A stretch of DNA of 63,736 nt, counting the filler, from Candidatus Fermentibacterota bacterium (lineage in GTDB: Bacteria; JAFGKV01), in NCBI GenBank assembly GCA_016928395.1. It is 10 parts of 10 records of this genome, joined end to end, with 100 filler letters (N's around TTAATTAATTAA, not from the genome) between each part and the next. Parts side by side here need not be neighbours in the genome. Positions count along the whole stretch, not along the records: positions 55,131 to 59,887 come from JAFGKV010000046.1; positions 59,988 to 63,736 come from JAFGKV010000313.1; 8 more parts are not named here. One strand, written 5' to 3'. The position numbers and the translations under genes were made by a program. The notes beneath the pieces were generated by a model. It saw only the letters and a list, made by a program, of their open reading frames with translations, made no database searches and had not been told where the DNA came from. Positions 1-63,736 of the stretch are shown in pieces. Numbering within the stretch: position 1 is the first letter of the stretch; the number at the start of each line of letters is the position of its first letter.

Positions 1-192
1 GTGGAGGCCGCGCTCTTTGCCCAACAGAGCCACGAAATTCCTACCGAAGTGATCGGAGAGCTGGTCATGGAGCGACTCCGCGAGGCCGACCATGTCGCCT
101 ACGTACGCTTCGCCTCGGTCTATCGGGAGTTCAAGGACAGCGTGCAGTTTCTAGACGAATTGCACCGACTCCTGGGCCAGCGGGGGGGCTAG
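1..192 (+). CDS. nrdR: Transcriptional repressor NrdR, C-terminal part (5' truncated by window edge)
   Basis: IGELVMERL...[15 protein letters not shown] is the conserved ATP-cone C-terminus of NrdR. Confidence 0.92.
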
Positions 193-437
193 GCGCGAGA
201 CCCTGCACGGGAACCACGGCACGCACGGCGCCGGGTGCCGCGCATCGTTCTTGATGACCTTGCGGATGAGCCCTCCATAGGTGTACATTTCTCTGTTATT
301 TCAACGGCATTCATCCGCTCTTTCACGACACCCGCCACTCATTCGCATACGGCCAGTGAGCTTTCGTCAGTGTCCCGCGACACTGACCGCGGGCTCAGGC
401 GCACACGGCGGGGCGGTACCATACTTGAGGAGGATTC

Positions 438-3155
438 ATGAATACGAAGCGAGTGTTCTTTTTCGGTGCGGGCGAGGCGGAAGGCTCGGAGCAGATGCGC
501 AATCTCCTAGGGGGCAAGGGGGCAGGCCTGGCCGACATGACGAGGCTTGGGCTTCCCGTCCCTCCCGGTTTCACCATCTCCACGGAAGTATGTACCTACT
601 TCTACGAGCATGGCGAAACATACCCGGGTTCGCTCAGCGAAGAAGTCGATGATGCGCTTCTCCGGGTCGAGAGGATAATGGACCGTCGTTTCGGAGATCC
701 CCAACGGCCACTCCTGGTATCCGTGCGCAGCGGCGCCCGGGCGTCCATGCCCGGCATGATGGACACTGTGCTCAACCTTGGGCTGAATGACGCCACGGTC
801 CAAGGCCTCATCGACATGGGCGGCGAACCGCGGTTCGCCTACGACAGCTACCGCCGTTTCGTGCAGATGTACGGCGATGTGGTATTGGGTCTCAAGCCGG
901 CCTCCAAGAACGAGGAAGACCCCTTTGAGGTCATCATTCAACGGAAGAAAGCCGAAGTCGAAGCCATACAGGACCTGGATCTGTCTACCGACGACCTCAA
1001 GGACCTGGTGGCCCGGTTCAAGGCAGCCATCAAGTCAGAGACTGGCCACAGTTTCCCGGAGGATGCCCGCGAGCAGTTGTGGGGCGCCATCGGTGCGGTG
1101 TTTTGCTCGTGGAATAATGATCGTGCCATCGCGTATAGAAGACTCAATGATATTCCCGTGGAATGGGGCACCGCCGTGAACATCCAGGCTATGGTGTTCG
1201 GCAATATGGGGCCGCGATCCGGAACGGGTGTCGCATTCACTCGAAATCCCGCCACCGGCGAACGCCAACCCTATGGCGAGTATCTCATGAACGCCCAGGG
1301 AGAAGATGTCGTTGCCGGCATCCGGACGCCTCTGCCTCTGAGCGACCTGCAGCATGAGCGACCCGAGGTGTATGACCAGTTGACCTCCACGTTCCAGCGT
1401 TTGGAGCAGCATTACCGCGAGATGCAGGATGTGGAGTTCACCATTCAGGATGACAAGCTGTGGATGCTCCAGACCAGGTCCGGCAAGCGCACGGGATTTG
1501 CGGCGGTGCGTATCGCCGTGGAGATGGCCGAAGAGGGGCTCATCTCCGAGGAAGAGGCAATCCGGCGGGTCAATCCTGAGCAGCTCAATCACTTGCTGCG
1601 GCCAGTCTTCGATCCCGAGGAGAAGCGCCAGGCGGTGGCCGCCGATGGACGACTGCTGGCCAAGGGCCTCAATGCAGGGCCTGGCGCGGCCTGCGGCAAG
1701 GTTGTCTTTCATGCTGTCGACGCGCAGGAGTGGAAGGCCAAGGACCAGAACGTGATTCTGGTCCGCATCGAGACGAGCCCTGAAGACATTCGCGGCATGC
1801 ACGCCGCGGAGGGCATTCTCACCGCCCGGGGAGGCATGACATCCCACGCGGCATTGGTCGCCCGCCAGATGGGCAAAGTATGCGTTGCCGGATGCAGCGC
1901 CTTGCGCATCGACTATGCGCAATCCCTCATGCTGGTAGGGGACCACACCATCAGGCAAGGCGATGTGATCAGCATCGACGGATTCACGGGTGAAGTGATC
2001 CTCGGCGAACTCAAGACCCGCCCCTCCGAGGTCGTTCAGGTGCTGATCGAAGGCTCGTTACCCGCGGACGCGTCGATCATCTACCAGAAGTATGAGAAGC
2101 TCATGTCCTGGGCTGATACGTACCGAAGGCTTCGTATTCGTACCAATGCCGATCAGCCGGACCAGTCCCGCAATGCCCGAGCCTTCGGCGCCGAGGGGAT
2201 CGGACTGTGCCGCACAGAGCATATGTTCTTTGGCGGTCATCGCATCGACGCCATGCGGGAGATGATCCTTGCAGAGGATACACCCGGTCGAGAGCAGGCC
2301 CTTGCCCGGCTCCTGCCCATGCAGCGGGAGGACTTCATAGGCATATTCCGGGCCATGGATGGGTTACCGGTCACGATCAGAACGCTGGATCCGCCGCTCC
2401 ATGAATTCCTCCCCCATGGTGATGCCGGCATCCAAGAACTGGCAGCCAGCATGCAGATTCCGGCCTATCGGCTCAAAGCGAAGGTGGAAGCCCTGAGGGA
2501 GTCCAACCCAATGCTCGGGCACCGCGGGTGCCGCCTGGGGATCTTTTACCCCGAAATCACGGCCATGCAGGCGCGGGCGATTGTGGAGGCAGCCTGTATC
2601 GTTGCCAAGGAAGGCGTTCGAGTAATCCCGGAAATCATGATTCCCGTTGTCTTCGAGCGACGGGAGTTGCAGAACCAGGAGCGGATCGTGCGAAAGGTGG
2701 CGGAAGATGTGTTTGCCGAACAGGGTATTCGGGTTGACTACCTTGTGGGCACGATGATCGAGTTGCCACGAGCTGCCATCACGGCTGATCAGATCGCCAA
2801 GAACGCCGAGTTCTTCTCGTTCGGCACAAACGACCTGACCCAGACGACCCTCGGCATTTCCCGGGATGACGCGGGGAGCTTCCTGCCCTACTATGTAGAG
2901 CATGACATCGTACCCCATGACCCGTTCGAGAGCATCGATAGCGAGGGGGTTGGCGAACTCATGAGGATTGGTGTGGAGCGGGGCCGGAAAACCCGACCGG
3001 AACTCAAAGTCGGCATTTGCGGCGAACATGGTGGTGATCCCGCGACAGTGGAGTTCTGCCACGAAATCGGGCTGGACTATGTGAGCTGTTCACCCTTCCG
3101 CGTGCCCATCGCGCGTCTGGCAGCAGCCAGGGCGGCCTTGGCCTGCCGCGACTGA
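438..3155 (+). CDS. ppdK: Pyruvate, phosphate dikinase
   Basis: [19 protein letters not shown], phospho-His motif [39 protein letters not shown]; 905 aa; GAGGAGG RBS. Confidence 0.98.
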
Positions 3156-3161
3156 TTCCCC

Positions 3162-5012
3162 ATGCTCCATGTCGTTCGTACCGCGGGCCAGGGTGGCGTC
3201 GCTCTGGCGTACCCGGAGATTGACCCACGCACCGGTGAGCTGGTACACTTCGTGGCGGTCACGGCCCAGGGATTCCATGCCCGGGAGGTTGCCTCCGAGA
3301 CGGTGGCCCGGCTGCTGGTTTCCGTGGCGGATCCGGCGGCCTGGCATGACGGTCCTGCCGCCATGGTCCGCCACGCCCTTGCCTCGGTCGAACCGATGAC
3401 GGTGCACGGAGGTGTCGCGGTCTCTACGGCGGTTGCCATCAGGAAAGGTCATTCCGTGGAGGTTGCCTTCTCGGGCGACCTCCAGATTCGGTTGGCTTCC
3501 GCCGGTGATTCCCGATGGCACGTGCCGGGCGTCAAGCACGGTGACCCGGTGACCGCGGTCACGTACACGCCTCGTCGGGGAGACATGCTGGTAATCGTGA
3601 CGTTGGGTATCCTTGAGGAGATACCGCCCCAGGAGCTTCTGTCCACGGTGTTGTCGTCCGAGCATGAAGGCGGCGCCGCGTTGGTCGAGGCCCACGTCTC
3701 CTCCAGCCGCCTTCCCCATGTGTTCTGTGCGACCCGCTACGGCGGCCCCGCGCTTCCGAAGATGCCCATTCCTGTCCAGGCGACCCGGCGAAAGGTGCGC
3801 TGGAGTGTGGTGGGTCCGGCGGCCCTTGTCCTGGCTGCGCTGGGCATCGCCGGTGCCGTATGGAAACCCTGGACCCGTGCCCAACCCCAACGCCAGGCGC
3901 CACGGGTCACGGCCCCGCGACCACCGGCGCCTTTGCCCCGCATGCCCGATACGGCTCTTGCCTCGGAGGAGGCTGTGGCTTCGGCAGACACTTTGGGGGA
4001 AGTCGTTGCTGCCGACACTGTCGAGGAGGCCATGGCCATGCCCTCCTCGACGCCAGGCGAGCTTGTCTGGAAGCAGCGGATCGGCGGATCGAATTTCTCA
4101 TCGTCACCGGCATTGGCGGGGATGAAGGTCTACGTGGGAAGCAAGGACGGCCATCTCTACTGCCTCTTGTCGTCCAGCGGCGAGGTGCTGTGGAAATTCA
4201 AGACCGGAGGCGGCATCGGTTCATCTCCCGCGGTTGACGGCGCCAGCGTGTATTTCGGCAGCTATGACAGCACCTTCTACTGCGTGGACCGTCATGCCGG
4301 CCGGGAGATCTGGAGCGCACGGGTCGGCGCCAGCATTGGCGCCAGCCCTTTGGTGCATGAGGGTGCGGTGTACTGCGGATGCAAAGACGGCAGGGTATAC
4401 GCGTGGGACGGGCATTCGGGTCTGCCCCGGTGGCAACTCGAGACCAAGGCCGAGGTGTGGGCGCGGCCTCTGGCGGTCGGCTCCCATCTCTTCATCGGGA
4501 GCCTCGATCGACGATTCTACTGCGTAGATGCCGAAACGGGCATGGTGGTCTGGTCCATCGAAGTCGCGGGGGCAGTCTACACATCGGCAGCCGCCGGGCC
4601 GGAGAATACTGTCATATTCGCCGCCAATGATGGCACTGTGTACCAGGTACACCAGCGGGACGGCGCCGTAGTCTGGACCGGCACGTTCCAGCCGATCTAC
4701 TCATCTCCCCTGGTGGCCAATGGCATGCTGTTCTTCGGCTGTACCGATGGAGACGTTCACTGTGTCTCCCTGAAGGAGCACCGAGAGGTCTGGAAGTACA
4801 CCACAGGCGCGGCTGTGAGATCATCGCCCACCCTGGCCGCCGGCACGCTTCTGGTCGGAAGCTATGACGGGAGGCTGTATGCCTTTGCGGTCAGCGGGAA
4901 ACGCAAGTGGGCCCACGACACTGAGTCTCGCATCTATTCCACGCCCGCCATCGGAGCACAAAGGGCGTACTTCGGCGACATGACCGGATGGTTCCGCTGT
5001 GTGGGAATGTGA
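3162..5012 (+). CDS. Membrane protein: degenerate PP2C-like N-terminal domain, one TM helix, Pro/Ala linker, C-terminal PQQ/BamB-like beta-propeller
   Basis: Repeated SSP-x-V...VY-x-GS-x-DG-x-LY...G-x-x-x-W propeller blades; TM VVGPAALVLAALGIAGAVW; N-terminus resembles PP2C motifs without the catalytic Asp residues. Confidence 0.8.
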   Translation: MLHVVRTAGQGGVALAYPEIDPRTGELVHFVAVTAQGFHAREVASETVARLLVSVADPAAWHDGPAAMVRHALASVEPMTVHGGVAVSTAVAIRKGHSVEVAFSGDLQIRLASAGDSRWHVPGVKHGDPVTAVTYTPRRGDMLVIVTLGILEEIPPQELLSTVLSSEHEGGAALVEAHVSSSRLPHVFCATRYGGPALPKMPIPVQATRRKVRWSVVGPAALVLAALGIAGAVWKPWTRAQPQRQAPRVTAPRPPAPLPRMPDTALASEEAVASADTLGEVVAADTVEEAMAMPSSTPGELVWKQRIGGSNFSSSPALAGMKVYVGSKDGHLYCLLSSSGEVLWKFKTGGGIGSSPAVDGASVYFGSYDSTFYCVDRHAGREIWSARVGASIGASPLVHEGAVYCGCKDGRVYAWDGHSGLPRWQLETKAEVWARPLAVGSHLFIGSLDRRFYCVDAETGMVVWSIEVAGAVYTSAAAGPENTVIFAANDGTVYQVHQRDGAVVWTGTFQPIYSSPLVANGMLFFGCTDGDVHCVSLKEHREVWKYTTGAAVRSSPTLAAGTLLVGSYDGRLYAFAVSGKRKWAHDTESRIYSTPAIGAQRAYFGDMTGWFRCVGM

Positions 5013-5120
5013 CCATGATGTGTGCGGCGTGGGCCCTACGCGGGGCCATGGAGGGCCGCGGCGCATCCGAATGGCCCCGATTCACCGACTCCCGGGAACC
5101 TCTGGACGGAGGGAGGTTTC

Positions 5121-5486
5121 ATGCCCTTGTATGAGTATGCATGCCGACGTTGCGGCAAGGTGAACACCTTCCTGATCGGCGTAAGTGTGCACAAGACGCC
5201 GCTGCGCTGCACCCGATGCGGTGGAGAGGATCTCGACCGGCTGATGTCTCGGGTGCATCATCTTCTCGGTGAGGAGGACAGGATGGAGCGGATGCTCGAC
5301 CCGGGTTCTCTCGCGGGAATTGATGAAAACGACCCCAAGAGCGTCGCCCGGTGGGCCCGGAAGATGGGACAGAGCTTGGGTGACGATGCCGGCGAGGATT
5401 TCGATGGCCTGGTGGATGAAATGGAGGACGCCGCGTCCCGTGAGATGGCCGGTGAGGAGCCCGCAGACGGCGACGGCTTTGATTAG
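5121..5486 (+). CDS. FmdB-family zinc-ribbon protein with acidic tail
   Basis: MPLYEYACRRCG...CTRCGG...RLMS; GGAGG RBS before ATG 5121 (ORF-track start 5022 is too far upstream). Confidence 0.85.
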   Translation: MPLYEYACRRCGKVNTFLIGVSVHKTPLRCTRCGGEDLDRLMSRVHHLLGEEDRMERMLDPGSLAGIDENDPKSVARWARKMGQSLGDDAGEDFDGLVDEMEDAASREMAGEEPADGDGFD

Positions 5487-5716
5487 AGTTCTGGCCGAGG
5501 GGTGGGTCGACGGATCTGGACGGCGCGCGGGCAGCATCCGTGTCGCTGGGAAGGCGCCTTGTGTGATATCGAACCTGGACGAGGCCTACCGGGGCGGGAC
5601 ACGTCGGATGGCACACACGAATCATTTCGGCCGGCACTACTCGCGGCCTGCTCTCTGTGTGTGCTCCGCCGCCCTGACGGAACGAACCTTCGCCGCTCGA
5701 TGAAGGAGATTCTCCC

Positions 5717-8700
5717 ATGTTGACGCGTTTGCTCACCACCGTGTTCGGGTCAAAGCAGGAACGTGATGTGAAGCGCCTGCGTCCCGTGGTCGGCACGATC
5801 AATGCGGTGTTCGAGAGCCTGCGGGACCTCTCCGACGAGCGCTTGATTCAGCAGACCGAAGAGTGGCGCGCCTATCTACGAGACAATCCTGATCGAGAGC
5901 TGGAGATCTTGGAGGAGATTCTGCCCGAAGCCTATGCCTTCGTCAAAGAGGCATGCCGGAGACTCGTGGGGAAGAGCTGGGAAGTCACCGATGTCCCCAT
6001 CACGTGGGACATGATCCCCTTCGATGTGCAGCTCATCGGCGCCTTGGTGCTGCACGAGGGCAAGGTCGCCGAGATGGCCACCGGCGAAGGGAAGACTCTT
6101 GTCGCTACCCTGCCCCTCTACCTCAATGCCTTGGTAGGCAAGGGTGTGCACTTGGTGACGGTGAATGATTACCTGGCCCGCCGCGACTCGGAGTGGATGG
6201 GCAAGGTGTACGAAACCCTGGGGCTCTCCGTTGGCTGCATCCAGCATGACATGATGCCCGAACAGAGAAAGCCGCAGTACGACGCAGACATCACCTACGG
6301 TACGAACAACGAGTTCGGCTTCGACTATCTCCGCGACAATATGGCCGTCCGCGCAGAGGATCGCGTGCAAAGGGGGCACTACTTCGCCATCGTGGATGAG
6401 GTCGACTCCGTTCTCATCGACGAAGCGCGTACCCCCTTGATCATCTCCGGACCTGTGTCCCATTCCCTCCACCGCTTCCAGGAATGGAAAATGCCCGTGG
6501 AACGCCTCATGCGTGCCCAGACCGCTCTGGTGAACGATCTCCTGGGGGAGGCCCTGCGACTCAAAGCCGACGGCAAAGAGTATGACTTCGGCACGCGGTT
6601 GCTGCAGGTGCGGCGGGGCGCGCCGAAGAACACCCGCTTCCTCAAGGTCATTCAGGAGCAGGGCATTCAGAAGCTGATCAGCCGCGTCGAGGCGGACTAC
6701 ATGCGCGACAAGCGGCTGGGTGAACTCGATGAGGAGTTGTTCTTCGCCATCGACGAGAAGAGCCACGCGGTGGATCTCACCGACAAGGGTAGAGACTACT
6801 TCTCCCCGACGGACCGTAACCTCTTCGTCCTGCCCGACTTAAGCGAGCAGTTGCAGACCGTCGATACCGATCCGGGCCTTTCTCCCGGCGAGCGGGCCGA
6901 GAGAAAGCAGCAGGTGATGCGTGACTATGCGGTGATCAATGAACGCATCCACAACATCACGCAGCTCCTCAAGGCCTACAGCCTCTTCGAACGCGATGTG
7001 GAGTATGTCGTGCAGGAGGGCAAGGTACTCATAGTTGACGAGTTCACCGGCCGCCTCATGCCCGGCCGCCGCTACTCGGACGGGCTGCACTCCGCACTGG
7101 AGGCCAAAGAGGGGGTACGAATCGAGCAGGAGACGCAGACCCTGGCCTCTATCACCCTTCAGAACTACTTCAGGCTCTACAAGAAGCTAGCCGGCATGAC
7201 GGGTACTGCCGAGACCGAGGCCCCCGAGTTTCACGAGATCTACAAACTCGACGTCGTGGTCATCCCGACCAATGAGCCCGTGCGCCGGCCCGACTACGAC
7301 GATGTCGTGTTCAGGACCCGGCGCGAGAAGTATGCTGCCGTGATCGACGAAATCGTTCGGCAGCATGAGCGAGGCAGGCCGGTGCTGGTGGGCACGGTGA
7401 GCGTGGAGGTGTCGGAGACACTCAGCCGACTGCTGAAGCGCCAAGGAATCAGACACTCGGTCCTGAACGCCAAGTACCATCAGCAGGAAGCACAGATTAT
7501 CTCCCAGGCCGGGCAACCCGGCGCGGTGACCATTGCCACCAACATGGCTGGCCGTGGTACCGACATCAAGCTGGGACCGGGTGTTGTCAGGTGCCGCCGT
7601 TGCTCGATCAGCCCGCTTTCGTCGTGGGGAGATGACCATGGCGATGGAATCCCCCAAGGCTCAAGCGTAGAGGAATGCCGGCACGACATGCCCTGCGGCC
7701 TTCATATTCTGGGGACCGAACGACACGAAGCTCGCCGGATCGACAGGCAACTCCGCGGACGAAGCGGCCGCCAGGGCGATCCTGGGTCATCCCGTTTCTT
7801 CCTCTCGTTGGAGGATGATCTCATGCGACTGTTCGGCTCGGACCGGGTGGCCTCCATCATGGACCGGATGGGCGCCAAGGAAGGCGAGGCAATTGAGCAC
7901 GGCTTGGTGACCCGGGCAATCCAGACCGCGCAGAAACGGGTCGAAGCCAACAACTTCGATATCCGCAAGCATCTCCTGGAGTATGACAATGTCATGAACC
8001 AGCAGCGGGAGGTCATCTACGCCCGCAGGGCCGCGGCCTTGGAGGGAGGCGACCTAAGAGCCGTCTTCCTCGAGCTCATCGAACGACTGACCGGCAGGGT
8101 CGTGGATCAGCACTGCCCAGAGGAAGCATACCCCTCAGACTGGAATCTCGGTGGCCTTCGCACTGACCTGGCACGGTTTTTCCTGGTGGACCTGGGCATG
8201 AGCGACGCCGAACTCCGCGAGCTGGGCCGCTCCGCTTTGGTGGAACTGCTGCATGAGACAACGTGCGACGCGTACGGCCGCAGGGAAGAGCACCTGGGCG
8301 CACCCACACTGCGCACGTTGGAGAAGCTCATCACTCTTCGGGTCATCGATGAGCACTGGCGTGATCATTTGTACGAACTGGACCAGCTCAAGTCCGGCGT
8401 TGGCCTGCGGGCGTATGGCCAGAAGGATCCTCTGCTCGAGTACAAGCACGACGCATTTGAGATGTTCGTGGAACTCCTGGATGAGATCGATCAACAGACC
8501 GTAGAGGCCGCATTCAGGGCGGAGCTTGTGCCTTCCGCACCGATGCCCGAGCGGCGTCCCCCCCGGATGTTCGCGCATCATCCTTCCGTGGACGGCTCCC
8601 AGACCCCCGCTGGAGTATCGCAGGTGGTCAAGAAGGAGAGGGTCGGCCGCAACGACCCCTGTCCGTGTGGAAGCGGCAAGAAGTATAAGCGCTGTTGTGG

Positions 8701-8722
8701 CCAGAGGGAGGGAACGTCATGA
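5717..8722 (+). CDS. secA: Preprotein translocase ATPase SecA
   Basis: AEMATGEGKT, DEVDSVLIDEARTPLIISG, ATNMAGRGTDIKL, RIDRQLRGRSGRQGDPG, C-terminal SEC-C motif CPCGSGKKYKRCC. Confidence 0.98.
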   Translation: MLTRLLTTVFGSKQERDVKRLRPVVGTINAVFESLRDLSDERLIQQTEEWRAYLRDNPDRELEILEEILPEAYAFVKEACRRLVGKSWEVTDVPITWDMIPFDVQLIGALVLHEGKVAEMATGEGKTLVATLPLYLNALVGKGVHLVTVNDYLARRDSEWMGKVYETLGLSVGCIQHDMMPEQRKPQYDADITYGTNNEFGFDYLRDNMAVRAEDRVQRGHYFAIVDEVDSVLIDEARTPLIISGPVSHSLHRFQEWKMPVERLMRAQTALVNDLLGEALRLKADGKEYDFGTRLLQVRRGAPKNTRFLKVIQEQGIQKLISRVEADYMRDKRLGELDEELFFAIDEKSHAVDLTDKGRDYFSPTDRNLFVLPDLSEQLQTVDTDPGLSPGERAERKQQVMRDYAVINERIHNITQLLKAYSLFERDVEYVVQEGKVLIVDEFTGRLMPGRRYSDGLHSALEAKEGVRIEQETQTLASITLQNYFRLYKKLAGMTGTAETEAPEFHEIYKLDVVVIPTNEPVRRPDYDDVVFRTRREKYAAVIDEIVRQHERGRPVLVGTVSVEVSETLSRLLKRQGIRHSVLNAKYHQQEAQIISQAGQPGAVTIATNMAGRGTDIKLGPGVVRCRRCSISPLSSWGDDHGDGIPQGSSVEECRHDMPCGLHILGTERHEARRIDRQLRGRSGRQGDPGSSRFFLSLEDDLMRLFGSDRVASIMDRMGAKEGEAIEHGLVTRAIQTAQKRVEANNFDIRKHLLEYDNVMNQQREVIYARRAAALEGGDLRAVFLELIERLTGRVVDQHCPEEAYPSDWNLGGLRTDLARFFLVDLGMSDAELRELGRSALVELLHETTCDAYGRREEHLGAPTLRTLEKLITLRVIDEHWRDHLYELDQLKSGVGLRAYGQKDPLLEYKHDAFEMFVELLDEIDQQTVEAAFRAELVPSAPMPERRPPRMFAHHPSVDGSQTPAGVSQVVKKERVGRNDPCPCGSGKKYKRCCGQREGTS

Positions 8723-9507
8723 GATCCGCATGGTGGGGACGCGTGGTGATGCTCGGCATGGTGGCTGCGGCATGCTCCTCGGGCCGACGAATTCAGCCTG
8801 TGCCGTCTCGCGACCCCCCCGACAGCCTTGCCCAGGCAGTGAATCTGCGGGCCCAGGGTAGGCACGACGCCGCGATCCAGGAAATCGAACGGGTTCTCAC
8901 TGCGCCCGCATCGCCTTCTCTCATGGCTGAGGCTCAGTGGGAGCTCTATGTCACCCACCGTGCTGAGGAACGCGTGGAACAAGCCCTGGAGGCCTTGGTC
9001 GCCTGTGCCGCCACAGGGTCGGCCTCACCGTGGATCTCTCAGCAGCTTCGATCCCACATTGGCCCTGCGACGGTCGCCGCGGTGGATGGTGGCGTGGGGT
9101 GGGTGAGGGTTCAGAGGATGATCGAGCCGTTAGACGGGTCTCCCCTACTGCTGGATATTGGGTCCTCACTGGTGGACGCGGGGCATTGCCGGGCAGCGTC
9201 CACGGCGATCTCGCGGCTTGAGAGCGCCGTCGATCCCGCCCGGGCGTCCCAGCACCGAGATCTCCTCCGCAGGGTGTCGCGGTGTCTTGAGGAGCGCGGG
9301 AAAACCCTTGCTTTGGTCGTGCCCATGTCCGGTGAATACGCCGAGTATGGCCGTAGTCTGCACCGTGGCGCGACCCTGGCCGTCACCGACACCATGGTGC
9401 TTGCCCTCCGGGTCGAGGATTCCAGATCGGATCCTGTCGATGCGGTCCGGGCAGTCGAACGCCTGGCGTCCATGCCGGATGTCATTGCCGTTATCGGCCC
9501 GCTCCAA
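8719..9507 (+). CDS. Lipoprotein with helical N-domain and periplasmic-binding-protein type 1 domain (LppC/LpoA-like), truncated by gap
   Basis: Lipobox-like VAAAC; ATG overlaps secA stop (ATGA); LALVVPMSGEYAEYG...VIAVIGPL typical of LppC/branched-chain SBP fold. Confidence 0.7.
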
Positions 9508-9607
9508 NNNNNNNNNNNNNNNNNNNNNNNNNNNNNNNNNNNNNNNNNNNNTTAATTAATTAANNNNNNNNNNNNNNNNNNNNNNNNNNNNNNNNNNNNN
9601 NNNNNNN
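9508..9607. other. Artificial contig-joining spacer; identical spacers at 24470-24569, 38541-38640, 42371-42470, 45124-45223, 47878-47977, 51267-51366, 55031-55130, 59888-59987
   Basis: Nine 100-bp blocks of N flanking the six-frame-stop linker TTAATTAATTAA. Confidence 0.99.
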
Positions 9608-9682
9608 CTAATCCCTCCATGCTCGACTCCCTGCGCTGTTTTTCCCACGTGCCAAATCCTTGAATACGACCGGCAGACATGC

Positions 9683-9708
9683 AAAAAGCCCCTCACGAGG
9701 AGGGGCTT
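9683..9708 (-). terminator. Intrinsic terminator of the ribosomal protein operon
   Basis: Minus strand AAGCCCCT-cctcgtg-AGGGGCTT-TTT, about 25 nt after the last ORF of the operon. Confidence 0.8.
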
Positions 9709-9734
9709 CACGACGGGTGGCACAGCGCCTGCCG

Positions 9735-9956
9735 CTAGGACCGAGCCTTCCTGGCTGCCGTTATCATGGCAACAACCACACCCAGGAGAAAGGGCACAAA
9801 CACGAGAATGGCGCCGGGAAGAGAGAACTCAAAGAACAGAAAATGAACCGGCAACGGCTCGATGTTCTGGACGACGACGACGACCAGAAGCAGGAGCAGA
9901 ACTGCGACGGTTCCCGTCTTCCAGAGGCTGAGACCGCCCGCCTGTCTCTCGGTCAT
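9735..9956 (-). CDS. Small two-TM LapA/DUF1049-family membrane protein
   Basis: Hydrophobic helix-QN-x-x-P-V-x-V-x-FL-F...LP...second helix with FLLGVV; ATG overlaps rplQ stop. Confidence 0.75.
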   Translation of the reverse strand: MTERQAGGLSLWKTGTVAVLLLLLVVVVVQNIEPLPVHFLFFEFSLPGAILVFVPFLLGVVVAMITAARKARS

Positions 9957-10351
9957 GCGGTCTTCGTCGCTCCCTCTGTCTTGGTCGCGGGGCCCTTCTT
10001 CTCCACCAGTTCTAGAATTGCCATCTGGGCACCATCGCCGGTGCGAGTACCAAGTCGTATCACGCGGGTGTAGCCACCCGGCCTGCTGACGAACCGTGGC
10101 CCGATTTGGGAGAACACCTGCCTGATAAGCTCGCGATCCTGAATGTCCCGACCGAAGATCCGCCGCGCGTGCACCGTATCATTGCGAGAGAGCGAGATGA
10201 GATGCTCGACGTACGGACGCATCTCCTTCGCCTTGGCCAAGGTCGTTGTGATTCGCTCGTGCCGGAACAACGCCTCCGCCAAATGCCGCTTGAGTGCGCG
10301 CCGATGCGCCGCGGTGCGCCCAAGCTTCCTACCAGTCTTCCTGTGCCTCAT
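9953..10351 (-). CDS. rplQ: 50S ribosomal protein L17
   Basis: MRHRKTGRKLGRTAAHR, ITTTLAKAKE, RPGGYTRVI. Confidence 0.97.
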   Translation of the reverse strand: MRHRKTGRKLGRTAAHRRALKRHLAEALFRHERITTTLAKAKEMRPYVEHLISLSRNDTVHARRIFGRDIQDRELIRQVFSQIGPRFVSRPGGYTRVIRLGTRTGDGAQMAILELVEKKGPATKTEGATKTA

Positions 10352-10363
10352 GTCCGTTCCTCT

Positions 10364-11371
10364 CTACGTCTCCGTCGCCGCCACCTCGTCCTCTCCGAGA
10401 AATGGCACAATATCCATTCCAAAGCTCAACCCGATCTCTTCCAGCATCTCGCTGATCTCGCTGAGAGATTTCCTGCCGAAGTTCTGGTATTTCAGCATCT
10501 CCTGTTCACTTTTCTGCACCAAGTCCGCCAAGGTCTTGATGTTTGCCTGCCTAAGGCAATTGGAGCTCCGCACGCTCAGCTCGAGCTCAGAGACGGGCCG
10601 CTTCAGGAGATCTCTCATCCGACGGCGCTTGATGTCGTCCCGTTCACTATCGAAATCCTCGTGCCGTCCGACTGTCGTGGCCAGAGTGAAGTGCTCAATC
10701 AAAACCTTTGCGGCCTCTACCAGACAATCCGAAGGAGAGAGGCTTCCGTCGGTCCACACTTCCATGATGAGACGGTCATAATCGGTCTTGTGCCCGACGC
10801 GGGCAGCCTCCACCGTAAAATTCACCCGAGTCACGGGCGAGAAGATGGCGTCGATGGGAATCACCCCGATGGCGTCAGTCGGCAGTCGATTCTCCTTCGC
10901 CTGCACGTAGCCTCTCCCATGATCCACCCGCAGTTCCATGTCGACCTTGCCGTCATCGGCGAGTGTCAGAAGGTGGAGGTCGGGATTCAGAATCTCAATG
11001 CTGTCATCACACTGGATGGACTCTGCCTTCACCGCGCCCGGACCGGAAGCCATGAGCCGCATGTCCTTGGGGCCTTCGCTGTCGAATCGCAGGCGGATCG
11101 TCTTGATGTTCAGGATGATCTCAGCCAAGTCCTCAACCACACCGGGCAGTGTGGTGAACTCGTGAAGAGCGCCCTCCACCTTCACAGCAGTGATGGACGC
11201 CCCAGGAAGTGCAGACAGCAGCACTCGGCGAAGTGCATTCCCTATGGTGGTCCCGAACCCACGCTCCATGGGTTGCATGATGAACTTGCCGTATCGCCGC
11301 GTGGCACCTTCGGGGACAAGCTCGATGTGCTTGGGCATCTGTAGCGGTTGGAGCTTCATACGATCACTCAC
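10364..11371 (-). CDS. rpoA: RNA polymerase subunit alpha
   Basis: PMERGFGTTIGNALRRVLLS, IPIDAIFSPV, ELELSVRSSNCL, NFGRKSL. Confidence 0.98.
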   Translation of the reverse strand: MSDRMKLQPLQMPKHIELVPEGATRRYGKFIMQPMERGFGTTIGNALRRVLLSALPGASITAVKVEGALHEFTTLPGVVEDLAEIILNIKTIRLRFDSEGPKDMRLMASGPGAVKAESIQCDDSIEILNPDLHLLTLADDGKVDMELRVDHGRGYVQAKENRLPTDAIGVIPIDAIFSPVTRVNFTVEAARVGHKTDYDRLIMEVWTDGSLSPSDCLVEAAKVLIEHFTLATTVGRHEDFDSERDDIKRRRMRDLLKRPVSELELSVRSSNCLRQANIKTLADLVQKSEQEMLKYQNFGRKSLSEISEMLEEIGLSFGMDIVPFLGEDEVAATET

Positions 11372-11408
11372 CTCACTTCAATGCAAACGCGCAAACGCGA
11401 CACGGACG

Positions 11409-12038
11409 CTACTTCGAGTATAGTTCAACGATCAACTGCTCGATCACGGGCGTGGGGATATCCACTCGCGCCGGAAGAGCGACAAGTTTTCCGGAGAAAC
11501 CGTGCTCGTCCAGCGAGAGATACTGAGCCAGATTCGTGCGATCCATCGACTGGACGGACTGCTGAACAAATGGGTTCGCTCGCGAAGACTCAATCACCGA
11601 CACTACATGGCCCGGCGACACCAAAAATGAGGGGATGGTGACTCGCCGACCATTCACGTGGATATGCCTGTGGCGTATGAGCTGCCGCGCAGCAGCCCTG
11701 GAAGGGGCGAAACCCAGACGATACACCACATTGTCCAGACGACGCTCCAGCACCCGAAGGAGATTCTCGCCGGTAACGCCCTTCTGTCGCGCAGCCTTCA
11801 TGAACGCACCATGAAACTGCTGTTCCAGCACCCCGTAGATTCGCTTCATTTTCTGCTTCTCGCGAAGCTGGGTACCGTATTCGCTCGTCCGCGGACGATG
11901 CTTCTGGTTTCGCTCACCCGGTGGATACGGCCGCCGCTCAATGGCGCATCGATCACTTAGGCATCGTCGTCCTTTGAGAAACAGTTTCGTTCCTTCCCGC
12001 CGGCAGAGCTTGCATGACGGTCCTGTATTTCTAGCCAT
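11409..12038 (-). CDS. rpsD: 30S ribosomal protein S4
   Basis: [37 protein letters not shown]. Confidence 0.98.
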
Positions 12039-12065
12039 AGTTCGTCATACCCTCCCGTGCAGCCT

Positions 12066-12470
12066 TTAGACCCGTCGCCGTTTCGGCGGTCTGCACCCAT
12101 TGTGGGGGACCGAAGTGACATCTTTGATGGCCGTGATCTCCAACCCGGCGGCCTGAATGGCCCGGATGGCGGCCTCGCGACCGGCACCCGGCCCCTTGAC
12201 CCATATCTCGACTCGCTTCATTCCAAGTTCCACGGCCTCTTTCGCTGCCTGCTCTGCAGCCATCTGTGCGGCGAACGGCGTGCTCTTTCGGGAACCCTTG
12301 AACCCAACCTTGCCGCAGCTCGCCCACGTGACCACACCGCCTCTCGCATCTGTCACACAGACAATGGTATTGTTGAATGTAGAGTGGACATGGGCCACTC
12401 CGTTTACCTCGGTAACGCGTACACGCTTCTTCCGCGTCCTGCTACGCTTGGCGGTTGCCTCGGCTGCCAT
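12066..12470 (-). CDS. rpsK: 30S ribosomal protein S11
   Basis: [35 protein letters not shown]. Confidence 0.98.
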
Positions 12471-12479
12471 CTCCTCCTC

Positions 12480-12845
12480 CTACTTCCTTCGGCCGGCGGC
12501 CCGTTTGGGGCCTTTGCGGGTTCGCGCATTGGTGCGCGTCCTCTGCCCTCGAACCGGCAGGCCTCTGCGATGCCTGAAGCCTCGATAGCATCCGATGTCC
12601 ATCAGGCGTTTGATGTTCATTGTAGTCTCGCCTCGCAGCGCACCCTCGACCTTGTGCTCGGACTCTATGACGCCACGGAGTTTCGCGACCTGGTCTTCCG
12701 ACAGGTCCTTGACTCTGGTATCCGGCGATACTCCAGTCGTGCTGACTATCTTCCGCGAGGTAGTAGGCCCGATCCCATAAATATAGGTCAGCGCCACCTC
12801 GACACGCTTGTCTCGGGGCAGGTCAACGCCCGCAATTCTCGCCAC
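12480..12845 (-). CDS. rpsM: 30S ribosomal protein S13
   Basis: [43 protein letters not shown]. Confidence 0.98.
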
Positions 12846-12895
12846 GCTTACACCTCATTCCCTTCGAGGCTCGATCCATGTCGTCGAATCATCGC

Positions 12896-13009
12896 CTATC
12901 CCTGCCGCTGCTTGTGGCGTGGGTTCTTGCATATGATCCGTACCGAACCCTTCCTTCGGACAATCTTGCAGTCCTTGCAGACTTTCTTCACACTGGCCCG
13001 TACCTTCAC
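12896..13009 (-). CDS. rpmJ: 50S ribosomal protein L36 (not in the ORF track; 37 aa)
   Basis: Manual translation from [40 protein letters not shown]. Confidence 0.96.
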
Positions 13010-13024
13010 CGTAGGCTCCTCTCG

Positions 13025-13789
13025 CTAGGGCAGGGCCGTGTCCCAGCCCTTGGTCAGGATGTCGCCTCCGTGGGGAGTGACCGCCACGGTATGCTCGAAA
13101 TGCGCCGACAGCCCGCCGTCAGCAGTCACAACCGTCCACCCATCCCGCAGTGTTTTCACCTTGCCGGTTCCCGCGTTCACCATCGGCTCGATGGCGACAA
13201 CCATGCCTTCCATCAGGCGTCGGCCTCGAAACGGTCCGACGAAGTTGGGTACCTGCGGCTCCTCGTGTACATGATGGCCAACGCCGTGGCCAACCAAATC
13301 CCGTACCACGTGAAACCCGGCCATTTCGACCATATCCTGCACGGCGCGGGAGATGCTTCGGACCCAGTTGCCCGCCCGGGCTGCCTCGATCCCTTCATAC
13401 AATGCCCGTTTCGTCACCCGCAGGAGCTCCATGGCCTCGGGAGAAATCTCACCAACAGGCAGTGACAAAGCTGCATCCGAGTACAACCCCCTGTAGCGAA
13501 CGCCAACATCGATGGCCACGATATCGCCATCACGCAGAGTCCTGGAGCTTGGTATCCCATGCACAACCTCGTCGTTGACGGACACGCAGGAAGCCGCCGG
13601 AAACCCGTTGAACCCCTTGAACGATGGCTGTCCTCCGTGGGCGAGAATCACTCCCTCCACCTCGCGATTAATGTCTCGCGTGGTCACGCCAGGCGCCACC
13701 ATCGCCGCGGCCGCACGAAGAGCAGCACTGAGTATCTCACCACCGAACCGTATCGTATCGATCTCATCGGGTCTCTTGAGAAGAGCCAA
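13025..13789 (-). CDS. map: Methionine aminopeptidase type I
   Basis: SVNDEVVHGIP, GDIVAIDVG, GHGVG...HEEP, AIEPM, SAHFEHT. Confidence 0.96.
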   Translation of the reverse strand: MALLKRPDEIDTIRFGGEILSAALRAAAAMVAPGVTTRDINREVEGVILAHGGQPSFKGFNGFPAASCVSVNDEVVHGIPSSRTLRDGDIVAIDVGVRYRGLYSDAALSLPVGEISPEAMELLRVTKRALYEGIEAARAGNWVRSISRAVQDMVEMAGFHVVRDLVGHGVGHHVHEEPQVPNFVGPFRGRRLMEGMVVAIEPMVNAGTGKVKTLRDGWTVVTADGGLSAHFEHTVAVTPHGGDILTKGWDTALP

Positions 13790-13798
13790 GATGACCTG

Positions 13799-15108
<1,310 letters not shown>

Positions 15109-15112
<4 letters not shown>

Positions 15113-15570
15113 CGCGCCACCACCTCGACGCGGCCGCCGGCTGCCTCAATCATGCTTCGCGCCCCCGCGCTAAAGGCATGAGCCGCCACCGTGTACGCGG
15201 CCGTGAGAGGCCGAACTCCGGAAAGGATCTTTACGCGCACGTCCTTCTTCCCGCCAACGGTCACCAGGCCTGATTCCCGCAACTTCTTCACTGTCACGGG
15301 CTCATCAGGCGAGAACCGGAGGAGGTCATCGGTGTGAATGATGGCCGTCTCGACGCGAAAGATGTTTGTGAAGCCACGCTTGGGAAGCCGACGCTGCAGC
15401 GGCATTTGGCCGCCCTCATGCCATGTGGCCATGCCGCCGCCGGAACGGGAGTTCAAACCTTTGTTGCCTCGTCCCGCGGTTTTGCCATTGCCCGAACCAG
15501 GCCCCCTACCCTTGCGGAACTTGGGTTTCCGGGAGCCCGGCGCATACTTCAGGTTGCTCAGCTCATTCAT
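15109..15570 (-). CDS. rplO: 50S ribosomal protein L15
   Basis: [31 protein letters not shown]. Confidence 0.97.
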
Positions 15571-15754
15571 CCTCGATCTCCTGAACCTCGACCATGTGCT
15601 GCACCTTGTAGACCATGCCTCGGATCGCCGGATTGTCTGAATGGATTACCGTCCGGTTCATCCGGCGAAGGCCCAAGGCCTCCATCGTGCGCTTCTGATC
15701 CTCGGGTCGGCCAATCACGCTTCGCACTTGTCGTATCGCCAGCTTTCGCGCCAT
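15563..15754 (-). CDS. rpmD: 50S ribosomal protein L30
   Basis: [21 protein letters not shown]...[12 protein letters not shown]; operon position. Confidence 0.95.
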
Positions 15755-15776
15755 TCCTATCTCTCCTCCGCCCCGA

Positions 15777-16355
15777 CTATGACGTCGCCGCGGGCTTCGA
15801 ACGCCGCTGTTCCCACTCGTGCTCGGTCAGCCCCAGGACCCTGGCGGGAGACAGGCCCCTACGGGTGCAGACCTGCGGAAGAGACCTGAGTTCGCTCAGG
15901 CCCTGCATGCAGGCCTTCACCACATTCTGAGGATTCCGTGTGCCAAGGCATTTCGTCAGGATATCCTTGACGCCGGCCATCTCCAGTACCGCACGCACGG
16001 CCCCCCCCGCGATTACGCCCGTACCAGGCGCCGCCGGCTTCAGCAGCACGATGCCCGCACCGAATCTCCCCACGACCTCGTAGGGGATAGTCCCCCGGAC
16101 GAGTGGCACCCGCATCATTGACTTGCGGGCTGTCTCGTTGGCCTTCCGGATGGCCTCGCTTATCTCATTGGCCTTGCCGAGCCCGATACCCACTTGTCCC
16201 ATACCATCGCCGACTGCGACGATGGCGTTGAAGCTGAACCTGCGGCCACCCTTGACCACCTTGGCGACCCGGTTGATGTGAACGATCCGTTCGTTCAGAT
16301 CCGACTCTTGTTCGGTCTGCGTCAAATGGAATCCCCTTGCATATTCTGCGCTCAT
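15777..16355 (-). CDS. rpsE: 30S ribosomal protein S5
   Basis: [35 protein letters not shown]. Confidence 0.97.
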
Positions 16356-16357
16356 CG

Positions 16358-16735
16358 TCAGAACTCCAGAAGGCCGCCCTCGCGAGCCCCCTCGGCCAGC
16401 GCCTTCACGCGGCCATGGTAGCGGTAGCCTCCTCGATCGAAGACCACCTTCGTGATGCCGGCAGCACGAGCCCGCTCGGCGAGTATACGGCCAACTATCT
16501 TGCTCTTCTCCACATGCCCCTTCGCGTCGCGCAGCAGTTCGCTCACCTCATGAGCGGTCGTGGTCACCGCACAGAGCGTGTGGCTCTTGGAATCATCAAC
16601 AATCTGGGCACTGATGTGCCGGTTGCTGCGGAACACGCAGAGTCTCGGGCGCTCCGAGGATCCGGTGACGTGTTTGCGGACGCGCTGGTGACGCCGGGTT
16701 CGCTGGAGCCCTTTCAGCATGTCTCGGTCACTCAT
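16358..16735 (-). CDS. rplR: 50S ribosomal protein L18
   Basis: [38 protein letters not shown]. Confidence 0.97.
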
Positions 16736-17274
16736 GTTCTGGCCCCACCCTTTCCGGCCTTCCTCCTGACATGTTCACCTCGAAAACGAACGCCTTTACC
16801 GGTATACACTTCCGGCGTTCGGAACGAGCGGATCTTCGCCGCAGTCAGGCCAACCACTTCCTTGTCGATACCCGTCACCCTCAGCTCCGTGGGCGATGCC
16901 ACCACGACAGTGACTCCTTCGGGAGGAATGAAGAAGATAGGGTGTGAATACCCCAGTTCCAGCACGATGCCCTTCCCCTCGGCCCGTGCCCGGTACCCTA
17001 CACCATCGATCTCCAGAGTCCTCTCGAACCCCTTGCTCACGCCATCAACCATGTTCTGCAGCAATGCACGCAGAGTTCCATGGAGCGCACGATCCATCTT
17101 GCTATCTGACCCTCGCCTCACCACGACCTCAGACTCGCTCAGATCCAGGCTGATAGATGCGGGCAGCCGTCGACGTAACGCACCTTTGGGACCGGACACC
17201 TCGACTATGTCCTCATTCCACTTCACGCGTACGTCCGGTGGCACCGCGATCGGAAGCTTGCCAATTCGCGACAT
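16732..17274 (-). CDS. rplF: 50S ribosomal protein L6
   Basis: [28 protein letters not shown]. Confidence 0.97.
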
Positions 17275-17282
17275 GGCGCCCC

Positions 17283-17681
17283 CTACCAGATCCTGCACAC
17301 GACTTCGCCACCAACACCAAGACGGCGAGCCTGCTTGTCGGTAACCACTCCGCGGGATGTGGAGATGACTGCGATCCCGAATCCACCGGCGACGCGGGGG
17401 ATGTGGTTCTTGCTCACATACGCCCGCAGCCCGGGCGTCGAGACTCGCTCGATGCCGGTGATGGCATTCTGTCCCTTGTCGAGATACCGGAGATACACCC
17501 TGAGTATTCCTTGCTTCTCGTCCTCAATCACGCGGAAATTGCTCACGAAACGCTCATCCTTGAGAATCTTGACGATGTCAAGTTTCATCTTCGAGGATGG
17601 CATATCGACGCTCCGATGCTGGGCATGGGCCGCATTCCTTATGCGGGTCAACATGTCCGCGATTGGATCCGTCATGCTCAT
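17283..17681 (-). CDS. rpsH: 30S ribosomal protein S8
   Basis: MTDPIADMLTRIRNA, STSRGV, GVGGEV. Confidence 0.98.
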   Translation of the reverse strand: MSMTDPIADMLTRIRNAAHAQHRSVDMPSSKMKLDIVKILKDERFVSNFRVIEDEKQGILRVYLRYLDKGQNAITGIERVSTPGLRAYVSKNHIPRVAGGFGIAVISTSRGVVTDKQARRLGVGGEVVCRIW

Positions 17682-17697
17682 CGACTGACCATCCCTC

Positions 17698-17883
17698 CTA
17701 CCAACTCGCCTTCACGACACCGGGGATCTTTCCCTCCAGTGCCAGATCTCTGAAACAAATCCGGCACAAACCAAATCGACGGTAGTATGCTCTCGCCCTC
17801 CCACACCGGGCACACCTGGTGTAGCCACGGACCTTGTACTTCGGTGGGGTCTTCATCTTCTCGATGAGCGCTTTTCGTGGCAC
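17698..17883 (-). CDS. rpsN: 30S ribosomal protein S14, type Z (zinc-binding)
   Basis: 61 aa; RCARCGR...FGLCRICFR...IPGVVKASW. Confidence 0.96.
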
Positions 17884-17904
17884 GTATACCTCCCTGCCCT
17901 ACCG

Positions 17905-18498
17905 CTACGCGGTGGGCACGTCTCCACCGCTCTCCCCGGACAGACCGCCGGGCTTCCGGCCGCGGAAAGGGACGCCAAGTTCCGTCAGAAGCTCAATTGC
18001 CTCCTCGTCAGTCTTCGCGGTGGTCACCATGGTGATGTTCAGGCCGCGGATCTTGTCGATCTTGTCATAATCGATCTCCGGAAAGATGACCTGCTCGCTG
18101 ATTCCCATGCTGTAGTTCCCCCTGCCGTCACAGGAGCGATCGGATAATCCGCGAAAATCTCGCACCCTTGGCAACGCAACACTCACAAGGCGGTCAAGAA
18201 ACTCCCACATCCGGGCTCCGCGCAGGGTTACCATACAGCCGATCTTCATGCCGGTACGCAGCTTGAAGGTAGCGATGGACTTCTTTGCCGTCGTCACTTT
18301 CGGCTGCTGCCCCGTGATCGTACGAAGATCGACGACTGCGGCGTCAAGCTGCTTTGCGTCCTGAATCGCCTCTCCTACACCAATATTGACCGCTATCTTC
18401 TTCAATCGTGGCACCTGGAGGGCATTCTCGTAGCCAAATTTCTCCATGAGATGCGACACGACAGTTTTCTCATAATGCTCCCGGAGCCGTGGCACCAC
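17905..18498 (-). CDS. rplE: 50S ribosomal protein L5
   Basis: [44 protein letters not shown]. Confidence 0.97.
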
Positions 18499-18508
18499 CC
18501 TACACCTC

Positions 18509-18889
18509 CTATTGGCTCAGCATCTCGCCCGAACGCTTCACGAAGCGGACTCGCCGGCCATCCGCCAGGTGCTTTCTTCCGACTCTCTCGCGCCGGTCAT
18601 CAACCACCAGGGCAACGTTGGAGATGTGAACGGGCGCCTCCTTCTCAATAATGCCACCTTGCTGGTTCTTCTGACTCGGCCGCGTGTGCCTCTTCATGAA
18701 GTTGACCTTCTCGACCACGACACGTTGCTTCGCGGGAATGACCCTGAGCACCTTGCCACGTTTGCCCTTGTCATCGCCGCTTATTACCTGAACAGTATCT
18801 CCCTTGCGAATGAGCGGTGAACTCGTACCCCGACGCGTGGTCGCTCCACCCTTGGGAGCAAGACCCAACCCTTCGTTTCGCTTTTTCAT
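18509..18889 (-). CDS. rplX: 50S ribosomal protein L24 (possible N-terminal extension; start uncertain)
   Basis: [36 protein letters not shown]. Confidence 0.95.
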
Positions 18890-19257
18890 CACAACACCTC
18901 CGGAGCCAGCGACACGATCTTCATGAACCGCTTGTCGCGGAGTTCCCTGGCCACCGGACCAAAAATGCGAGCAGCAGTCGGCTCCCGTTGTTCATTGATC
19001 AGCACTGCGGCATTGTCGTCGAACCGTATGTAGCTTCCGTCCCTTCGACGAAACTCCTTCTTCGTCCTCACCACCACCGCCTTGGCGACCGATCCCTTCT
19101 TCACATTGGAATTGGGAATCGCGGACTTGATGGCAACGACAATGATATCGCCGACCCGCGCGTACCGTCTACGTGTGCCCCCGAGAACTCGGATGCACTG
19201 GCCGGTCTTTGCACCGGAATTGTCCGCGATGGTGACCCACGTCTCTTGCTGAATCAT
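18889..19257 (-). CDS. rplN: 50S ribosomal protein L14
   Basis: [33 protein letters not shown]. Confidence 0.98.
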
Positions 19258-19259
19258 GG

Positions 19260-19517
19260 CTACTTGGCCCTTTCGAGTATCTCAAGCAGACGCCACCGTT
19301 TGGTCTTGCTGAGCGGCCGGGTTTCGACAATCCGCACACGATCGCCCATCTGACCTTCGTTGTTCTCGTCGTGGGCCGCGAACACCTTCTTGGTGCGAAG
19401 TTTCTTCCCGTACACCGGGTGGCTGAAGAGACGCTCGACCTCAACCCGAATGGTCTTGTCGGCTTTGCTCCCAACCACCATGCCCTCACGGATCTTCTTG
19501 TTTCCCTTGCCTTGCAT
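19260..19517 (-). CDS. rpsQ: 30S ribosomal protein S17
   Basis: [25 protein letters not shown]. Confidence 0.97.
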
Positions 19518-19531
19518 AGGTTTCCTCGCTC

Positions 19532-19774
19532 TCAGGACCGGGAGTCACCCGGTGTCCCGGACAGCGCGCGCCGCCCCCGGTCTACACCAAGGTGCCGCTC
19601 GCGCCGAACCGTGACGGCTCGCGCCAGATTTCTCCTCGTGACCCGCAGCATCATTGGATTATCCAACTGCCGGGTCGTGTGCCGGAAGCGAAAGTTGAAG
19701 AGCTCTTCCCGGAGCTCGCGGATCTTGTTCTCCAACTCCCCGTCCGAGAGTTCTCTCAGTGCATCCACCTTCAT
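19532..19774 (-). CDS. rpmC: 50S ribosomal protein L29
   Basis: LRELSDGEL...ELFNFRF...RRNLAR; position between rplP and rpsQ. Confidence 0.93.
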   Translation of the reverse strand: MKVDALRELSDGELENKIRELREELFNFRFRHTTRQLDNPMMLRVTRRNLARAVTVRRERHLGVDRGRRALSGTPGDSRS

Positions 19775-19778
19775 GACA

Positions 19779-20198
19779 TCACCACCCAAGGTCCTGCCTG
19801 CCCACGACCTTGGCCTTGAGAGGCAGCTTGGATGCCGCCAGCTCGAGCGCGGATCGGGCCAGATCTTCGCTTACACCTTCAATCTCGAACATGATTCTCC
19901 CCGGTCGCACCACCGCTACCCAGAACTCCGGTGCTCCCTTGCCCTTGCCCATGCGTGTCTCCGCCGGTTTGAGTGACACCGGTTTGTCCGGAAAGATGCG
20001 AATCCAAACCTTGCCGCCGCGACGCATCCTTCGGGTGACCGCCACGCGGGCGGCCTCAATCTGTTTGCTGGTTATCCACGCGGGCTCCAAGGCCTTCAAG
20101 CCGTACTCGCCAAAATCCAGGCTGCTGCCACGAAACGCCTTGCCTCGCATCCTGCCGCGCTGCTGCTTCCGGTACTTGACACGACTGGGGGCTAACAT
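19779..20198 (-). CDS. rplP: 50S ribosomal protein L16
   Basis: [41 protein letters not shown]. Confidence 0.97.
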
Positions 20199-20200
20199 AC

Positions 20201-20929
20201 CTACCCGTCCTCTCCTGGCTGTTCCACGACGGAAACCCGCTCTTTCACCGGCCGCTCCCCGCCGGCATTTTCGTGTCGGCCTTCGCCCCGGCCCGTCCTT
20301 TCGTCGTCGCGAAACTCGCCACGGTGAATCCACACCTTGACACCCACAGATCCATGGGTCGTCTGTGCCGTCGAACGCGCAAAATCGATATCAGCCCGGA
20401 GAGTATGAAGGGGCACACGCCCCTCGCGGTACTGCTCCTGGCGCGCCATATCGGAGCCGCCCAGACGGCCCCCCACCACCACGCGGACTCCCTCGGCACC
20501 CATTCGCATGGCGGACGCAATGGCCCGTTTCATGGCCCTTCGGGACGAGACACGCTGTGTTATCTGGCGGGCTATGCTCTCGGCGACAAGTTGAGCGTCA
20601 ATCTCAGGAACCTTCACCTCAACGATGTTGATGTAGATTTCCTTGCTCGTAATGTGCTTCAGCTCATCACGAAGGCGATCCACCTCCGCTCCCTTGCGCC
20701 CGATGATGACGCCCGGCCGGGCAGTGTGGATATTGACCGTCACACGGCGAGGAGCGCGTTCGATCGACACTTTCGAGATGGATGCCCGCTCCATACGCCG
20801 GAACACATACCGCCGGATCATCAGGTCTTCGGCAAGAAGGTCTCTGTAATCGCGCTCAGCGTACCACAGCGAATCCCATGTGCGCGTTACGCCGAGACGG
20901 AAGCCAAATGGATGCGTCTTCTGACCCAA
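20201..20929 (-). CDS. rpsC: 30S ribosomal protein S3
   Basis: [36 protein letters not shown]. Confidence 0.98.
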
Positions 20930-20976
20930 GAGTCAACTCCCTCTGATCGTCCTCACCGCTCGACGAGCCGGGTGAA

Positions 20977-21324
20977 TCATTCCTTGACCGCCACTTCCAC
21001 ATGGAGGTGGCTCGTTCTCTTCCGGATTCGAAATGCACGACCCCGAGACTGGGGACGGAACCGTTTCATCGTGGGACCGCCGTCGACCCAGACGCGGGAG
21101 ACGAACAGGTCTTCGACGTCAAGCTTGCCTGAGCCTTCCTGATTGAGTGCATTCGCCGCAGCCGAACGCACGACCTTGTTCAACACGCGGCCCGCACTCC
21201 GATTGCAGAACTCAAGAGCCCCCGTTGCCTCTTCGACCCCCTTGCCCCGAATGAGATCCGCAACCTGTCGCGCCTTCCGCGGTGACATCCGCACAAACCG
21301 GGCACACGCCGAGAATGTTGCCAT
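20977..21324 (-). CDS. rplV: 50S ribosomal protein L22
   Basis: [33 protein letters not shown]. Confidence 0.97.
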
Positions 21325-21333
21325 GAAACCTCC

Positions 21334-21618
21334 TCACCGCGGAGCGGTGCGTCGTTCGCTCTTGCCCGCGTGACCCCGGAAGGTCCGCGTGGGAGCAAAC
21401 TCGCCCAGCTTGTGCCCTACCATATTCTCTGTGATGTAGACGGGCACGAAGTTCTTGCCGTTATGAATGGCGAATGTATGGCCCACAAACTCCGGCGGAA
21501 TCGTACAGTCGCGCCGCCAGGTCTTGATCACCCGCCTCTCTCCTGACCGGCCCATGAGCGTGACCTTGGATTGGAGCTTTGGATCTACGAACGGGCCCTT
21601 CTTCAGCGAACGTCCCAT
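21334..21618 (-). CDS. rpsS: 30S ribosomal protein S19
   Basis: [27 protein letters not shown]. Confidence 0.97.
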
Positions 21619-21631
21619 ACCTCCTCCTCGC

Positions 21632-22453
21632 CTAGCCTCTGCGTCGGACGATGAGCGAATCAGACGGTTTTGACCGCCGTGTCCGGTATCCCTTGGTGGG
21701 TTTTCCCCAAGGAGTGCAAGGGTGCCGACCGCCCGAACTCTTCCCTTCACCACCGCCCATGGGATGATCGACAGGGTTCATGGCGACGCCCCGAACGCTG
21801 GGTCGACATCCCATCCACCGAGCCTTGCCTGCCTTACCCCAGACGATGCTCTCGTGCTCGGCATTGCCGACTTGCCCCACAGTGGCACGACATTCCAGAC
21901 GGACGAGTCGCACTTCTCCCGAAGGAAGTCGCAGGTGGCCGTGTGTGCCTTCCTTGGCCACGAGCTCAGCGGATGTGCCTGCACTTCTGGCCATTTGGGC
22001 GCCTCGTCCAGGCTGCAACTCGACCGCGTGGACAACTGTTCCCAGCGGCATGACGCCTAACGGCATGCAGTTGCCGATCTTGACCTCACCCGCCGCATCG
22101 GACACCACGGTATCCCCCACCGAAAGGCCGGTAGGAGCAAGAATGTAGCGTTTCTCTCCGTCTCGATAGTGCAGAAGAGCAATCCTCGCCGACCGATTGG
22201 GATCATATTCCACGGCGGCGACCCGTGCAGGGATACCCTCTTTGTCCCGTCGAAAATCCACCCGTCGCAATGCCCGCTTGTGGCCACCGCCACGATGTCG
22301 GACCGTGACACGCCCCCTGTTGTTGCGACCACCCGTGGATCGCTTTGATGAGGTCAGAGACTTCTCACGATCGGTACGGGTGATGTCCGAAAAGTCAGAC
22401 ACCGTGCGGTACCGCATTGAAGGGGTCGTTGGCCTGTACCGTTTGATGCCCAT
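21632..22453 (-). CDS. rplB: 50S ribosomal protein L2
   Basis: [29 protein letters not shown]. Confidence 0.98.
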
Positions 22454-22457
22454 GCTA

Positions 22458-22748
22458 TTACACTCCCTCGAAGAAGCTGATGGTCTGCCCCTTCTCCACC
22501 GTGATTATCGCCTTTTTCCAGTCGCGCCGGCGACCCTCCGCCAGGCGGACGCGGCGGGGTTTCCCCCGCACATGCATCACACGGACAGAGGTCACAGTGA
22601 CGCCAAAGGCATCCTCAACCGCAGCTCGAATCGCTCCCTTGGTTGCACGCCGGTCAACTTCGAAGCTATACTTGTTTTCGATTTCGCGCTGCCTATTGCT
22701 GCGCTCGGTGAGCAGGGGACGTCGAAGGATTCCCCATGGTGTCCTCAT
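22458..22748 (-). CDS. rplW: 50S ribosomal protein L23
   Basis: [21 protein letters not shown]. Confidence 0.95.
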
Positions 22749-23371
22749 CCCGCACTCCTTTGTTCCAGACGCTCCAGCGCATCCACCGTCATGACCAGCT
22801 TCTCGGAGCGGAGAACACGATATGTATTCAAGCTGTCAGCCAGCGCCATATCCAGCGTCGGGATATTGCGGCCCGACATGATCGCGGAGAGATCGCGGTC
22901 ACCGATGACCAGGAGAGTCTTTCGATCACCAACACCCAACGCTGCGAGGGCGTGGGCCATGCCTTTGGTGCGGGGCTTGTCGAACGAAAGCCGGTCCACC
23001 AGAACCAGATCGCCGGCTGCGGCCCGAAGCGACAGCGCGGCCCGGAAAGCCTGGCGGCGCGCTTGTCGGTTCATCTTCAGGTTGAATGGGCGGGGCTTTG
23101 GACCGAAAGTAGTGCCGCCGCCAACCCAGATCGGGGAACGGAAGGTTCCTGCACGGGCCCGCCCTGTGTGCTTCTGCCTCCACGGCTTACGGTTAGAGCG
23201 AGAGACTTCGCCGCGGGTCTTCGTACATGCCGTGCCCGTGCGCTGGTGCGTCATATAAACCCTCACTGCTTCATGGAGAATGTGAGGGTCGACGAGAACG
23301 CCGAAGACGCCGTCATCGAGTGCGCGCTCGCCCACGACACCTCCGTCCTGATTGTAGACATTTACGGTCAC
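22745..23371 (-). CDS. rplD: 50S ribosomal protein L4
   Basis: TKTRGEV, KPWRQKHTGRARAG, GGGTTFGPKPR. Confidence 0.97.
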   Translation of the reverse strand: MTVNVYNQDGGVVGERALDDGVFGVLVDPHILHEAVRVYMTHQRTGTACTKTRGEVSRSNRKPWRQKHTGRARAGTFRSPIWVGGGTTFGPKPRPFNLKMNRQARRQAFRAALSLRAAAGDLVLVDRLSFDKPRTKGMAHALAALGVGDRKTLLVIGDRDLSAIMSGRNIPTLDMALADSLNTYRVLRSEKLVMTVDALERLEQRSAG

Positions 23372-23396
23372 GTTGGCTTCCTCCCCATGGGCAGTG

Positions 23397-24011
23397 TCAC
23401 GACCCGAGAATCATCAGGAAGCTGTTCCTGGCGCCGGGGACGGCACCCCGGAGCAGGATCAGGTTCCGGTCGCTGTCAATCCGGACCACCTGAAGGTTCC
23501 GAACCGTCACGGGGGAATTCCCCATACGGCCCGGCATCTTCCGTCCCTTGAACGTTCGGCCCGGTGTGGTGTTTGACCCCATTGAGCCAACTGCCCGATG
23601 GCTCTTGCAGCCATGGGCATCGTCGCCGCCTGAAAAGCCCCACCGCTTGGTGCCGCCGGCGAAGCCGCGTCCCTTGGAGCGACCCCTCACCTTGACCAGG
23701 TCGCCGGGACGAAAAGAGTCAACCGTTAGGGTCATCCCTGGCGCCGCCTCGTCATCGGGCCCGACTCGGATCTCCCCAACGACCTGGCCCGGCGCCACAT
23801 TGGCCTTCCGGAAATGGCCCTTTGCCGGGAGGTTGGGGTGCTTCTTCTGGCCGAAGGAGAGCTGCACGGCGTCATAGCCGTCGCGATCACGCACCTTGCG
23901 CTGCACCACAGTACATGGCCCCGCCTGAACCACCGTGACGGGAGTCATACTCCCGTCCTCAGCAAAGGTGCGGGTCATGCCGATCTTGCGGCCTATCAAT
24001 GCCTTCATCAT
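23397..24011 (-). CDS. rplC: 50S ribosomal protein L3
   Basis: GRKIGMT, DGYDAVQL, SKGRGFAG, KGRKMPGRMG, GAVPG. Confidence 0.97.
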   Translation of the reverse strand: MMKALIGRKIGMTRTFAEDGSMTPVTVVQAGPCTVVQRKVRDRDGYDAVQLSFGQKKHPNLPAKGHFRKANVAPGQVVGEIRVGPDDEAAPGMTLTVDSFRPGDLVKVRGRSKGRGFAGGTKRWGFSGGDDAHGCKSHRAVGSMGSNTTPGRTFKGRKMPGRMGNSPVTVRNLQVVRIDSDRNLILLRGAVPGARNSFLMILGS

Positions 24012-24047
24012 GGTTTCCTCACCTGACAACTCGTAGCGATACGCTCT

Positions 24048-24380
24048 CTATGCCAACTTTATCGAGACATCTACACCAGCGGGTAGATCCAGCTTCATGA
24101 GAGCCTCAACGGTCCTCTGTGATGTGTCGAGGATCTCGATCATGCGCTTATGCACCTTCATCTCGAACTGCTCGCGGGACTTCTTGTCCACATGGGGTGA
24201 TCTCAGAACGGTGTAAACTGACCGCTCAACGGGCAAAGGCACGGGGCCTGATATCCTCGCACCGGTACGCCTGGCCGTCCGCACAATCTCCCGTGCCGAC
24301 TGATCCAACACGCGGTGGTCGTACGCCTTCAGTCGAATCCTCACCCTCTGCTTGCTCTTGCCGTCCTTGCTCTCCATCAT
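24048..24380 (-). CDS. rpsJ: 30S ribosomal protein S10
   Basis: [33 protein letters not shown]. Confidence 0.98.
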
Positions 24381-24390
24381 CTCTCCCGTT

Positions 24391-24468
24391 CTACTGGAGG
24401 ATCTTACCGATCACGCCAGCGCCCACCGTACGCCCGCCCTCGCGTATCGCGAACCGTAAACCCTCTTC
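24391..24468 (-). CDS. tuf: Elongation factor Tu, last 25 residues (rest lost in gap)
   Basis: Manual translation [25 protein letters not shown]. Confidence 0.95.
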
Positions 24469-24569
24469 CNNNNNNNNNNNNNNNNNNNNNNNNNNNNNNN
24501 NNNNNNNNNNNNNTTAATTAATTAANNNNNNNNNNNNNNNNNNNNNNNNNNNNNNNNNNNNNNNNNNNN

Positions 24570-24619
24570 GGTCAAGTCAGAACATGGGTAACATTTCAGG
24601 TTCAGGACATAAGTCGCAC
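24570..24619. repeat. IS-end-like repeat, copy 1 (45/50 nt identical to 47793-47842)
   Basis: Internal tandem CAGRACATRRGT units whose reverse complement TGTTACCYATGT resembles IS481-type ends; lies at a contig edge. Confidence 0.55.
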
Positions 24620-24667
24620 GTCTCGAACAGCATCCAACCGTCGGTCGCCGACTGTCCATGAGAACGA

Positions 24668-25432
24668 TCAGGGCGCAATCGCTGGGCCATCGCGTCTCAG
24701 ACAAGGGGCCTCACTCCTCATGATCACGGGCAACTCCCGATCGATGGCCATGCCCTCCTGTGACACGATGCATCCAAAACAGCGAATGTCAACGCCCGCG
24801 GAGGCTGCTGACCGGAGAGCTTCCGCAAAGGGGGGGTCCATGGCAGAATGAGCTGTGAAGCTCCTGGCGTCGCTGCGCTGCACCACGAAGACTACGGCGG
24901 CCCGCTGGCCCCGGGAGGCCAGGTTCGTGAGCTCCTGCACATGACGCGTACCTCGCGTGGTCGGGGCATCGGGGAAGCGAGCCAGGCCATCGTCGGTCCC
25001 GCCTGACGAATCGCCCACCAGCGTCACGCACTTGATCTCTACCCAGAGCTGGCCTTCAGGCCTCGAGAAGAGGAAATCCAACCGGCTCTCGCCGGAGAAG
25101 ACTTCCCGGCGGAGGATCCGGTAGGCGCCGAAGGGCTCTCCCAGCGCATCGCGCCGCCACGCATCCTCGAACAACGCATTGGCCATGTGGGCATTGATGC
25201 ACACCAGCCCCGTGGGGTGTTCCACGAGCTGTAGCGTCGCCCCCGTGCGGCGCGACTGTGGTTGCCGGGCGGGAGCCACGAGGCACCGCACTCCCGGAAG
25301 CAGCAACTCCGCCAGCCGCCCCGAGTTCGGTACGTGCACGGGCACGTCTCTTCCTTCAATCGCCACCACCGCGCGGAATCGGTTGTCGCGCCGCACGAAC
25401 ACTGCGGATGCTACCTCACCGAAGGTGATCAT
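24668..25432 (-). CDS. sfsA: DNA/RNA nuclease SfsA
   Basis: RRDNRF, HVPNSGRLAEL, SRLDF, VEIKCVTL, FPDAPTTRGTRHVQEL. Confidence 0.93.
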   Translation of the reverse strand: MITFGEVASAVFVRRDNRFRAVVAIEGRDVPVHVPNSGRLAELLLPGVRCLVAPARQPQSRRTGATLQLVEHPTGLVCINAHMANALFEDAWRRDALGEPFGAYRILRREVFSGESRLDFLFSRPEGQLWVEIKCVTLVGDSSGGTDDGLARFPDAPTTRGTRHVQELTNLASRGQRAAVVFVVQRSDARSFTAHSAMDPPFAEALRSAASAGVDIRCFGCIVSQEGMAIDRELPVIMRSEAPCLRRDGPAIAP

Positions 25433-25625
25433 GTATCCTACTCCGCAGGGTTCACGGCAGAGCTCAACATCCTCATGGGTGGTGACCAGCCCTCTGTCCA
25501 GCGCCCGCGACGACCAGAGCGAATCTGCTCCGGTAACCGTCGTTCACCCTCGGGTTTCCCTCTCTACCATCCAGGACGAGGAGACTGAGGCCCGCCGAGC
25601 GTGACCGTTCACAGTTCGCCCGGCC

Positions 25626-26369
25626 TCACCCCCGGCACAGCGGTTCGCCGGCGATGGACTCCAGCAGAAGGGCGGCGTGCTGCACCTCGTCCTGGGTGCC
25701 TGATATGCCCAGCCAGACTGATCCTTCGGCACCATAGACCCCGCCTGCTGCCAGCATCCACGCCTCGACATCTGTCAGCAGGCCGATGGCATCGATCTCA
25801 GTGAACACAGACCCCGGCATGGGAAGGAGGCGGGGACCCTCGGCCCCCGGCACATTGGTCCGGGCCGCCAGCTCATGGACATCCTCCAGGATTCGTTTCT
25901 CCAGCCCCACTGGGACGATGAGCTCGACTCTACGGCCGACAACGGCAGGCAACACCGCAAGGATGGTCCCGCCCTTGGGGTGGGCGACCTGGACGGCGGC
26001 ATGGCCCCAGGGGTCAACGGCATTGGCGCCTTTGAGCACCACATCACCCTGCTGCAAGTCATCTGTCACGTCAAACACAGTCAAGCCCTTCTGCCATCTT
26101 CCGTCCTTGATCACCACGTCGCCGAAGAACTCGTGGGCGGGAACCGAGGCCCCGATCCCCGTCGTCACTCCCCGCCGAAAACCCTCCCGGCGGAATCCCT
26201 CTCCTTGGCCGATGCTTGAGAGGATTTCCTCGGCCACATAGCCGTTGGTGGTGCCGGCAATGATGGCCAGCGTTCCCCTATCCAGGACGCGCTCGATGGA
26301 GGGGTGCACGACCATGCCGCGCCCGATGAGGCGTTTCCCCGCAGCCGGGGTGATGATGAACTGCTTCAT
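25626..26369 (-). CDS. Conserved hypothetical protein
   Basis: Globular-looking 247-aa ORF with [33 protein letters not shown]-x-GAEG motifs; GGAG RBS before ATG 26369. Confidence 0.75.
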
Positions 26370-26709
26370 GGGAGATCTCCTTGTTTCCCGTGCCTGTGCA
26401 TAATCTCTAGTGCCTGTCTCCGTCGAAAGGTGTCGGGCTGCCGGGTCAAGATACTTCGTGGCGGCCTTCGTGCCACATCCCACCCCTCCTCGCGCCCGTG
26501 ACGTGCGGAATGCACTACTCCTCGCTTCGCGCCGGCTTGCCCTCGCAGCCAAGGGAGGGCGGAGGTGAAGCCAGCCTGGGTGTCAGCACCTCTGTCTGGT
26601 TCCGGAACGAGACTTGCGTAAGATACCCCTGTGCCGTAGTGTGTCAGGTGTGACATGTGTCGCGTGTGTAGATCATCCCCGAGGGATCGCAACCCGAGGA
26701 GTAATCCCG

Positions 26710-28146
26710 ATGTCGAGACTACAGCTTCCGTGGACCGCGGTGCTTCTGGCGGTGATCTTCATTGTTTCAACGGAGGCAGCGCCCGTGGCCGTGGAAACGG
26801 CTCGACAGGTGGCGGAGAATTGGTATGCCGAACGCGGGCACTTCGATGACGGATCGGTGCGGGTGACCGGCGAAGTGGTCTTCATCCGCGATGGCGCCGA
26901 GCTCTTTCGCGCAATCAACATGGAGCCGGTGGGCTTCGTTCTTGTCGCCTCCGATGATGCCGTCATACCCATTCTGGGCTACGGATTCGACCATCACTTC
27001 TCCGATCTGGATCACCCGCCTCAATTCGACGCCATGCTGGCGAGCTTCGAGGAACAGATTCTCTTCGCGAAAGCCCAAAGCCTGTGGTCCGACGAGTCGA
27101 CTCGCCGGGAGTGGCAGCGGCTCAAGGTGCCTCCCGCCGAATTCGATCGGATCGAAGAGACCCGCGCCATGGCCCCCCTGATGGTTTCCCTCTGGAATCA
27201 GGGCTGGTCATGGAACCAGTTTTGCCCCGCCGATGCCAATGGGCCCGGCGGCCATGTGTACGCGGGGTGTGGAGCCGTATCCATGGCTCAGGTCATGCGC
27301 TACTGGAATCATCCGGCCCAGGGCCTGGGGCAGCACAGCTATTACGCGGGTTCCTACGGAAATCAGAGCGCCAACTTCGGCGCGACAACGTATGACTGGG
27401 CCTCCATGTCAAACACCAGCGCGACCAATGCGGCCAGGACCCTCCTCTATCACTGCGGCGTCGCGGTCGACATGCAGTATGGCCCCAACGGTTCGGGCTG
27501 CTATGCCAGCGATCTGGTGCCCGCCATGGAGAACTACTTCCGGTTCAACACCCAGGCGACGTTCAAATGGAAGAGCTCCTATTCCTCATCGGCATGGGAA
27601 AGCATGATCCGTGCGGAACTGGATGCGGGCCGGCCGATGATGTATGTCGGATCCGGCACGGGAGGGCATGCCTTCAATCTGGATGGCTACCAGGGCACGA
27701 ACTACTTTCACTTCAACTGGGGGTGGTCGGGCTCCTACAATGGCTACTACTATCTGAATGATCTCACGCCCGGGAGCTACAACTTCACGGATGGTCAAGG
27801 CGGATCATTCAACCTGTTTCCCAACAACTCTCTGGATTCGACGCCACCGGGCGCCATAACCAACCTGGCCGCCGCGAAAGACGGCGTCGACGTGGTGCTG
27901 ACCTGGGCGTCGGCCACCGACAATGTGGGCGTGGTCGGCTACTGGGTCTACGGGAGCACGTCGTCGTACGGCCCGCTTACTCCGCTGCGCTGGATCGTCG
28001 CGGGAGGCGCCTTGACCTACACCGCCTCAGGCGCCTGCGGCGACCCCAACACCGTCAATGTGTTCGCGGTTCGCGCCATGGATGCGGCCCAGAACCAAAG
28101 CGCGCCCTCGAACCGCGCGGGGGAGTTCGACTACAGCCTGCCGTAG
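26710..28146 (+). CDS. Secreted C10-family (streptopain-like) cysteine peptidase with Spi/I69-like prodomain and C-terminal FN3-like domain
   Basis: Signal peptide; prodomain GFVLVASDD..PILGY; catalytic AGCGAVSMAQ and GHAFNLDGY, HFNWGWSG. Confidence 0.93.
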   Translation: MSRLQLPWTAVLLAVIFIVSTEAAPVAVETARQVAENWYAERGHFDDGSVRVTGEVVFIRDGAELFRAINMEPVGFVLVASDDAVIPILGYGFDHHFSDLDHPPQFDAMLASFEEQILFAKAQSLWSDESTRREWQRLKVPPAEFDRIEETRAMAPLMVSLWNQGWSWNQFCPADANGPGGHVYAGCGAVSMAQVMRYWNHPAQGLGQHSYYAGSYGNQSANFGATTYDWASMSNTSATNAARTLLYHCGVAVDMQYGPNGSGCYASDLVPAMENYFRFNTQATFKWKSSYSSSAWESMIRAELDAGRPMMYVGSGTGGHAFNLDGYQGTNYFHFNWGWSGSYNGYYYLNDLTPGSYNFTDGQGGSFNLFPNNSLDSTPPGAITNLAAAKDGVDVVLTWASATDNVGVVGYWVYGSTSSYGPLTPLRWIVAGGALTYTASGACGDPNTVNVFAVRAMDAAQNQSAPSNRAGEFDYSLP

Positions 28147-28327
28147 CGCACCGCATCGTTGCCGCCTCGCTGACGCCTGTCTGCACCGGTCGGAGCGGCC
28201 GTCCCGAAGTGGTGTAAACGTCGGGTGAGCGGGGCGACCTGCTGGCTGGTCTTCTCGCCTCGGGGTGCAACGGCACTCCCACGCAGTCGAGCTACGCATG
28301 GCGCGGAGCCCGTTCCCCCGCCCAGGA

Positions 28328-29227
28328 CTAATCGTTCGCCGAGAGGAGCATGCCGCAGTTAGAGCCGATCTGGTTTTCCTCCAGTTCTCCGATGCTTACC
28401 AGCGTCTCAAAGCCCGCGCGTCGGAATCCCTCGGCCACCTCGGTGCACGCGATATGGTCGCAGGGTTCGATGAGCCCGGTGAGGCCGGCGTCCCTGGCGG
28501 CGCGGGTCGGATTGATGGGGGTAAGCTTGATGAGAAAATGGCGGGGCGAAAACATCCGGGCCACGGCGCCGGGATCCAGCGGGAGGCCGCGGGCAGGCGC
28601 GAAGTTGAGCGTCACTTTCCGGTCGCCGTTCTCCGTGAACCGCCCGCCGTAGTCGGCAATCTGGGCGAAGCTCCACGTGCGAACCGGTACAAGCCGGCGG
28701 CGCACGGCCTCGTCGGTGGTGTGGATCGAGAACTGAAGCTGGAACCTCCCGTCGCCGAACCTCTGGCGCTTGATGCGCAGAAGCCGCTCGAAGAAGCCGT
28801 CGCGCCCCGCGGGTGCGATGGTCGAAACGCTGGGAAAGAACCCCGGCAGGTCGGGTCGCTCATCCAGGGTCTCCAGCGCATCCAGCACCGCGTCGTTGAG
28901 CGCCGGCTCACCCACCCGGGCACACTGCACCTTGAGCCGCCGCACCGGCACGACGTCACCGAGGCGGAACCGTGCGGCAATCAGAGTGTCAACCTGGGCA
29001 ACGATTTCCCCTGCAGTGAGCTTCCCCCGGTACCGGCCGCCCGCATCGCAGATGGCGCAGCGCACTGGGCAGCCCTTCAGCGTGGATATGATGAGTACCC
29101 ACTTCTGGGCCCGGGGAACGGGCGGCTGTACCGATTCCACCATTTCCACCAGTTCGCCATCGCTCAGGCGGCCGACAAAGACCCGCGCCAGGTCATTGGG
29201 TGGCGTGCTGGACACTATCTCGAGCAT
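28328..29227 (-). CDS. RlmN/Cfr-like radical SAM protein (short, divergent)
   Basis: GCPVRCAIC cluster motif, LTAGEIVAQV, RVGEP, LQFSIH, C-terminal IGSNCG. Confidence 0.85.
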   Translation of the reverse strand: MLEIVSSTPPNDLARVFVGRLSDGELVEMVESVQPPVPRAQKWVLIISTLKGCPVRCAICDAGGRYRGKLTAGEIVAQVDTLIAARFRLGDVVPVRRLKVQCARVGEPALNDAVLDALETLDERPDLPGFFPSVSTIAPAGRDGFFERLLRIKRQRFGDGRFQLQFSIHTTDEAVRRRLVPVRTWSFAQIADYGGRFTENGDRKVTLNFAPARGLPLDPGAVARMFSPRHFLIKLTPINPTRAARDAGLTGLIEPCDHIACTEVAEGFRRAGFETLVSIGELEENQIGSNCGMLLSAND

Positions 29228-29246
29228 GAATCACCCTCAGGGGCTG

Positions 29247-30140
29247 TCACGTGATCGTAGCCACGGCACGCGTGGCTGCCGCCACGCCGTCTCCGAGGGC
29301 CATGGCCAGTTGCCCCAGGCCCCCGTGCCGGGCATCGCCGGCAATGAACAATGGCGCGCCGGGGAAGGGTAGGATCTCGGTGGTGCGCGCGCTGCCGAAA
29401 TCGAGATCGAGCAGGTCCGGCACCCGTGAGACACGCCCGATGGCAATCAGGATGCCCTCGGCCCTGAGACAGGCCTCTCCCTCAGGCGTATCCACCTCAA
29501 GCGTCGCCGATGCGGGGCCTTCCGCGTAGGTGCGGGGCGTGGTCTTGGCGCACACGGTGATGGCCGGCGTCCCGGCCACGGCATCCACAAGCCTCCGGCA
29601 GGCTCTCGGCGACCCGCTCCGCATGACCACCGTAACCGAAGCGCCGACAGCCGCAAGGGACAGTGCATAATCACACGCCGCCTCCCCTCCCCCGATCACC
29701 AAGACCGAGTTGGGCCGGGCACCATGCCGCAGCAGATCGCGCACCTCAAAGAAGACGCGGGTAGTGGCCCCGGAGATACCCGGCATATCCAAAGAGAGAG
29801 GGCGGGTTCCCGGTGCCAGGATCACCGCGCCTGCCGCGATCAGTCCCATGGACCCCTCAACGAGAAGTCCGGTCGACGCATGGCCGACGCGTTCCACGAC
29901 CGCCCGTTCGACCGCGAGGTTGAATCGCGCGAGAGACTCCTGGAACCGCCCGGCCATGGCCGGCCCATCGCAGGGCGTGACCCCGGCCAGGTTCTCGATC
30001 CTCCACGCATTGCCGATGAGGCCCCCCGCCTGCCCGTCGCGATCTAGAAGACAGGGGCTTACCCCGAGGCGCTGGCACTGGATTGCGGCGCTCACCCCCG
30101 CGGGGCCGGCACCGATGATCACGATCCGTTCGTGTCTCAT
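29247..30140 (-). CDS. TrxB-fold NAD(P)/FAD-dependent oxidoreductase without CxxC
   Basis: IIGAGPAG, VIGGGEAA, FIAGD motifs. Confidence 0.88.
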   Translation of the reverse strand: MRHERIVIIGAGPAGVSAAIQCQRLGVSPCLLDRDGQAGGLIGNAWRIENLAGVTPCDGPAMAGRFQESLARFNLAVERAVVERVGHASTGLLVEGSMGLIAAGAVILAPGTRPLSLDMPGISGATTRVFFEVRDLLRHGARPNSVLVIGGGEAACDYALSLAAVGASVTVVMRSGSPRACRRLVDAVAGTPAITVCAKTTPRTYAEGPASATLEVDTPEGEACLRAEGILIAIGRVSRVPDLLDLDFGSARTTEILPFPGAPLFIAGDARHGGLGQLAMALGDGVAAATRAVATIT

Positions 30141-30793
30141 CGTGGCAGCACCTCCTCCACGCTGGTCATGACGGCCACGGCGTCGGCCATATTCAGCAGG
30201 GAGCCCATGTGATGCGCCTCCTCGCGAGAAGCTGTGGCATCCACCGGCACATACACTTCAAATCCCCGGCAGAAGGCGCTGCGGGCCGTGGTCTCCACGC
30301 ACATGTGGGTCAAGACCCCGGTGACCAGTACCTGCGTCACTCCGGCCTGCCGGAGGGCATCCTCCAGCCCCGTTCCGAGAAAGGCATCGTACGTGGTCTT
30401 GCGAAACACATACTCCCCGGGGAGCGGTGCCAGTTCGTCGACAATTGCAGCCTCGGGCTCGTCGGCCCGGATGTAGTCGGAGAAGAACCTGCCCAGCATG
30501 CCCAGGTCGTGGGGGCCACGATGGCCGTGCCGGGTGAATGCCACCATTCCCCGTCGATTCCTCCAGCACTCCAGGAGCGCCTCCACCCTGGGGACGATGG
30601 CTCGTCCAGCCGGAAGAAAGCACCGGCCCGCCGGGTGCACGAAGTACGCAAGCATATCGATGATGAGCAGTGCGCATCGGTCGGGATCCAGCACCAAGTG
30701 GGGCCTGGGCGCGACCCGGGCACGGATGGCCGCCAGCCACTGGCCGGCCTGGGCTCCCCGGTCTGTCTCATCCATGTACGACGCCGTTCTCAT
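30137..30793 (-). CDS. Cysteine hydrolase (isochorismatase/nicotinamidase family)
   Basis: Triad Asp (LIIDM), Lys (RKTTYDAF), Cys (THMCVETTARSAF); stop overlaps next start. Confidence 0.9.
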   Translation of the reverse strand: MRTASYMDETDRGAQAGQWLAAIRARVAPRPHLVLDPDRCALLIIDMLAYFVHPAGRCFLPAGRAIVPRVEALLECWRNRRGMVAFTRHGHRGPHDLGMLGRFFSDYIRADEPEAAIVDELAPLPGEYVFRKTTYDAFLGTGLEDALRQAGVTQVLVTGVLTHMCVETTARSAFCRGFEVYVPVDATASREEAHHMGSLLNMADAVAVMTSVEEVLPR

Positions 30794-31042
30794 GATCCTC
30801 CCTCCGTGACCCGCGGCCACGCCTCGTCGGTGTTCGGTCCTCCCTGCGCGCGATACCAGAGGGACTGAAGCTCCTCCGCGCCCGGAACCCAACCGTCACA
30901 GACTCAATGCCTCCAAGTCAATGTGGGAAGAGGATAGATAGCAAGCGGGCCGTCGAGGCTCGGGACATTCGTGCGTCCGGTTTGCCTACGGGAACGCTTC
31001 TGGGTAGTATGCGCTCCCCATCCACGAGGAGTACGCCCCGCC

Positions 31043-32728
31043 ATGTCCGATGAGCGCCCCGCATCCGAACGGTTCGACCTGATTCTCGTGCATCCGCCCT
31101 TTCTGCTGATGGAGGAGACGATTCCGACCTGCCCGATTCCCTGGAATCTGGGGCACGTGGGCTCCACGTCGCATATCGGCAAATATCCTGTCGGACCCAG
31201 TTGGACCCACATGCCCCTGGGCTTCACCACCATGAAGAACCATGTCCACGGTCACTCTGACTTTCGCGTGGATATCCAGAATCTGTCAGTCCTCCGGTAT
31301 GCACCACCCGCGTGGGCTCACCGAAAGTATCGCGAGCAGGCAGTGGGCGACTGGAGTGTGCTCACCGATCTGGCCGAGGCGACCCAGTACGGGCGAACCC
31401 GCGAGATCCTCCGCCGTATGCGGGCGAAAGTGTTCGGGGTCGATCTCCACTGGGTGGTCTATGCCCAGGGGGCCCTGGAGACCCTGCGTCTCATCAAACA
31501 GCTCCATCCTGCCAGCCTCACCGTGATCGGCGGGTTCACCGGCGGCTTCTTCGCCGAAGAAATAGTCCGATCCTATCCATTCGTGGATTTCGTGATCATC
31601 GGTGACGGGTCAGTGCCAATCCTTCGGCTGCTCGAAGAAGTCAACGGCCAACAGCGGTATGCCGATGTGCCCAATCTCGTCTTCCGGGAGAACGGCAGGA
31701 TCGGCCGTGGACAGCGGGTTGTGCTGAACGATGCACCGTTCGTGGAGGGTGATCCCGAGGTCACGGACTCGGTGCCCTTGGGGCGCGGCTGCCCGCTTTC
31801 GTGCATCACGTGCGGCGGCTCCCGGCCCGCCATGCCCACGCTGTCTACCTGGGATGCGCCGATCCCCTATTCCGTGGAATCCATCATGCGCAAACTCATC
31901 GGCGCAACCAGCTCGCCGGGTGAGGGGGTTTTCCTCATTCATGACCCCCTCATCACGCTGGGTCGAGCGACCTGGGAGACGCTGATGCAGGAGATCCGTC
32001 ACAGCGGCATCCCAACAAACTTCCTCATCGAGTTCTTCGCCCCCCATCCCAAAGAGGATATCTACCGGATCGCCCGCATGCTTCCAGGAAGCTTCATTCA
32101 GATCTCCGCGGAATCCATGGATGTGGAAATCCGTTCATTTCATAAAAACCTTCGTTACTCCAACGATGACCTCATCGCCACCATGGACGCCATCCTAGAC
32201 ACGGGAGAGCTTCGCCTGGCCGTCTGGTTTCTGGCGGGCGTGGCAAAAGACAGCAAGGCCTCCGTTGACCATACGCTTCGCTTCATCCGCGAGTACTACC
32301 GCAAGATCGACAATGTCCAGCGCGACCTTCTCATGTACAATGAGATGATGTTTCTCGATCCTGGATCTCTGGCGTTCTGCGAGCCGAAGCGCCACGGCTA
32401 CAGGCTCCTGCACCATACTCTGGCAGACCATGCCGAGGCGTTCGCCCTGCCGTTCTTCAAGCATCACATCGGGTATGAGACGACCACCCTCTTCCGCGAT
32501 GACCTGTTTCATCTGTTCCTCCACATGCACGACGAGATGAACGCGATCTATCGGGATGTGGGTGTACTCAGCCCCGAGCACTACGCCCGCGTGGGTCACT
32601 ACAATGCCTTGCTGCGGGAGTACGAACGCCGGTACGACGCCGCGCTGTCCATGGCGCCCCCCACCCGCATCAAGGAATTTATCGCGCTGGGTACCCGCTT
32701 CCGCGAAGACCTGGGCGCGGCAGTGTAG
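31043..32728 (+). CDS. Cobalamin-binding domain radical SAM protein
   Basis: N-terminal B12-binding-like region (LILVHPP, GVDLHW, VIGGFT, VDFVIIGDG, VPNLVFR) plus GCPLSCITCGGS. Confidence 0.88.
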   Translation: MSDERPASERFDLILVHPPFLLMEETIPTCPIPWNLGHVGSTSHIGKYPVGPSWTHMPLGFTTMKNHVHGHSDFRVDIQNLSVLRYAPPAWAHRKYREQAVGDWSVLTDLAEATQYGRTREILRRMRAKVFGVDLHWVVYAQGALETLRLIKQLHPASLTVIGGFTGGFFAEEIVRSYPFVDFVIIGDGSVPILRLLEEVNGQQRYADVPNLVFRENGRIGRGQRVVLNDAPFVEGDPEVTDSVPLGRGCPLSCITCGGSRPAMPTLSTWDAPIPYSVESIMRKLIGATSSPGEGVFLIHDPLITLGRATWETLMQEIRHSGIPTNFLIEFFAPHPKEDIYRIARMLPGSFIQISAESMDVEIRSFHKNLRYSNDDLIATMDAILDTGELRLAVWFLAGVAKDSKASVDHTLRFIREYYRKIDNVQRDLLMYNEMMFLDPGSLAFCEPKRHGYRLLHHTLADHAEAFALPFFKHHIGYETTTLFRDDLFHLFLHMHDEMNAIYRDVGVLSPEHYARVGHYNALLREYERRYDAALSMAPPTRIKEFIALGTRFREDLGAAV

Positions 32729-32830
32729 CCTCGCGTCGCGAGCAGCCCACGGGGTTGAAGGCAACTCTCACTGGATGATGGAACGAGGGATACGCGGAAT
32801 GCCGGGGCTCGCTCCAGCCGGAGCTCTCAG

Positions 32831-34558
32831 TCATCGGGTGTCATTGCCGCTTTCCGGGAGGCCGTCTGCCCTTCCCCCGTCCCTGCCATCCATCCACCGC
32901 TTTACATGGCGTGAAAGCGCATCCAACGGCACGGCCCCGGTGCTTAGGACCGTGTCGTGGAAGGCTCGAAGGTCGAAACTGGAGCCGAGCGTCTCCTCGG
33001 CCTGCTGCCTCAACTCCCTCATGGTGATCTCACCGATGGCATACGATAGGGCCTGGCCTGGCCAGGCGATGTACCGGTCGACTTCGTTGGTGATATCGAG
33101 TTCCGATTTGGGGGTGTGGTCGCGGAGAAAACTGATCCCCTGCGTCCGCGTCCACCGCTTCCAGTGAATGCCGGTGTCGATGACCAGGCGGGCGGCCCGC
33201 CACATGGCGAAGCTGAGCCGGCCGAACCGATCGTAGGGATCCTCGTACAGCCCCATCTCCTCACCCAGGCGCTCGGCGTAGAGCGCCCAGCCTTCGGTGT
33301 AGGCATGGTAGGCCAGATGGCGTCGGAATCTCGGGAGATTGCCCTCCATGGCCAAAGAGATCTGCAGATGGTGGCCGGGTACCGCCTCGTGGAGCGAAAG
33401 AGGCACCATCTCGTACCGCGGCCTGGTTTCGGGACGATACACGTTGACGTAGTAGGTGCCGGCCCGCGAGCCGTCGGTCGCAGGGCGACTGTAGTACGCG
33501 GTCGTGGTGTCGGGCGCGATAGTGTCGGGAATCGGCTCGACGCCGTAGGGCATACGCGGCAACACGCCGAACAGCTTCACCAGGCACGGGTCGATGCGTT
33601 TGCAGAGAGAGCGATACCCGGCCAGAAGCTCCTCAGGACAGGCATAGTAGAATCGCGGATCGGTCCGGAGGAAGGCGAAGAACCCCCCGAGGCTGCCCGT
33701 GAAGCCCGTCTGGCGCATCACCTCGTGCATCTGGGCCTTGATCCTGGCGACCTCGGCCAGGCCGATGTCGTGCACCTCGTCGGGAGAGAGATCCCGCGTC
33801 GTATGCTCACGCACCAGGAAGCGATAGGTCTCGTTGCCGTCGGGCATCTGCCAGATGCCGACCTCGGAGAAGCAGCCGGGAAGATACTCTTCCACGAAGA
33901 ACTCCCGGAAGCGGGCGAAGGCAGGAACGATGCCGGTTTCAATTGCGGCCCTGGCCTCGGAGGCCAGGTTCTCCCGATGTTCAGCGGCGATACACTCCGG
34001 GAGGGTATTGAAGGGCCGGAAAAAGGGGCTCTCCGTGGGATTCACGACGATCTGCGCATCCAGCTGGCGGGGTACCCGCTCCATGATCACCCGCGGATGC
34101 ACGATCCGGCGGCGGACCCCTTCGGCCAGCAACTCCTGCGCCTGCGCGAGATAGGCGGGGACGGCGCGCACACGGCCGATCCAGTCCTCGAAGTCCTTCA
34201 CCGTCTCGAAGCGCAGATACGATCCCAGTTCATCCGCGGTCTGGGGGCCGTGTCTCTGATTCAAGACAAGGCAGTGGAGCCCGCGCCGATGCTCCTCGGC
34301 ATCGTTGGCGTAGTGCAGCCGCAGTAGGTCCCGATTCAGCAGGTCCTCCGCGCTGAGGGATGCGGAGTCGAAGGAGTCGAGTTCCCTGATCACCGCCTCG
34401 ATGCGGGCGTTCCAGGCTTCGATGGCCTCCGGTCTCAGATCGTCCCACCGGTCATTGAACCGCCGGTCACCGAGACTGGATGCCCAGGTCGGATACCGGG
34501 CCATCCACGCCTCCCACTCCCGCTCAAACAGGCCGTGCAGTCGTTGTGTCTCGTTCAT
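32831..34558 (-). CDS. DUF885 family protein (putative metallopeptidase)
   Basis: LHEAVPGHHLQ, YTEGWALYAE, WRAARLVIDTGIH, EVDRYIAWPGQA; GAGGAGG RBS. Confidence 0.92.
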   Translation of the reverse strand: MNETQRLHGLFEREWEAWMARYPTWASSLGDRRFNDRWDDLRPEAIEAWNARIEAVIRELDSFDSASLSAEDLLNRDLLRLHYANDAEEHRRGLHCLVLNQRHGPQTADELGSYLRFETVKDFEDWIGRVRAVPAYLAQAQELLAEGVRRRIVHPRVIMERVPRQLDAQIVVNPTESPFFRPFNTLPECIAAEHRENLASEARAAIETGIVPAFARFREFFVEEYLPGCFSEVGIWQMPDGNETYRFLVREHTTRDLSPDEVHDIGLAEVARIKAQMHEVMRQTGFTGSLGGFFAFLRTDPRFYYACPEELLAGYRSLCKRIDPCLVKLFGVLPRMPYGVEPIPDTIAPDTTTAYYSRPATDGSRAGTYYVNVYRPETRPRYEMVPLSLHEAVPGHHLQISLAMEGNLPRFRRHLAYHAYTEGWALYAERLGEEMGLYEDPYDRFGRLSFAMWRAARLVIDTGIHWKRWTRTQGISFLRDHTPKSELDITNEVDRYIAWPGQALSYAIGEITMRELRQQAEETLGSSFDLRAFHDTVLSTGAVPLDALSRHVKRWMDGRDGGRADGLPESGNDTR

Positions 34559-34642
34559 ACGACACCTCCTCACCGGGAACTCGCACTCTCAGTGCCGGCC
34601 TCCTCAACCCTGCGCCGTAAGAGAAACTGCTTCACCGCTCCG

Positions 34643-35155
34643 CTAGGGAGGCAGCATTACCTCAGGAGGGTCTCGGTCGGACGGGACAACCCGCCACTCC
34701 TGAGCGGTGGCATCGAATTCGGCGATGCGAGCGAGGGGGAGCTTCATATAGGTACCCGCCCCGGTGACGGCAACCGTACCGTCGGGCAGGAGGATCTCGC
34801 CTGTCCCCTTGAACAGGCGGCCGCTTTCAGAGGTGATTCTCCCCACGATTCTCAGTTCGACGCCCAGTGGAATGCCCCTCTTGAGCCTCGCCGAGAACTC
34901 CACCGTCACTCCCCAGATCTCCTCGTCACTATGAATCATGATGGCGCGGCCGATGGTCTCATCGAGGATTCCCATGGCGATGCCGCCGTGAAGACGGCCC
35001 GGATAGCCCTGATGCTCCTCGTGGGGGGTGAAAAGCGCCAGAAGTTCATGGTTGTCCAGCTCATAGAACGCGGCCTTGAGGCCGTGGGCGTTCTTGAGCC
35101 CGCATACGAGGCACATCTTGGAGTTCGGCTGCTTCTTCACCACGCGATGCTGCAT
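34643..35155 (-). CDS. PaaI/hotdog-fold thioesterase
   Basis: CLVCGLKNAHGL, HQGYPGRLHGGI...LDE. Confidence 0.88.
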   Translation of the reverse strand: MQHRVVKKQPNSKMCLVCGLKNAHGLKAAFYELDNHELLALFTPHEEHQGYPGRLHGGIAMGILDETIGRAIMIHSDEEIWGVTVEFSARLKRGIPLGVELRIVGRITSESGRLFKGTGEILLPDGTVAVTGAGTYMKLPLARIAEFDATAQEWRVVPSDRDPPEVMLPP

Positions 35156-35308
35156 CGTCCCTCTTCCTTCCCGGTTCAGGCCGGCGAGACACCTTCTTGA
35201 ATGCGCCAGAAGAAGGCGAACGCGAAGGTGTAAGGCCAGCTCGACGGCGGGTTTCATGCCGATACCCGGCGCCGCTCGAGCGGCTCCTTCCGATCTCCGG
35301 GGGCCGCC

Positions 35309-35926
35309 TTACAGCGCCGCGAACTGCTGCGCGGCTTTCGACCAGGGCGTCGCGGAAGCCAGGGCACCCGGAACATCCTCGGGCTCCGCGATAACCTGCC
35401 ACATGGCCTCATGGCGCGGATCCATGAATCGCTCCGCGATCGCCAATGAAAGAAGCCGAAGAAGAGGCGCGAAGAACCCTCGTGTATTCACCAAGATGAT
35501 GGGATAGACGAACAGGCCCAGACGCTTCAGCGTGATCGCCTCAAACAACTCCTCCATTGTGCCGCATCCCCCGGGCAAGGCAATCACGCCGTGGCTGCCC
35601 TGTAGCATCTTTTCCTTGCGCTGCCGCATGTCATCCACCAGATGAAGCTCTGAAAGCCCCTTGTGCCCCCACTCCAGCTCCTGCATGAACCGGGGCAGCA
35701 CGCCGATGACCCTTCCGCCACGGGCCAAGGCCCCCTCGGCCAGTGCGCCCATAGAGCCGATGGCGCTGCCGCCATACACGATGGTGATGCCAGCCTCCGC
35801 CAGCACCTGCCCCAACCGACGGGCTGCGTCGTGATACGCAGAGGCACACTGGCGGCTGGATGCGCAGAAGACCGTCACGGTCGTTTCCGCAGCGTGCACG
35901 TCGTACCCACTCTGAGCCTCACCCAT
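35309..35926 (-). CDS. LOG family (TIGR00730-like) nucleotide phosphoribohydrolase
   Basis: VFCASS, VYGG..GSMG, RK, PGGCGTMEE. Confidence 0.92.
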   Translation of the reverse strand: MGEAQSGYDVHAAETTVTVFCASSRQCASAYHDAARRLGQVLAEAGITIVYGGSAIGSMGALAEGALARGGRVIGVLPRFMQELEWGHKGLSELHLVDDMRQRKEKMLQGSHGVIALPGGCGTMEELFEAITLKRLGLFVYPIILVNTRGFFAPLLRLLSLAIAERFMDPRHEAMWQVIAEPEDVPGALASATPWSKAAQQFAAL

Positions 35927-36341
35927 CGATGCTGTCTCCCCGAGCAGACGGGCGATCCCTGTCTTCGGCAACCGCGGGAGAGAGGCCCTCCGGCGGCGAT
36001 GACGAATGGAGCTCCAACACATTGCCGTTGGGATCGGCGAATCTAGCGCAAAACCCCGCGCCCGCGCCCAGGGAGTAGGGAGCCCTCAGCACCCGTCCTC
36101 CTTGCGCAACAACGGTTTTTAGCACCGAGACCATGTGGGGAACGGTAATGGAGAACCCGATGCCGCCGCTGCAGACCGCCAGGTCCCTATCCAGCCCACC
36201 GCTCAGATTCCCTGCTTTGAACACCCAGAATCGTTCGCTGAACTGCCGGATGGAGAATCCGAAGACCTGACCGTAGAAGGACGCGGCCGCCGCCAGGTCA
36301 GGCGCGGGGATGGTGATGAACTCGATCCGGCATGGTTCCAT
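35919..36341 (-). CDS. VOC/glyoxalase family protein
   Basis: IPAPDLAAAASFYGQVFG, ARFADPNGNVLEL. Confidence 0.88.
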   Translation of the reverse strand: MEPCRIEFITIPAPDLAAAASFYGQVFGFSIRQFSERFWVFKAGNLSGGLDRDLAVCSGGIGFSITVPHMVSVLKTVVAQGGRVLRAPYSLGAGAGFCARFADPNGNVLELHSSSPPEGLSPAVAEDRDRPSARGDSIDG

Positions 36342-36627
36342 TGAGAAAACAGTCCTTTCACCGCTGCGACACGACCAAGAGCGCCTTCGCTCAATGGTAC
36401 GAATCTTTGTGTGGCCGGGCAACTGTTTGAGGCCACAAAGAGACGCCGGAGGGGACTATTCTCATGTTAGAATAGTGTGGCTGGAGGCCTCTGGGGAGCC
36501 TGTCTCGTCAACCGATTCCTCCCCTGCGTGCCCGGCCACCGGTGTCTCGGCACGCAGCCTGACCTCACTCTGTCAGACGCTCCTCATGGCCTGCTGCAGT
36601 GAATGACAAGAGGGGGTGGCCCCCCCG

Positions 36628-38540
36628 TCACACCCAACGATGGATCCAGGCTCGCAGGCCTCCTGAAGCCTTGACGATGATGAGGGGTCTGTCGCACAGC
36701 CGGGCCACCTTGTCAGGCAGAGACCGGCGCGTGACGAGCCGGAGCAGCGGTTCCCGGGTTGCGCCGATCACCACGAGATCAGCGCGGGCGGATTCCTTCA
36801 GAATGGCTCCCAGCACATTCCTCGTCACCACCGAGCGGGTCGTGATGGGAACCCGGAGTGGTGATGTCCCTGCGATGAACTGGGTCACATACTCGTCGAT
36901 ATCAAGCTGCCTGCCGTCGGTCATGGCTGTGAATGCGACAATCTCCCCCCCGTCCTCCACGAGAATGGCGGCAACCTCCAGGGCAAACCGGCTATTGGGA
37001 CCACCGGCCACGGGCACCAGAACCCTGTTGAAATGCTTGTTACCACAGTCTTTCATGATCACCACGCTGCATGGGGCGCTCTCGATGATCGGATCAAGAG
37101 TGCTTCCTAGGCGAAACAGCCGGCCCCGCCGCGTGCCGTGCCACCCCAGAATCAACAGGTCCGCATGGCGCTCACGCACTCTGGAGACGATGGCGCGCGC
37201 CACGCTGCGGCAATACAGGATGGTGGTGCTCACGGAGAATGATGCGTCCAGGTAGAGCATCATCTCCTCAATGGCGCCTTTGCCCTCACGCATATAGCGC
37301 GCAGCATTGGAGAGGGGGATGAGCTTCGGTACGGGCACGATATGAAGCAGTTCGATCTGGCCGTTCTTTGCCTGGCAGATCTTGTACGTGGCGTGCTCCA
37401 GGCCCAGGGCATCCTTGGGATTGGCCACGGGGACCACGATGCGGTAGTGGTCCCCGGCGAGTTCTTCCCGTGTCTCCTCCAAGACCACGATTTCGTCGTC
37501 GGAGGCCGTCGCGTGATGCCTGGCGTATCGCCGATACACGAGCAGGCCGCCCAGTATCCACACGGGCGCGATGATCCATGCGATGAGACTCATGTGCACG
37601 AGCCAGATAGCCAGAGCCGCTTGACACACGATTGCCAGGAGGGGGGGCACAGGGAAGAACGGCATGACAAAGCCGTAGGAGAGCTCATCGCCCATGTTCA
37701 TCCGTATTCGAATGACACACAGGTTCACAAGGAAGAAGAGAAACAGGAACATGATGCTGGCCGAGGAGGCCACATCCATGGTTGGAAGCGCCACGGCCAC
37801 CACGATGACGATGAGACCCGTGACCAGAAGCGCACCCCAGGGGGTCTTTCGCTTTGAGGAGATGGCCGCAAAGAGACCGGGGAGCATGCGGTCGCGTCCC
37901 AAGGCATAGGCAGCCCGCGTCGCCGAGTAGACGGTCGCGTTGAGCGCCGAGGTCGAGGCAAAGATGACGGCCAGGGTTAGCAGGAAATTGGCGCCGGGCA
38001 TGAGATGTGCGATGGCCTCACCGAAGCCGCGCTCCCGATGGCTTCCGATCCACTCCCAGGGCGCACCGCTCACCCCTGGCGAGCCCTGCTTGACCGCCAC
38101 CACAGCGGCGAAGGCCACCGACACATAGGTAAGGGTTACGATGAGCACCGAGTAGAGCATGGCCTTGGGGAGGTTTCTGCGTGGCTCGATGGCCTCGTCT
38201 CCAGCCTGGGCGATGACCTCGAATCCCTCGAAGGCAACGTAGGTGAACCCCATGGTCAGCAGAAGCCGCACCCAGCCATGCGGCATGAACGGTTCAAAGT
38301 TCCGGAGGCGCGAAGGGTCGCGGATGGCGACGATCACCCCGATGACCCCGATCACGATCAGAAAGCCTGTCTGTCCCAACGTGAAGAACGCTCCGACGCG
38401 CCCAGTCTCGCCCGCGCCCCGATAGTTGATGGCCAGGAAGAACAGAGCGACCAGCACCGCGGTGAGCTTGATGGCGGGGATGGAGTAACCGCCGAACGAG
38501 TCCAAGAGGCCCAGCTGCGCGAGATAGCGCACGGTGTAGA
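36628..38540 (-). CDS. APC-family amino-acid permease fused to two universal stress protein domains (5' truncated by gap)
   Basis: Multiple TM helices with AFEGFEVIAQ, SALNAT, RDRMLP; C-terminal IVVPVANP...ADLLILGW and VLVPVAGGPNS...ADLVVIGA. Confidence 0.9.
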
Positions 38541-38962
38541 NNNNNNNNNNNNNNNNNNNNNNNNNNNNNNNNNNNNNNNNNNNNTTAATTAATTAANNNN
38601 NNNNNNNNNNNNNNNNNNNNNNNNNNNNNNNNNNNNNNNNCTCCAGGTTCTCGAAGGAATCCGCATCCACGCGCGGGGGGCCGGCAGTTTCGCTATTCAT
38701 GAGGAGCGTCCATCGGGGTCACCCATTGCTCTTTTGATTGTGAGACCGGATTCCACCTTCGCCAGGCGTTGCCGAGCACCTTCGTTTCTTCCGAGCGCTT
38801 GCGCACAGACGTCCTACCCCTGTTGTCATACTCGACGTGTCCCGACCGAGCACCGGTGCTCTCTCCGTGAGCGTGATACGCCGTCCTCCCTGCACCCACC
38901 CATGCCACTACCGATCGTGCCTCCGGTGCGCGCCTCCCCCTTCGAGCTGTCGCTAATGGCAC

Positions 38963-39733
38963 TCAACCATCGGAATACTGTGCGTCCCCAAGCCTAAGCA
39001 GGAACCCTCTGAAACTGTCGAGCCGATAGGGAAGCTCGCTCCGGACACAGAATGCAGCCACAATCCTGGCCGTTGAGTTATCGACGACCACGATTGTCGG
39101 CGATTGCTGGATACCCAAGGATGAGAACAGAACCTCCCCGTGGCCCTCAGCAACGACGAAGGACCTGTAGCTATGGTCTGCGGCACGCATCAGCTTGAGG
39201 AAGTACGGGCTCTGGGTCTCGCTCACGAGAGAGAACACATCAATGGACGGGTGACCTGCACTCGAGATCTCCGAAAGGAGGACGACTTCCTCCGCAATGC
39301 ACGAGGTGCAGCCGATGATGGGCACTACGAGAACCACACTGTAGGGCTTGTTGGAGCGGCGCATGCGCAGCCTGGCCCCGGATCTGTGCTCGCGGAGGTC
39401 CATCCCCTCCAGAAACTCCACGCTTCGGCCCAGAGGCCCTTGTTCGGCCTGTGCGGCAGAACGTTCTGCTTCAAGCACGATTCCGAGGGTTGTTGTCCTT
39501 CCTCGGCACTCACGCAGTTCTCGCTTGGACTGAAGACACACTCTTGCCAGCCCCGCATTCAGGATCACCAAGCCAACTAGAAGAACTGATACGATCACGA
39601 TCCCAGTCACATGACGAATGCGCCGGACACCCTTTGTGGACGCTGTTGCACTGGCTGGCGGGCCTGCACCCGCTTTGTCGCTCTGCCCTTGGTCGGCCTG
39701 TGCGGACAGTCTTCGTTCGCGATCCTCTCTCAT
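38963..39733 (-). CDS. Membrane-anchored thioredoxin-fold protein (CxxC)
   Basis: One TM helix; beta strand-GCTSC-helix; late LGIQQSPTIVVVD cis-Pro-like motif; ATG overlaps upstream stop (ATGA). Confidence 0.72.
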   Translation of the reverse strand: MREDRERRLSAQADQGQSDKAGAGPPASATASTKGVRRIRHVTGIVIVSVLLVGLVILNAGLARVCLQSKRELRECRGRTTTLGIVLEAERSAAQAEQGPLGRSVEFLEGMDLREHRSGARLRMRRSNKPYSVVLVVPIIGCTSCIAEEVVLLSEISSAGHPSIDVFSLVSETQSPYFLKLMRAADHSYRSFVVAEGHGEVLFSSLGIQQSPTIVVVDNSTARIVAAFCVRSELPYRLDSFRGFLLRLGDAQYSDG

Positions 39734-40857
39734 TGTGCCATCCTGTAGAGGTAGAGGATCGCCAGGGTCGAGTCGGAGGCACACACCTCAGGGCTCGATG
39801 TGTCTGCCGCGATCAACACATCTTCACTCGATGCCACGATTCTTTGCCACTTGGCGCAGAATCGCATCTGCTCCTTCAGGAGGTCACCCCAGGCGTCATA
39901 CACGTCGAAGTGCTGACAGCCATCATAGACGAAATGTCCCACGAGCATGAGACGTCCAAACCGCAGAATCCTCTGAATGGTCTGCCGATCTCTCATCAGT
40001 TCGAGCGTCTGGCGGATTCCGCCGGAGGCTGCTTGCTTCAGCAGGTCAGCGTTGGGCACGAAGTCCTTGTCGAGAAGATGCTGCCCCGTTTCCCCGACGA
40101 ACCGTCCCTCCGTGGTGAAGATGCCAATAGTGGGCCGCCAAATGCCCCCCACCCAGACCGTCCCGAGGGGTGAGAACGCAATGTCCCCACCTCCAACTGC
40201 AGCCTGTTGCGCCCCCGGTTCATCGTCGAAGAACTCACCCGCAATGTGGAAATCACGGGTGACTTTCACTACTCGCTTCCCGCCTCTCACCGGCACATAG
40301 AGGAAGTACCCACCAGAAGCGGGAAGAAGACGAACCGCGGCGAGAATGCGGTCGAACGTGCTCGCGGGGATCATCCGGCTAAACGCAAACGAGGATGTGT
40401 AGATGTTGTAGTTGGGTGGATTGAGGTTCTCGACCACGATCTCGCCTCGCGAGTTCATGGCGATTGCCCTTGGCTGGAAATACTCGCCGGGGCCTTCTCC
40501 ATGCCGCCCGATCATTGTCATGAAGTCCCCATCTTCCGCGAAGACTAGAACACGTTTCGCCACCCAGATGTCGAGGACGAGAAAGCCGGCTCCATACATG
40601 ACGACATCGTCGACGTCTCCAAGCAGAGCATCGGGCCCGCCCTTTCTGAGCTCCACTCGTCTCTCGAGGACCAACGACTCATCCAGTGACCCGCAGTCTC
40701 TGATGACGGTGGCTGCTCGCTCATCGTCCGGTCCCGGGCGTGGCCTCTCGTCCTGCATTCGCTGACAGCCCAGCAACAAGACCGCTACGAGCGACGTCAA
40801 GACGAGGAATAGGCCTGCCCCTGGCGAAGTGGCGATCCTCTCTCCTTGCTTCATCAT
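39730..40857 (-). CDS. 6-bladed beta-propeller (NHL-like) lipoprotein
   Basis: Lipobox LLLGC; VLVFAEDGDFMTMIGRHGEGPGEYFQP signature; GGAGG upstream. Confidence 0.85.
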   Translation of the reverse strand: MMKQGERIATSPGAGLFLVLTSLVAVLLLGCQRMQDERPRPGPDDERAATVIRDCGSLDESLVLERRVELRKGGPDALLGDVDDVVMYGAGFLVLDIWVAKRVLVFAEDGDFMTMIGRHGEGPGEYFQPRAIAMNSRGEIVVENLNPPNYNIYTSSFAFSRMIPASTFDRILAAVRLLPASGGYFLYVPVRGGKRVVKVTRDFHIAGEFFDDEPGAQQAAVGGGDIAFSPLGTVWVGGIWRPTIGIFTTEGRFVGETGQHLLDKDFVPNADLLKQAASGGIRQTLELMRDRQTIQRILRFGRLMLVGHFVYDGCQHFDVYDAWGDLLKEQMRFCAKWQRIVASSEDVLIAADTSSPEVCASDSTLAILYLYRMAQ

Positions 40858-40896
40858 CCGGATCCATACCTCCCTATGGCGATGCCAGGGCTGGAT

Positions 40897-40934
40897 CCGC
40901 CCATCGCGCTGGACGCAGTCAGTGCGATGGGCGG
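40897..40934. promoter_or_regulatory. Strong intergenic stem-loop between the peptide and propeller genes
   Basis: CCGCCCATCGC/GCGATGGGCGG 11-bp perfect arms, 14 of 15 when extended. Confidence 0.6.
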
Positions 40935-41087
40935 CCAGGTGTGTACCAGATAGCATGTTCCGAGTAATGATGGGCGATCACTTCGCTGGCACTTGTTTCA
41001 TACTTGGCTGTGCCACCGGCCGAGCCTCAACCCGGCCTACTGCGAGGCTTCACGGCATGCCAGACGAGAACGATCCTGCAGTTTCCG

Positions 41088-41360
41088 TCAGCCGCACAGG
41101 GTAGCCGAACAGGAGTTGCTGCCGGCTTCGCAGACAATCTTGTACCCGTCTTTGATGTTCCCCATGATGTCTGTGTAGGTGCATGTGACCACTAGGGGCT
41201 GCCAGGCACCCGTCGGACTCGTTGCGTCACCTGCTTGGCTTCCACCCATCAGTTCTTTAACCCAGTCGATTAGGTCCTGCAAGGTAGTAGCAGATACGGG
41301 AGCAGCCAGGAGCGATAGCGTGAGTATTGCCACCGGCAAGGAAAGAGCTAAGCGTCTCAT
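41088..41360 (-). CDS. Small secreted cysteine-rich peptide (90 aa)
   Basis: AAGGAGG RBS; Sec signal ending VSA; C-terminal C-x16-C-x6-C-x4-C-G. Confidence 0.8.
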   Translation of the reverse strand: MRRLALSLPVAILTLSLLAAPVSATTLQDLIDWVKELMGGSQAGDATSPTGAWQPLVVTCTYTDIMGNIKDGYKIVCEAGSNSCSATLCG

Positions 41361-41509
41361 TCTACCCTCCTTCATTCGTGAGCATGCAGCGGCAAGCTCA
41401 GGGCAAGGAACTTTCGGTCGGTCGGTCGATGCCAACCACCGACGGGTCGGGAGACTCCTCTTCCAGAGGAACAAGCCTTCAGAGCGCAAGCATGTGCATC
41501 ACCTCCGAT

Positions 41510-41809
41510 CTACTCGATAAGCCAATCCTGCGAGCCAACCACATCAATCCCAGAAACCAGATGCGCACACGAGCCGCATCCGCTGCGGTCGAGTGATTCG
41601 TAGACCGGGCCGACGGTAACGGTGTCGCGCAGGACCTTCAAGTACCTCAGATCCCCCCACAGGGTCTCGGGCTCAAAGGAGAAGCCTTCGTCCAAACGGC
41701 TGGTGGCCCCGGCGGCGAGATCGTTCAGATCCGGGGCAGGCTCGGCTGCCCGGAGTGGCGCGAGGCCACCGCACAGACTGCAGAAGAGCAGCAGGAGGGA
41801 TACCATCAT
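41510..41809 (-). CDS. Short signal-peptide-bearing protein or 5' gene remnant
   Basis: GGAGG RBS; hydrophobic N-terminus; 99 aa; no recognisable domain. Confidence 0.45.
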   Translation of the reverse strand: MMVSLLLLFCSLCGGLAPLRAAEPAPDLNDLAAGATSRLDEGFSFEPETLWGDLRYLKVLRDTVTVGPVYESLDRSGCGSCAHLVSGIDVVGSQDWLIE

Positions 41810-41867
41810 TCATGCCTCCTGCGTCTGCGGGGTGTGGATCATGGTGATGGCGCGGGGGGATGGGGCG

Positions 41868-41936
41868 TCGAAATCGATATCGGAATCGACATCGGTCGCT
41901 CGGCTCCATAGCGATACCGACTCCGATTGCGATAGC
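41868..41936. repeat. Inverted hexamer-repeat hairpin (ATCGRN / CGATAC family)
   Basis: TCGAAATCGATATCGGAATCGACATCGG paired with CGATACCGACTCCGATTGCGATAGC; related arms near 45418, 47700, 54760, 54922. Confidence 0.65.
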
Positions 41937-42179
41937 AGGAACGATTGGAAACGCAGAACGCCGTGCCGCCCCATGGGAAATGGTCTACGCAGTAGAGATG
42001 GAGACGATACCGCCTGAAAGGAGGGACGGGAGCGACGGTGTTCTAGCGGGGGGGGGGGACGACTGAGCGCATCCCCGCGCATGCTGCAATCACGATGCCG
42101 TCGTGTGTTTCGAATACCGCTCCCATTTTGGCCTCCTGGGATCCACAACTCATGGACTATGGATCACTAACCAGCCGGC

Positions 42180-42208
42180 CTTATACAAGGGGTCAGGCCA
42201 TTTGTCAA
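42180..42208 (-). promoter_or_regulatory. Near-consensus sigma70 promoter facing the peptide cassette
   Basis: Minus strand TTGACA-17 nt-TATAAG. Confidence 0.7.
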
Positions 42209-42470
42209 GGGCAATCTTCGCCCCGCCGGGGAGGCGGCGCTGTCAGCCCTACGCGACCCGTCGGCTTGATGAACCTTGCCTGCGGTGGGCGCGGTGCTAC
42301 TTTTCGCGCTTCGCTGTTCGTGTCAGCCCCAGGAGGCTGCAGGCCGTGGAGGCATCCTGCGTGGAGGGGCNNNNNNNNNNNNNNNNNNNNNNNNNNNNNN
42401 NNNNNNNNNNNNNNTTAATTAATTAANNNNNNNNNNNNNNNNNNNNNNNNNNNNNNNNNNNNNNNNNNNN

Positions 42471-44941
42471 AAGGCTAAGCCTTCCAGCGCCACCCCCGTG
42501 CCCCATCGATCTTTGAGTCTCTCAAAGACCGTCGAGCTCTCCCGGAACATGCGTTCCGCCTCTGATGGCTCTCGCTCTTCGTATGCGATCGCCAGAAGGG
42601 TAAGGCCAAGAGCCGCGTGCCTCGAGGGTGGCCCACGCCGCAGCAGCCGCACGCTGCGTTCCAGCTCTTCACACCCCCGTGTCGGATGGCGACCACACAG
42701 GAACCATCCGTAGCAGGACGACAGGAAGGCGCGAAGGGTTTCCGAATCGTCACCCAAAGAGGAGGCAAGAGCCAGTGCTGCCTGCTCGAAGAGCCCGCCT
42801 CCCTCAATGATCCTCCCTGTCATGTCGTGATACAGGAACAGCCCTTGCGCGGCGGCATGCAGCTCCTTCGTCCACCCGCTCGCCGCTCCCCTGACCCACG
42901 CCGAGGCCATGTTCTGCGAATCCGCATCGAGAGCCGCAATCGCCTCGCGTTGCCCACGGGTCTCCAACGCGGGCGCATGCCGGGCGATCTCGCGCAGGAA
43001 GAACCTGGCATGCCGATCGCGGACAGAGAAGCTTTCCACCACAGACGCGTCGAGCCGTTCTTCGGCGAACTTTCGGACCACCTGATGCACATCATATCTG
43101 CCCGGCACCGCTTGATAGATGAAAGAGCGATCGGTCAGCGCGGCGAGGATACCTACCGTGGCACCCGCGATCTCGCTGGCCGCCTCTTTGGTGAAGCCAC
43201 CGCGGAACACGGAGAGGCTCACGAGAGCCCGCTGGGCCTCCTGAGGCAAGAGCACCCACGAGTGCTCGAAGACCGCACGCATGCTTCGCTGGCGCGCCGG
43301 AAGGTCGGCGCATGCAGAGGTCAGAAAGTCCATGCTCCTCTCGATCTCGGCCACGATCTCGGTGCATGACAATGTGCCGATCCAGGCCGCGGCCAGCTCG
43401 ATGGCAAGTGGAGACCCCTCCAGGAGCGAGCATGCCTTCACGATCGCCTGTGCATCGGCCTCTCCCGGCATGAAGTGGTGGCTGATCCGGCGCGCGGTAT
43501 TCAAGAACACCTGCACGGCGGGGTGGGTCATCATGGGGTCGCCAGTACGCCTCTCGTCAGGGAATCCCAGACCTCTGACGGGGAAGACCCATTCGGCGTG
43601 TAGGCCCAGTCGATGCCTGCTCGTGATCAGAAGCGTGGTGTCGGGGCTCCCCTCGACCACGGCCCTGGCGATGGAGTCCATGCCTTCCACATGCTCCGCA
43701 TTGTCGAGCACCAGCATCACCCTCGACCCTCTGAGCACCAGAACGAGCCGCTGAAGCAGGATCAAGAGATCGTCGGTATTTCGCGTATCGCGCACAACAC
43801 TACTACGCACCGTGAGGCGAGCGGACAGTGCGTCCATGATCCCCGTGACTGCCTGGAGAGGGGATTGCATGTCGGCCAGGGGGACGAACACAACCCGGCA
43901 TTCTTCTGATTCCTTCCGGCGCGTCAGGGCCTCGACTGCAAGCCGGGTCTTGCCGCTCCCGCCGTAGCCGACCAAGGTGAGCACGCGGCATTCTCCGGTG
44001 TGCAGGAGGTCGGCGATCTCATCAAGCTCCCTCTCACGGCCCACGAAAGGCGTGGGCCAGCAGGGAAGGCAGGGTTCCTCCGTCGGGGGGGCCGCCAGCA
44101 CGATGCGCCGTTCATGCACGGTCAGCCTGATGTCCTGGAAGAGCGCGCGGGTCGTATCGCGGGGCTGTGCCTGCAGCTGTTCTCGCAGCGTGCGCTCACA
44201 GAGCTCAAACTGCCGCAACGCCAGGTCGGGATGGCCCGCAGACGAGTAGATGGTCATGAGCCGCGAATAGACGGTTTCATCCAGCGGATCAAGACAGACC
44301 CACCGATTTCCCAGACTCACGGCACGGGTGATCTCGCCCCGGTTCAGATGGTGGCGGATCAGCCGTTGTAGGGCAACGCCCAACTGCTGACGCAAGGCTT
44401 CGTCCTGAGAGCTTTGCCATTCGTCGAATGGGGGGCTGTCTGGCAGGGTGAACCCGGCCATGAAGTGGCCTCGGTAGAGGTCAACCGCGGCGGTGAAGGC
44501 CTGCACGGCAGGCTCGGGAAGCTCCTCATTACCTTCTTCCTCCCCACGGGCCAACAGTCCTTGAAAGGTCGAGACATCAACGCCGATTCCCGTGGTCTTT
44601 CGCAGCCGGACCGTGTCGTTGCCGATCGCACACCAGCGCCCCACCGGGCTTTTGGACACCTCCCACAGGGAATTGCGGAGGTACGCCTGGGCATGAGATG
44701 GCCCGCACTCAGGCCACAAGAGCGCCACAAGCGACTCGCGGCGGTGGGGCCCTGGCTCCACCGCCAGGTAGGCCAGCAGGGCCATGGTGCGGCGACGGCA
44801 GAGCCGCACGGCGGACCCTCCGTCGTGGACCTGAGGCGGGCCAAGAAGGGAGATGGTGGTCTGCGGGGCCACAGACACCGCAGACCGGACAACCCGAGCC
44901 GTGGGCGCAGGGGAGGCGAGTGCCAGGGCTAAAGAGGGCAT
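42471..44941 (-). CDS. AfsR/SARP-type regulator: DNA-binding + BTAD + NB-ARC-like ATPase + TPR (3' truncated; start uncertain)
   Basis: ALLAYLA, RESLVALLWP, LYRGHFMAGF...FDEW, LDPLDE, FVGRERE, GYGGSGKTRLA, LVLDNAEH, PLAIELAAAW. Confidence 0.9.
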
Positions 44942-45223
44942 CACGGAAGGCTTCCTCGCCTCATGCCGCTCACCGCACGAGGACGCACCGGCCTGTCGCG
45001 CTGATGGCCCCGGCATCCGCGCGGATCACGTAGACGCCCGTAGGCACCGGTTCGCCGCGATCGTCGAGCCCGTCCCACACGACACTGCAGCGGCCTTGGC
45101 GGGCGTCAGGCAGACGCAACGATNNNNNNNNNNNNNNNNNNNNNNNNNNNNNNNNNNNNNNNNNNNNTTAATTAATTAANNNNNNNNNNNNNNNNNNNNN
45201 NNNNNNNNNNNNNNNNNNNNNNN

Positions 45224-45309
45224 AGAGCCAACTGCCGGCTGTACTCTCAACCCTGAGAATTCTGAGGGAGCCCGGCGTCCTCAGAGGCCGCACTGAACCC
45301 TGAACCCTG
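45224..45309. repeat. 86-bp block identical to 47978-48063, ending in CTGAACC heptamers
   Basis: Both contigs begin AGAGCCAACTGCCGGCTGTACTCTCAACCCTGAG...CTGAACCCTGAACCCTG. Confidence 0.9.
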
Positions 45310-45333
45310 TCGCCTGGATCCTGAACCCTTGTG

Positions 45334-45477
45334 TGAGAGCAAGCAACCCTGCGATACCGTGGCAAAAGCCCCGCCCTCGGCTTCGTGGTCGAATCGCCTG
45401 ATGCTCGATTCTGAGAGCGATACCGATACCGACCCTGAGCCCAGGTACGACGGCGGGATGTCATGCGTATGCTCTCA
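45334..45477. repeat. ~150-bp inverted-repeat-bounded element, copy A
   Basis: TGAGAGCA...TGCTCTCA ends; internal GATACCGACCCTGAG shared with copy B. Confidence 0.65.
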
Positions 45478-45532
45478 ACCCCGAGCAACCTGACGGCGTG
45501 CCCCCTCGGAGGCCCTGCTACCATTTGAGCAC

Positions 45533-46786
45533 TTACCGCAGATCCTGCTCGTCCACCGCCCGGAACACCAAGACCGAGTTGTGACCCCCGAATCCAAACG
45601 AGTTGTTGACCGCCACCGCGACAGGGCGACGGCGCGCGGAGTTGGCCGTATAGTCCAGGTCACACTCGGGATCGGGATGGGTGAGATTGATGGTGGGGGG
45701 AATGACCCCGCTGAGAATCGTCTGTACGCAGAAAGCTGCTTCCAGTGCGCCCGCGGCACCCAGGAGGTGGCCGGTCATGGATTTCGTTGAACTGATTGCA
45801 ACACGGTGCACGTGATCCCCGTAGACCTCCTTGAGCACCAGAGTTTCGGTCTTGTCGTTCAGCGGAGTGGAGGTCCCGTGGGCATTCACGTAGTCGACGT
45901 CGTCAGAGGTGAGACCTGCGTCGTCCAGGGCCCGCCTCACCGCCCGGCTGGCGCTGACCCCGCTGGGATCCGGCGCCGACACGTGGTAGGCATCTGACGT
46001 GGCACCATAGCCGGCCAGCTCGACCAGAGGCCTGACACCCCGGGCTCTCACGCTCTTCTCGCTCTCCAGCACGAGGATGGCAGCCCCCTCACCAGTAACA
46101 AATCCATCTCGCTGCATGTCGAAGGGGCGACTGGCGGTGGCGGGATCGTCATTACGCTTCGACAACGCGCCCATGATGCCGAAACTCGCCACGCTCAAGG
46201 GGCAGATGGCGGCCTCTGTACCCCCGGTGATGACGACCTCGGCCCTGCCGCTCTGGAGAAGCCTCAAGGCATGTCCGATGGCGTCGGCACCACTGGAGCA
46301 GGCGCTCACCAAGGCGCATGATCCCCCTTTGAAACCGAAGTGCATGGAGACGATTGCGGCGGCCATGTCAGACAGCATGTGCACACCAAGGAAGGGGCTC
46401 ACTCGGGCAGGGCCCTTGTCCCGAAGCAAGTCGAACTGCGCTGCCAGGGAGATGGTGCCACCGATTCCCGTTCCCAAGAACACAGCGACCTCGTACGGGT
46501 CGACATCCTTTGGATTCAGACATGCCTGTCGCACCGCCTCCTGCGCGGAGACCACGGCAAACTGCGAGAAGCGATCGAAGCGCCGTGCGTCCCTCCTGTC
46601 CAGATACGCGAAGGGATCGAACCCCTTCACCTCCGCGGCGATCCGTGTGTCGAACCCTGATGCATCGAACAATGTGATGGTATCGACGCTGGACTGCCCG
46701 GCAACAGCAGCCTCCCAGGTCGTGCACGCATCGAGGCCCAAGGGACTCACCACGCCGATTCCAGTCACGAACGCTCGCTGCTTCAT
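45533..46786 (-). CDS. fabF: 3-oxoacyl-ACP synthase II
   Basis: VTGIGVVSPLG, catalytic SACSSG, SRPFD..RDGFV.GEGA, NAHGTST, STKSMTGHLLGAAG, NSFGFGGHN. Confidence 0.95.
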   Translation of the reverse strand: MKQRAFVTGIGVVSPLGLDACTTWEAAVAGQSSVDTITLFDASGFDTRIAAEVKGFDPFAYLDRRDARRFDRFSQFAVVSAQEAVRQACLNPKDVDPYEVAVFLGTGIGGTISLAAQFDLLRDKGPARVSPFLGVHMLSDMAAAIVSMHFGFKGGSCALVSACSSGADAIGHALRLLQSGRAEVVITGGTEAAICPLSVASFGIMGALSKRNDDPATASRPFDMQRDGFVTGEGAAILVLESEKSVRARGVRPLVELAGYGATSDAYHVSAPDPSGVSASRAVRRALDDAGLTSDDVDYVNAHGTSTPLNDKTETLVLKEVYGDHVHRVAISSTKSMTGHLLGAAGALEAAFCVQTILSGVIPPTINLTHPDPECDLDYTANSARRRPVAVAVNNSFGFGGHNSVLVFRAVDEQDLR

Positions 46787-46987
46787 GGAGATGACTCCCT
46801 TCGGTTCCAGGCGAGCATCGGGCTCGCAATGCCTATCCTGTGGTCAACCCCGACACGGACCATGACGCTTCACCCGCCACCCGGCACAGGAACCCATCGC
46901 CTGTCGGGGGAGCTGTCAACAGCCCCACCGCGTTCATCGGCCCAGCGTCGCTCACATCCGCTATCAGAGAATCCTGGAGCACGCCTC

Positions 46988-47509
46988 TCAGCGGGTCTCC
47001 TGCCACCCGTTCCAATGCACTCGGTCTTCACGGTAGCGTATCTGGGGTGCCGGAACGTGGGCAGGATGGCCGATCGGGACAAACGCCAGAGGAACGACAT
47101 GATCAGGCAGCCCCAGCAGTCGCCTGAATCCCTCCTCTCGGTCTTGTGCGGGATGAACCCCTGTCCACACCGCGCCCAAACCCTGGGCGTGGGCGGCCAG
47201 CAGAATGTTCTGCACCGCCGCCGAGCAATCCTGAATCCAGAACCCTGGGTACTCTTCCAGCGAGGTGTCGCCACACACCAAGATGCCGACCTGGGCCTCC
47301 TTCGCCATGGCGGCGTATGGGCTGAACGAGGGGACCTGATCCAGCAGTGTGCGATCATCGATCACCACGAACTGCCACGGCTGCTGATTGCCTGCGGACG
47401 GCGCATGCATCGCGGCGTCAAGCATCTCGCGTATGGCTGCCTGGGGCACGGGCTGAGGCGTGAACTTCCGGACGCTACGTCTCGACGTGATGGCCTCGAT
47501 GGTGTGCAT
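46988..47509 (-). CDS. Nitroreductase family protein
   Basis: RRSVRKF, APSAGNQQPWQFVV, QNILLAAHAQGLGAVW. Confidence 0.93.
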   Translation of the reverse strand: MHTIEAITSRRSVRKFTPQPVPQAAIREMLDAAMHAPSAGNQQPWQFVVIDDRTLLDQVPSFSPYAAMAKEAQVGILVCGDTSLEEYPGFWIQDCSAAVQNILLAAHAQGLGAVWTGVHPAQDREEGFRRLLGLPDHVVPLAFVPIGHPAHVPAPQIRYREDRVHWNGWQETR

Positions 47510-47634
47510 GAGTGCCTCCTTTCGTCACAGTGACGCGGGAAGGATCGTACCTCGGCCCGGCTCCGTCAACGGTGAAGGAGGAAAGAAGGGATGAAGGAAA
47601 GAATGGAGCCCGCGGGGCACCCCCAAATCCTGTG

Positions 47635-47790
47635 TGAGAGTACAAGGGAAAACTCGTACTCGACTGCCCCAGCTCGTCGATTACGACTGCAATTGCGATT
47701 ACGACACCGATGGCGAGACCGACCCTGAGTCAGGAGATAGGAGTGAGCTGAGGGCTGACAGCCGATAGCCACCAGCGGGCCGTACTCTCA
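47635..47790. repeat. ~150-bp inverted-repeat-bounded element, copy B
   Basis: TGAGAGTAC...GTACTCTCA ends enclosing hexamer and heptamer repeats. Confidence 0.65.
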
Positions 47791-47792
47791 AC

Positions 47793-47842
47793 GGTCAAGT
47801 CAGAACATGGGTAACGTTTCAGGTTCAGAACATAGGTAACAC
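47793..47842. repeat. IS-end-like repeat, copy 2
   Basis: Matches 24570-24619; reverse complement GTGTTACCTATGT...GTTACCCATGT. Confidence 0.55.
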
Positions 47843-47977
47843 TTCGTCATTGCGCGGATGGCGATGGACTGGGACGANNNNNNNNNNNNNNNNNNNNNNN
47901 NNNNNNNNNNNNNNNNNNNNNTTAATTAATTAANNNNNNNNNNNNNNNNNNNNNNNNNNNNNNNNNNNNNNNNNNNN

Positions 47978-48080
47978 AGAGCCAACTGCCGGCTGTACTC
48001 TCAACCCTGAGAATTCTGAGGGAGCCCGGCGTCCTCAGAGGCCGCACTGAACCCTGAACCCTGGCTCCTGAACCCTGAAC
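47978..48080. repeat. Second copy of the 45224 block plus extra CTGAACC heptamers
   Basis: Direct sequence identity. Confidence 0.9.
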
Positions 48081-48088
48081 CTACTCGG

Positions 48089-49063
48089 TCACGGGTTCTC
48101 GAGGGTGTCGGCATGCGCGCCGATTTCCGACATTACCCTTTCCACCAAGGAGAGAAACCGGCTATCCGTCATGAGTTGCGGGAGTTTCTCCGGCGCCAGG
48201 AGGCCCTCGTCTTTGAGCCTGGCCACGGTAGCCTGAGTGACGGAGTCTTCCATTACCGTGTCGATACGGCCGCCGACTCTGGCAAGCTCCGTTCCTAGAG
48301 CATTCCGAAACTGCGGTGTTCGCCAGTCTTCCGGGACGATCCCCATCCGGGCCAGTTGTTTCATGGTTGGCTCGTCCGCCAGGAGTGCCTGAAGCCGCGG
48401 ATTGCCCATAATCTCAGACGTCTCTCCCGAACGCAACGCCTGGCCGAACGCGGAATCCGCCACCAGGCGCGTAAACTTCGGGTTCTGCGCCACTGACCGC
48501 AGCCGGACGGTGGTTCCCTCGGGATCGCTGACCATGGCTGCCAGGCGCCGGGCTCTATCCGGGCTGCTCACTTTGCCTTTCAGCGCCAGGTAGGCGCCGT
48601 GACCCATCAGTTGCTGGGAGAGCCGCATGGCGCGGCTGCCCTCCCCCGAAGGCAGCCTCTCACCCCATGGGCTTGTCCGCGCCGCTCCGTAGAGCCAGCA
48701 CAACACCACCACGGTAATGGCGCCCGTCGCCAACCCGATGAGTCCGCCCAAGGGCCTCCCGGAGGGATGTCGTGCCTTGTCGCGCCGGCGCTTGGGCGTG
48801 CGGAACCAGCTCTCTATGAAACCAAAACAGACCGAAACCGCCACGAATACTGCGATCCCTCCCAGCACAGTCGCGGCAAGGGCACTCAGATCGACATGCC
48901 TCGCCAGCCATCCTCCGATGGGTCGGGCATACTGCCACGCAGCCCAGTAGGCACACACAATCCTGGCAATGTCCAGCACGGCTCGGGCCGCGCCGCGACC
49001 AAAACCCCTGGCCCACGAGAATAGCAGAACGACAACGGCAACTACGTCAATCACATGAGGCAC
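48089..49063 (-). CDS. CvpA (colicin V production) family membrane protein with long C-terminal helical extension
   Basis: IDVVAVVVLL...RGFGRG, four TM helices, RPLGGLIGLATG; GAGGAGG RBS before GTG. Confidence 0.78.
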   Translation of the reverse strand: MPHVIDVVAVVVLLFSWARGFGRGAARAVLDIARIVCAYWAAWQYARPIGGWLARHVDLSALAATVLGGIAVFVAVSVCFGFIESWFRTPKRRRDKARHPSGRPLGGLIGLATGAITVVVLCWLYGAARTSPWGERLPSGEGSRAMRLSQQLMGHGAYLALKGKVSSPDRARRLAAMVSDPEGTTVRLRSVAQNPKFTRLVADSAFGQALRSGETSEIMGNPRLQALLADEPTMKQLARMGIVPEDWRTPQFRNALGTELARVGGRIDTVMEDSVTQATVARLKDEGLLAPEKLPQLMTDSRFLSLVERVMSEIGAHADTLENP

Positions 49064-49305
49064 GATCGATTCCTCCTCTCGCTTTGGCCCCATGGTGCAA
49101 CAGGACCGACGCTCCCCACCCCTCGATCATTCATCCATGCCCGTCAACATACATCGACGAATCGAGATTCGAGGACATCAATCCCGGGCACCGAGACCCG
49201 CAGCAACAGGGGCGAGAATCTCCAGACATTTCCGACGTCGCATGCGCTCACGCCTGTTGCCGAGTAGACCTGTGGAGACTTCTGTATTGGAGCGGGAACC
49301 CTCCT

Positions 49306-51126
49306 TCAGCGAGAAACACCTCTGAGCCTGGTCACCAGAGCCGCCAGTTCTTCCCGCAGCACCGTGGGAAGTCGCGAGCCGAACCGGGCATAGTGGCGTT
49401 CGATCTGTTCCACCGTGGCAAGCCAGCCACTGGCATCCACCCGCAGGAGCTCAACCAATGCGTCACGCGGCAGGTCGAGCCCTTCGGTGTTGAGGTCGGA
49501 TGGACGGGGTAACCGGCCGATGGGGGTGTCGACAGCGTCGGCGGTTCCGTCGCAACGCCGGAAGATCCACTCCAAAACCCTGCTGTTCTCGCCATAGCCG
49601 GGCCAGAGGAACTTCCCGTCGTCGCCCTTGCGGAACCAGTTCACGTAGTAGAGCCTCGGCATCATGCTCGGCGATGTACGCCCGGTCATGGAAAGCCAGT
49701 GGCCGAAGTAATCGCCCATGTGGTAGCCGCAGAACGGCAACATGGCAAAGGGATCGAAGCGCAGTTGCCCGACGGCGCCCGCCGCGGCAGCCGTGGTCTC
49801 ACTGGACATGATCGATCCCAGGAACACTCCGTGCCGCCAGTTGAATGCCTCGCAGACCAAAGGAACCACGGTAGGACGCCGTCCCCCGAACAGCATGGCC
49901 GAGATGGGCACACCCCGCGGGTCTTCCCATTCGGGGGCGATCACCGGGCATTGGTGCGCCGGGGTAGTGAACCGCGCATTGGGATTCGCCGCCGGCCTTC
50001 CGCACCCCGGCCTCCACGGACGCCGGATCCAATCGGTCAAAACAGGCGGCTCTTCATCGGTCATCTGTTCCCACCATACGTCGCCGTCTAAGGTCATGGC
50101 GCAGTTCGTGAAGATGGAATTGCGGGCCGCGGAGAGCAGTGCATTGGGGTTGCTCTTCATGCTGGTGCCGGGAGCGACGCCAAAGAAACCCGCCTCAGGG
50201 TTGATGGCCCACAGCCGACCATCAGCCCCGAACTTCATCCATGCGATGTCATCGCCGATGGTCTCGACCTTCCAGCCGGGGATCGTCGGTATGAGCATCG
50301 CCAGGTTCGTCTTCCCGCACGCCGAGGGGAATGCGCCGGTAATGTACTTCACCGTGCCCTCAGGGCTGGTGAGCTTCAGGATGAGCATGTGCTCGGCGAG
50401 CCATCCTTCGTCGCGGGCTTGCACCGATGCGATGCGAAGGGCATGGCACTTCTTTCCCAGCAGAGCATTGCCACCGTAGCCTGAGCCGAACGATCGGATC
50501 TCCCGGGTTGCCGGGAAGTGGGTGATATACTTGTGGGTCGGATTACACGGCCAGGGCGCATCCGCCTCGGTACCGGTCAAGGGCACGCCCACGGAGTGAA
50601 GCCCGCGCACGAAATCGGTGCTCTGACCCATCACGTCAAGCACCCGGGTACCGACCCTGGTCATGGTGTGCATATTCGCGACAACGTAGAGGGAATCGGT
50701 GAGTTCAATGCCGATTCGGGCGATGGGGGAACCGACGGGGCCCATGCTGTAGGGAATCACATAAAGAGTTCGCCCTCGCATGCAGCCCTCATACAACCCG
50801 TCGAGTATACCGTGCATCTCGTCGGGGGCCTTCCAGTTGTTTGTAGGCCCGGCATCGTCTTGGGTTGGGGAGCAAATGAAGGTTCGGTCCTCAACCCTGG
50901 CAACATCGCCGGGATCCGACCGCACCAGGACACTGTTCGGCCGCTTCTGGTCATCAAGCCACATCGCGGTGCCGGAGTGCACCATACCGCGCAGAAGATG
51001 GGCGTACTCCGTCGGTGATCCGTCACACCAGTGGATGGCATCCGGCTGACACAGCGTCGCCATATCCTCAACCCAGGTGACCAGCGCCTGGTTCTTCGCG
51101 GGTACACCAGATATCGTCCGATTCAC
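49306..51126 (-). CDS. pckG: Phosphoenolpyruvate carboxykinase (GTP)
   Basis: [71 protein letters not shown] before GTG. Confidence 0.96.
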
Positions 51127-51366
51127 GAAGACCTCCTTGTTCAGTAGAGCCCTTATTACAGGCTCAATCCTCCACGGAGTCAACCTCCATCGCACTCACT
51201 CTCGCTATGGGGCCCAGAGCCCGGGATCCCGCGGAAAACTCGCCGTATTCGCAGCTGTTTGTGTGCNNNNNNNNNNNNNNNNNNNNNNNNNNNNNNNNNN
51301 NNNNNNNNNNTTAATTAATTAANNNNNNNNNNNNNNNNNNNNNNNNNNNNNNNNNNNNNNNNNNNN

Positions 51367-52170
51367 GATGTTCTTGGCAGGTATGGGGAGACTATCTACG
51401 AACGACTCCGGGAGTTTGGGCAGTTACGCATCCATCGTGTGTTCGGGAACCACGATATCGATTTGGCCTGGATGTCGGATCCCCTCTGGGAGACGACCGA
51501 CCGACGACCTGCGCCCGAGGCCCTCAAGCTGTCCGACGAGAATGGCGTGCCGAGAATCCTGCTCGCCCACGGCCATCAAGGCAGTTTCGAATCGGACAGG
51601 TACAGTCGTCTGAGCAGGATGTTCGTCCGCGTATTCCGATTCGTTGAGCCGTTCGCAAGGAGGTTCGGTCTCTACAGAAACCCCGTCACCGCAACATCGC
51701 AGATTGCCAAAACCTATGAAAAGATCATGCATCAGTGGGCCAAGGAGATGCGAGTGCTGGCGATATGCGGCCACTCACACCGCGCCATCTTCGCGTCGCG
51801 ATCGTATGCCGACCGCATCAGAGAGCAGATCGCCGAAGTCGAAGCCCGGATCCGCAGCGATGAAGACACTGGGCAGACCAGTGAGCACGCGCAGGAGCTC
51901 GATGAACTTCGCGGAACGCTTCTGGACGAAATCCGCAAGGGGAGAGACATCGAGCCAACAGAAGACGGCTTCCCGCTCCCCTGCTACTTCAATTCCGGAT
52001 GCGCCCTCTACACTGATGGCCTGACCGCCCTCGAACTCGCAGACGACGAAATCCGGCTTGTGAAATGGAACCGTGATCCAGCGATTGCTCCTCGGCGCGA
52101 GATCTACCAGCAGGGAAACCTCCGTGACTTCCTCGCCCGAATCGAACGGGCGGGGGGAGTTCTGGCCTGA
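51367..52170 (+). CDS. Calcineurin-like metallophosphoesterase (5' truncated by gap)
   Basis: GNHD, AHGH, CGHSH, YFNSG motifs; frame open from the contig edge. Confidence 0.85.
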   Translation, partial: DVLGRYGETIYERLREFGQLRIHRVFGNHDIDLAWMSDPLWETTDRRPAPEALKLSDENGVPRILLAHGHQGSFESDRYSRLSRMFVRVFRFVEPFARRFGLYRNPVTATSQIAKTYEKIMHQWAKEMRVLAICGHSHRAIFASRSYADRIREQIAEVEARIRSDEDTGQTSEHAQELDELRGTLLDEIRKGRDIEPTEDGFPLPCYFNSGCALYTDGLTALELADDEIRLVKWNRDPAIAPRREIYQQGNLRDFLARIERAGGVLA

Positions 52171-52269
52171 TCAGCTGTGTACACTGCAATGGGTCTGCAG
52201 CCTCGAGGCGTGAGGCTTCCTATTGTGCATTGCCCGCGGTTCACACTCTGCCCTGACCGACCCCGATTC

Positions 52270-52412
52270 CTTCAGCATTCCACCATTCCCGGCTCTCCAT
52301 TTCGGATTTCGTGCTCAGTCCCACTCCTCTGGATGCCGGGCTTCGGATCTTGCACTCCCGACGCCCTCTGCAGCCCGATTGCCGACTGCCGATTGCCGAC
52401 TGCTGACTGCTC
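52270..52412. repeat. Mosaic of short tandem repeat arms
   Basis: CATTCCACCATTCC, TTCGGATTTCG/TTCGGATCTTG, and five (GCCGAYT)-like heptamers immediately upstream of the TSUP gene. Confidence 0.7.
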
Positions 52413-52418
52413 TCCACC

Positions 52419-53177
52419 ATGCCCATCCCGACCCTGATCCTCTTGGGCTTCGCCGGAATCTTAGCAGGGTTCATCGACTCTATCGCAGGAGGCGGCGGCA
52501 TCATCACGGTGCCGGCTCTGCTGTCGGCCGGCTTACCGCCGCATCTGGCCCTGGGCACGAACAAGCTGCAGTCCAGTTTCGGCAGCTTCACCGCCACCCT
52601 CCGCTACCGAAGAAACCGTCTGGTAAGGATCCGCCGAACTGTCTGGGGCATCGTCTTCACCGCCTTGGGCGCCGCCATTGGCACCCTCACGATCCAACAT
52701 ATCTCGCCGGATTTCCTCCAGAAAGCCATTCCCCTCTTCCTCCTGGCCGTGTTCCTGTACATGCTCCTCTCGCCCAAGGCCGGCTCCCAACGCAGCCGCG
52801 CAAGGCTCTCTCCCCTCATCTTCTATATGCTCATGGGCCTGAGCATCGGGTTCTATGATGGTTTCTTTGGGCCGGGCACGGGTTCGTTCTGGACTGTGGC
52901 CTTTGTGGTTCTGCTGGGCCACGAACTGAAGGAGGCGACGGCCCACACCAAGGTCATGAATTTTACCAGCAATGCAGTATCCCTGGCCGCGTTCGCGCTG
53001 GGGGGACACGTCGTGCTCATCCCCGGTCTGGTTATGGGCGTAGGCGAAGTGATCGGGGCGGGCTTGGGATCGCATCTTGTGATCCGACGCGGCGTTGGCT
53101 TCATCCGCGGGTTCTTTCTCACCGTGGTGGCCGTCACGATGGCGCGTCTCTTGTACGTAACCTATTTCAGCCCGTGA
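52419..53177 (+). CDS. TSUP (TauE/SafE, YfcA-like) transporter
   Basis: AGFIDSIAGGGG, ALGTNKLQ, IGFYDGFFGPGTGSF. Confidence 0.92.
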   Translation: MPIPTLILLGFAGILAGFIDSIAGGGGIITVPALLSAGLPPHLALGTNKLQSSFGSFTATLRYRRNRLVRIRRTVWGIVFTALGAAIGTLTIQHISPDFLQKAIPLFLLAVFLYMLLSPKAGSQRSRARLSPLIFYMLMGLSIGFYDGFFGPGTGSFWTVAFVVLLGHELKEATAHTKVMNFTSNAVSLAAFALGGHVVLIPGLVMGVGEVIGAGLGSHLVIRRGVGFIRGFFLTVVAVTMARLLYVTYFSP

Positions 53178-53259
53178 GCGAAGCTCCGGCATTGACGTTG
53201 ACGCCGCGGCCCAATAGCATGCGACCCCACTCACCCCAGTCGTTGCCTCGTATCAGGGA

Positions 53260-54498
53260 ATGCGCATGACCTCCCCCACCAGATCCATCACGAATCTTCA
53301 TGAAACCAATTTCCACGTGGGAACGCTGTCGCCATCCTGCAGCTCCTGCCTCCAGGGCGGCATGTTGGTCGTTGGCGTCACCGAGCTCTGCACCCGTGCA
53401 TGCTACTACTGTCCAAACCCCCCGGAGCGTACCGATCAATCCTATGCCGGCGACATCGTCGCCAGGAGTGATGGAGACATCCTCAGGGAGGCTCGGCTGA
53501 TCAACGCGTCCTCTGCGTGCATCACCGGCGGTGAACCACTCCTCAAGCCCGAGCGCGCCGCCCGGTTCATCGCCCTGCTGAAGGAGGAGTTCGGGCCGGA
53601 ATTCCAGACCCACCTGTACACCTGCATGGCGTCAATTTCCCACAAGACGTTTCGATTGCTTCGCGACGCGGGATTGGACGAGATCAGGTTTCACCTCCAC
53701 GCACCCGGAGACACCCGCGCCGTGGAAGCGGCCCGCGATTATCAGTGGCGTGTGGGCATTGAGATTCCTTGCATACCAAAGCCCTGGGGCGCGGTTGAGG
53801 AAATCGTTGAAACCGCGCTGCGTCTGGGCATCCATCTCGTCAATCTCAATGAGTTCCAGATGGCACAAAGCAATCACGAGGCGCTGCTGCAGAGGGGCAT
53901 GCGACCCGTGGGCACCATCCCTGATGAGATCGGGGGAACCCCAGTAACCGACGAGACCAGGCGGGCCCTGTTCAACGATACCAGGTTTCTCATGACCATG
54001 CAGGTCTCGGGCAGCAGAGAACTGGGCATGGCGCTCCTGGAGGAGGCGGTAACGTGGAGCGACGATGCGCCGACACTGCACCTCTGCACCACGGCGTCCA
54101 AGTTCACGGTCCAGAAGGTCCGTCGAGACCGGCGACGGGCTCAGTCGGTGGCCCTGCCGTGCGATGAGGTGAACGAGAGGGGATGCCTGCTGTTCGGGCG
54201 CGTGGTGTGCCCGGATGCGACGGTAGCGTCAGCAGTGGAAGCGATGGCCGTGGACAACGATGTACCCGCTGAACGTATCCGCCGCTACGGGCGTGTGGTG
54301 GAGTTACCCTGGTTTCACGCGGCGCGGCTGAAGAACCGGCTGGCTGCGGAGGCGCCGGGAACCGTCGTGGCCGTCTGCGAGGAAAGTTCATACCAGCGGC
54401 AGCGGCCGGTGGAGGATCTGGGAGGCGAGCCGGCAAAGGGCCATGGGCAAAAGCCTCCTGCAGGCGCCGGCCCACTCGGAAGGAACCAGAAGGGGTGA
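53260..54498 (+). CDS. Radical SAM protein, COG2108-like
   Basis: Extra CSSC before CTRACYYCP; ITGGEP, HLYT, AGLDEIRFH, GIEIP, NLNE. Confidence 0.85.
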   Translation: MRMTSPTRSITNLHETNFHVGTLSPSCSSCLQGGMLVVGVTELCTRACYYCPNPPERTDQSYAGDIVARSDGDILREARLINASSACITGGEPLLKPERAARFIALLKEEFGPEFQTHLYTCMASISHKTFRLLRDAGLDEIRFHLHAPGDTRAVEAARDYQWRVGIEIPCIPKPWGAVEEIVETALRLGIHLVNLNEFQMAQSNHEALLQRGMRPVGTIPDEIGGTPVTDETRRALFNDTRFLMTMQVSGSRELGMALLEEAVTWSDDAPTLHLCTTASKFTVQKVRRDRRRAQSVALPCDEVNERGCLLFGRVVCPDATVASAVEAMAVDNDVPAERIRRYGRVVELPWFHAARLKNRLAAEAPGTVVAVCEESSYQRQRPVEDLGGEPAKGHGQKPPAGAGPLGRNQKG

Positions 54499-54529
54499 AG
54501 AAGTGACACGGTGGATGGCACCCTGAACT

Positions 54530-55030
54530 GGGAACTTGTCTCAGAGTCCCTGCGAAGCTCGTACTCGCACACGTGCTCGTGCTCCAATGACCGGAGCCTC
54601 GATTACGACAATGACAACGATTAGGGCAACGAAACGCCTGCGGGCGACGGGAGACGGCCGCCCCTACAACGGGCGGAGTCAGAGCTCCGCCCCTACGAGG
54701 CAACGGTTCCTCGCAGGCCTCCGTAGGGGAGGGCGTCTCTGCCCTCCCGGGCAGCTCATCGATACCGATACCGACTCCGAGCTAGCCGGCAGGCAACCAG
54801 GGGCGGTCGCCCCAACGAGGCAACGGTGTCGTGCGCACACAACACAGAAGCCCCCTCCCTCCATCGTTCCATCATTCCATCATTCCATGCTTAAAAGGCT
54901 CGCCGATTACCATTACGACATCGATACCGATACCGACTCCGAGCCCCCCCTGCGGGCGACCAGAGACGGTCGCCCCTACTACGGCAACGGTTTCTCGTAG
55001 CGCTGGGCGGGCCTGATAGCCGATAGCCAA
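54530..55030. repeat. Repeat mosaic with five GTAG-type REP-like palindromes plus hexamer, heptamer and octamer arms
   Basis: REP-like units at 54642-54667, 54671-54696, 54723-54748, 54791-54816, 54954-54979; GATACCGATACCGACTCCGAG twice; CCATCATT-type octamers; CTGATAGCCGATAGCC. Confidence 0.8.
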
Positions 55031-55130
55031 NNNNNNNNNNNNNNNNNNNNNNNNNNNNNNNNNNNNNNNNNNNNTTAATTAATTAANNNNNNNNNNNNNN
55101 NNNNNNNNNNNNNNNNNNNNNNNNNNNNNN

Positions 55131-55313
55131 ACTCCCCAGCAGGATTAGTCCCACTGCGCCCAGGAACACATCGGTACGATGCCCCCAGATCAAGATGCCC
55201 CAGGCCGGTGTGCGCCATTGGACGAAAGACGAGGCCGCAAGCACGAGGGCTGCGGCCATGACCACACCAGCGCCAAGGAATCTGAGTCGTGTATGCTTCA
55301 TGCTGTTTCTCAT
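55131..55313 (-). CDS. Small membrane protein, 3' truncated by gap
   Basis: Two hydrophobic segments; frame runs into the gap. Confidence 0.4.
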
Positions 55314-55498
55314 GTGATGGTGGCCAAACTCCTGTCGCCTCGGGGTTTGGCATGGTGGGCTCTTTGGGCACGCATGCGATGAAACGGAGGATCCCTCTCC
55401 CGGTCAAGCCGGAAGAAGGCGAGACCGAGGATGTGAGAAGACAAGACGGAGAGGCCATCGCATCCGACAGGCACACCCGCCGGCATGGCCGCACTCCG

Positions 55499-56070
55499 TC
55501 AGAGTGTGCGTATCAGCTCAAAGAGACTCGATCGAGCGGCCCTCTTGTCGAATGTCAAGACCGATTCAGAACCACAGCTTTGGGCGCCATGGCCGATCAG
55601 AAGATCGGGGAGATCAAAGTCCGTCACCCTCGCGGCTGATACGAACGCACGAACCGCGTCCGCTGCCTCAAACTCGAGGGTCGGTACTTGGAGAAGTGCA
55701 TCAAGGGCGCCGACAACATGGGATCGGTCTATGTTGTATACGGAGTCAAGGACCCAGAGGGTTTCCAGTAGCACCGGCACGGTGACGAGGAATGTCTCGC
55801 GCCGGTCCTCCGCCCCTCGCAACAACGCGTATACGACCTGGGACTGGCGCTCATCATCACGAACAAGGAAGCGGACTATGACATTGGTGTCTGAGTACTC
55901 GGATTCACAAATACGATCGCATTCGACCGCCGTTGCATCCCGAGCAGCGGAGTTGCTCGATCGGTTAGATATCACAGCGGATATCTGCCCTCCTCGCGCC
56001 GTGCTGCCCGGTCGCCCCGTCGCTCTCGGTGCGTGACCGTACTTATGAACCCGAGTACTATGGCCTTCAT
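55499..56070 (-). pseudogene. vapC: VapC/PIN toxin interrupted near codon 5 by a 167-bp insertion
   Basis: Removing 55893-56059 gives MKAIDTNVIVRFLVRDD...LETLWVL...DLPDLLI...LTFDK (134 aa) with ATG overlapping the antitoxin stop. Confidence 0.85.
55893..56059. mobile_element. MITE-like non-autonomous element
   Basis: 27-bp imperfect terminal inverted repeats (22/27) at 55894-55920 and 56033-56059; 2-bp CT (AG on minus) repeat at junctions; no transposase. Confidence 0.8.
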
Positions 56071-56315
56071 GTGAGCCGTGATCTCATCCGGCCACCAATA
56101 GCTCGATGCATCTCTTCCACGGACACGGGCTCCCGTTGCGGGTCATGGAGCACGCCAAAGACCTCATCGATCCGTGTGGTGATGGGCCTGATGGTGAGCT
56201 GACCGGTCGACTCGACCGTAAACTCGAGCTTGTCACCGGTGTGCAGACCCAGGGAATCTCGGACTCTCTTGGGGATAGTGACCTGCCCTCTGCTCGTTAT
56301 CTGTGCGACCGCCAT
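56067..56315 (-). CDS. AbrB/MazE/SpoVT-family antitoxin
   Basis: ITSRGQVTIPKRVRDSLGLHTGDKLEF. Confidence 0.92.
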   Translation of the reverse strand: MAVAQITSRGQVTIPKRVRDSLGLHTGDKLEFTVESTGQLTIRPITTRIDEVFGVLHDPQREPVSVEEMHRAIGGRMRSRLT

Positions 56316-56614
56316 ATTCAGTTCTCCTTGCCAACTGATACGTTCTTACATGGTTGTAAGCATCTGATCGGCCGATGTCAACGCCAGCGGTGGAGAGGTT
56401 GGAGGGGCAATGCCCACGATGGCATCCAGACCAGTGGCGCCCGGCCGCATCGCTGCGGGTGCTTTCTCCTCCCCGATCTCCTGGCGATCGATGCCGTTCG
56501 CCCGTGAGCGGGGTTGTCGCGGGGCGGGTGGGGGAGTATCCTGAGAGGCCACATTCACCGCGTGCATGCCACAGCGCGCGCACGTACTCCATGATACTCC
56601 CGCAGGGGAGAACC

Positions 56615-58402
56615 ATGCCTGACGCGAACCGGATGACCGGGGCTTCGACTCCAGGGCTGCGGCCTGGCCGCGAATGGAGTGTCGTCGTTCTCATGATGCT
56701 CATGAGTGCGGCTTTGTCGTTTCGTGTCTTCTTCCCGCACCTTCGCGACATCGTGATCTTTGACGAGTCATACTACATCGACAAGGGACAACGCCTCCTG
56801 CACGGCGAGTTGCCCGTGCTTGCTGAGAATCCTCTGGTGGCTGCGTTTTGGGCGGTTCTGTCGCTTCCCTTCAGAGAATCCCCATTCTGGATGGTGTATG
56901 CATACGGCCTGGGTCGCTTCGTAGCGTTTACATTCCTCTGGGCGGGTTCATACGCCGTGGCGCAGTCTCTTCGGCGTATCGTGCATCCCCTCGCGTCCCT
57001 TGGCTTCCTGTTGGTTACGCCAAGCCTCTGGGGTCTACTGGACAACTCGACCGACGGTCTGTTCGCCGCGCTGTCTGCCGTGGCCTTGGCACGCCTTCTG
57101 GTGTTCCTTCGTGAAGGGAGGCTGGCCAGTGGGCTCCAGGCTTCGGTTCTGCTCGGCCTGGCTGCCCTTGCCCGGAATGATGGTCTTGTTCTTCTGGTCG
57201 TTGCGGTCTTTCTCACGCTGCTTCTTTGGCGAAGAGAGACCGGGCGGCTTCAGAGGGCCGGCGCGATTCTTCTGCCGGCATCCGGCATAGTCGCGGCGTA
57301 CATTGCGATCCAGGCCCTGGCATCGGGGTCGTTGAACCTTGGCATCGCACGGAGGAGTTACGACGCCTTCGAACAGGGTGAAGGCGTCGTCTATGCAGAC
57401 AGCTACCAGGGCCGCAATTCCTATGTCGAGGGCTATGATGCGGCGCGGGCGCTCTACGGGACTCCGCAGGAGAACAGGTATTCCATAGCCCGGGCCATCT
57501 TCAGGAACCCTCCCGCATTCGGGCGACGCCTGATGATCGAGATGGGACAGGCGCCCGCCCAGGCAACGGCTGTCTACGGCCGTGGGCTGCACGGCGTAGG
57601 CGCGGTACTCTTCTTCTTGGCTCTCCGCGGCCTTGTTGCGTTGTGGGGTCGTCGCGAAAAGGCGACGGCGTTGGTTCTCGTTCTCTGGTGCTCGCACCTT
57701 CTGCTCTACGGGCTGACCTTCTATCGCGAAGGGTACTTCCTTCTCGTCTATGCTCCGGTGTTCTGGCTTGCGTCTGCGGGAGCCGCGGCACTCTTCGATG
57801 GGCAGCGGGCGCGGCGGGAGATGTTCTGTACGATAGGCGCGTTGGGGATGTTGATTCTCTATGGGGTCGGGAGCAGCAATCTCCCGTTGTGGGGGCCGGG
57901 AGCCGTATTTCTCCTGGGCGCTCTTCTCGCGTGGGGCCTGCTTTCTGGGCGCACCACAGGATCGTCGCCACAGACACGGGCACTCCTCGGCGTCGGCGCC
58001 GTGCTGCTGGTGTTCTCGCTGCAGGTGCACCTATCCCGCCCGGCGCGTCTCGGTGTGCCGGGCTTTCCCCAGGTCGGAACCCACGCTGATGAAATGGCTG
58101 CCCGGTTCCTGGCCGAGACCCAGCGGGAAGGCACGCCTGTGGCGTCATACACGATGGCGCCGGTCACCCTGGCGAGGATGTCCTATATGGCGCCCCACAT
58201 CGACGGCCGCTGGATTGCGTCGCGGGAGGATTTCATGGAGTGGGTGGCGCAACGCGATGTCCATGTGTTCTACGTGGATAGAAATCTCCGCGTCTGCGAA
58301 CCAGGGCTTTGGGAGATCATGCAGAGTCTTATCGGTACGCACCTGAGGATTGGATTCCATGCCGAAGATGACTACGAGACTGTCGATGTGCTGTTTCACT
58401 GA
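56615..58402 (+). CDS. Polytopic GT-C-fold (ArnT/PMT-like) glycosyltransferase
   Basis: Acidic motif FDESYY after TM1, many TM helices, LAALARNDG, soluble C-terminal domain; GGGGAG RBS. Confidence 0.7.
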   Translation: MPDANRMTGASTPGLRPGREWSVVVLMMLMSAALSFRVFFPHLRDIVIFDESYYIDKGQRLLHGELPVLAENPLVAAFWAVLSLPFRESPFWMVYAYGLGRFVAFTFLWAGSYAVAQSLRRIVHPLASLGFLLVTPSLWGLLDNSTDGLFAALSAVALARLLVFLREGRLASGLQASVLLGLAALARNDGLVLLVVAVFLTLLLWRRETGRLQRAGAILLPASGIVAAYIAIQALASGSLNLGIARRSYDAFEQGEGVVYADSYQGRNSYVEGYDAARALYGTPQENRYSIARAIFRNPPAFGRRLMIEMGQAPAQATAVYGRGLHGVGAVLFFLALRGLVALWGRREKATALVLVLWCSHLLLYGLTFYREGYFLLVYAPVFWLASAGAAALFDGQRARREMFCTIGALGMLILYGVGSSNLPLWGPGAVFLLGALLAWGLLSGRTTGSSPQTRALLGVGAVLLVFSLQVHLSRPARLGVPGFPQVGTHADEMAARFLAETQREGTPVASYTMAPVTLARMSYMAPHIDGRWIASREDFMEWVAQRDVHVFYVDRNLRVCEPGLWEIMQSLIGTHLRIGFHAEDDYETVDVLFH

Positions 58403-58417
58403 TGTGAGGGAGCCGGC

Positions 58418-59521
58418 GTGAGACGGGCACTGGGGATGCATGAGCTCCTTGTCGGCGTGGCCGTCCTGGCGCTCTTCGGCGCGCTGCTGTTCTTCTCGCC
58501 CCGCCTGTACGGCTACTCGCTCATGGAGGATCTGCCGCCGGAGTGGTTCCAATTCTTCTGCCTGGCAGCGGCAGCGTGGTGGTGGGGAAAAGCGGCCGTC
58601 GGGAGATGGAACAAGGGCTGGGCGGGGTTTCTGTTCTGTTGTGCTTTGGCGGCCCTGTCGGCCTTTGTGGCCGGTGAGGAGATCAGTTGGGGCCACCGGG
58701 TGTTCGGGTACGAGACGCCGGCGTACTTCGCCTATAGGAACGTGCAGAATGAACCCACCCTCCACAATTTGGCCCGCCAGCTTGTCGAACCCCGGGGCGC
58801 GGCCATTGCAGTCATGCTGGGGTATGGTATCGTGCTGCCTCTGCTCACATGGGGCATCCGGCCTTTCGGTCGATGGGCCCGCCGGGCCAATGTGCCGGTA
58901 CCGAATCCCGGCACGGCGGTCGTATTCGCCCTGGCAATCTGGCTCATGGGCATGCCCTTCACGGCGACGGACGATGAGGTGGGGGAGGGGTTCTTCGCTT
59001 TGGGGCTGCTCTTTGCCGCATTCACGGCAGCAGGCGGCGTCTCGGGCTCGAGCCTCCTCAGGCGAGTGGGCACCCTGGTCGCAGTCTCGCTGGTGACCTC
59101 GGCCTTCTGCTTTCTCCGGCCTGCCCACCGCGAGCAAGTGTTCAATGTCGGCCATCTTCAGGCTGCTCAAGCCTATGAGGGCCTCGGTATGCGGTGGGAG
59201 GCGGCGCGGGAGTACGAGAGCCTGGCCCGCTATTGGCAGACAGACTGGGAGCTGTGGGTCAAGGTCATCAACCTCTCCTACGAGGCCGGTGATCTAAAGA
59301 AGGCGTTCGATCTCTCGGCGGAGTTCATCACGATCAACAAGCGCATGTGGCGGCCCTTCGAGGTCATGGCCGAGATCGGCCGGATCTGGGGAATAGAGGA
59401 TGAGGTTCGCCGCAGGATTCGCGATGTCCTCATCGACGAGCCCTACAATGACTATGCCCGCTGGGCGCTGCTCATCCTGGAGGGCCGGCGGCCGTTTTAT
59501 GGTGAAGAAGTGAAGAGGTGA
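58418..59521 (+). CDS. Membrane protein with C-terminal TPR-like helices
   Basis: TM region with ED...EW, GEEISWGHR, NVQNEPTLHN, DEVGE; helical repeat tail. Confidence 0.75.
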   Translation: MRRALGMHELLVGVAVLALFGALLFFSPRLYGYSLMEDLPPEWFQFFCLAAAAWWWGKAAVGRWNKGWAGFLFCCALAALSAFVAGEEISWGHRVFGYETPAYFAYRNVQNEPTLHNLARQLVEPRGAAIAVMLGYGIVLPLLTWGIRPFGRWARRANVPVPNPGTAVVFALAIWLMGMPFTATDDEVGEGFFALGLLFAAFTAAGGVSGSSLLRRVGTLVAVSLVTSAFCFLRPAHREQVFNVGHLQAAQAYEGLGMRWEAAREYESLARYWQTDWELWVKVINLSYEAGDLKKAFDLSAEFITINKRMWRPFEVMAEIGRIWGIEDEVRRRIRDVLIDEPYNDYARWALLILEGRRPFYGEEVKR

Positions 59522-59587
59522 GGAGTGAGGCTATCGGCTGTCAGCTATCGGCTGTCGGCTGTCAGCTATCGGCTGTCAGCTATCGGC
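59517..59587. repeat. Heptamer tandem array (GCTATCG / GCTGTCR) preceded by GTGAGGA units
   Basis: About eight consecutive 7-mers right after the stop codon. Confidence 0.85.
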
Positions 59588-59625
59588 AGACCCTGCTGAG
59601 AACTAACCTGTAACTTGATCAGAAT

Positions 59626-59759
59626 AGCCTCGTGCGAAACGCTACGGACGACGCAGAGGTCGTCCCTCTATTCGGGAAAGATACCCTGTCCCCTAATCGC
59701 TCTGGAGGGTCGGGCTTCGTCCCGACCGCGACGCCGCCAGGGTTTCGTACGAGGCTCAG
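59626..59759. mobile_element. MITE/REPIN-like element with 15-bp inverted ends and two internal REP-like hairpins
   Basis: AGCCTCGTGCGAAAC (59626-59640) / GTTTCGTACGAGGCT (59742-59756), 14/15; internal GGACGAC...GTCGTCC and GGTCGGG...CCCGACC. Confidence 0.65.
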
Positions 59760-60193
59760 AAGTTTCCCTCTGTATGAGCAGGGCAACGCTCTAGGCCGGG
59801 GCTAAGCTGTAACTTCCCGCCGCGGCACCGGAAGTTGCACCACGTATCGTCCGGGCGGGCCCGGGGCCCCCACTAAGCTGTAACTTCNNNNNNNNNNNNN
59901 NNNNNNNNNNNNNNNNNNNNNNNNNNNNNNNTTAATTAATTAANNNNNNNNNNNNNNNNNNNNNNNNNNNNNNNNNNNNNNNNNNNNCTCATGTTAGTCG
60001 TCATGTCGCGCGTTGGACGACGCCCGGAGAGGATGAAAATGATGCCGTTCCGTGTGCTTCATAGCACTACGGCGGTTTTGTGAGACCACGTCCCGGCCTA
60101 TTTACGAAGCAGAATAGTGGCCGTGTGATCGTTTCGCTCAGCCTATCTGCACTGCTTCATGCCGCAGGCAGCCTGCCGCGGCACCGTTGTCTC

Positions 60194-60219
60194 GTAGGGG
60201 CGACCGTCCCTGGTCGCCC
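60194..60219. repeat. GTAG-type REP-like palindrome
   Basis: GTAGGGGCGACCGTCCCTGGTCGCCC; near-perfect reverse complement of 54954-54979. Confidence 0.8.
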
Positions 60220-60543
60220 GCGGGGGGCTGCCGGAATCGACGAGCCGGGGGGGCGTGTACGGGTACGGGTACGAACGTCCCCTGCACTCTCAGACGAGTC
60301 TGTAGTTCATCGCGAGCCGACTGGTGCCCCTCCCGTTCGGAAAGGGAGGTTGGAAGGGGCTTAACCCTGAGCGAAGCCGACGAGGTGACGGGCCTTTCTC
60401 TGTGACCATCCTGTCTCACGCCTCGCTCTTCACGCCTGCCACCTCGCGCCTGCCACCTCGCGCCTCACCTTCCCCCGTTTCGGATTTCGAACTTCGAGTT
60501 TCGGATTTCCCGCGAGGCGGGCTGCCCGACTGCCTCCCCGCGC

Positions 60544-61728
60544 TCAGAAAACCTCCCCATCGTACAGCCGGCCAAGGAAGGCCGCCACCGGGAGCACCTC
60601 GACCCCGTCGAAAACATACTCCCTGGTGCCGGCGTAGACGCCGAACATCCGATCCACGACCAGGGACTCCGGGGTCATGGCCAGCGCGCGCATCGGAGCC
60701 TCCCAGCGGCGGTCCCATCGATCCGCCAGCTTCACCTCGACGCACACCACATGCGCCGGATGGGAGGACGTCCGCGTCCGTGTCTCGATCAAGAAGTCGA
60801 CTTCCATGCCCGCCGCGGTACGGTAGAAGGCGATGGCGCGGTGCTTGTCGGCGGTATGGTTGAAGACCCGGAGTTCGTGGTAGATCAGAGTCTCCAGGGC
60901 GAAGCCGCGCCAGATGCGGTCGGGGGGGTCGCGGAGGAGCCCTGCCGCTGCGCGGGCGATCCCCGCATCCATCCAGTAGAACTTGCCATGGGCGCCCTCG
61001 CGTACCTTCACGCCGGGCCGGTATGCGGGCAGCGACCATCCCAGCAGCGTGTCCTCCAGAATCGAGAAGTACACGTCCACGGTGCTGCGGGGTACCGACG
61101 CGTCACGGGCCACGTTCTGGCGGTTGACCACCTGGCCGTTCAGGATACCCGCCACCGCGAGGAATCGGAGGAATGGCGGGAGGTTGCGTACGATTCCCTC
61201 TTCCTTGATCTCCTCCTTGACGTAGGTGTTCACGTACGCATCGAGGATGTCAGCGGCGTGGTGCGGATTCAGGGAAACCAGAGGCAGGGAGCCCCATTCC
61301 AGCGACCGCGAGAGGTCAAAGGCCGGGCCGAGTTCGGATGAAGTGAAGCATTCCAGATGACGAGTGACCGCCCTTCCCGCCAGGAGGTTGGCGCCGCCAT
61401 GGCGGAGTTTGCGCACCGATGAGCCGCACAGCGCGAAGCGCCACCCCTTGGTCTCGATCAACCGGTGGACTTCGTCAAGCAGGGCGGGCACCTTCTGCAC
61501 TTCGTCAACCACAACCCACGTTCCCTCCGGCCGCTGGCCCACCATCGCCTCTATCCGATCCGGCGCCCGGGCAAGCTCAAGGAAAAGTGAGGACTCCAGA
61601 AGATCGAAGTACGGGGCATCCGGGAGGCTCGCCCTCAGCCACATGCTCTTGCCGACGCCCCGCGGCCCGAACAGGAAGAAAGCGCGCTCCGGAAGCCGGA
61701 GCAGTCGTTCAACGAACGCGTGGGGCAT
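60544..61728 (-). CDS. AAA_14 ATPase with DUF4143 domain (COG1373-like)
   Basis: GPRGVGKS, VDEVQK, CGSS, LAGRA, KFYWMDAG, EVDFL, VEVK; GAGGAG RBS. Confidence 0.92.
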   Translation of the reverse strand: MPHAFVERLLRLPERAFFLFGPRGVGKSMWLRASLPDAPYFDLLESSLFLELARAPDRIEAMVGQRPEGTWVVVDEVQKVPALLDEVHRLIETKGWRFALCGSSVRKLRHGGANLLAGRAVTRHLECFTSSELGPAFDLSRSLEWGSLPLVSLNPHHAADILDAYVNTYVKEEIKEEGIVRNLPPFLRFLAVAGILNGQVVNRQNVARDASVPRSTVDVYFSILEDTLLGWSLPAYRPGVKVREGAHGKFYWMDAGIARAAAGLLRDPPDRIWRGFALETLIYHELRVFNHTADKHRAIAFYRTAAGMEVDFLIETRTRTSSHPAHVVCVEVKLADRWDRRWEAPMRALAMTPESLVVDRMFGVYAGTREYVFDGVEVLPVAAFLGRLYDGEVF

Positions 61729-61830
61729 GATGCACTCCTCTCTATATATTGTGAGATTGCGATGGAAAATGCCATTCTCAATGTAAGAATGCAAGAAGTG
61801 GTTGCCCAGCGAGGCGGAGTCGCGGGGATC

Positions 61831-62062
61831 GTGAGGAGTGAGAAGATAGGAGTGAGGAGAGGAAGGCGGAGGACAGTGTCGAGGGGGGCTCGACCACGGT
61901 GCCGCCGCTCGCGGCGGCCACAGAGGGCAGTAGTCGTCGGTTGTCAGTTCGGAAAGCCGATAGCCAACTGCCGACTGCCGACGGGGCTTCGGACGTGCCT
62001 GTGCCTTGCTCACCCCTCTCCTCACTCCCTCACTCCTATCTCCTCACTTCTTCCCCTCCTCG
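61831..62062. repeat. Nested inverted short-tandem-repeat structure
   Basis: Outer GTGAGGA-type arms at 61831-61862 and 62015-62050 in inverted orientation around an inner GTCGGTT/GCCGACT heptamer hairpin at 61927-61982. Confidence 0.75.
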
Positions 62063-62161
62063 CCCCTCTGTCACAAACCGCGACCATCCTGAACATACGT
62101 GAGTGACAGGGAATCCCGCTGGGTTCCTAATCCTCTTTCACCCTCACCTGTGAGGTCGCAT

Positions 62162-62779
62162 ATGAGACCACCAGGAATCTCTCGTCCCGGCCGTCTGCTC
62201 TCTCGGATAGGTTGGCGCGGCTCCGTTGTGCTGCTTCTCTTGCTCCTGCCCCTGAGCGCGGAGGCCCAGTATGTGGTCGGCCCCTCGGTCATCGCCGGGG
62301 GAGGCTCTCGAATGACGGGGGGCAGCTATGTCGTGACCGGCACCACGGGCCAGAGTTCCCCCGTGGGAACCTCCGCCGCGGGCGCCTACCAGACCCACCA
62401 TGGGTTCTGGCACGCGGCCACGGGCGGGGGTGGCTCCCTAAGCCCCATGGTCCTCGCCATCACCCTGCTCAATCCCACCGCCGCGCGCCTCTCCTGGGCC
62501 ACGGTGACTGGCGCGACGTTCTACGACCTCTACCGGAGCACCACGGCATTCTTCAATGCCTCGGGAGCTCCGTGGCGAACCGTGGCGGCGCCGGCCACCT
62601 CGTCAGACTTCGCCGCGGGAATCGGCGATGTCGCCACGAACTACTTCTTCCGCGGCATCGCCCGAAACGCCACGCAGTTGTCGCCCCAGAGCAACGTGGC
62701 CGGTGAGTTTGACTATGGCTGCGACATCCCCGGAGCCGCCAGAGGTGGATCGGGGGCGCAGGATGGCAACAAGAACTAG
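62162..62779 (+). CDS. Small secreted protein: Gly-rich 'GGG...GQ...GFW' N-domain plus FN3-like 'SNxAGEFDY' C-domain
   Basis: Signal peptide ending AEA; VIAGGG..GGSY..GTTGQ...HGFW; C-domain aligns with the tail of the C10 peptidase. Confidence 0.8.
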   Translation: MRPPGISRPGRLLSRIGWRGSVVLLLLLLPLSAEAQYVVGPSVIAGGGSRMTGGSYVVTGTTGQSSPVGTSAAGAYQTHHGFWHAATGGGGSLSPMVLAITLLNPTAARLSWATVTGATFYDLYRSTTAFFNASGAPWRTVAAPATSSDFAAGIGDVATNYFFRGIARNATQLSPQSNVAGEFDYGCDIPGAARGGSGAQDGNKN

Positions 62780-62834
62780 AAACAGACAGAGTCACTTCAA
62801 CAGGCAGCATGGGAGTCAGCCAAGGAGGAAAGCC

Positions 62835-63736
62835 ATGACCATTCGCCACATCACGACCTCACTCCTGGTGGGGATCCTTCTTCTGATCGGCTTCGTTGAG
62901 ACATCAAGCGCCGAGGTTCCGCAGGTGATCAGTTACCAGGGGAAGGTGACCGATGCGTCGGGCAACCCTGTGGCTGATGGTCCCTACACAATGCAGTTCC
63001 GGATCTACGACGCGGCCACGGGAGGAACCCTGCTGTGGAACAGCAACAACCAGACGGTGGCGGTGGCGGGCGGCATCTTCAGTGTGCTGCTTGGTGACAG
63101 CCCACAACCTGCTCTTTCCTTGGACTTCAGCACTGACTACTGGCTCCTGGTGATCTTCAATGGCGTCAATCAGATGCCGCGTCAGCGGTTGGCGTCTGTG
63201 GGCTATGCCTACATGGCCAGCGGGCTGGTGGTGGGGACCGAGGTGAGCGGGGCAATCACGAGCGGCACCTACGCGGCCCTCAAGGTGACGAACACGGCGA
63301 CCGAGGGCGGCGTCTATGGGATCCACGGCCAGAGCGCGTCTACCCTCGGCCGCGGCGTGCTCGGCCAGACAACTACGAGCACCGGGCAGACCTACGGCGT
63401 GTATGGGCAGTCCTCTTCCGATGCGGGCATGGGCGTGCACGGCCTGGCATTGGCCTCCACGGGCTACACGTACGGTGTGTATGGGAAAGCAAACTCCACC
63501 GGGGGTCGCGGAGTGTATGGCATCGCCGCGGCCACCGCCGGCCCGACCTACGGGGTGATTGGCCACTCCTCTTCCGATGCGGGCACGGGTGTGTGGGGCA
63601 AGGCGGTTGCGCCTACAGGCACCACGTACGGCGTAGTGGGCGAGACCTACACATCGAGCGGCAACGGAGTGCGGGGCGTGAACTACGCCACGACAGGCTA
63701 CACGTGCGCAGTTCAGGGACTCGCGTTTTCCTCAGC
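62835..63736 (+). CDS. Secreted fibre/adhesin-like protein with G-V-x-G repeats (3' truncated; absent from ORF track)
   Basis: AAGGAGG RBS; manual translation MTIRH...SSA-EVPQVISYQGKVTDASGNP...FRIYD...LLW...GIFSVLLG...PRQRLASVGYAY, then 26-aa repeats each with two GVxG; no stop before window end. Confidence 0.85.
   Translation, partial: MTIRHITTSLLVGILLLIGFVETSSAEVPQVISYQGKVTDASGNPVADGPYTMQFRIYDAATGGTLLWNSNNQTVAVAGGIFSVLLGDSPQPALSLDFSTDYWLLVIFNGVNQMPRQRLASVGYAYMASGLVVGTEVSGAITSGTYAALKVTNTATEGGVYGIHGQSASTLGRGVLGQTTTSTGQTYGVYGQSSSDAGMGVHGLALASTGYTYGVYGKANSTGGRGVYGIAAATAGPTYGVIGHSSSDAGTGVWGKAVAPTGTTYGVVGETYTSSGNGVRGVNYATTGYTCAVQGLAFSS

Follow-up and report, generated by a model that had tools for sequence, protein, structure and literature searches.

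A recurrent three-gene cassette for a secreted four-cysteine peptide, a propeller lipoprotein and a membrane-anchored thioredoxin-fold protein in a Candidatus Fermentibacterota genome

Introduction

Several described systems bring a small cysteine-containing protein together with a propeller or a thiol-handling partner. In the mau system, the large subunit is a propeller and the small subunit a disulfide-rich chain; MauB is seven-bladed, and MauA, which is conserved, is the catalytic (TTQ) chain. In Bacteroidota, the small NVEALA proteins (PF14055) adjoin propeller lipoproteins of the DUF5128/TolB-like type. Bufferins, for their part, are made as Sec-exported cysteine peptide precursors accompanied by MNIO (DUF692) and DoxX proteins. 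Pairing a peptide with an oxidoreductase is not a new idea: the loci of bacteroidetocins (class IIf bacteriocins) of Bacteroidales are described as combining a small four-cysteine peptide with a dedicated thiol oxidoreductase, presumed to make the disulfides of the peptide, together with a 15-16 aa leader, a peptidase-ABC exporter and a five-TM protein (PMC6671954). Finally, NHLRC2 fuses a thioredoxin-like and an NHL fold, which form one cleft around its cysteine motif, CCINC, and the abstract of that report mentions no such peptide (PMC6107167); SOQ1 is likewise described as a fusion of a thioredoxin-like domain with an NHL propeller.

The locus analysed here, within a window of 63,736 nucleotides (the whole stretch of joined contigs, to which all positions refer), shares some elements with each of these systems. 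As in bacteroidetocin loci, a four-cysteine peptide is accompanied by a thiol oxidoreductase-like protein, but the peptide carries a Sec signal, the search for a C39 exporter was negative and the locus includes a propeller lipoprotein. A periplasmic propeller, a small disulfide-rich chain and a thioredoxin-fold CxxC helper recall the mau cluster, and MauE occurs in some related cassettes; unlike in the mau cluster, the propeller is six-bladed, the small chain hypervariable, and MauE was not found in this genome. Neither MauA nor MauB gave a Pfam or NCBIfam match, which speaks against membership of the mau cluster. The two folds of NHLRC2 are here divided between two membrane-tethered proteins, with a peptide encoded alongside; a fusion of the NHLRC2/SOQ1 type is absent, the two ORFs being divided by a stop and an ATGA restart, as they also are at loci L036 and L184. 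NVEALA loci have secreted short cysteine peptides and the propeller family in common with the present one. The first-pass annotation had drawn a parallel with NVEALA-type neighbourhoods; membership of that family was rejected, as the motif is absent and Pfam searches at E up to 1 with the peptide and six relatives did not return PF14055. With bufferins the likeness is a cysteine peptide precursor with a Sec signal; MNIO and DoxX were not found in this genome, which has a propeller and a redoxin instead, and an identity as an MNIO RiPP was rejected (DUF692, PF05114: 0 matches, the control search matching 1/14 genomes). Our literature search returned no description of the trio, though a mention in genome-mining tables (supplements, subscription journals) could be missed by such a search, and it returned nothing on the NVEALA/propeller neighbourhood or on DUF5128.

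Gene anatomy of the cassette

The features of the locus are as follows, all on the minus strand.

38963..39733, minus: membrane-anchored thioredoxin-fold (TlpA/AhpC-TSA-like) protein P0006, 256 aa, ATGA-coupled to the propeller gene
39299..39310, minus: CxxC motif C142-T-S-C145 within P0006
39730..40857, minus: six-bladed NHL/DUF5128-type beta-propeller lipoprotein P0004, 375 aa, lipobox LLLG-C31, start MMKQ
41088..41360, minus: secreted four-cysteine peptide gene P0001, 90 aa, with Sec-type signal, amphipathic helix, Gly/Ser linker and C-x16-C-x6-C-x4-C core
41094..41183, minus: four-cysteine core, residues 60-89, the part kept in relatives
41289..41360, minus: predicted signal peptide, residues 1-24, from a rule-based signal test, with cleavage after VSA (A24) placed by eye
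41366..41371, minus: Shine-Dalgarno AGGAGG, 5 nt ahead of the peptide ATG
41510..41809, minus: upstream 99-aa ORF, a shortened paralog of a gene that is longer on contig C309, outside the conserved trio

The first-pass annotation had described a cassette of three genes at this place, and the three ORFs are indeed there on one contig (G000:C35, window 38641-42370): a cysteine peptide with a Sec signal, a DUF5128 propeller lipoprotein and a CxxC membrane protein. Its reading of the peptide gene was borne out as well, including the strong ribosome-binding site, the Sec signal (a basic start followed by a hydrophobic stretch to VSA) and the cysteine layout, C60-x16-C77-x6-C84-x4-C89. The coding frame has the best codon score of the six frames (0.00, the rest ranging from -0.15 to -1.06), and the segment QDLIDWVKELM is amphipathic, with a moment of 0.62 reached by 1.5% of 10,000 shuffles. 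A gap of 230 bp separates the peptide gene from the propeller gene.

The propeller P0004 is a member of Pfam DUF5128 (PF17170; E 1.3e-11, 44.7 bits against a gathering cut-off of 22.9), as are 40 of the 42 propellers aligned. With this 42-row alignment, the AlphaFold2 model reached a pLDDT of 89.9 and was used in place of the single-sequence model (pLDDT 32.9); the fold search agrees with a six-bladed propeller, the top PDB match being the uncharacterised BF0058 (4RAA; Z 23.7, rmsd 3.6, 306 residues aligned). Only G110, G120, D96, F106, G122, P123 and E125 are near-invariant among the 42 sequences, all within the GxGxGPGE repeat motif, D96 and E125 being the only conserved polar residues.

The start codon of P0006 overlaps the propeller stop as ATGA, and the protein has one TM helix, preceded by the basic stretch KGVRRIRH, and a GC142TSC145 motif. 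It matched no Pfam family at E up to 1; its structural neighbours in the Atlas are TlpA, AhpC-TSA and Redoxin proteins (TM 0.60-0.65), and the AhpC-TSA profile is matched by 3 of its 13 relatives. P0006 thus has the thioredoxin fold and CxxC of the TlpA/ResA/AhpC-TSA group while having no Pfam match of its own. The CxxC is kept in 3/3 phmmer relatives and in 29/29 aligned family members, the latter count being partly circular because the profile used to find later members already contained the motif.

Recurrence of the trio

We anchored 40 loci on the redoxin family, this window included, nearly all of them from one class. A co-oriented propeller is present at 35 of them and a secreted cysteine peptide at 27, and the loci outside the training alignment gave similar counts (propeller 23/28, peptide 19/28). 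The neighbourhood controls gave 0/40 on the opposite strand and 0/47 for other genes, and among the top redoxin-profile matches from 250 genomes across the domain, the adjacent propeller was seen at 0/29 and the peptide at 1/29. Within this genome, a rule-positive secreted cysteine peptide lies beside 19 of 2019 long ORFs versus 4 of 13 propeller matches. The 40 loci include 13 without a rule-positive peptide and 5 without a propeller; inspection of the peptide-negative loci by eye revealed real peptides in L124, L133 and L134 and none in L112 and L135, some of the others being contig ends or generic redoxins.

Both closest redoxin relatives with retrievable loci (L036 and L037) sit directly behind a related propeller. 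Upstream in L036 is a four-cysteine signal peptide, with gene order and ATGA overlap as in this window; in L037, just 150 bp precede the propeller before the contig ends. In L184, a locus from another phylum that was found by the propeller search alone, gene order and ATGA overlap are again the same, and both propeller and redoxin are related to those of this window. The cassette is therefore, by this synteny and the trio found at redoxin-anchored loci, a real, widespread and uncharacterised peptide module, in agreement with the extracytoplasmic peptide system put forward by the first-pass annotation. Homologous propellers do have neighbouring cysteine peptides and the small ORF does show coding conservation, two points whose failure it had named as grounds for refutation. 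The lack of relatives of P0001 in 5.8 billion proteins (word search) or in the Atlas might have suggested that the genes are neighbours by chance or that the small ORF is spurious; this is ruled out by the syntenic homolog in L184, the enrichment over three controls, the strong ribosome-binding site and the best-frame codon score.

Several searches returned nothing further. With these queries, neither G001 (82% complete) nor G002 yielded the trio; the redoxin search matched 0/10 genomes of the phylum of G017; the word search with the redoxin profile brought up nothing beyond the sequences that the profile contained, and that with P0004 alone returned P0004 and one weak generic NHL protein; there was no plasmid match. 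The broad redoxin profile A9 matched 160/251 genomes, mostly through generic TlpA-like proteins, and was therefore used as a control only. As for neighbouring genes, no accessory gene or exporter is common to all cassettes.

Peptide relatives and tree agreement

A word search with P0001 alone in 5.8 billion proteins retrieved only P0001 itself among 8 candidates, with no usable Atlas match, and BLASTP gave no alignment between P0001 and the L036 peptide. The L184 peptide is homologous to P0001 beyond the cysteines (BLASTP 12/28 identical, pairwise E 4e-5; 1/2000 Cys-fixed shuffles), and similarity beyond the cysteines at the 1-in-1000 level holds for 2 of 7 relatives of the four-cysteine type (L184 and L139). 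Across 8/8 aligned peptides the four cysteines are invariant, and no other residue is conserved.

Redoxin and propeller tree distances agree over 31 cassettes (Spearman 0.49, 0/2000 permutations), an agreement equally expected from simple block inheritance. Peptide classes fall on matching propeller/redoxin clades, with class labels assigned by the analyst and trees drawn without support values, and the four cassettes of one genome (G050) are spread over three clades. Found with very different peptides in many other uncultured bacteria, the trio is likely an undescribed extracytoplasmic system for folding and handling disulfide-locked peptides.

Proposed mechanism and alternative explanations

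Our main reading, tentative and with a probability of about 0.45, is that of a co-inherited module in which the redoxin forms or rearranges the two disulfides of a Sec-exported, disulfide-locked periplasmic mini-protein, and the propeller is its matched, non-enzymatic binding partner. Following sequence rules, P0001 would leave via Sec and be cleaved after A24, P0006 would adopt an N-in/C-out topology given the basic KGVRRIRH ahead of its TM helix, and the module would be periplasmic, outer-membrane Omp85 proteins being present. By analogy with the bacteroidetocin oxidoreductases and MauD, P0001 may be the substrate of P0006. Clade matching and the absence of conserved catalytic residues suggest that the propeller could hold its cognate peptide, either as a folding chaperone or as a self-recognition or immunity receptor, perhaps lying beside the redoxin in the manner of the fused NHLRC2. 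A co-fold of peptide and propeller scored 0.01 (mark 0.32), in a run without control pairs and with an uncertain partner fold, and counts neither for binding nor against it. The least certain step is that the folded peptide would be an exported ligand, as either a signal or a target-specific antagonist, a role that would explain the fast turnover of peptide types between cassettes. Extending this step, the cassettes may represent a widespread, undescribed and polymorphic ligand-receptor class, in which every cassette matches a freely exchangeable disulfide-locked mini-protein with a dedicated propeller receptor and supplies a dedicated folding catalyst; we consider this possible but doubtful.

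The peptide might instead not be released but stay with the propeller for good, as the small subunit of a periplasmic two-chain complex similar to methylamine dehydrogenase, where it would supply a variable specificity surface. The composition of the gene set, the same as in mauB/mauA/mauD/mauE (for the roles of mauD and mauE, see 10.64898/2026.03.05.709764), points in this direction, together with the Pfam-confirmed MauE inside two related cassettes (L115, L125), the tracking of propeller clade by peptide class, the outer membrane of the organism and the lack of a shared exporter. But the propeller is six-bladed and of NHL type, some cassettes have a second peptide or a second propeller (L184, L147, L133), and the small chain conserves its cysteines alone, hence no shared cofactor site. 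We judge such a complex unlikely.

The direction of the thiol chemistry raises another alternative, in which the redoxin is a DsbD-fed reductase keeping the cysteines free, the peptide serves the periplasm as a thiol or metal-binding buffer, and the propeller is its dock or sensor. TlpA-like folds are usually reductants, and the fold of P0006 is of this kind. In this 94% complete genome, searches for DsbB, VKOR, MauE and DoxX found none, and two DsbD/CcdA-type proteins were found, which would speak against the redoxin as a disulfide former. The sole sequencing run containing this DNA is a sediment metagenome, possibly the source of the assembly, and AraC-type regulators lie directly upstream of 4 cassettes, both of which would suit a buffer. 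Against it, MauE, reported to be a DsbB-like oxidase (10.64898/2026.03.05.709764), occurs in related cassettes; many unrelated scaffolds with cysteine spacing fixed per class make structural disulfides likelier than a generic chelator; and the MNIO/DUF692 enzyme of bufferin-type systems was not found here. The reductase scheme thus seems improbable to us.

A classical double-glycine bacteriocin of bacteroidetocin/class II type, cleaved after GG, served by a dedicated oxidoreductase and with the propeller as immunity protein, was suggested by the GG that ends the amphipathic helix of P0001, by the four cysteines and adjoining thiol oxidoreductase also seen in bacteroidetocin loci (PMC6671954) and by the ABC ATPase genes adjoining 4 cassettes, albeit of another peptide class. 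The double glycine noted by the first-pass annotation does follow the amphipathic segment, but its role as a cleavage site was not upheld: the peptide has a Sec signal, its closest homolog has no GG, other relatives having a Gly/Ser linker, and C39 peptidase had 0 matches in this 94% complete genome, including beside the gene (the control search matched 7/14 genomes). Moreover, the mature peptide has a net charge of -4, in contrast with a cationic membrane-lytic peptide, and the word "propeller" occurs 0 times in the main text of PMC6671954. A bacteriocin of this type is very unlikely.

Also very unlikely, and rejected, is that the propeller modifies the peptide enzymatically, for instance as a PAL-like lyase that amidates the glycine at its C-terminus. 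PAL relies on metal-binding His and catalytic Tyr and Arg residues. It is among the structural neighbours of P0004 (3FW0; Z 18.0, rmsd 3.7, 264 aligned) and P0001 ends in Gly, but seven propellers that are non-enzymatic or uncharacterised rank above it, no His, Tyr or Arg reaches 90% conservation across the 42 propellers and most peptide relatives do not end in Gly.

Significance

No function has been assigned to the common propeller lipoproteins of the DUF5128 type, and ordinary homology searches miss the small peptides encoded next to them. The trio offers a concrete hypothesis for three proteins, as substrate, folding catalyst and binding partner, and the matched clades provide cognate and non-cognate pairs for comparing specificity. 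If the peptides were ligands or antagonists, the cassettes would form a large reservoir of disulfide-stabilised mini-proteins that has yet to be explored. Ligand-receptor modules, should they prove real, would provide private-channel signalling or self/non-self discrimination, set apart from RiPPs, bacteriocins and the mau system, as well as a natural library of small binder scaffolds.

Expression and upstream region

The promoter scan of the locus gave 0 sites, and 4 terminator-like sites were counted versus 2.2 expected. In metatranscriptome data, one contig of 151 nt at depth 2 falls inside the redoxin gene and none over the peptide gene, which is evidence neither for nor against expression; no RNA run was listed as containing this DNA. 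Finally, the identity of the upstream 99-aa ORF to its copies on contigs C309 and C236 stops near 41557, a position at which loose contig ends also lie.

The three genes and their setting

The three ORFs described in the first-pass annotation are present as it described them in the sequence of contig C35 of the source genome, G000:

41088-41360, minus strand: secreted four-Cys peptide gene, with AGGAGG 5 nt upstream and a Sec-type signal
39730-40857, minus strand: propeller lipoprotein gene, with a lipobox and a DUF5128 match above cut-off
38963-39733, minus strand: redoxin gene, with its start in an ATGA overlap; the protein has a basic stretch followed by one TM helix, and a CTSC motif

The window consists of assembly contigs strung together through N-linkers, and the trio lies entirely within one of them (C35, 3730 bp, window 38641-42370). 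The genome has 4.8 Mb, 62% GC and a completeness of 94%, and three genomes represent its phylum in the collection; the organism likely possesses an outer membrane, because Omp85 proteins are present. A sediment metagenome is the only listed run containing the trio DNA and may be the source of the assembly; one of its contigs (4761 bp) reaches about 1.8 kb beyond C35 on the downstream side.

By codon score, the annotated frame ranks first of six in each gene. The peptide (P0001) presents in order a Sec-type signal, an amphipathic helix, whose amphipathicity is matched by 1.5% of shuffles, a Gly/Ser/Ala linker and the pattern C60-x16-C77-x6-C84-x4-C89, and the mature chain is predicted to be 66 residues long, with a net charge of -4. 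The propeller was modelled from a 42-row alignment with a pLDDT of 89.9, and the closest matches among solved structures are BF0058 of B. fragilis, an uncharacterised protein (Z 23.7, rmsd 3.6, 306 aligned), together with NHL domains. The redoxin gave no Pfam match, and structure comparison showed a likeness to TlpA/AhpC-TSA proteins. Some 370 bp ahead of the upstream ORF, inspection by eye showed TTGACA and, 17 nt further downstream, TATAAG (42184-42206, minus strand); this pair failed a consensus promoter scan.

Recurrence of the cassette

The trio is a genuine member of a widespread peptide-propeller-redoxin module that is apparently not yet described; no description was found in the literature searched, subscription journals and supplements lying outside its scope. 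Database searches with the peptide alone gave no relative of P0001, and the redoxin search gave three distant relatives (23-24% identity), two of which could be placed in their genomes. The first, L036 from an Aminicenantia MAG, has peptide, propeller and redoxin ordered as in the window, with the same ATGA overlap, and its peptide combines a signal and an amphipathic helix with a GGGSS linker and the spacing C-x13-C-x7-C-x4-C. The second, L037, has the propeller and the redoxin, and just 150 bp of upstream sequence in which no peptide end is visible. With the propeller profile, 2 of 351 genomes of the phylum of L036 matched at E up to 1e-17 (up to 5 candidates per genome scored). The new match, L184, has 29% GC; a peptide lies directly upstream of its propeller, which is followed by a CxxC redoxin coupled through ATGA and by a second Cys peptide. 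Its upstream peptide resembles P0001 beyond the cysteines (12 of 28 residues identical; 1/2000 Cys-fixed shuffles), as does that of L139 (1/2000), and five further peptides of P0001-like spacing gave no clear pass (78 to 1007 of 2000). Across eight aligned peptides, only the columns of the four cysteines are invariant.

For quantification, the redoxin profile matched 49 of 301 Aminicenantia-class genomes, and the best 41 of the 66 matches listed (40 fetched and L036), with L037 and the window, gave 43 loci. Three of them (L116, L118, L123), for which the ORF caller gave no redoxin ORF, were excluded. A co-oriented ORF of 50-125 aa counted as a peptide if its start was signal-like and it had two or more Cys. 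In the remaining 40 loci, a co-oriented propeller occurred in 35 and a peptide in 27. The genomes are related and hence non-independent, but G000 and G017 (locus L027) belong to other phyla. The same rule gave 0/40 on the opposite strand and 0/47 when applied around further long genes in these loci. Of the 28 loci that the training alignment did not contain, 23 had the propeller and 19 the peptide. By eye, true peptides missed by the rule were seen in L124, L133 and L134, and none in L112 and L135. The homolog search and upstream scan proposed in the first-pass annotation showed that Cys peptides recur before related propellers. In a domain-wide control with 1.5-kb flanks only, the 29 best redoxin-profile loci of 250 genomes had an adjacent propeller match in none and a peptide in one; two of them (L180, L153) may themselves be cassettes. 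In G000, a peptide stands beside 19 of 2019 long ORFs versus 4 of 13 propeller matches (three loci).

Inheritance and possible shuffling

Redoxin and propeller tree distances are correlated over 31 cassettes (Spearman 0.49, 0/2000 permutations), and the hand-assigned peptide classes sit mostly on matching clades of both trees. One genome, G050, has four cassettes spread over three clades, so the trees track the cassette and not the genome. This shows that the cassette is inherited as a unit; tree agreement alone is no demonstration of physical co-adaptation. The peptide types are mutually unrelated, with 2, 4, 6, 8 or at least 12 Cys, and look hairpin-like or helical by eye. Eight loci (L127, L130, L141, L145, L146, L124, L148, L134) share a distinct, well-conserved helical four-Cys class, C-x6-C ... 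C-x6-C. The propellers and redoxins of this class form clades of their own, and four of the cassettes have an ABC ATPase gene next to them. Accessory genes, scanned in 55 of 82 co-oriented neighbours, are variable: MauE (2 cassettes), AraC-type regulators (4), ABC ATPases (4) and radical SAM (2). AraC-type HTH genes just before cassettes, three of only 113-125 aa, are at L113 7223-7564, L136 7305-7655, L117 5970-6701 and L147 6860-7237.

Two further peptide-propeller loci of G000, on C248 and C309, encode unrelated peptides of 8 and 12 Cys, and C236 has a putative radical-SAM locus that includes propellers:

C248 1952-5320: 8-Cys signal peptide between two propeller genes
C309 1147-3203 (L005 region): propeller and CxxC-less TM-anchored protein (start MSRTVSTRV, also on C236), then a 12-Cys signal peptide of 103 aa
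C236 755-3980: Cys/Gly-rich 55-aa ORF without signal peptide, then a Cys-rich SPASM-like ORF (by eye) and two lipoprotein-like genes, of which one matches the propeller

The CxxC-less protein may be a degenerate redoxin, and on C236 propellers stand with a putative radical-SAM peptide locus as well. The ORF upstream of the window's peptide and the leader region (41510-41894) are repeated at the C309 and C236 loci with 80-85% identity, and the window and C236 copies both diverge from the longer gene on C309, at almost identical codon positions. This break point looks like a recombination junction, by which different cassettes would have been placed behind a common 5' region. The 86-bp perfect match between window 42285-42370 and the end of C248 suggests that C35 and C248 have a repeat in common or are neighbours in the chromosome. 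The trio's absence from search results in the two genomes closest to G000, its lower GC3 (0.63-0.70; genome median 0.74) and the truncated paralog upstream suggest a mobile, shuffled module.

Proposed function and redox direction

In our best reading, which we put at roughly 45%, the peptide would be exported via Sec, its disulfides would be formed or shuffled by the membrane redoxin, and the matched propeller would bind it. The near-invariant polar residues of the propeller family are only D96 and E125, both in the repeat motif, which favours a binding scaffold over an enzyme. The redoxin acting as a reductase or isomerase stays a live alternative: a search of the 94% complete genome found two DsbD/CcdA proteins and no DsbB, VKOR, MauE or DoxX, whereas MauE within related cassettes points the opposite way. 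From the sequence, the peptide could be a released ligand or a permanent subunit. We consider it less likely than not that the trio belongs to a new, polymorphic class of ligand-receptor systems. The interpretation in the first-pass annotation holds for the conserved module and fails for cleavage after the double glycine; we rejected the latter, since GG is missing in the closest homolog, the Gly/Ser runs of other relatives are longer and a search of G000 for a C39 peptidase gave no match.

Relation to known systems

The trio relates to a known idea, in which a secreted disulfide peptide has an oxidoreductase dedicated to it. NVEALA neighbourhoods and bufferins are further systems for comparison; NVEALA and MNIO profiles gave no match. 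By the defining features tested, the trio belongs to none of the bacteroidetocin, mau and NHLRC2 systems. Bacteroidetocin loci (PMC6671954) likewise combine a four-Cys peptide and a thiol oxidoreductase dedicated to it, but their leader and exporter are both missing from the trio. The mau cluster has a similar composition (10.64898/2026.03.05.709764), and NHLRC2 has a similar pair of folds (PMC6107167). A 465-aa protein of another bacterium (L170, G039:C1) matches both the redoxin and the propeller profiles and is an NHLRC2-like fusion.

Follow-up and report, generated by a model that had tools for sequence, protein, structure and literature searches.

Three small elements with similar AG junctions in a Candidatus Fermentibacterota genome, one of them a predicted miniature of an IS110-group element

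Three small insertions in the genome of a Candidatus Fermentibacterota bacterium (assembly GCA_016928395.1), here called (a), (b) and (c), appear to be bounded by the same T-AG...C-AG junction, which raises the question of whether a single mobilizing enzyme could have placed all of them. An earlier note on the window (the whole stretch of 63,736 nucleotides that was analyzed) had proposed such an enzyme, and its observation that the three insertions are unrelated in sequence is borne out by our comparison. The host phylum is uncultured and represented by three genomes in our collection (G000, to which the window belongs, G001 and G002), and the contigs come from a metagenome bin with 94% completeness and 3% contamination. 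The window joins 10 of these contigs via identical linkers, and apparent window-spanning "features" at 59888-59987 should be annotated as such:

59888..59987, no strand: artificial linker N44-TTAATTAATTAA-N44 that joins contig C41 to contig C46, not biological (10 contigs mapped, identical linkers)

Contig C46 begins at position 59988, which leaves (c) with only 10 nt of left flank inside the window. Contig C15 matches the first 87 nt of C46 exactly (overlap), and the rest of the left flank reads ACTATTCTCATGTTAG there. Insertion (c) and its surroundings comprise the following features:

59988..59995, plus strand: left-half remnant of the target palindrome with loop letters CTCATGTT, truncated by the contig start (arm ACTATTCT visible on overlapping contig C15)
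59996..59997, plus strand: left copy of the AG core dinucleotide (AG precedes TCGTCATG in 10/10 left junctions of G000 and G001)
59998..60110, plus strand: (c), a predicted 113-nt miniature derivative of an IS110-family element (contig comparison, shared ends)
60111..60112, plus strand: right copy of the AG core dinucleotide (junction letters)
60113..60118, plus strand: remaining bases of the right palindrome arm at the target, AATAGT (junction letters)
36455..36476, no strand: unoccupied palindrome ACTATTCT-CATGTT-AGAATAGT, a paralogous potential target

At 59988-60119, the junctions of (c) read CTCATGTT-AG/TCGTC...GAAGC/AG-AATAGTG (slashes mark element ends), and the proposed common junction holds across its family in G000 and G001. 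All ten left junctions read ...AG/TCGTCATG, nine of them preceded by RCTATTCY-N6, and all nine right junctions read GAAGC/AG, seven of them followed by AATAGT (missing at C9 of G000 and C258 of G001). The family shows the site specificity of the IS110 group: its copies have the 2-nt AG core at either end, and nothing else is duplicated. A second type of mini-element keeps the same interior between different flanks at at least three loci in G000 (C71, C9 and C275/C225) and three in G001 (C177, C28 and C258). The minis are 113-115 nt long, each stands alone without any recognized gene, and they have only left-end bases 1-44 in common with the full element described below (81-86% identity). The window copy, a singleton variant, retains around 44 nt of the left and around 12 nt of the right end of that element without recombinase gene or guide region. 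As small non-coding sequences with the ends of an autonomous element at several loci, the members of this family have hallmarks of MITEs; since terminal inverted repeats and a target-site duplication are absent from (c) (ends TCGTCATG... and ...TTTACGAAGC, with only the AG core repeated), we call it "MITE-like", as MITEPpu9 is described. The interior of the window copy is found nowhere else, as one would expect if the minis were full elements deleted in place that never moved as minis, but the single interior of the other type at several differently flanked G000 and G001 loci makes this quite unlikely.

The earlier note had suggested a search for autonomous copies, which succeeded for (c) but not, in G000, for (a). 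A full element of 1.56 kb on contig C144 encodes a 426-aa ORF with the domains DEDD_Tnp_IS110 (PF01548, E 8e-28) and Transposase_20 (PF02371, E 5e-22), both above cut-off. Its alignment with the IS621 transposase 8WT6 covers both domains (E 1e-9) and spans the GID, ESTG, KTD..D and ES(A/G) motifs. It thus has the make-up of IS110-family recombinases, an N-terminal DEDD RuvC-like domain joined to a C-terminal Tnp domain with a catalytic Ser. The element ends are laid out like those of the IS110 group: 243 nt of non-coding DNA precede the start codon, around 25 nt follow the stop, and long terminal inverted repeats are absent. This is the only full IS110 element, and hence the only guide and bridge-RNA scaffold, assembled in G000; its linkage to C46 rests on binning. 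A second IS110-like gene on contig C179 of G001 (31% identity) was set aside: the contig breaks off in its left end, and the conserved stretch that follows the gene is not its right end but an independent non-coding element of around 330 nt that also occurs in G000.

The left end of the C144 element contains GATGTTAG+TC, which corresponds to the left flank, AG and the first element bases. It also contains CTATTCT, the reverse complement of AGAATAG, and CGAAGCAG, which is the right end plus AG. Words fitting a right target guide and a left donor guide are present, but no convincing candidate for a right donor guide was found. Minimum-energy folds of the IS left ends were uninformative on a two-loop bridge RNA, and an Rfam scan of these ends gave no match. 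In a sister-species copy (protein 91% identical), CATATGAG occupies the same guide position and the flank reads GATATGAG: the guides differ at three positions and the left flanks differ in step, which would make the pair a natural example of bridge-RNA retargeting. A total of 27 loci have this scaffold, namely the two genome copies and 25 metagenome relatives. With a match defined as at least 7/8 positions, the own guide fits the upstream flank at 17 of them compared to 41 of 674 foreign-guide pairings, and the next 2 nt agree too at 14 of these 17 loci. Against the fit of guide and flank, two of the G000 minis (C71 and C9) adjoin ATATGAG, which fits the G000 guide at 5/8 and the sister-species guide at 7/8 positions, and their mover is absent from the G000 assembly. 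As judged from sequence, (c) is a non-autonomous miniature of an IS110-group element whose left target guide is predicted from covariation with the flank. The IS110-like, core-based reading of the earlier note is upheld for (c) by an autonomous relative with the same ends, AG flanks and a guide fitting left flank plus AG.

The target palindrome ACTATTCT-N6-AGAATAGT is genus-specific and occurs at 87 sites in this genome, compared to 0 for a reversed-pattern control; copies of the (c) family occupy one position in it. Its stem is variable, with 36/87 sites extended by at least 3 bp, and the palindromes are embedded in mosaic intergenic repeats, their core being AT-rich in a GC-rich genome. The uninterrupted 17-mer at 36461-36477, previously taken for an apparent empty site of (c), is real and beyond chance (one match in the window; 0/100 shuffles matched at up to 2 mismatches), and the loop plus AG of the palindrome at 36455..36476 fit the full-element guide at 7/8 positions. 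However, the site is a paralogous unoccupied target among 87 and not an allelic empty site. No orthologue of the right flank of (c) was found in G001 or G002, only dispersed repeats. We propose that the DEDD/serine recombinase of C144 would exchange strands at an AG core common to the target and the joined element ends, which would account for AG on both sides of every (c)-family copy. The target would be the right half of the palindrome, ...N4-AG^AATAGT, and the AT-rich palindromes of this lineage probably serve as landing pads for an IS. The mini probably keeps only the core-surrounding bases that donor guides would read, so that it would need the full element in trans; Durrant et al. (PMC11208160) report that a donor of 22 bp is enough if the bridge RNA is provided in trans.

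This arrangement has much in common with E. coli IS621 and the bridge-RNA elements of the IS110 group as portrayed by Durrant et al. 2024 (PMC11208160; 8WT6-8WT9), including the recombinase architecture, unequal ends (long and non-coding on the left, short on the right), a 2-nt core at either side, reproduction of left flank plus core by a left target guide, and the targeting of a repeated palindrome. Unlike for IS621, the core is AG and not CT, the protein similarity is remote (E 1e-9), the bridge RNA is predicted from sequence, the right target guide apparently precedes the left target guide, and the host belongs to an uncultured phylum. Similar to the minis, MITEPpu9 of the MITEPpu9/ISPpu9 pair in Pseudomonas putida KT2440 is described as a transposase-less element with IS110-family ends that lies in repetitive palindromes and presumably depends on a recombinase acting in trans for its movement (Pares-Guillen et al. 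2025, PMC12288879). By the same account, MITEPpu9 carries the sRNA gene ssr9 and often adjoins its parent IS (PMC12288879), neither of which applies to the minis. They would be the second case after MITEPpu9 of transposase-less, guide-less IS110 derivatives that depend on a full element in trans. In Coxiella burnetii, the IS110-family element IS1111 likewise lands in a dispersed palindrome within larger repeats, namely the REP palindrome of QMITE2, but minis of IS1111 itself are not described in that source (PMC5896051). Unlike the element studied here, IS1111 belongs to the other subgroup with a guide in the right end and long subterminal repeats. The target further resembles the REP/BIME sequences that are associated with RAYT transposases in being a short high-copy palindrome with variable extra stem base pairs in mosaic intergenic repeats. 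Unlike REP/BIME sequences, it has an AT-rich core, and it lies within 1.5 kb of 0/5 Y1 transposase genes, i.e., without the association typical of REP/REPIN sequences. A role of the palindrome as a PadR operator was set aside, as none of the three PadR genes found lies close to any of the listed palindrome sites. The mobile DNA of (c) is of an ordinary kind, and current understanding of IS110 elements or MITEs is not overturned.

Insertion (a) disrupts a toxin gene in the following locus:

55499..56070, minus strand: vapC, encoding the PIN-domain toxin of a toxin-antitoxin pair, with (a) inserted behind codon 4
55893..56059, minus strand: (a), a rod-like MITE of 167 bp (one AG counted) whose terminal inverted repeats measure around 25 bp (junctions, nhmmer, fold)
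56067..56315, minus strand: vapB-like antitoxin gene with MazE/AbrB fold, its stop overlapping the vapC start (ATGA)

On the minus strand, the junction reads ...GCCAT-AG/TACTCGG...CCGAGTACTC/AG-ACACC. Removal of 167 nt puts the first four vapC codons in frame with the PIN domain, the first conserved Asp of which needs the G of the right AG. With nhmmer, we obtained 27 matches in G000, 9 of them near-full, and examined 16 full copies in G001; small size, terminal inverted repeats and a copy number of around 25 in two species identify this family as MITEs. The fold is a single rod (z -7.9) with a 25-bp terminal stem. Across 25 copies, the left flank follows CTNAG (C 21/25, T 18/25, N, A 15/25, G 21/25) and the right tail ends in AG (A 20/25, G 22/25) with no conservation beyond these positions, and in this sense AG on both sides holds for most of the family. 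A fixed-length target-site duplication was not found, the flanking pentamers being identical in only 1/25 copies. Models with TA duplication (IS630-like), TNA duplication or 5-bp duplication were rejected given that left and right sides of one and the same copy are unlike and that the right tail is passed on as part of the element.

In assembled contigs of public runs, (a) is present at the same vapC site in a relative of around 10% divergence. The vapC of the window would be an old MITE-disrupted gene. Of five public runs, all available as assembled contigs, four were compared with the window: no contig skips (a) or (b), and neither an empty allele nor a circle junction or excision product turned up, which is not proof that empty alleles or circles are absent. 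A "go-back" joint from 56060 to 55897 was rejected as a circle, since it equals a tandem dimer of (a) also present on contig C129, where one AG lies between the ends and the second copy directly follows the tail of the first. No orthologue of the vapBC locus was found in G001 or G002, only dispersed repeats, and the search for a long element with (a) ends in G000 gave only end pairs at or below chance expectation. A 14-nt word from the right end of (a) occurs at at least 118 loci in unrelated phyla, as would be expected by chance at that length, and was of no use for locating a parent element. We regard (a) as a probably separate, hairpin-shaped MITE that would insert immediately 3' of CTNAG with no duplication beyond AG and bring its own right end YNAG; no mobilizer was found for it.

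Two types of enzyme may be considered for (a), each as a tentative candidate. Single-strand HUH transposases, IS200/IS605- or IS91-like, duplicate nothing when they insert beside a fixed word of 4-5 nt, and a similar word is found at the far end of the element. This is a possible though doubtful match for (a), which has CTNAG at the left flank only and C-YNAG at the tail. The two pentamers agree at the middle letter in just 10/25 copies, sublineages have tail variants of their own that are passed on (CAAG in 5 copies, TTAG in 6) while their left pentamers differ, the second copy on C129 directly follows the tail of the first, and G000 has five Y1 transposase genes. However, (a) ends lie within 1.5 kb of 0/5 of these genes. 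IS200/IS605 elements have two subterminal hairpins in the same orientation, but (a) is a single rod with a 25-bp stem. It is similarly conceivable, if hardly favored, that (a) is an ordinary DDE-type MITE with a 2-bp (AG) duplication at a preferred CTNAG site, considering its long terminal inverted repeats and rod-like fold, the AG on both sides of most copies and the restoration of vapC by precise removal of the element plus one AG. Yet the right inverted repeat would then stop 3 nt short of where the element ends, an unusual arrangement for DDE ends, and a transposase gene with (a) ends was not found in G000. Of the three insertions, a 2-bp-duplicating DDE enzyme as envisaged in the earlier note is possible for (a) only.

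Repeat (b) is part of a modular unit:

59603..59618, plus strand: leader module L (CTAACCTGTAACTTGA), common to units with and without (b)
59619..59757, plus strand: cassette (b), 9 nt (TCAGAATAG) followed by a stem-closed repeat, with family members in all three genomes of the phylum
59758..59787, plus strand: trailer module R (AGAAGTTTCCC...GGGCAAC), which other loci of the genome carry without (b)

At 59625-59759, the sequence has both the 15-bp inverted repeat that closes (b) and the reported TAG/CTCAG letters. Nevertheless, an insertion with these ends was rejected, since (b) has a fixed leader and trailer around it and its left end lies inside a conserved unit: the left "junction" is conserved within this unit in 8/8 close copies, and diverged copies lack the CAG. 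The leader is found in 8/8 close copies and nowhere else except for one weak match (C259, 5 mismatches). The trailer has 14 occurrences: six come after (b), four come after another hairpin module, and at the other four a short alternative spacer, 12 nt long in three cases, separates it from the leader. We conclude that (b) is a cassette, one of the alternatives that a constant leader and trailer can enclose, and it would represent a conserved stem-closed repeat of around 140 nt that in one subfamily fills a variable leader-trailer slot. Its fold has a z of -4.1, but RNAalifold and pair counts gave no covariation signal above controls, with slid controls reaching the same score: 83.8% of cells are paired compared to 82.1% in shuffles, and six double-change pairs compare to a shuffle mean of 5.1 (180/500 shuffles reach six). 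An Rfam scan of 54000-63736 gave only a sub-threshold narK match (29 bits vs a 43-bit cut-off).

Taken over all three insertions, the letters of the common junction are present, but the junction fails for (b). It is likely that (c) as an IS110 mini, (a) as a separate MITE and (b) as a stem-closed repeat are unrelated elements with no common mechanism, and the single-enzyme idea holds only for (c). One IS110/IS1111-like AG-core recombinase that moves all three passengers, each via its own guide RNA, seems improbable. It would account for AG flanks without longer duplication at both (a) and (c) and for the single AG between the ends of the tandem (a) dimer. AG is the core across the recombinase relatives (guides end in AG at 27/27 scaffold loci, though by construction), and right end plus AG recurs in the left end at 14/40 loci (an uncontrolled count). 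Moreover, the inverted repeats of (a), offset by a few nt at the right, resemble the subterminal repeats of the IS1111 group as outlined in PMC11208160. Against this, (b) is not a clean insertion, and the ends of (a), with 25-bp terminal inverted repeats and a location outside the target palindrome, do not match those of the only IS110 element found. The guides of the sole G000 scaffold do not fit (a) or (b) ends, which occur at up to 2 mismatches in 0/80 metagenome relatives. The flank specificity of (a) covers 5 nt on the left and none on the right, below the guide-length matches of (c). Finally, the genome-wide search for TAG-stem...stem'-CTCAG elements suggested by the earlier note gave no excess: counts for XY-arm...arm'-rc(XY)-C-XY were 117 for AG, 116 for CT, 114 for CA and 113 each for GA and TC.

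A further idea, namely that one AG-core DEDD recombinase lineage of this little-known phylum serves several unrelated non-autonomous families including the guide-less minis and MITE (a), with its insertions into genes such as vapC, also strikes us as rather improbable. If it did, each family would have its own trans-acting guide RNA, and recombinase and guides would be separable, exchangeable modules. Under that idea, minis in palindrome variants fitting the guides of different full elements would be a first trace of such modularity.

The observation in an earlier note that three unrelated small insertions share an AG junction, namely an insert in vapC (a), a stem-closed repeat (b) and a small insert (c), is partly confirmed, and the picture is one of ordinary, familiar types of mobile DNA from a phylum with few sampled genomes. 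The window of 63,736 bases is not one molecule: ten contigs from a draft genome assembled from a metagenome (G000; 343 contigs in all, 4.79 Mb, 94% completeness, 3% contamination) are placed end to end, so that features spanning its nine linkers are concatenation artefacts. The analysis covered three genomes of the phylum, G000 itself, G001 of the same genus and G002 of the same family.

9508-9607, 24470-24569, 38541-38640, 42371-42470, 45124-45223, 47878-47977, 51267-51366, 55031-55130 and 59888-59987: nine identical artificial linkers, N44-TTAATTAATTAA-N44
55131-59887: contig C41, carrying (a) and (b)
55893-56059: the (a) insert, 167 nt counting one AG, interrupting vapC after codon 4
59988-63736: contig C46, with (c) beginning 10 nt in

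The letters of (c) are present exactly as first reported, and its relatives all occupy the same position in a dispersed palindrome.

G000: 1.56-kb copy on C144; short copies on C71 and C9; left end on C275; right ends on C225 and C256
G001: full copy on C312; left end of a second full copy on C70; short copies on C177, C28 and C258

Across both genomes, AG followed by TCGTCATG forms the left junction in 10 of 10 cases (with the left arm before it in 9), and all nine right junctions read GAAGC and then AG, with AATAGT next in seven (the exceptions are C9 and C258). The C144 copy encodes a protein of 426 amino acids with DEDD_Tnp_IS110 and Transposase_20 domains, which can be aligned to the IS621 transposase (PDB 8WT6) over both, and its gene is the sole such gene in G000. 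The non-coding DNA of this element, 243 nt 5' of the gene and about 25 nt 3' of it, has the layout of a long left end and a short right end that Durrant et al. (PMC11208160) describe for the IS110 group, in which the bridge RNA is encoded in the left end. With a family seated at the palindrome, AG on both sides and a DEDD recombinase on C144, the suspicion of an IS110-type origin was correct for (c).

The left flank of (c) could be extended through C15, which starts with the same 87 nt as C46, without a mismatch, in reverse complement. On C15 the flank ends in ACTATTCTCATGTTAG directly before TCGTC; with the right side, GAAGC followed by AGAATAGTG, the insert divides the palindrome ACTATTCT-N6-AGAATAGT between loop and right arm, with AG once on each side. 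The 'T' before the left AG is part of the palindrome loop, and (c) itself ends with the 'C' that precedes the AG on the right. This palindrome has 87 sites in G000 at ≤2 mismatches in 16 fixed positions (51 exact; none for the reversed-pattern control), 72 in G001 at ≤1 mismatch (control also zero) and none in G002. Variable sequence of at least 3 bp lengthens 36 of the 87 G000 sites, and larger repeats enclose several of them. The 17-mer at 36461-36477, on contig C34, matches beyond chance (one match in the window; 0 of 100 shuffles matched at ≤2 mismatches), and it belongs to this dispersed family rather than being the empty allele of the (c) locus.

According to the guide rules set out by Durrant et al. 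(PMC11208160), the left target guide has the sequence of the left flank (top strand) and core, and the right target guide, once reverse-complemented, gives core and right flank. The left end of the C144 element holds GATGTTAG followed by TC, its flank is CATGTTAG and the element begins with TC; the same left end also has CTATTCT (AGAATAG when reverse-complemented) and CGAAGCAG, identical to the right end with AG added. A few scattered substitutions separate the G001 copy from C144; three of them fall inside this 8-nt guide, and the G001 guide CATATGAG stands with the flank GATATGAG. From 80 metagenome relatives of the C144 protein (43-59% identity) and the two genome copies, we analysed the 27 loci that carry the scaffold GAGCCCG-N6AG-TY-TG and extend far enough upstream. 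A word 60-200 nt upstream matches the locus's own guide at 7 or more of 8 positions in 17 of these 27 loci, compared to 41 of 674 pairings with guides from other loci; in 14 of the 17, word and guide are also followed by the same two letters. For 14 of 40 relatives, in an uncontrolled count, the longest word common to the left end and the DNA downstream of the gene is located 53-121 nt upstream of the start codon, with AG inside it or at its end. From the guide and flank matches and the AG-bearing shared words, AG is the core of this recombinase clade. A two-loop fold and a convincing right donor guide were not found, and an Rfam scan of the IS left ends gave no match. These elements offer a tidy case of natural guide retargeting in a poorly sampled phylum.

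The minis, short derivatives that include (c), resemble the full element over left-end bases 1-44 (81-86% identity) and its final 12-14 bases and nowhere else, and they carry neither a recombinase gene nor any guide word; a second guide scaffold was not found in G000. One mini type combines a constant interior with differing flanks at no fewer than three loci in G000 and at three in G001, so that it has spread as a mini. The interior of the window copy of (c) is unique to that copy. Flanks of the minis at C15/C46 and C275 agree with the G000 guide at 7 of 8 positions, whereas those at C71 and C9 (AATATGAG) agree at 5 of 8 with this guide and at 7 of 8 with the G001-type guide. Since a 22-bp donor is sufficient with bridge RNA supplied in trans in the experiments reported by Durrant et al. 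(PMC11208160), it is plausible that a full element moves the minis. MITEPpu9 of ISPpu9 is a published MITE-like derivative in the IS110 family as described in PMC12288879, and insertion of IS1111 into REP within a MITE is already known from the account in PMC5896051. Our literature search found no IS110-derived minis besides MITEPpu9, and the (c) family is a second example.

The gene upstream of the vapC interrupted by (a) encodes a MazE/AbrB-type antitoxin with a stop codon that overlaps the vapC start, and the part downstream of (a) encodes a PIN domain with its first Asp at profile position 4. Removal of the 167 nt brings the first four vapC codons in frame with this Asp, the codon of which requires the G of the right-hand AG. 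With the insert present, a 158-aa ORF (55499-55975, minus strand) starts at a GTG within the MITE and runs on without a frame change to the PIN domain, which could still allow synthesis of a longer VapC variant. In a public run from another study, a relative with about 8-12% divergence carries (a) at the identical vapC site, where contig records 9 and 13 cross both junctions by 47-48 nt; as the filled site is shared at this divergence, the insertion is old.

As a family, (a) has 27 nhmmer matches in G000 (nine of them nearly complete, and in addition a second copy in tandem that a contig end truncates) and at least 20 copies in G001, none in G002 and, across 38 more distant genomes, a single 28-nt match. 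It folds as a single rod whose terminal stem measures 25 bp (z -7.9). We compared the flanks of 25 copies, nine from G000 (three degenerate G000 copies are poorly anchored) and 16 from G001, excluding the tandem second copy that has no right end. The five bases 5' of (a) are C (21/25), T (18/25), any, A (15/25) and G (21/25), the 3' end reads Y, any, A (20/25) and G (22/25), and no conservation extends farther out in these copies. Left and right pentamers are identical in one of 25 and share their middle letter in 10 (hand count), and tail variants follow sublineages (CAAG, n=5; TTAG, n=6) alongside unrelated left pentamers. Given differing pentamers and tails inherited by sublineage, the right tail belongs to (a), CTNAG on the left is its target, and no duplication goes beyond the ambiguous AG.

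No parent of (a) was found, and G000 has no long element with its ends. A single-strand HUH-type mechanism, for which a fixed target word beside an inherited tail may be weighed, is a possibility we hold with some doubt, and none of the five Y1 transposase genes in G000 has (a) ends nearby. About equally doubtful is a DDE mechanism duplicating 2 bp, which would have the ambiguous AG as its duplication. Movement by an IS110-type mechanism seems improbable, and the ends of the single IS110 element in G000 differ from those of (a). At C129:5287-5582 of G000, two (a) copies stand directly in tandem with one AG between the first right end and the second left end, and this joint recurs in contigs of public run X1.

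For (b), the stem and letters described earlier are real, and the supposed insertion junctions are not, the flanks being leader and trailer modules. Eight close copies (~95% identical) have 25 nt in common left of the boundary originally drawn, and this leader is absent elsewhere except for one weak match (C259, 5 mismatches); the true left edge of (b) lies 9 nt left of that boundary. The trailer AGAAGTTTCCC...GGGCAA forms a module of its own, present 14 times and preceded by (b) in six cases, by the leader and a short alternative spacer in four (12 nt in three of them) and by a different hairpin module in four. Since the trailer also follows these other spacers and modules, (b) is one among several alternative fillings between leader and trailer. 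Six diverged G000 copies have neither leader nor trailer and carry other letters in place of CAG. With a covariance model, the family is recovered from each of the three phylum genomes (16, 15 and 18 matches at E≤0.01, both strands counted), with G002 matches scoring about alike on both strands, and pair counts in the 18 best copies gave covariation not above controls.

The AG is the first pair of the closing stem at the left of (b), the recombination core in (c), and the end of both the 5-nt target word and the element tail in (a). The genome-wide search for TAG-stem...CTCAG junctions that the earlier note had suggested was run with a 10-nt arm from XY (≤1 mismatch), a partner arm ending in the reverse complement of XY 60-300 nt off, and then C plus XY. 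It gave no excess for AG (117 matches vs 116 for CT, 114 for CA, 113 each for GA and TC, and 107 for GT), and no recurring family was seen among the AG matches besides copies of (a) and (b). One enzyme for all three is not supported, and one dinucleotide common to two unrelated families is a 1-in-16 coincidence.

Around (b), the intergenic DNA is mosaic, pieced together from leader, cassette and trailer units. Tandem GCTATCGG/CTGTCA-type units at 59531-59588 lie immediately 3' of the stop codon of a 367-aa ORF, and similar GATAGC/GATACC runs border other (b) copies. A further module of ~70 nt, CTAAGCTGTAACTTCCCGCCGCGGCACCGGAAGTTGCACC...CCCCCA, occurs at 59805-59887 (contig end) and on C225 and C56 of G000; the leader word CTAAGCTGTAACTTC bounds it on both sides as direct repeats. 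The minus strand at 60178-60246 has a sub-threshold Rfam narK match (29.2 bits vs a gathering score of 43.2, E 0.022); as its hairpin word GGGCGACC...GGTCGCCC reappears next to the (b) copies of C44 and C128, this is probably another repeat module and not a riboswitch-like element. In G002, of the sister genus, (b)-like hairpin units are clustered locally, with five (b)-model matches within 1.2 kb (C160:20406-21548, L287). A conserved non-coding element of ~330 nt, found in G000 (C79:3786-4141 and C340:23655-24015) and G001 (C179, L024, reverse strand about 1190-1500), includes a tRNA-T-arm-like word and terminates in GACCCGCCCTCTAATGGGTGACCCC, and its G001 copy lies directly downstream of a second, distant IS110-like gene.
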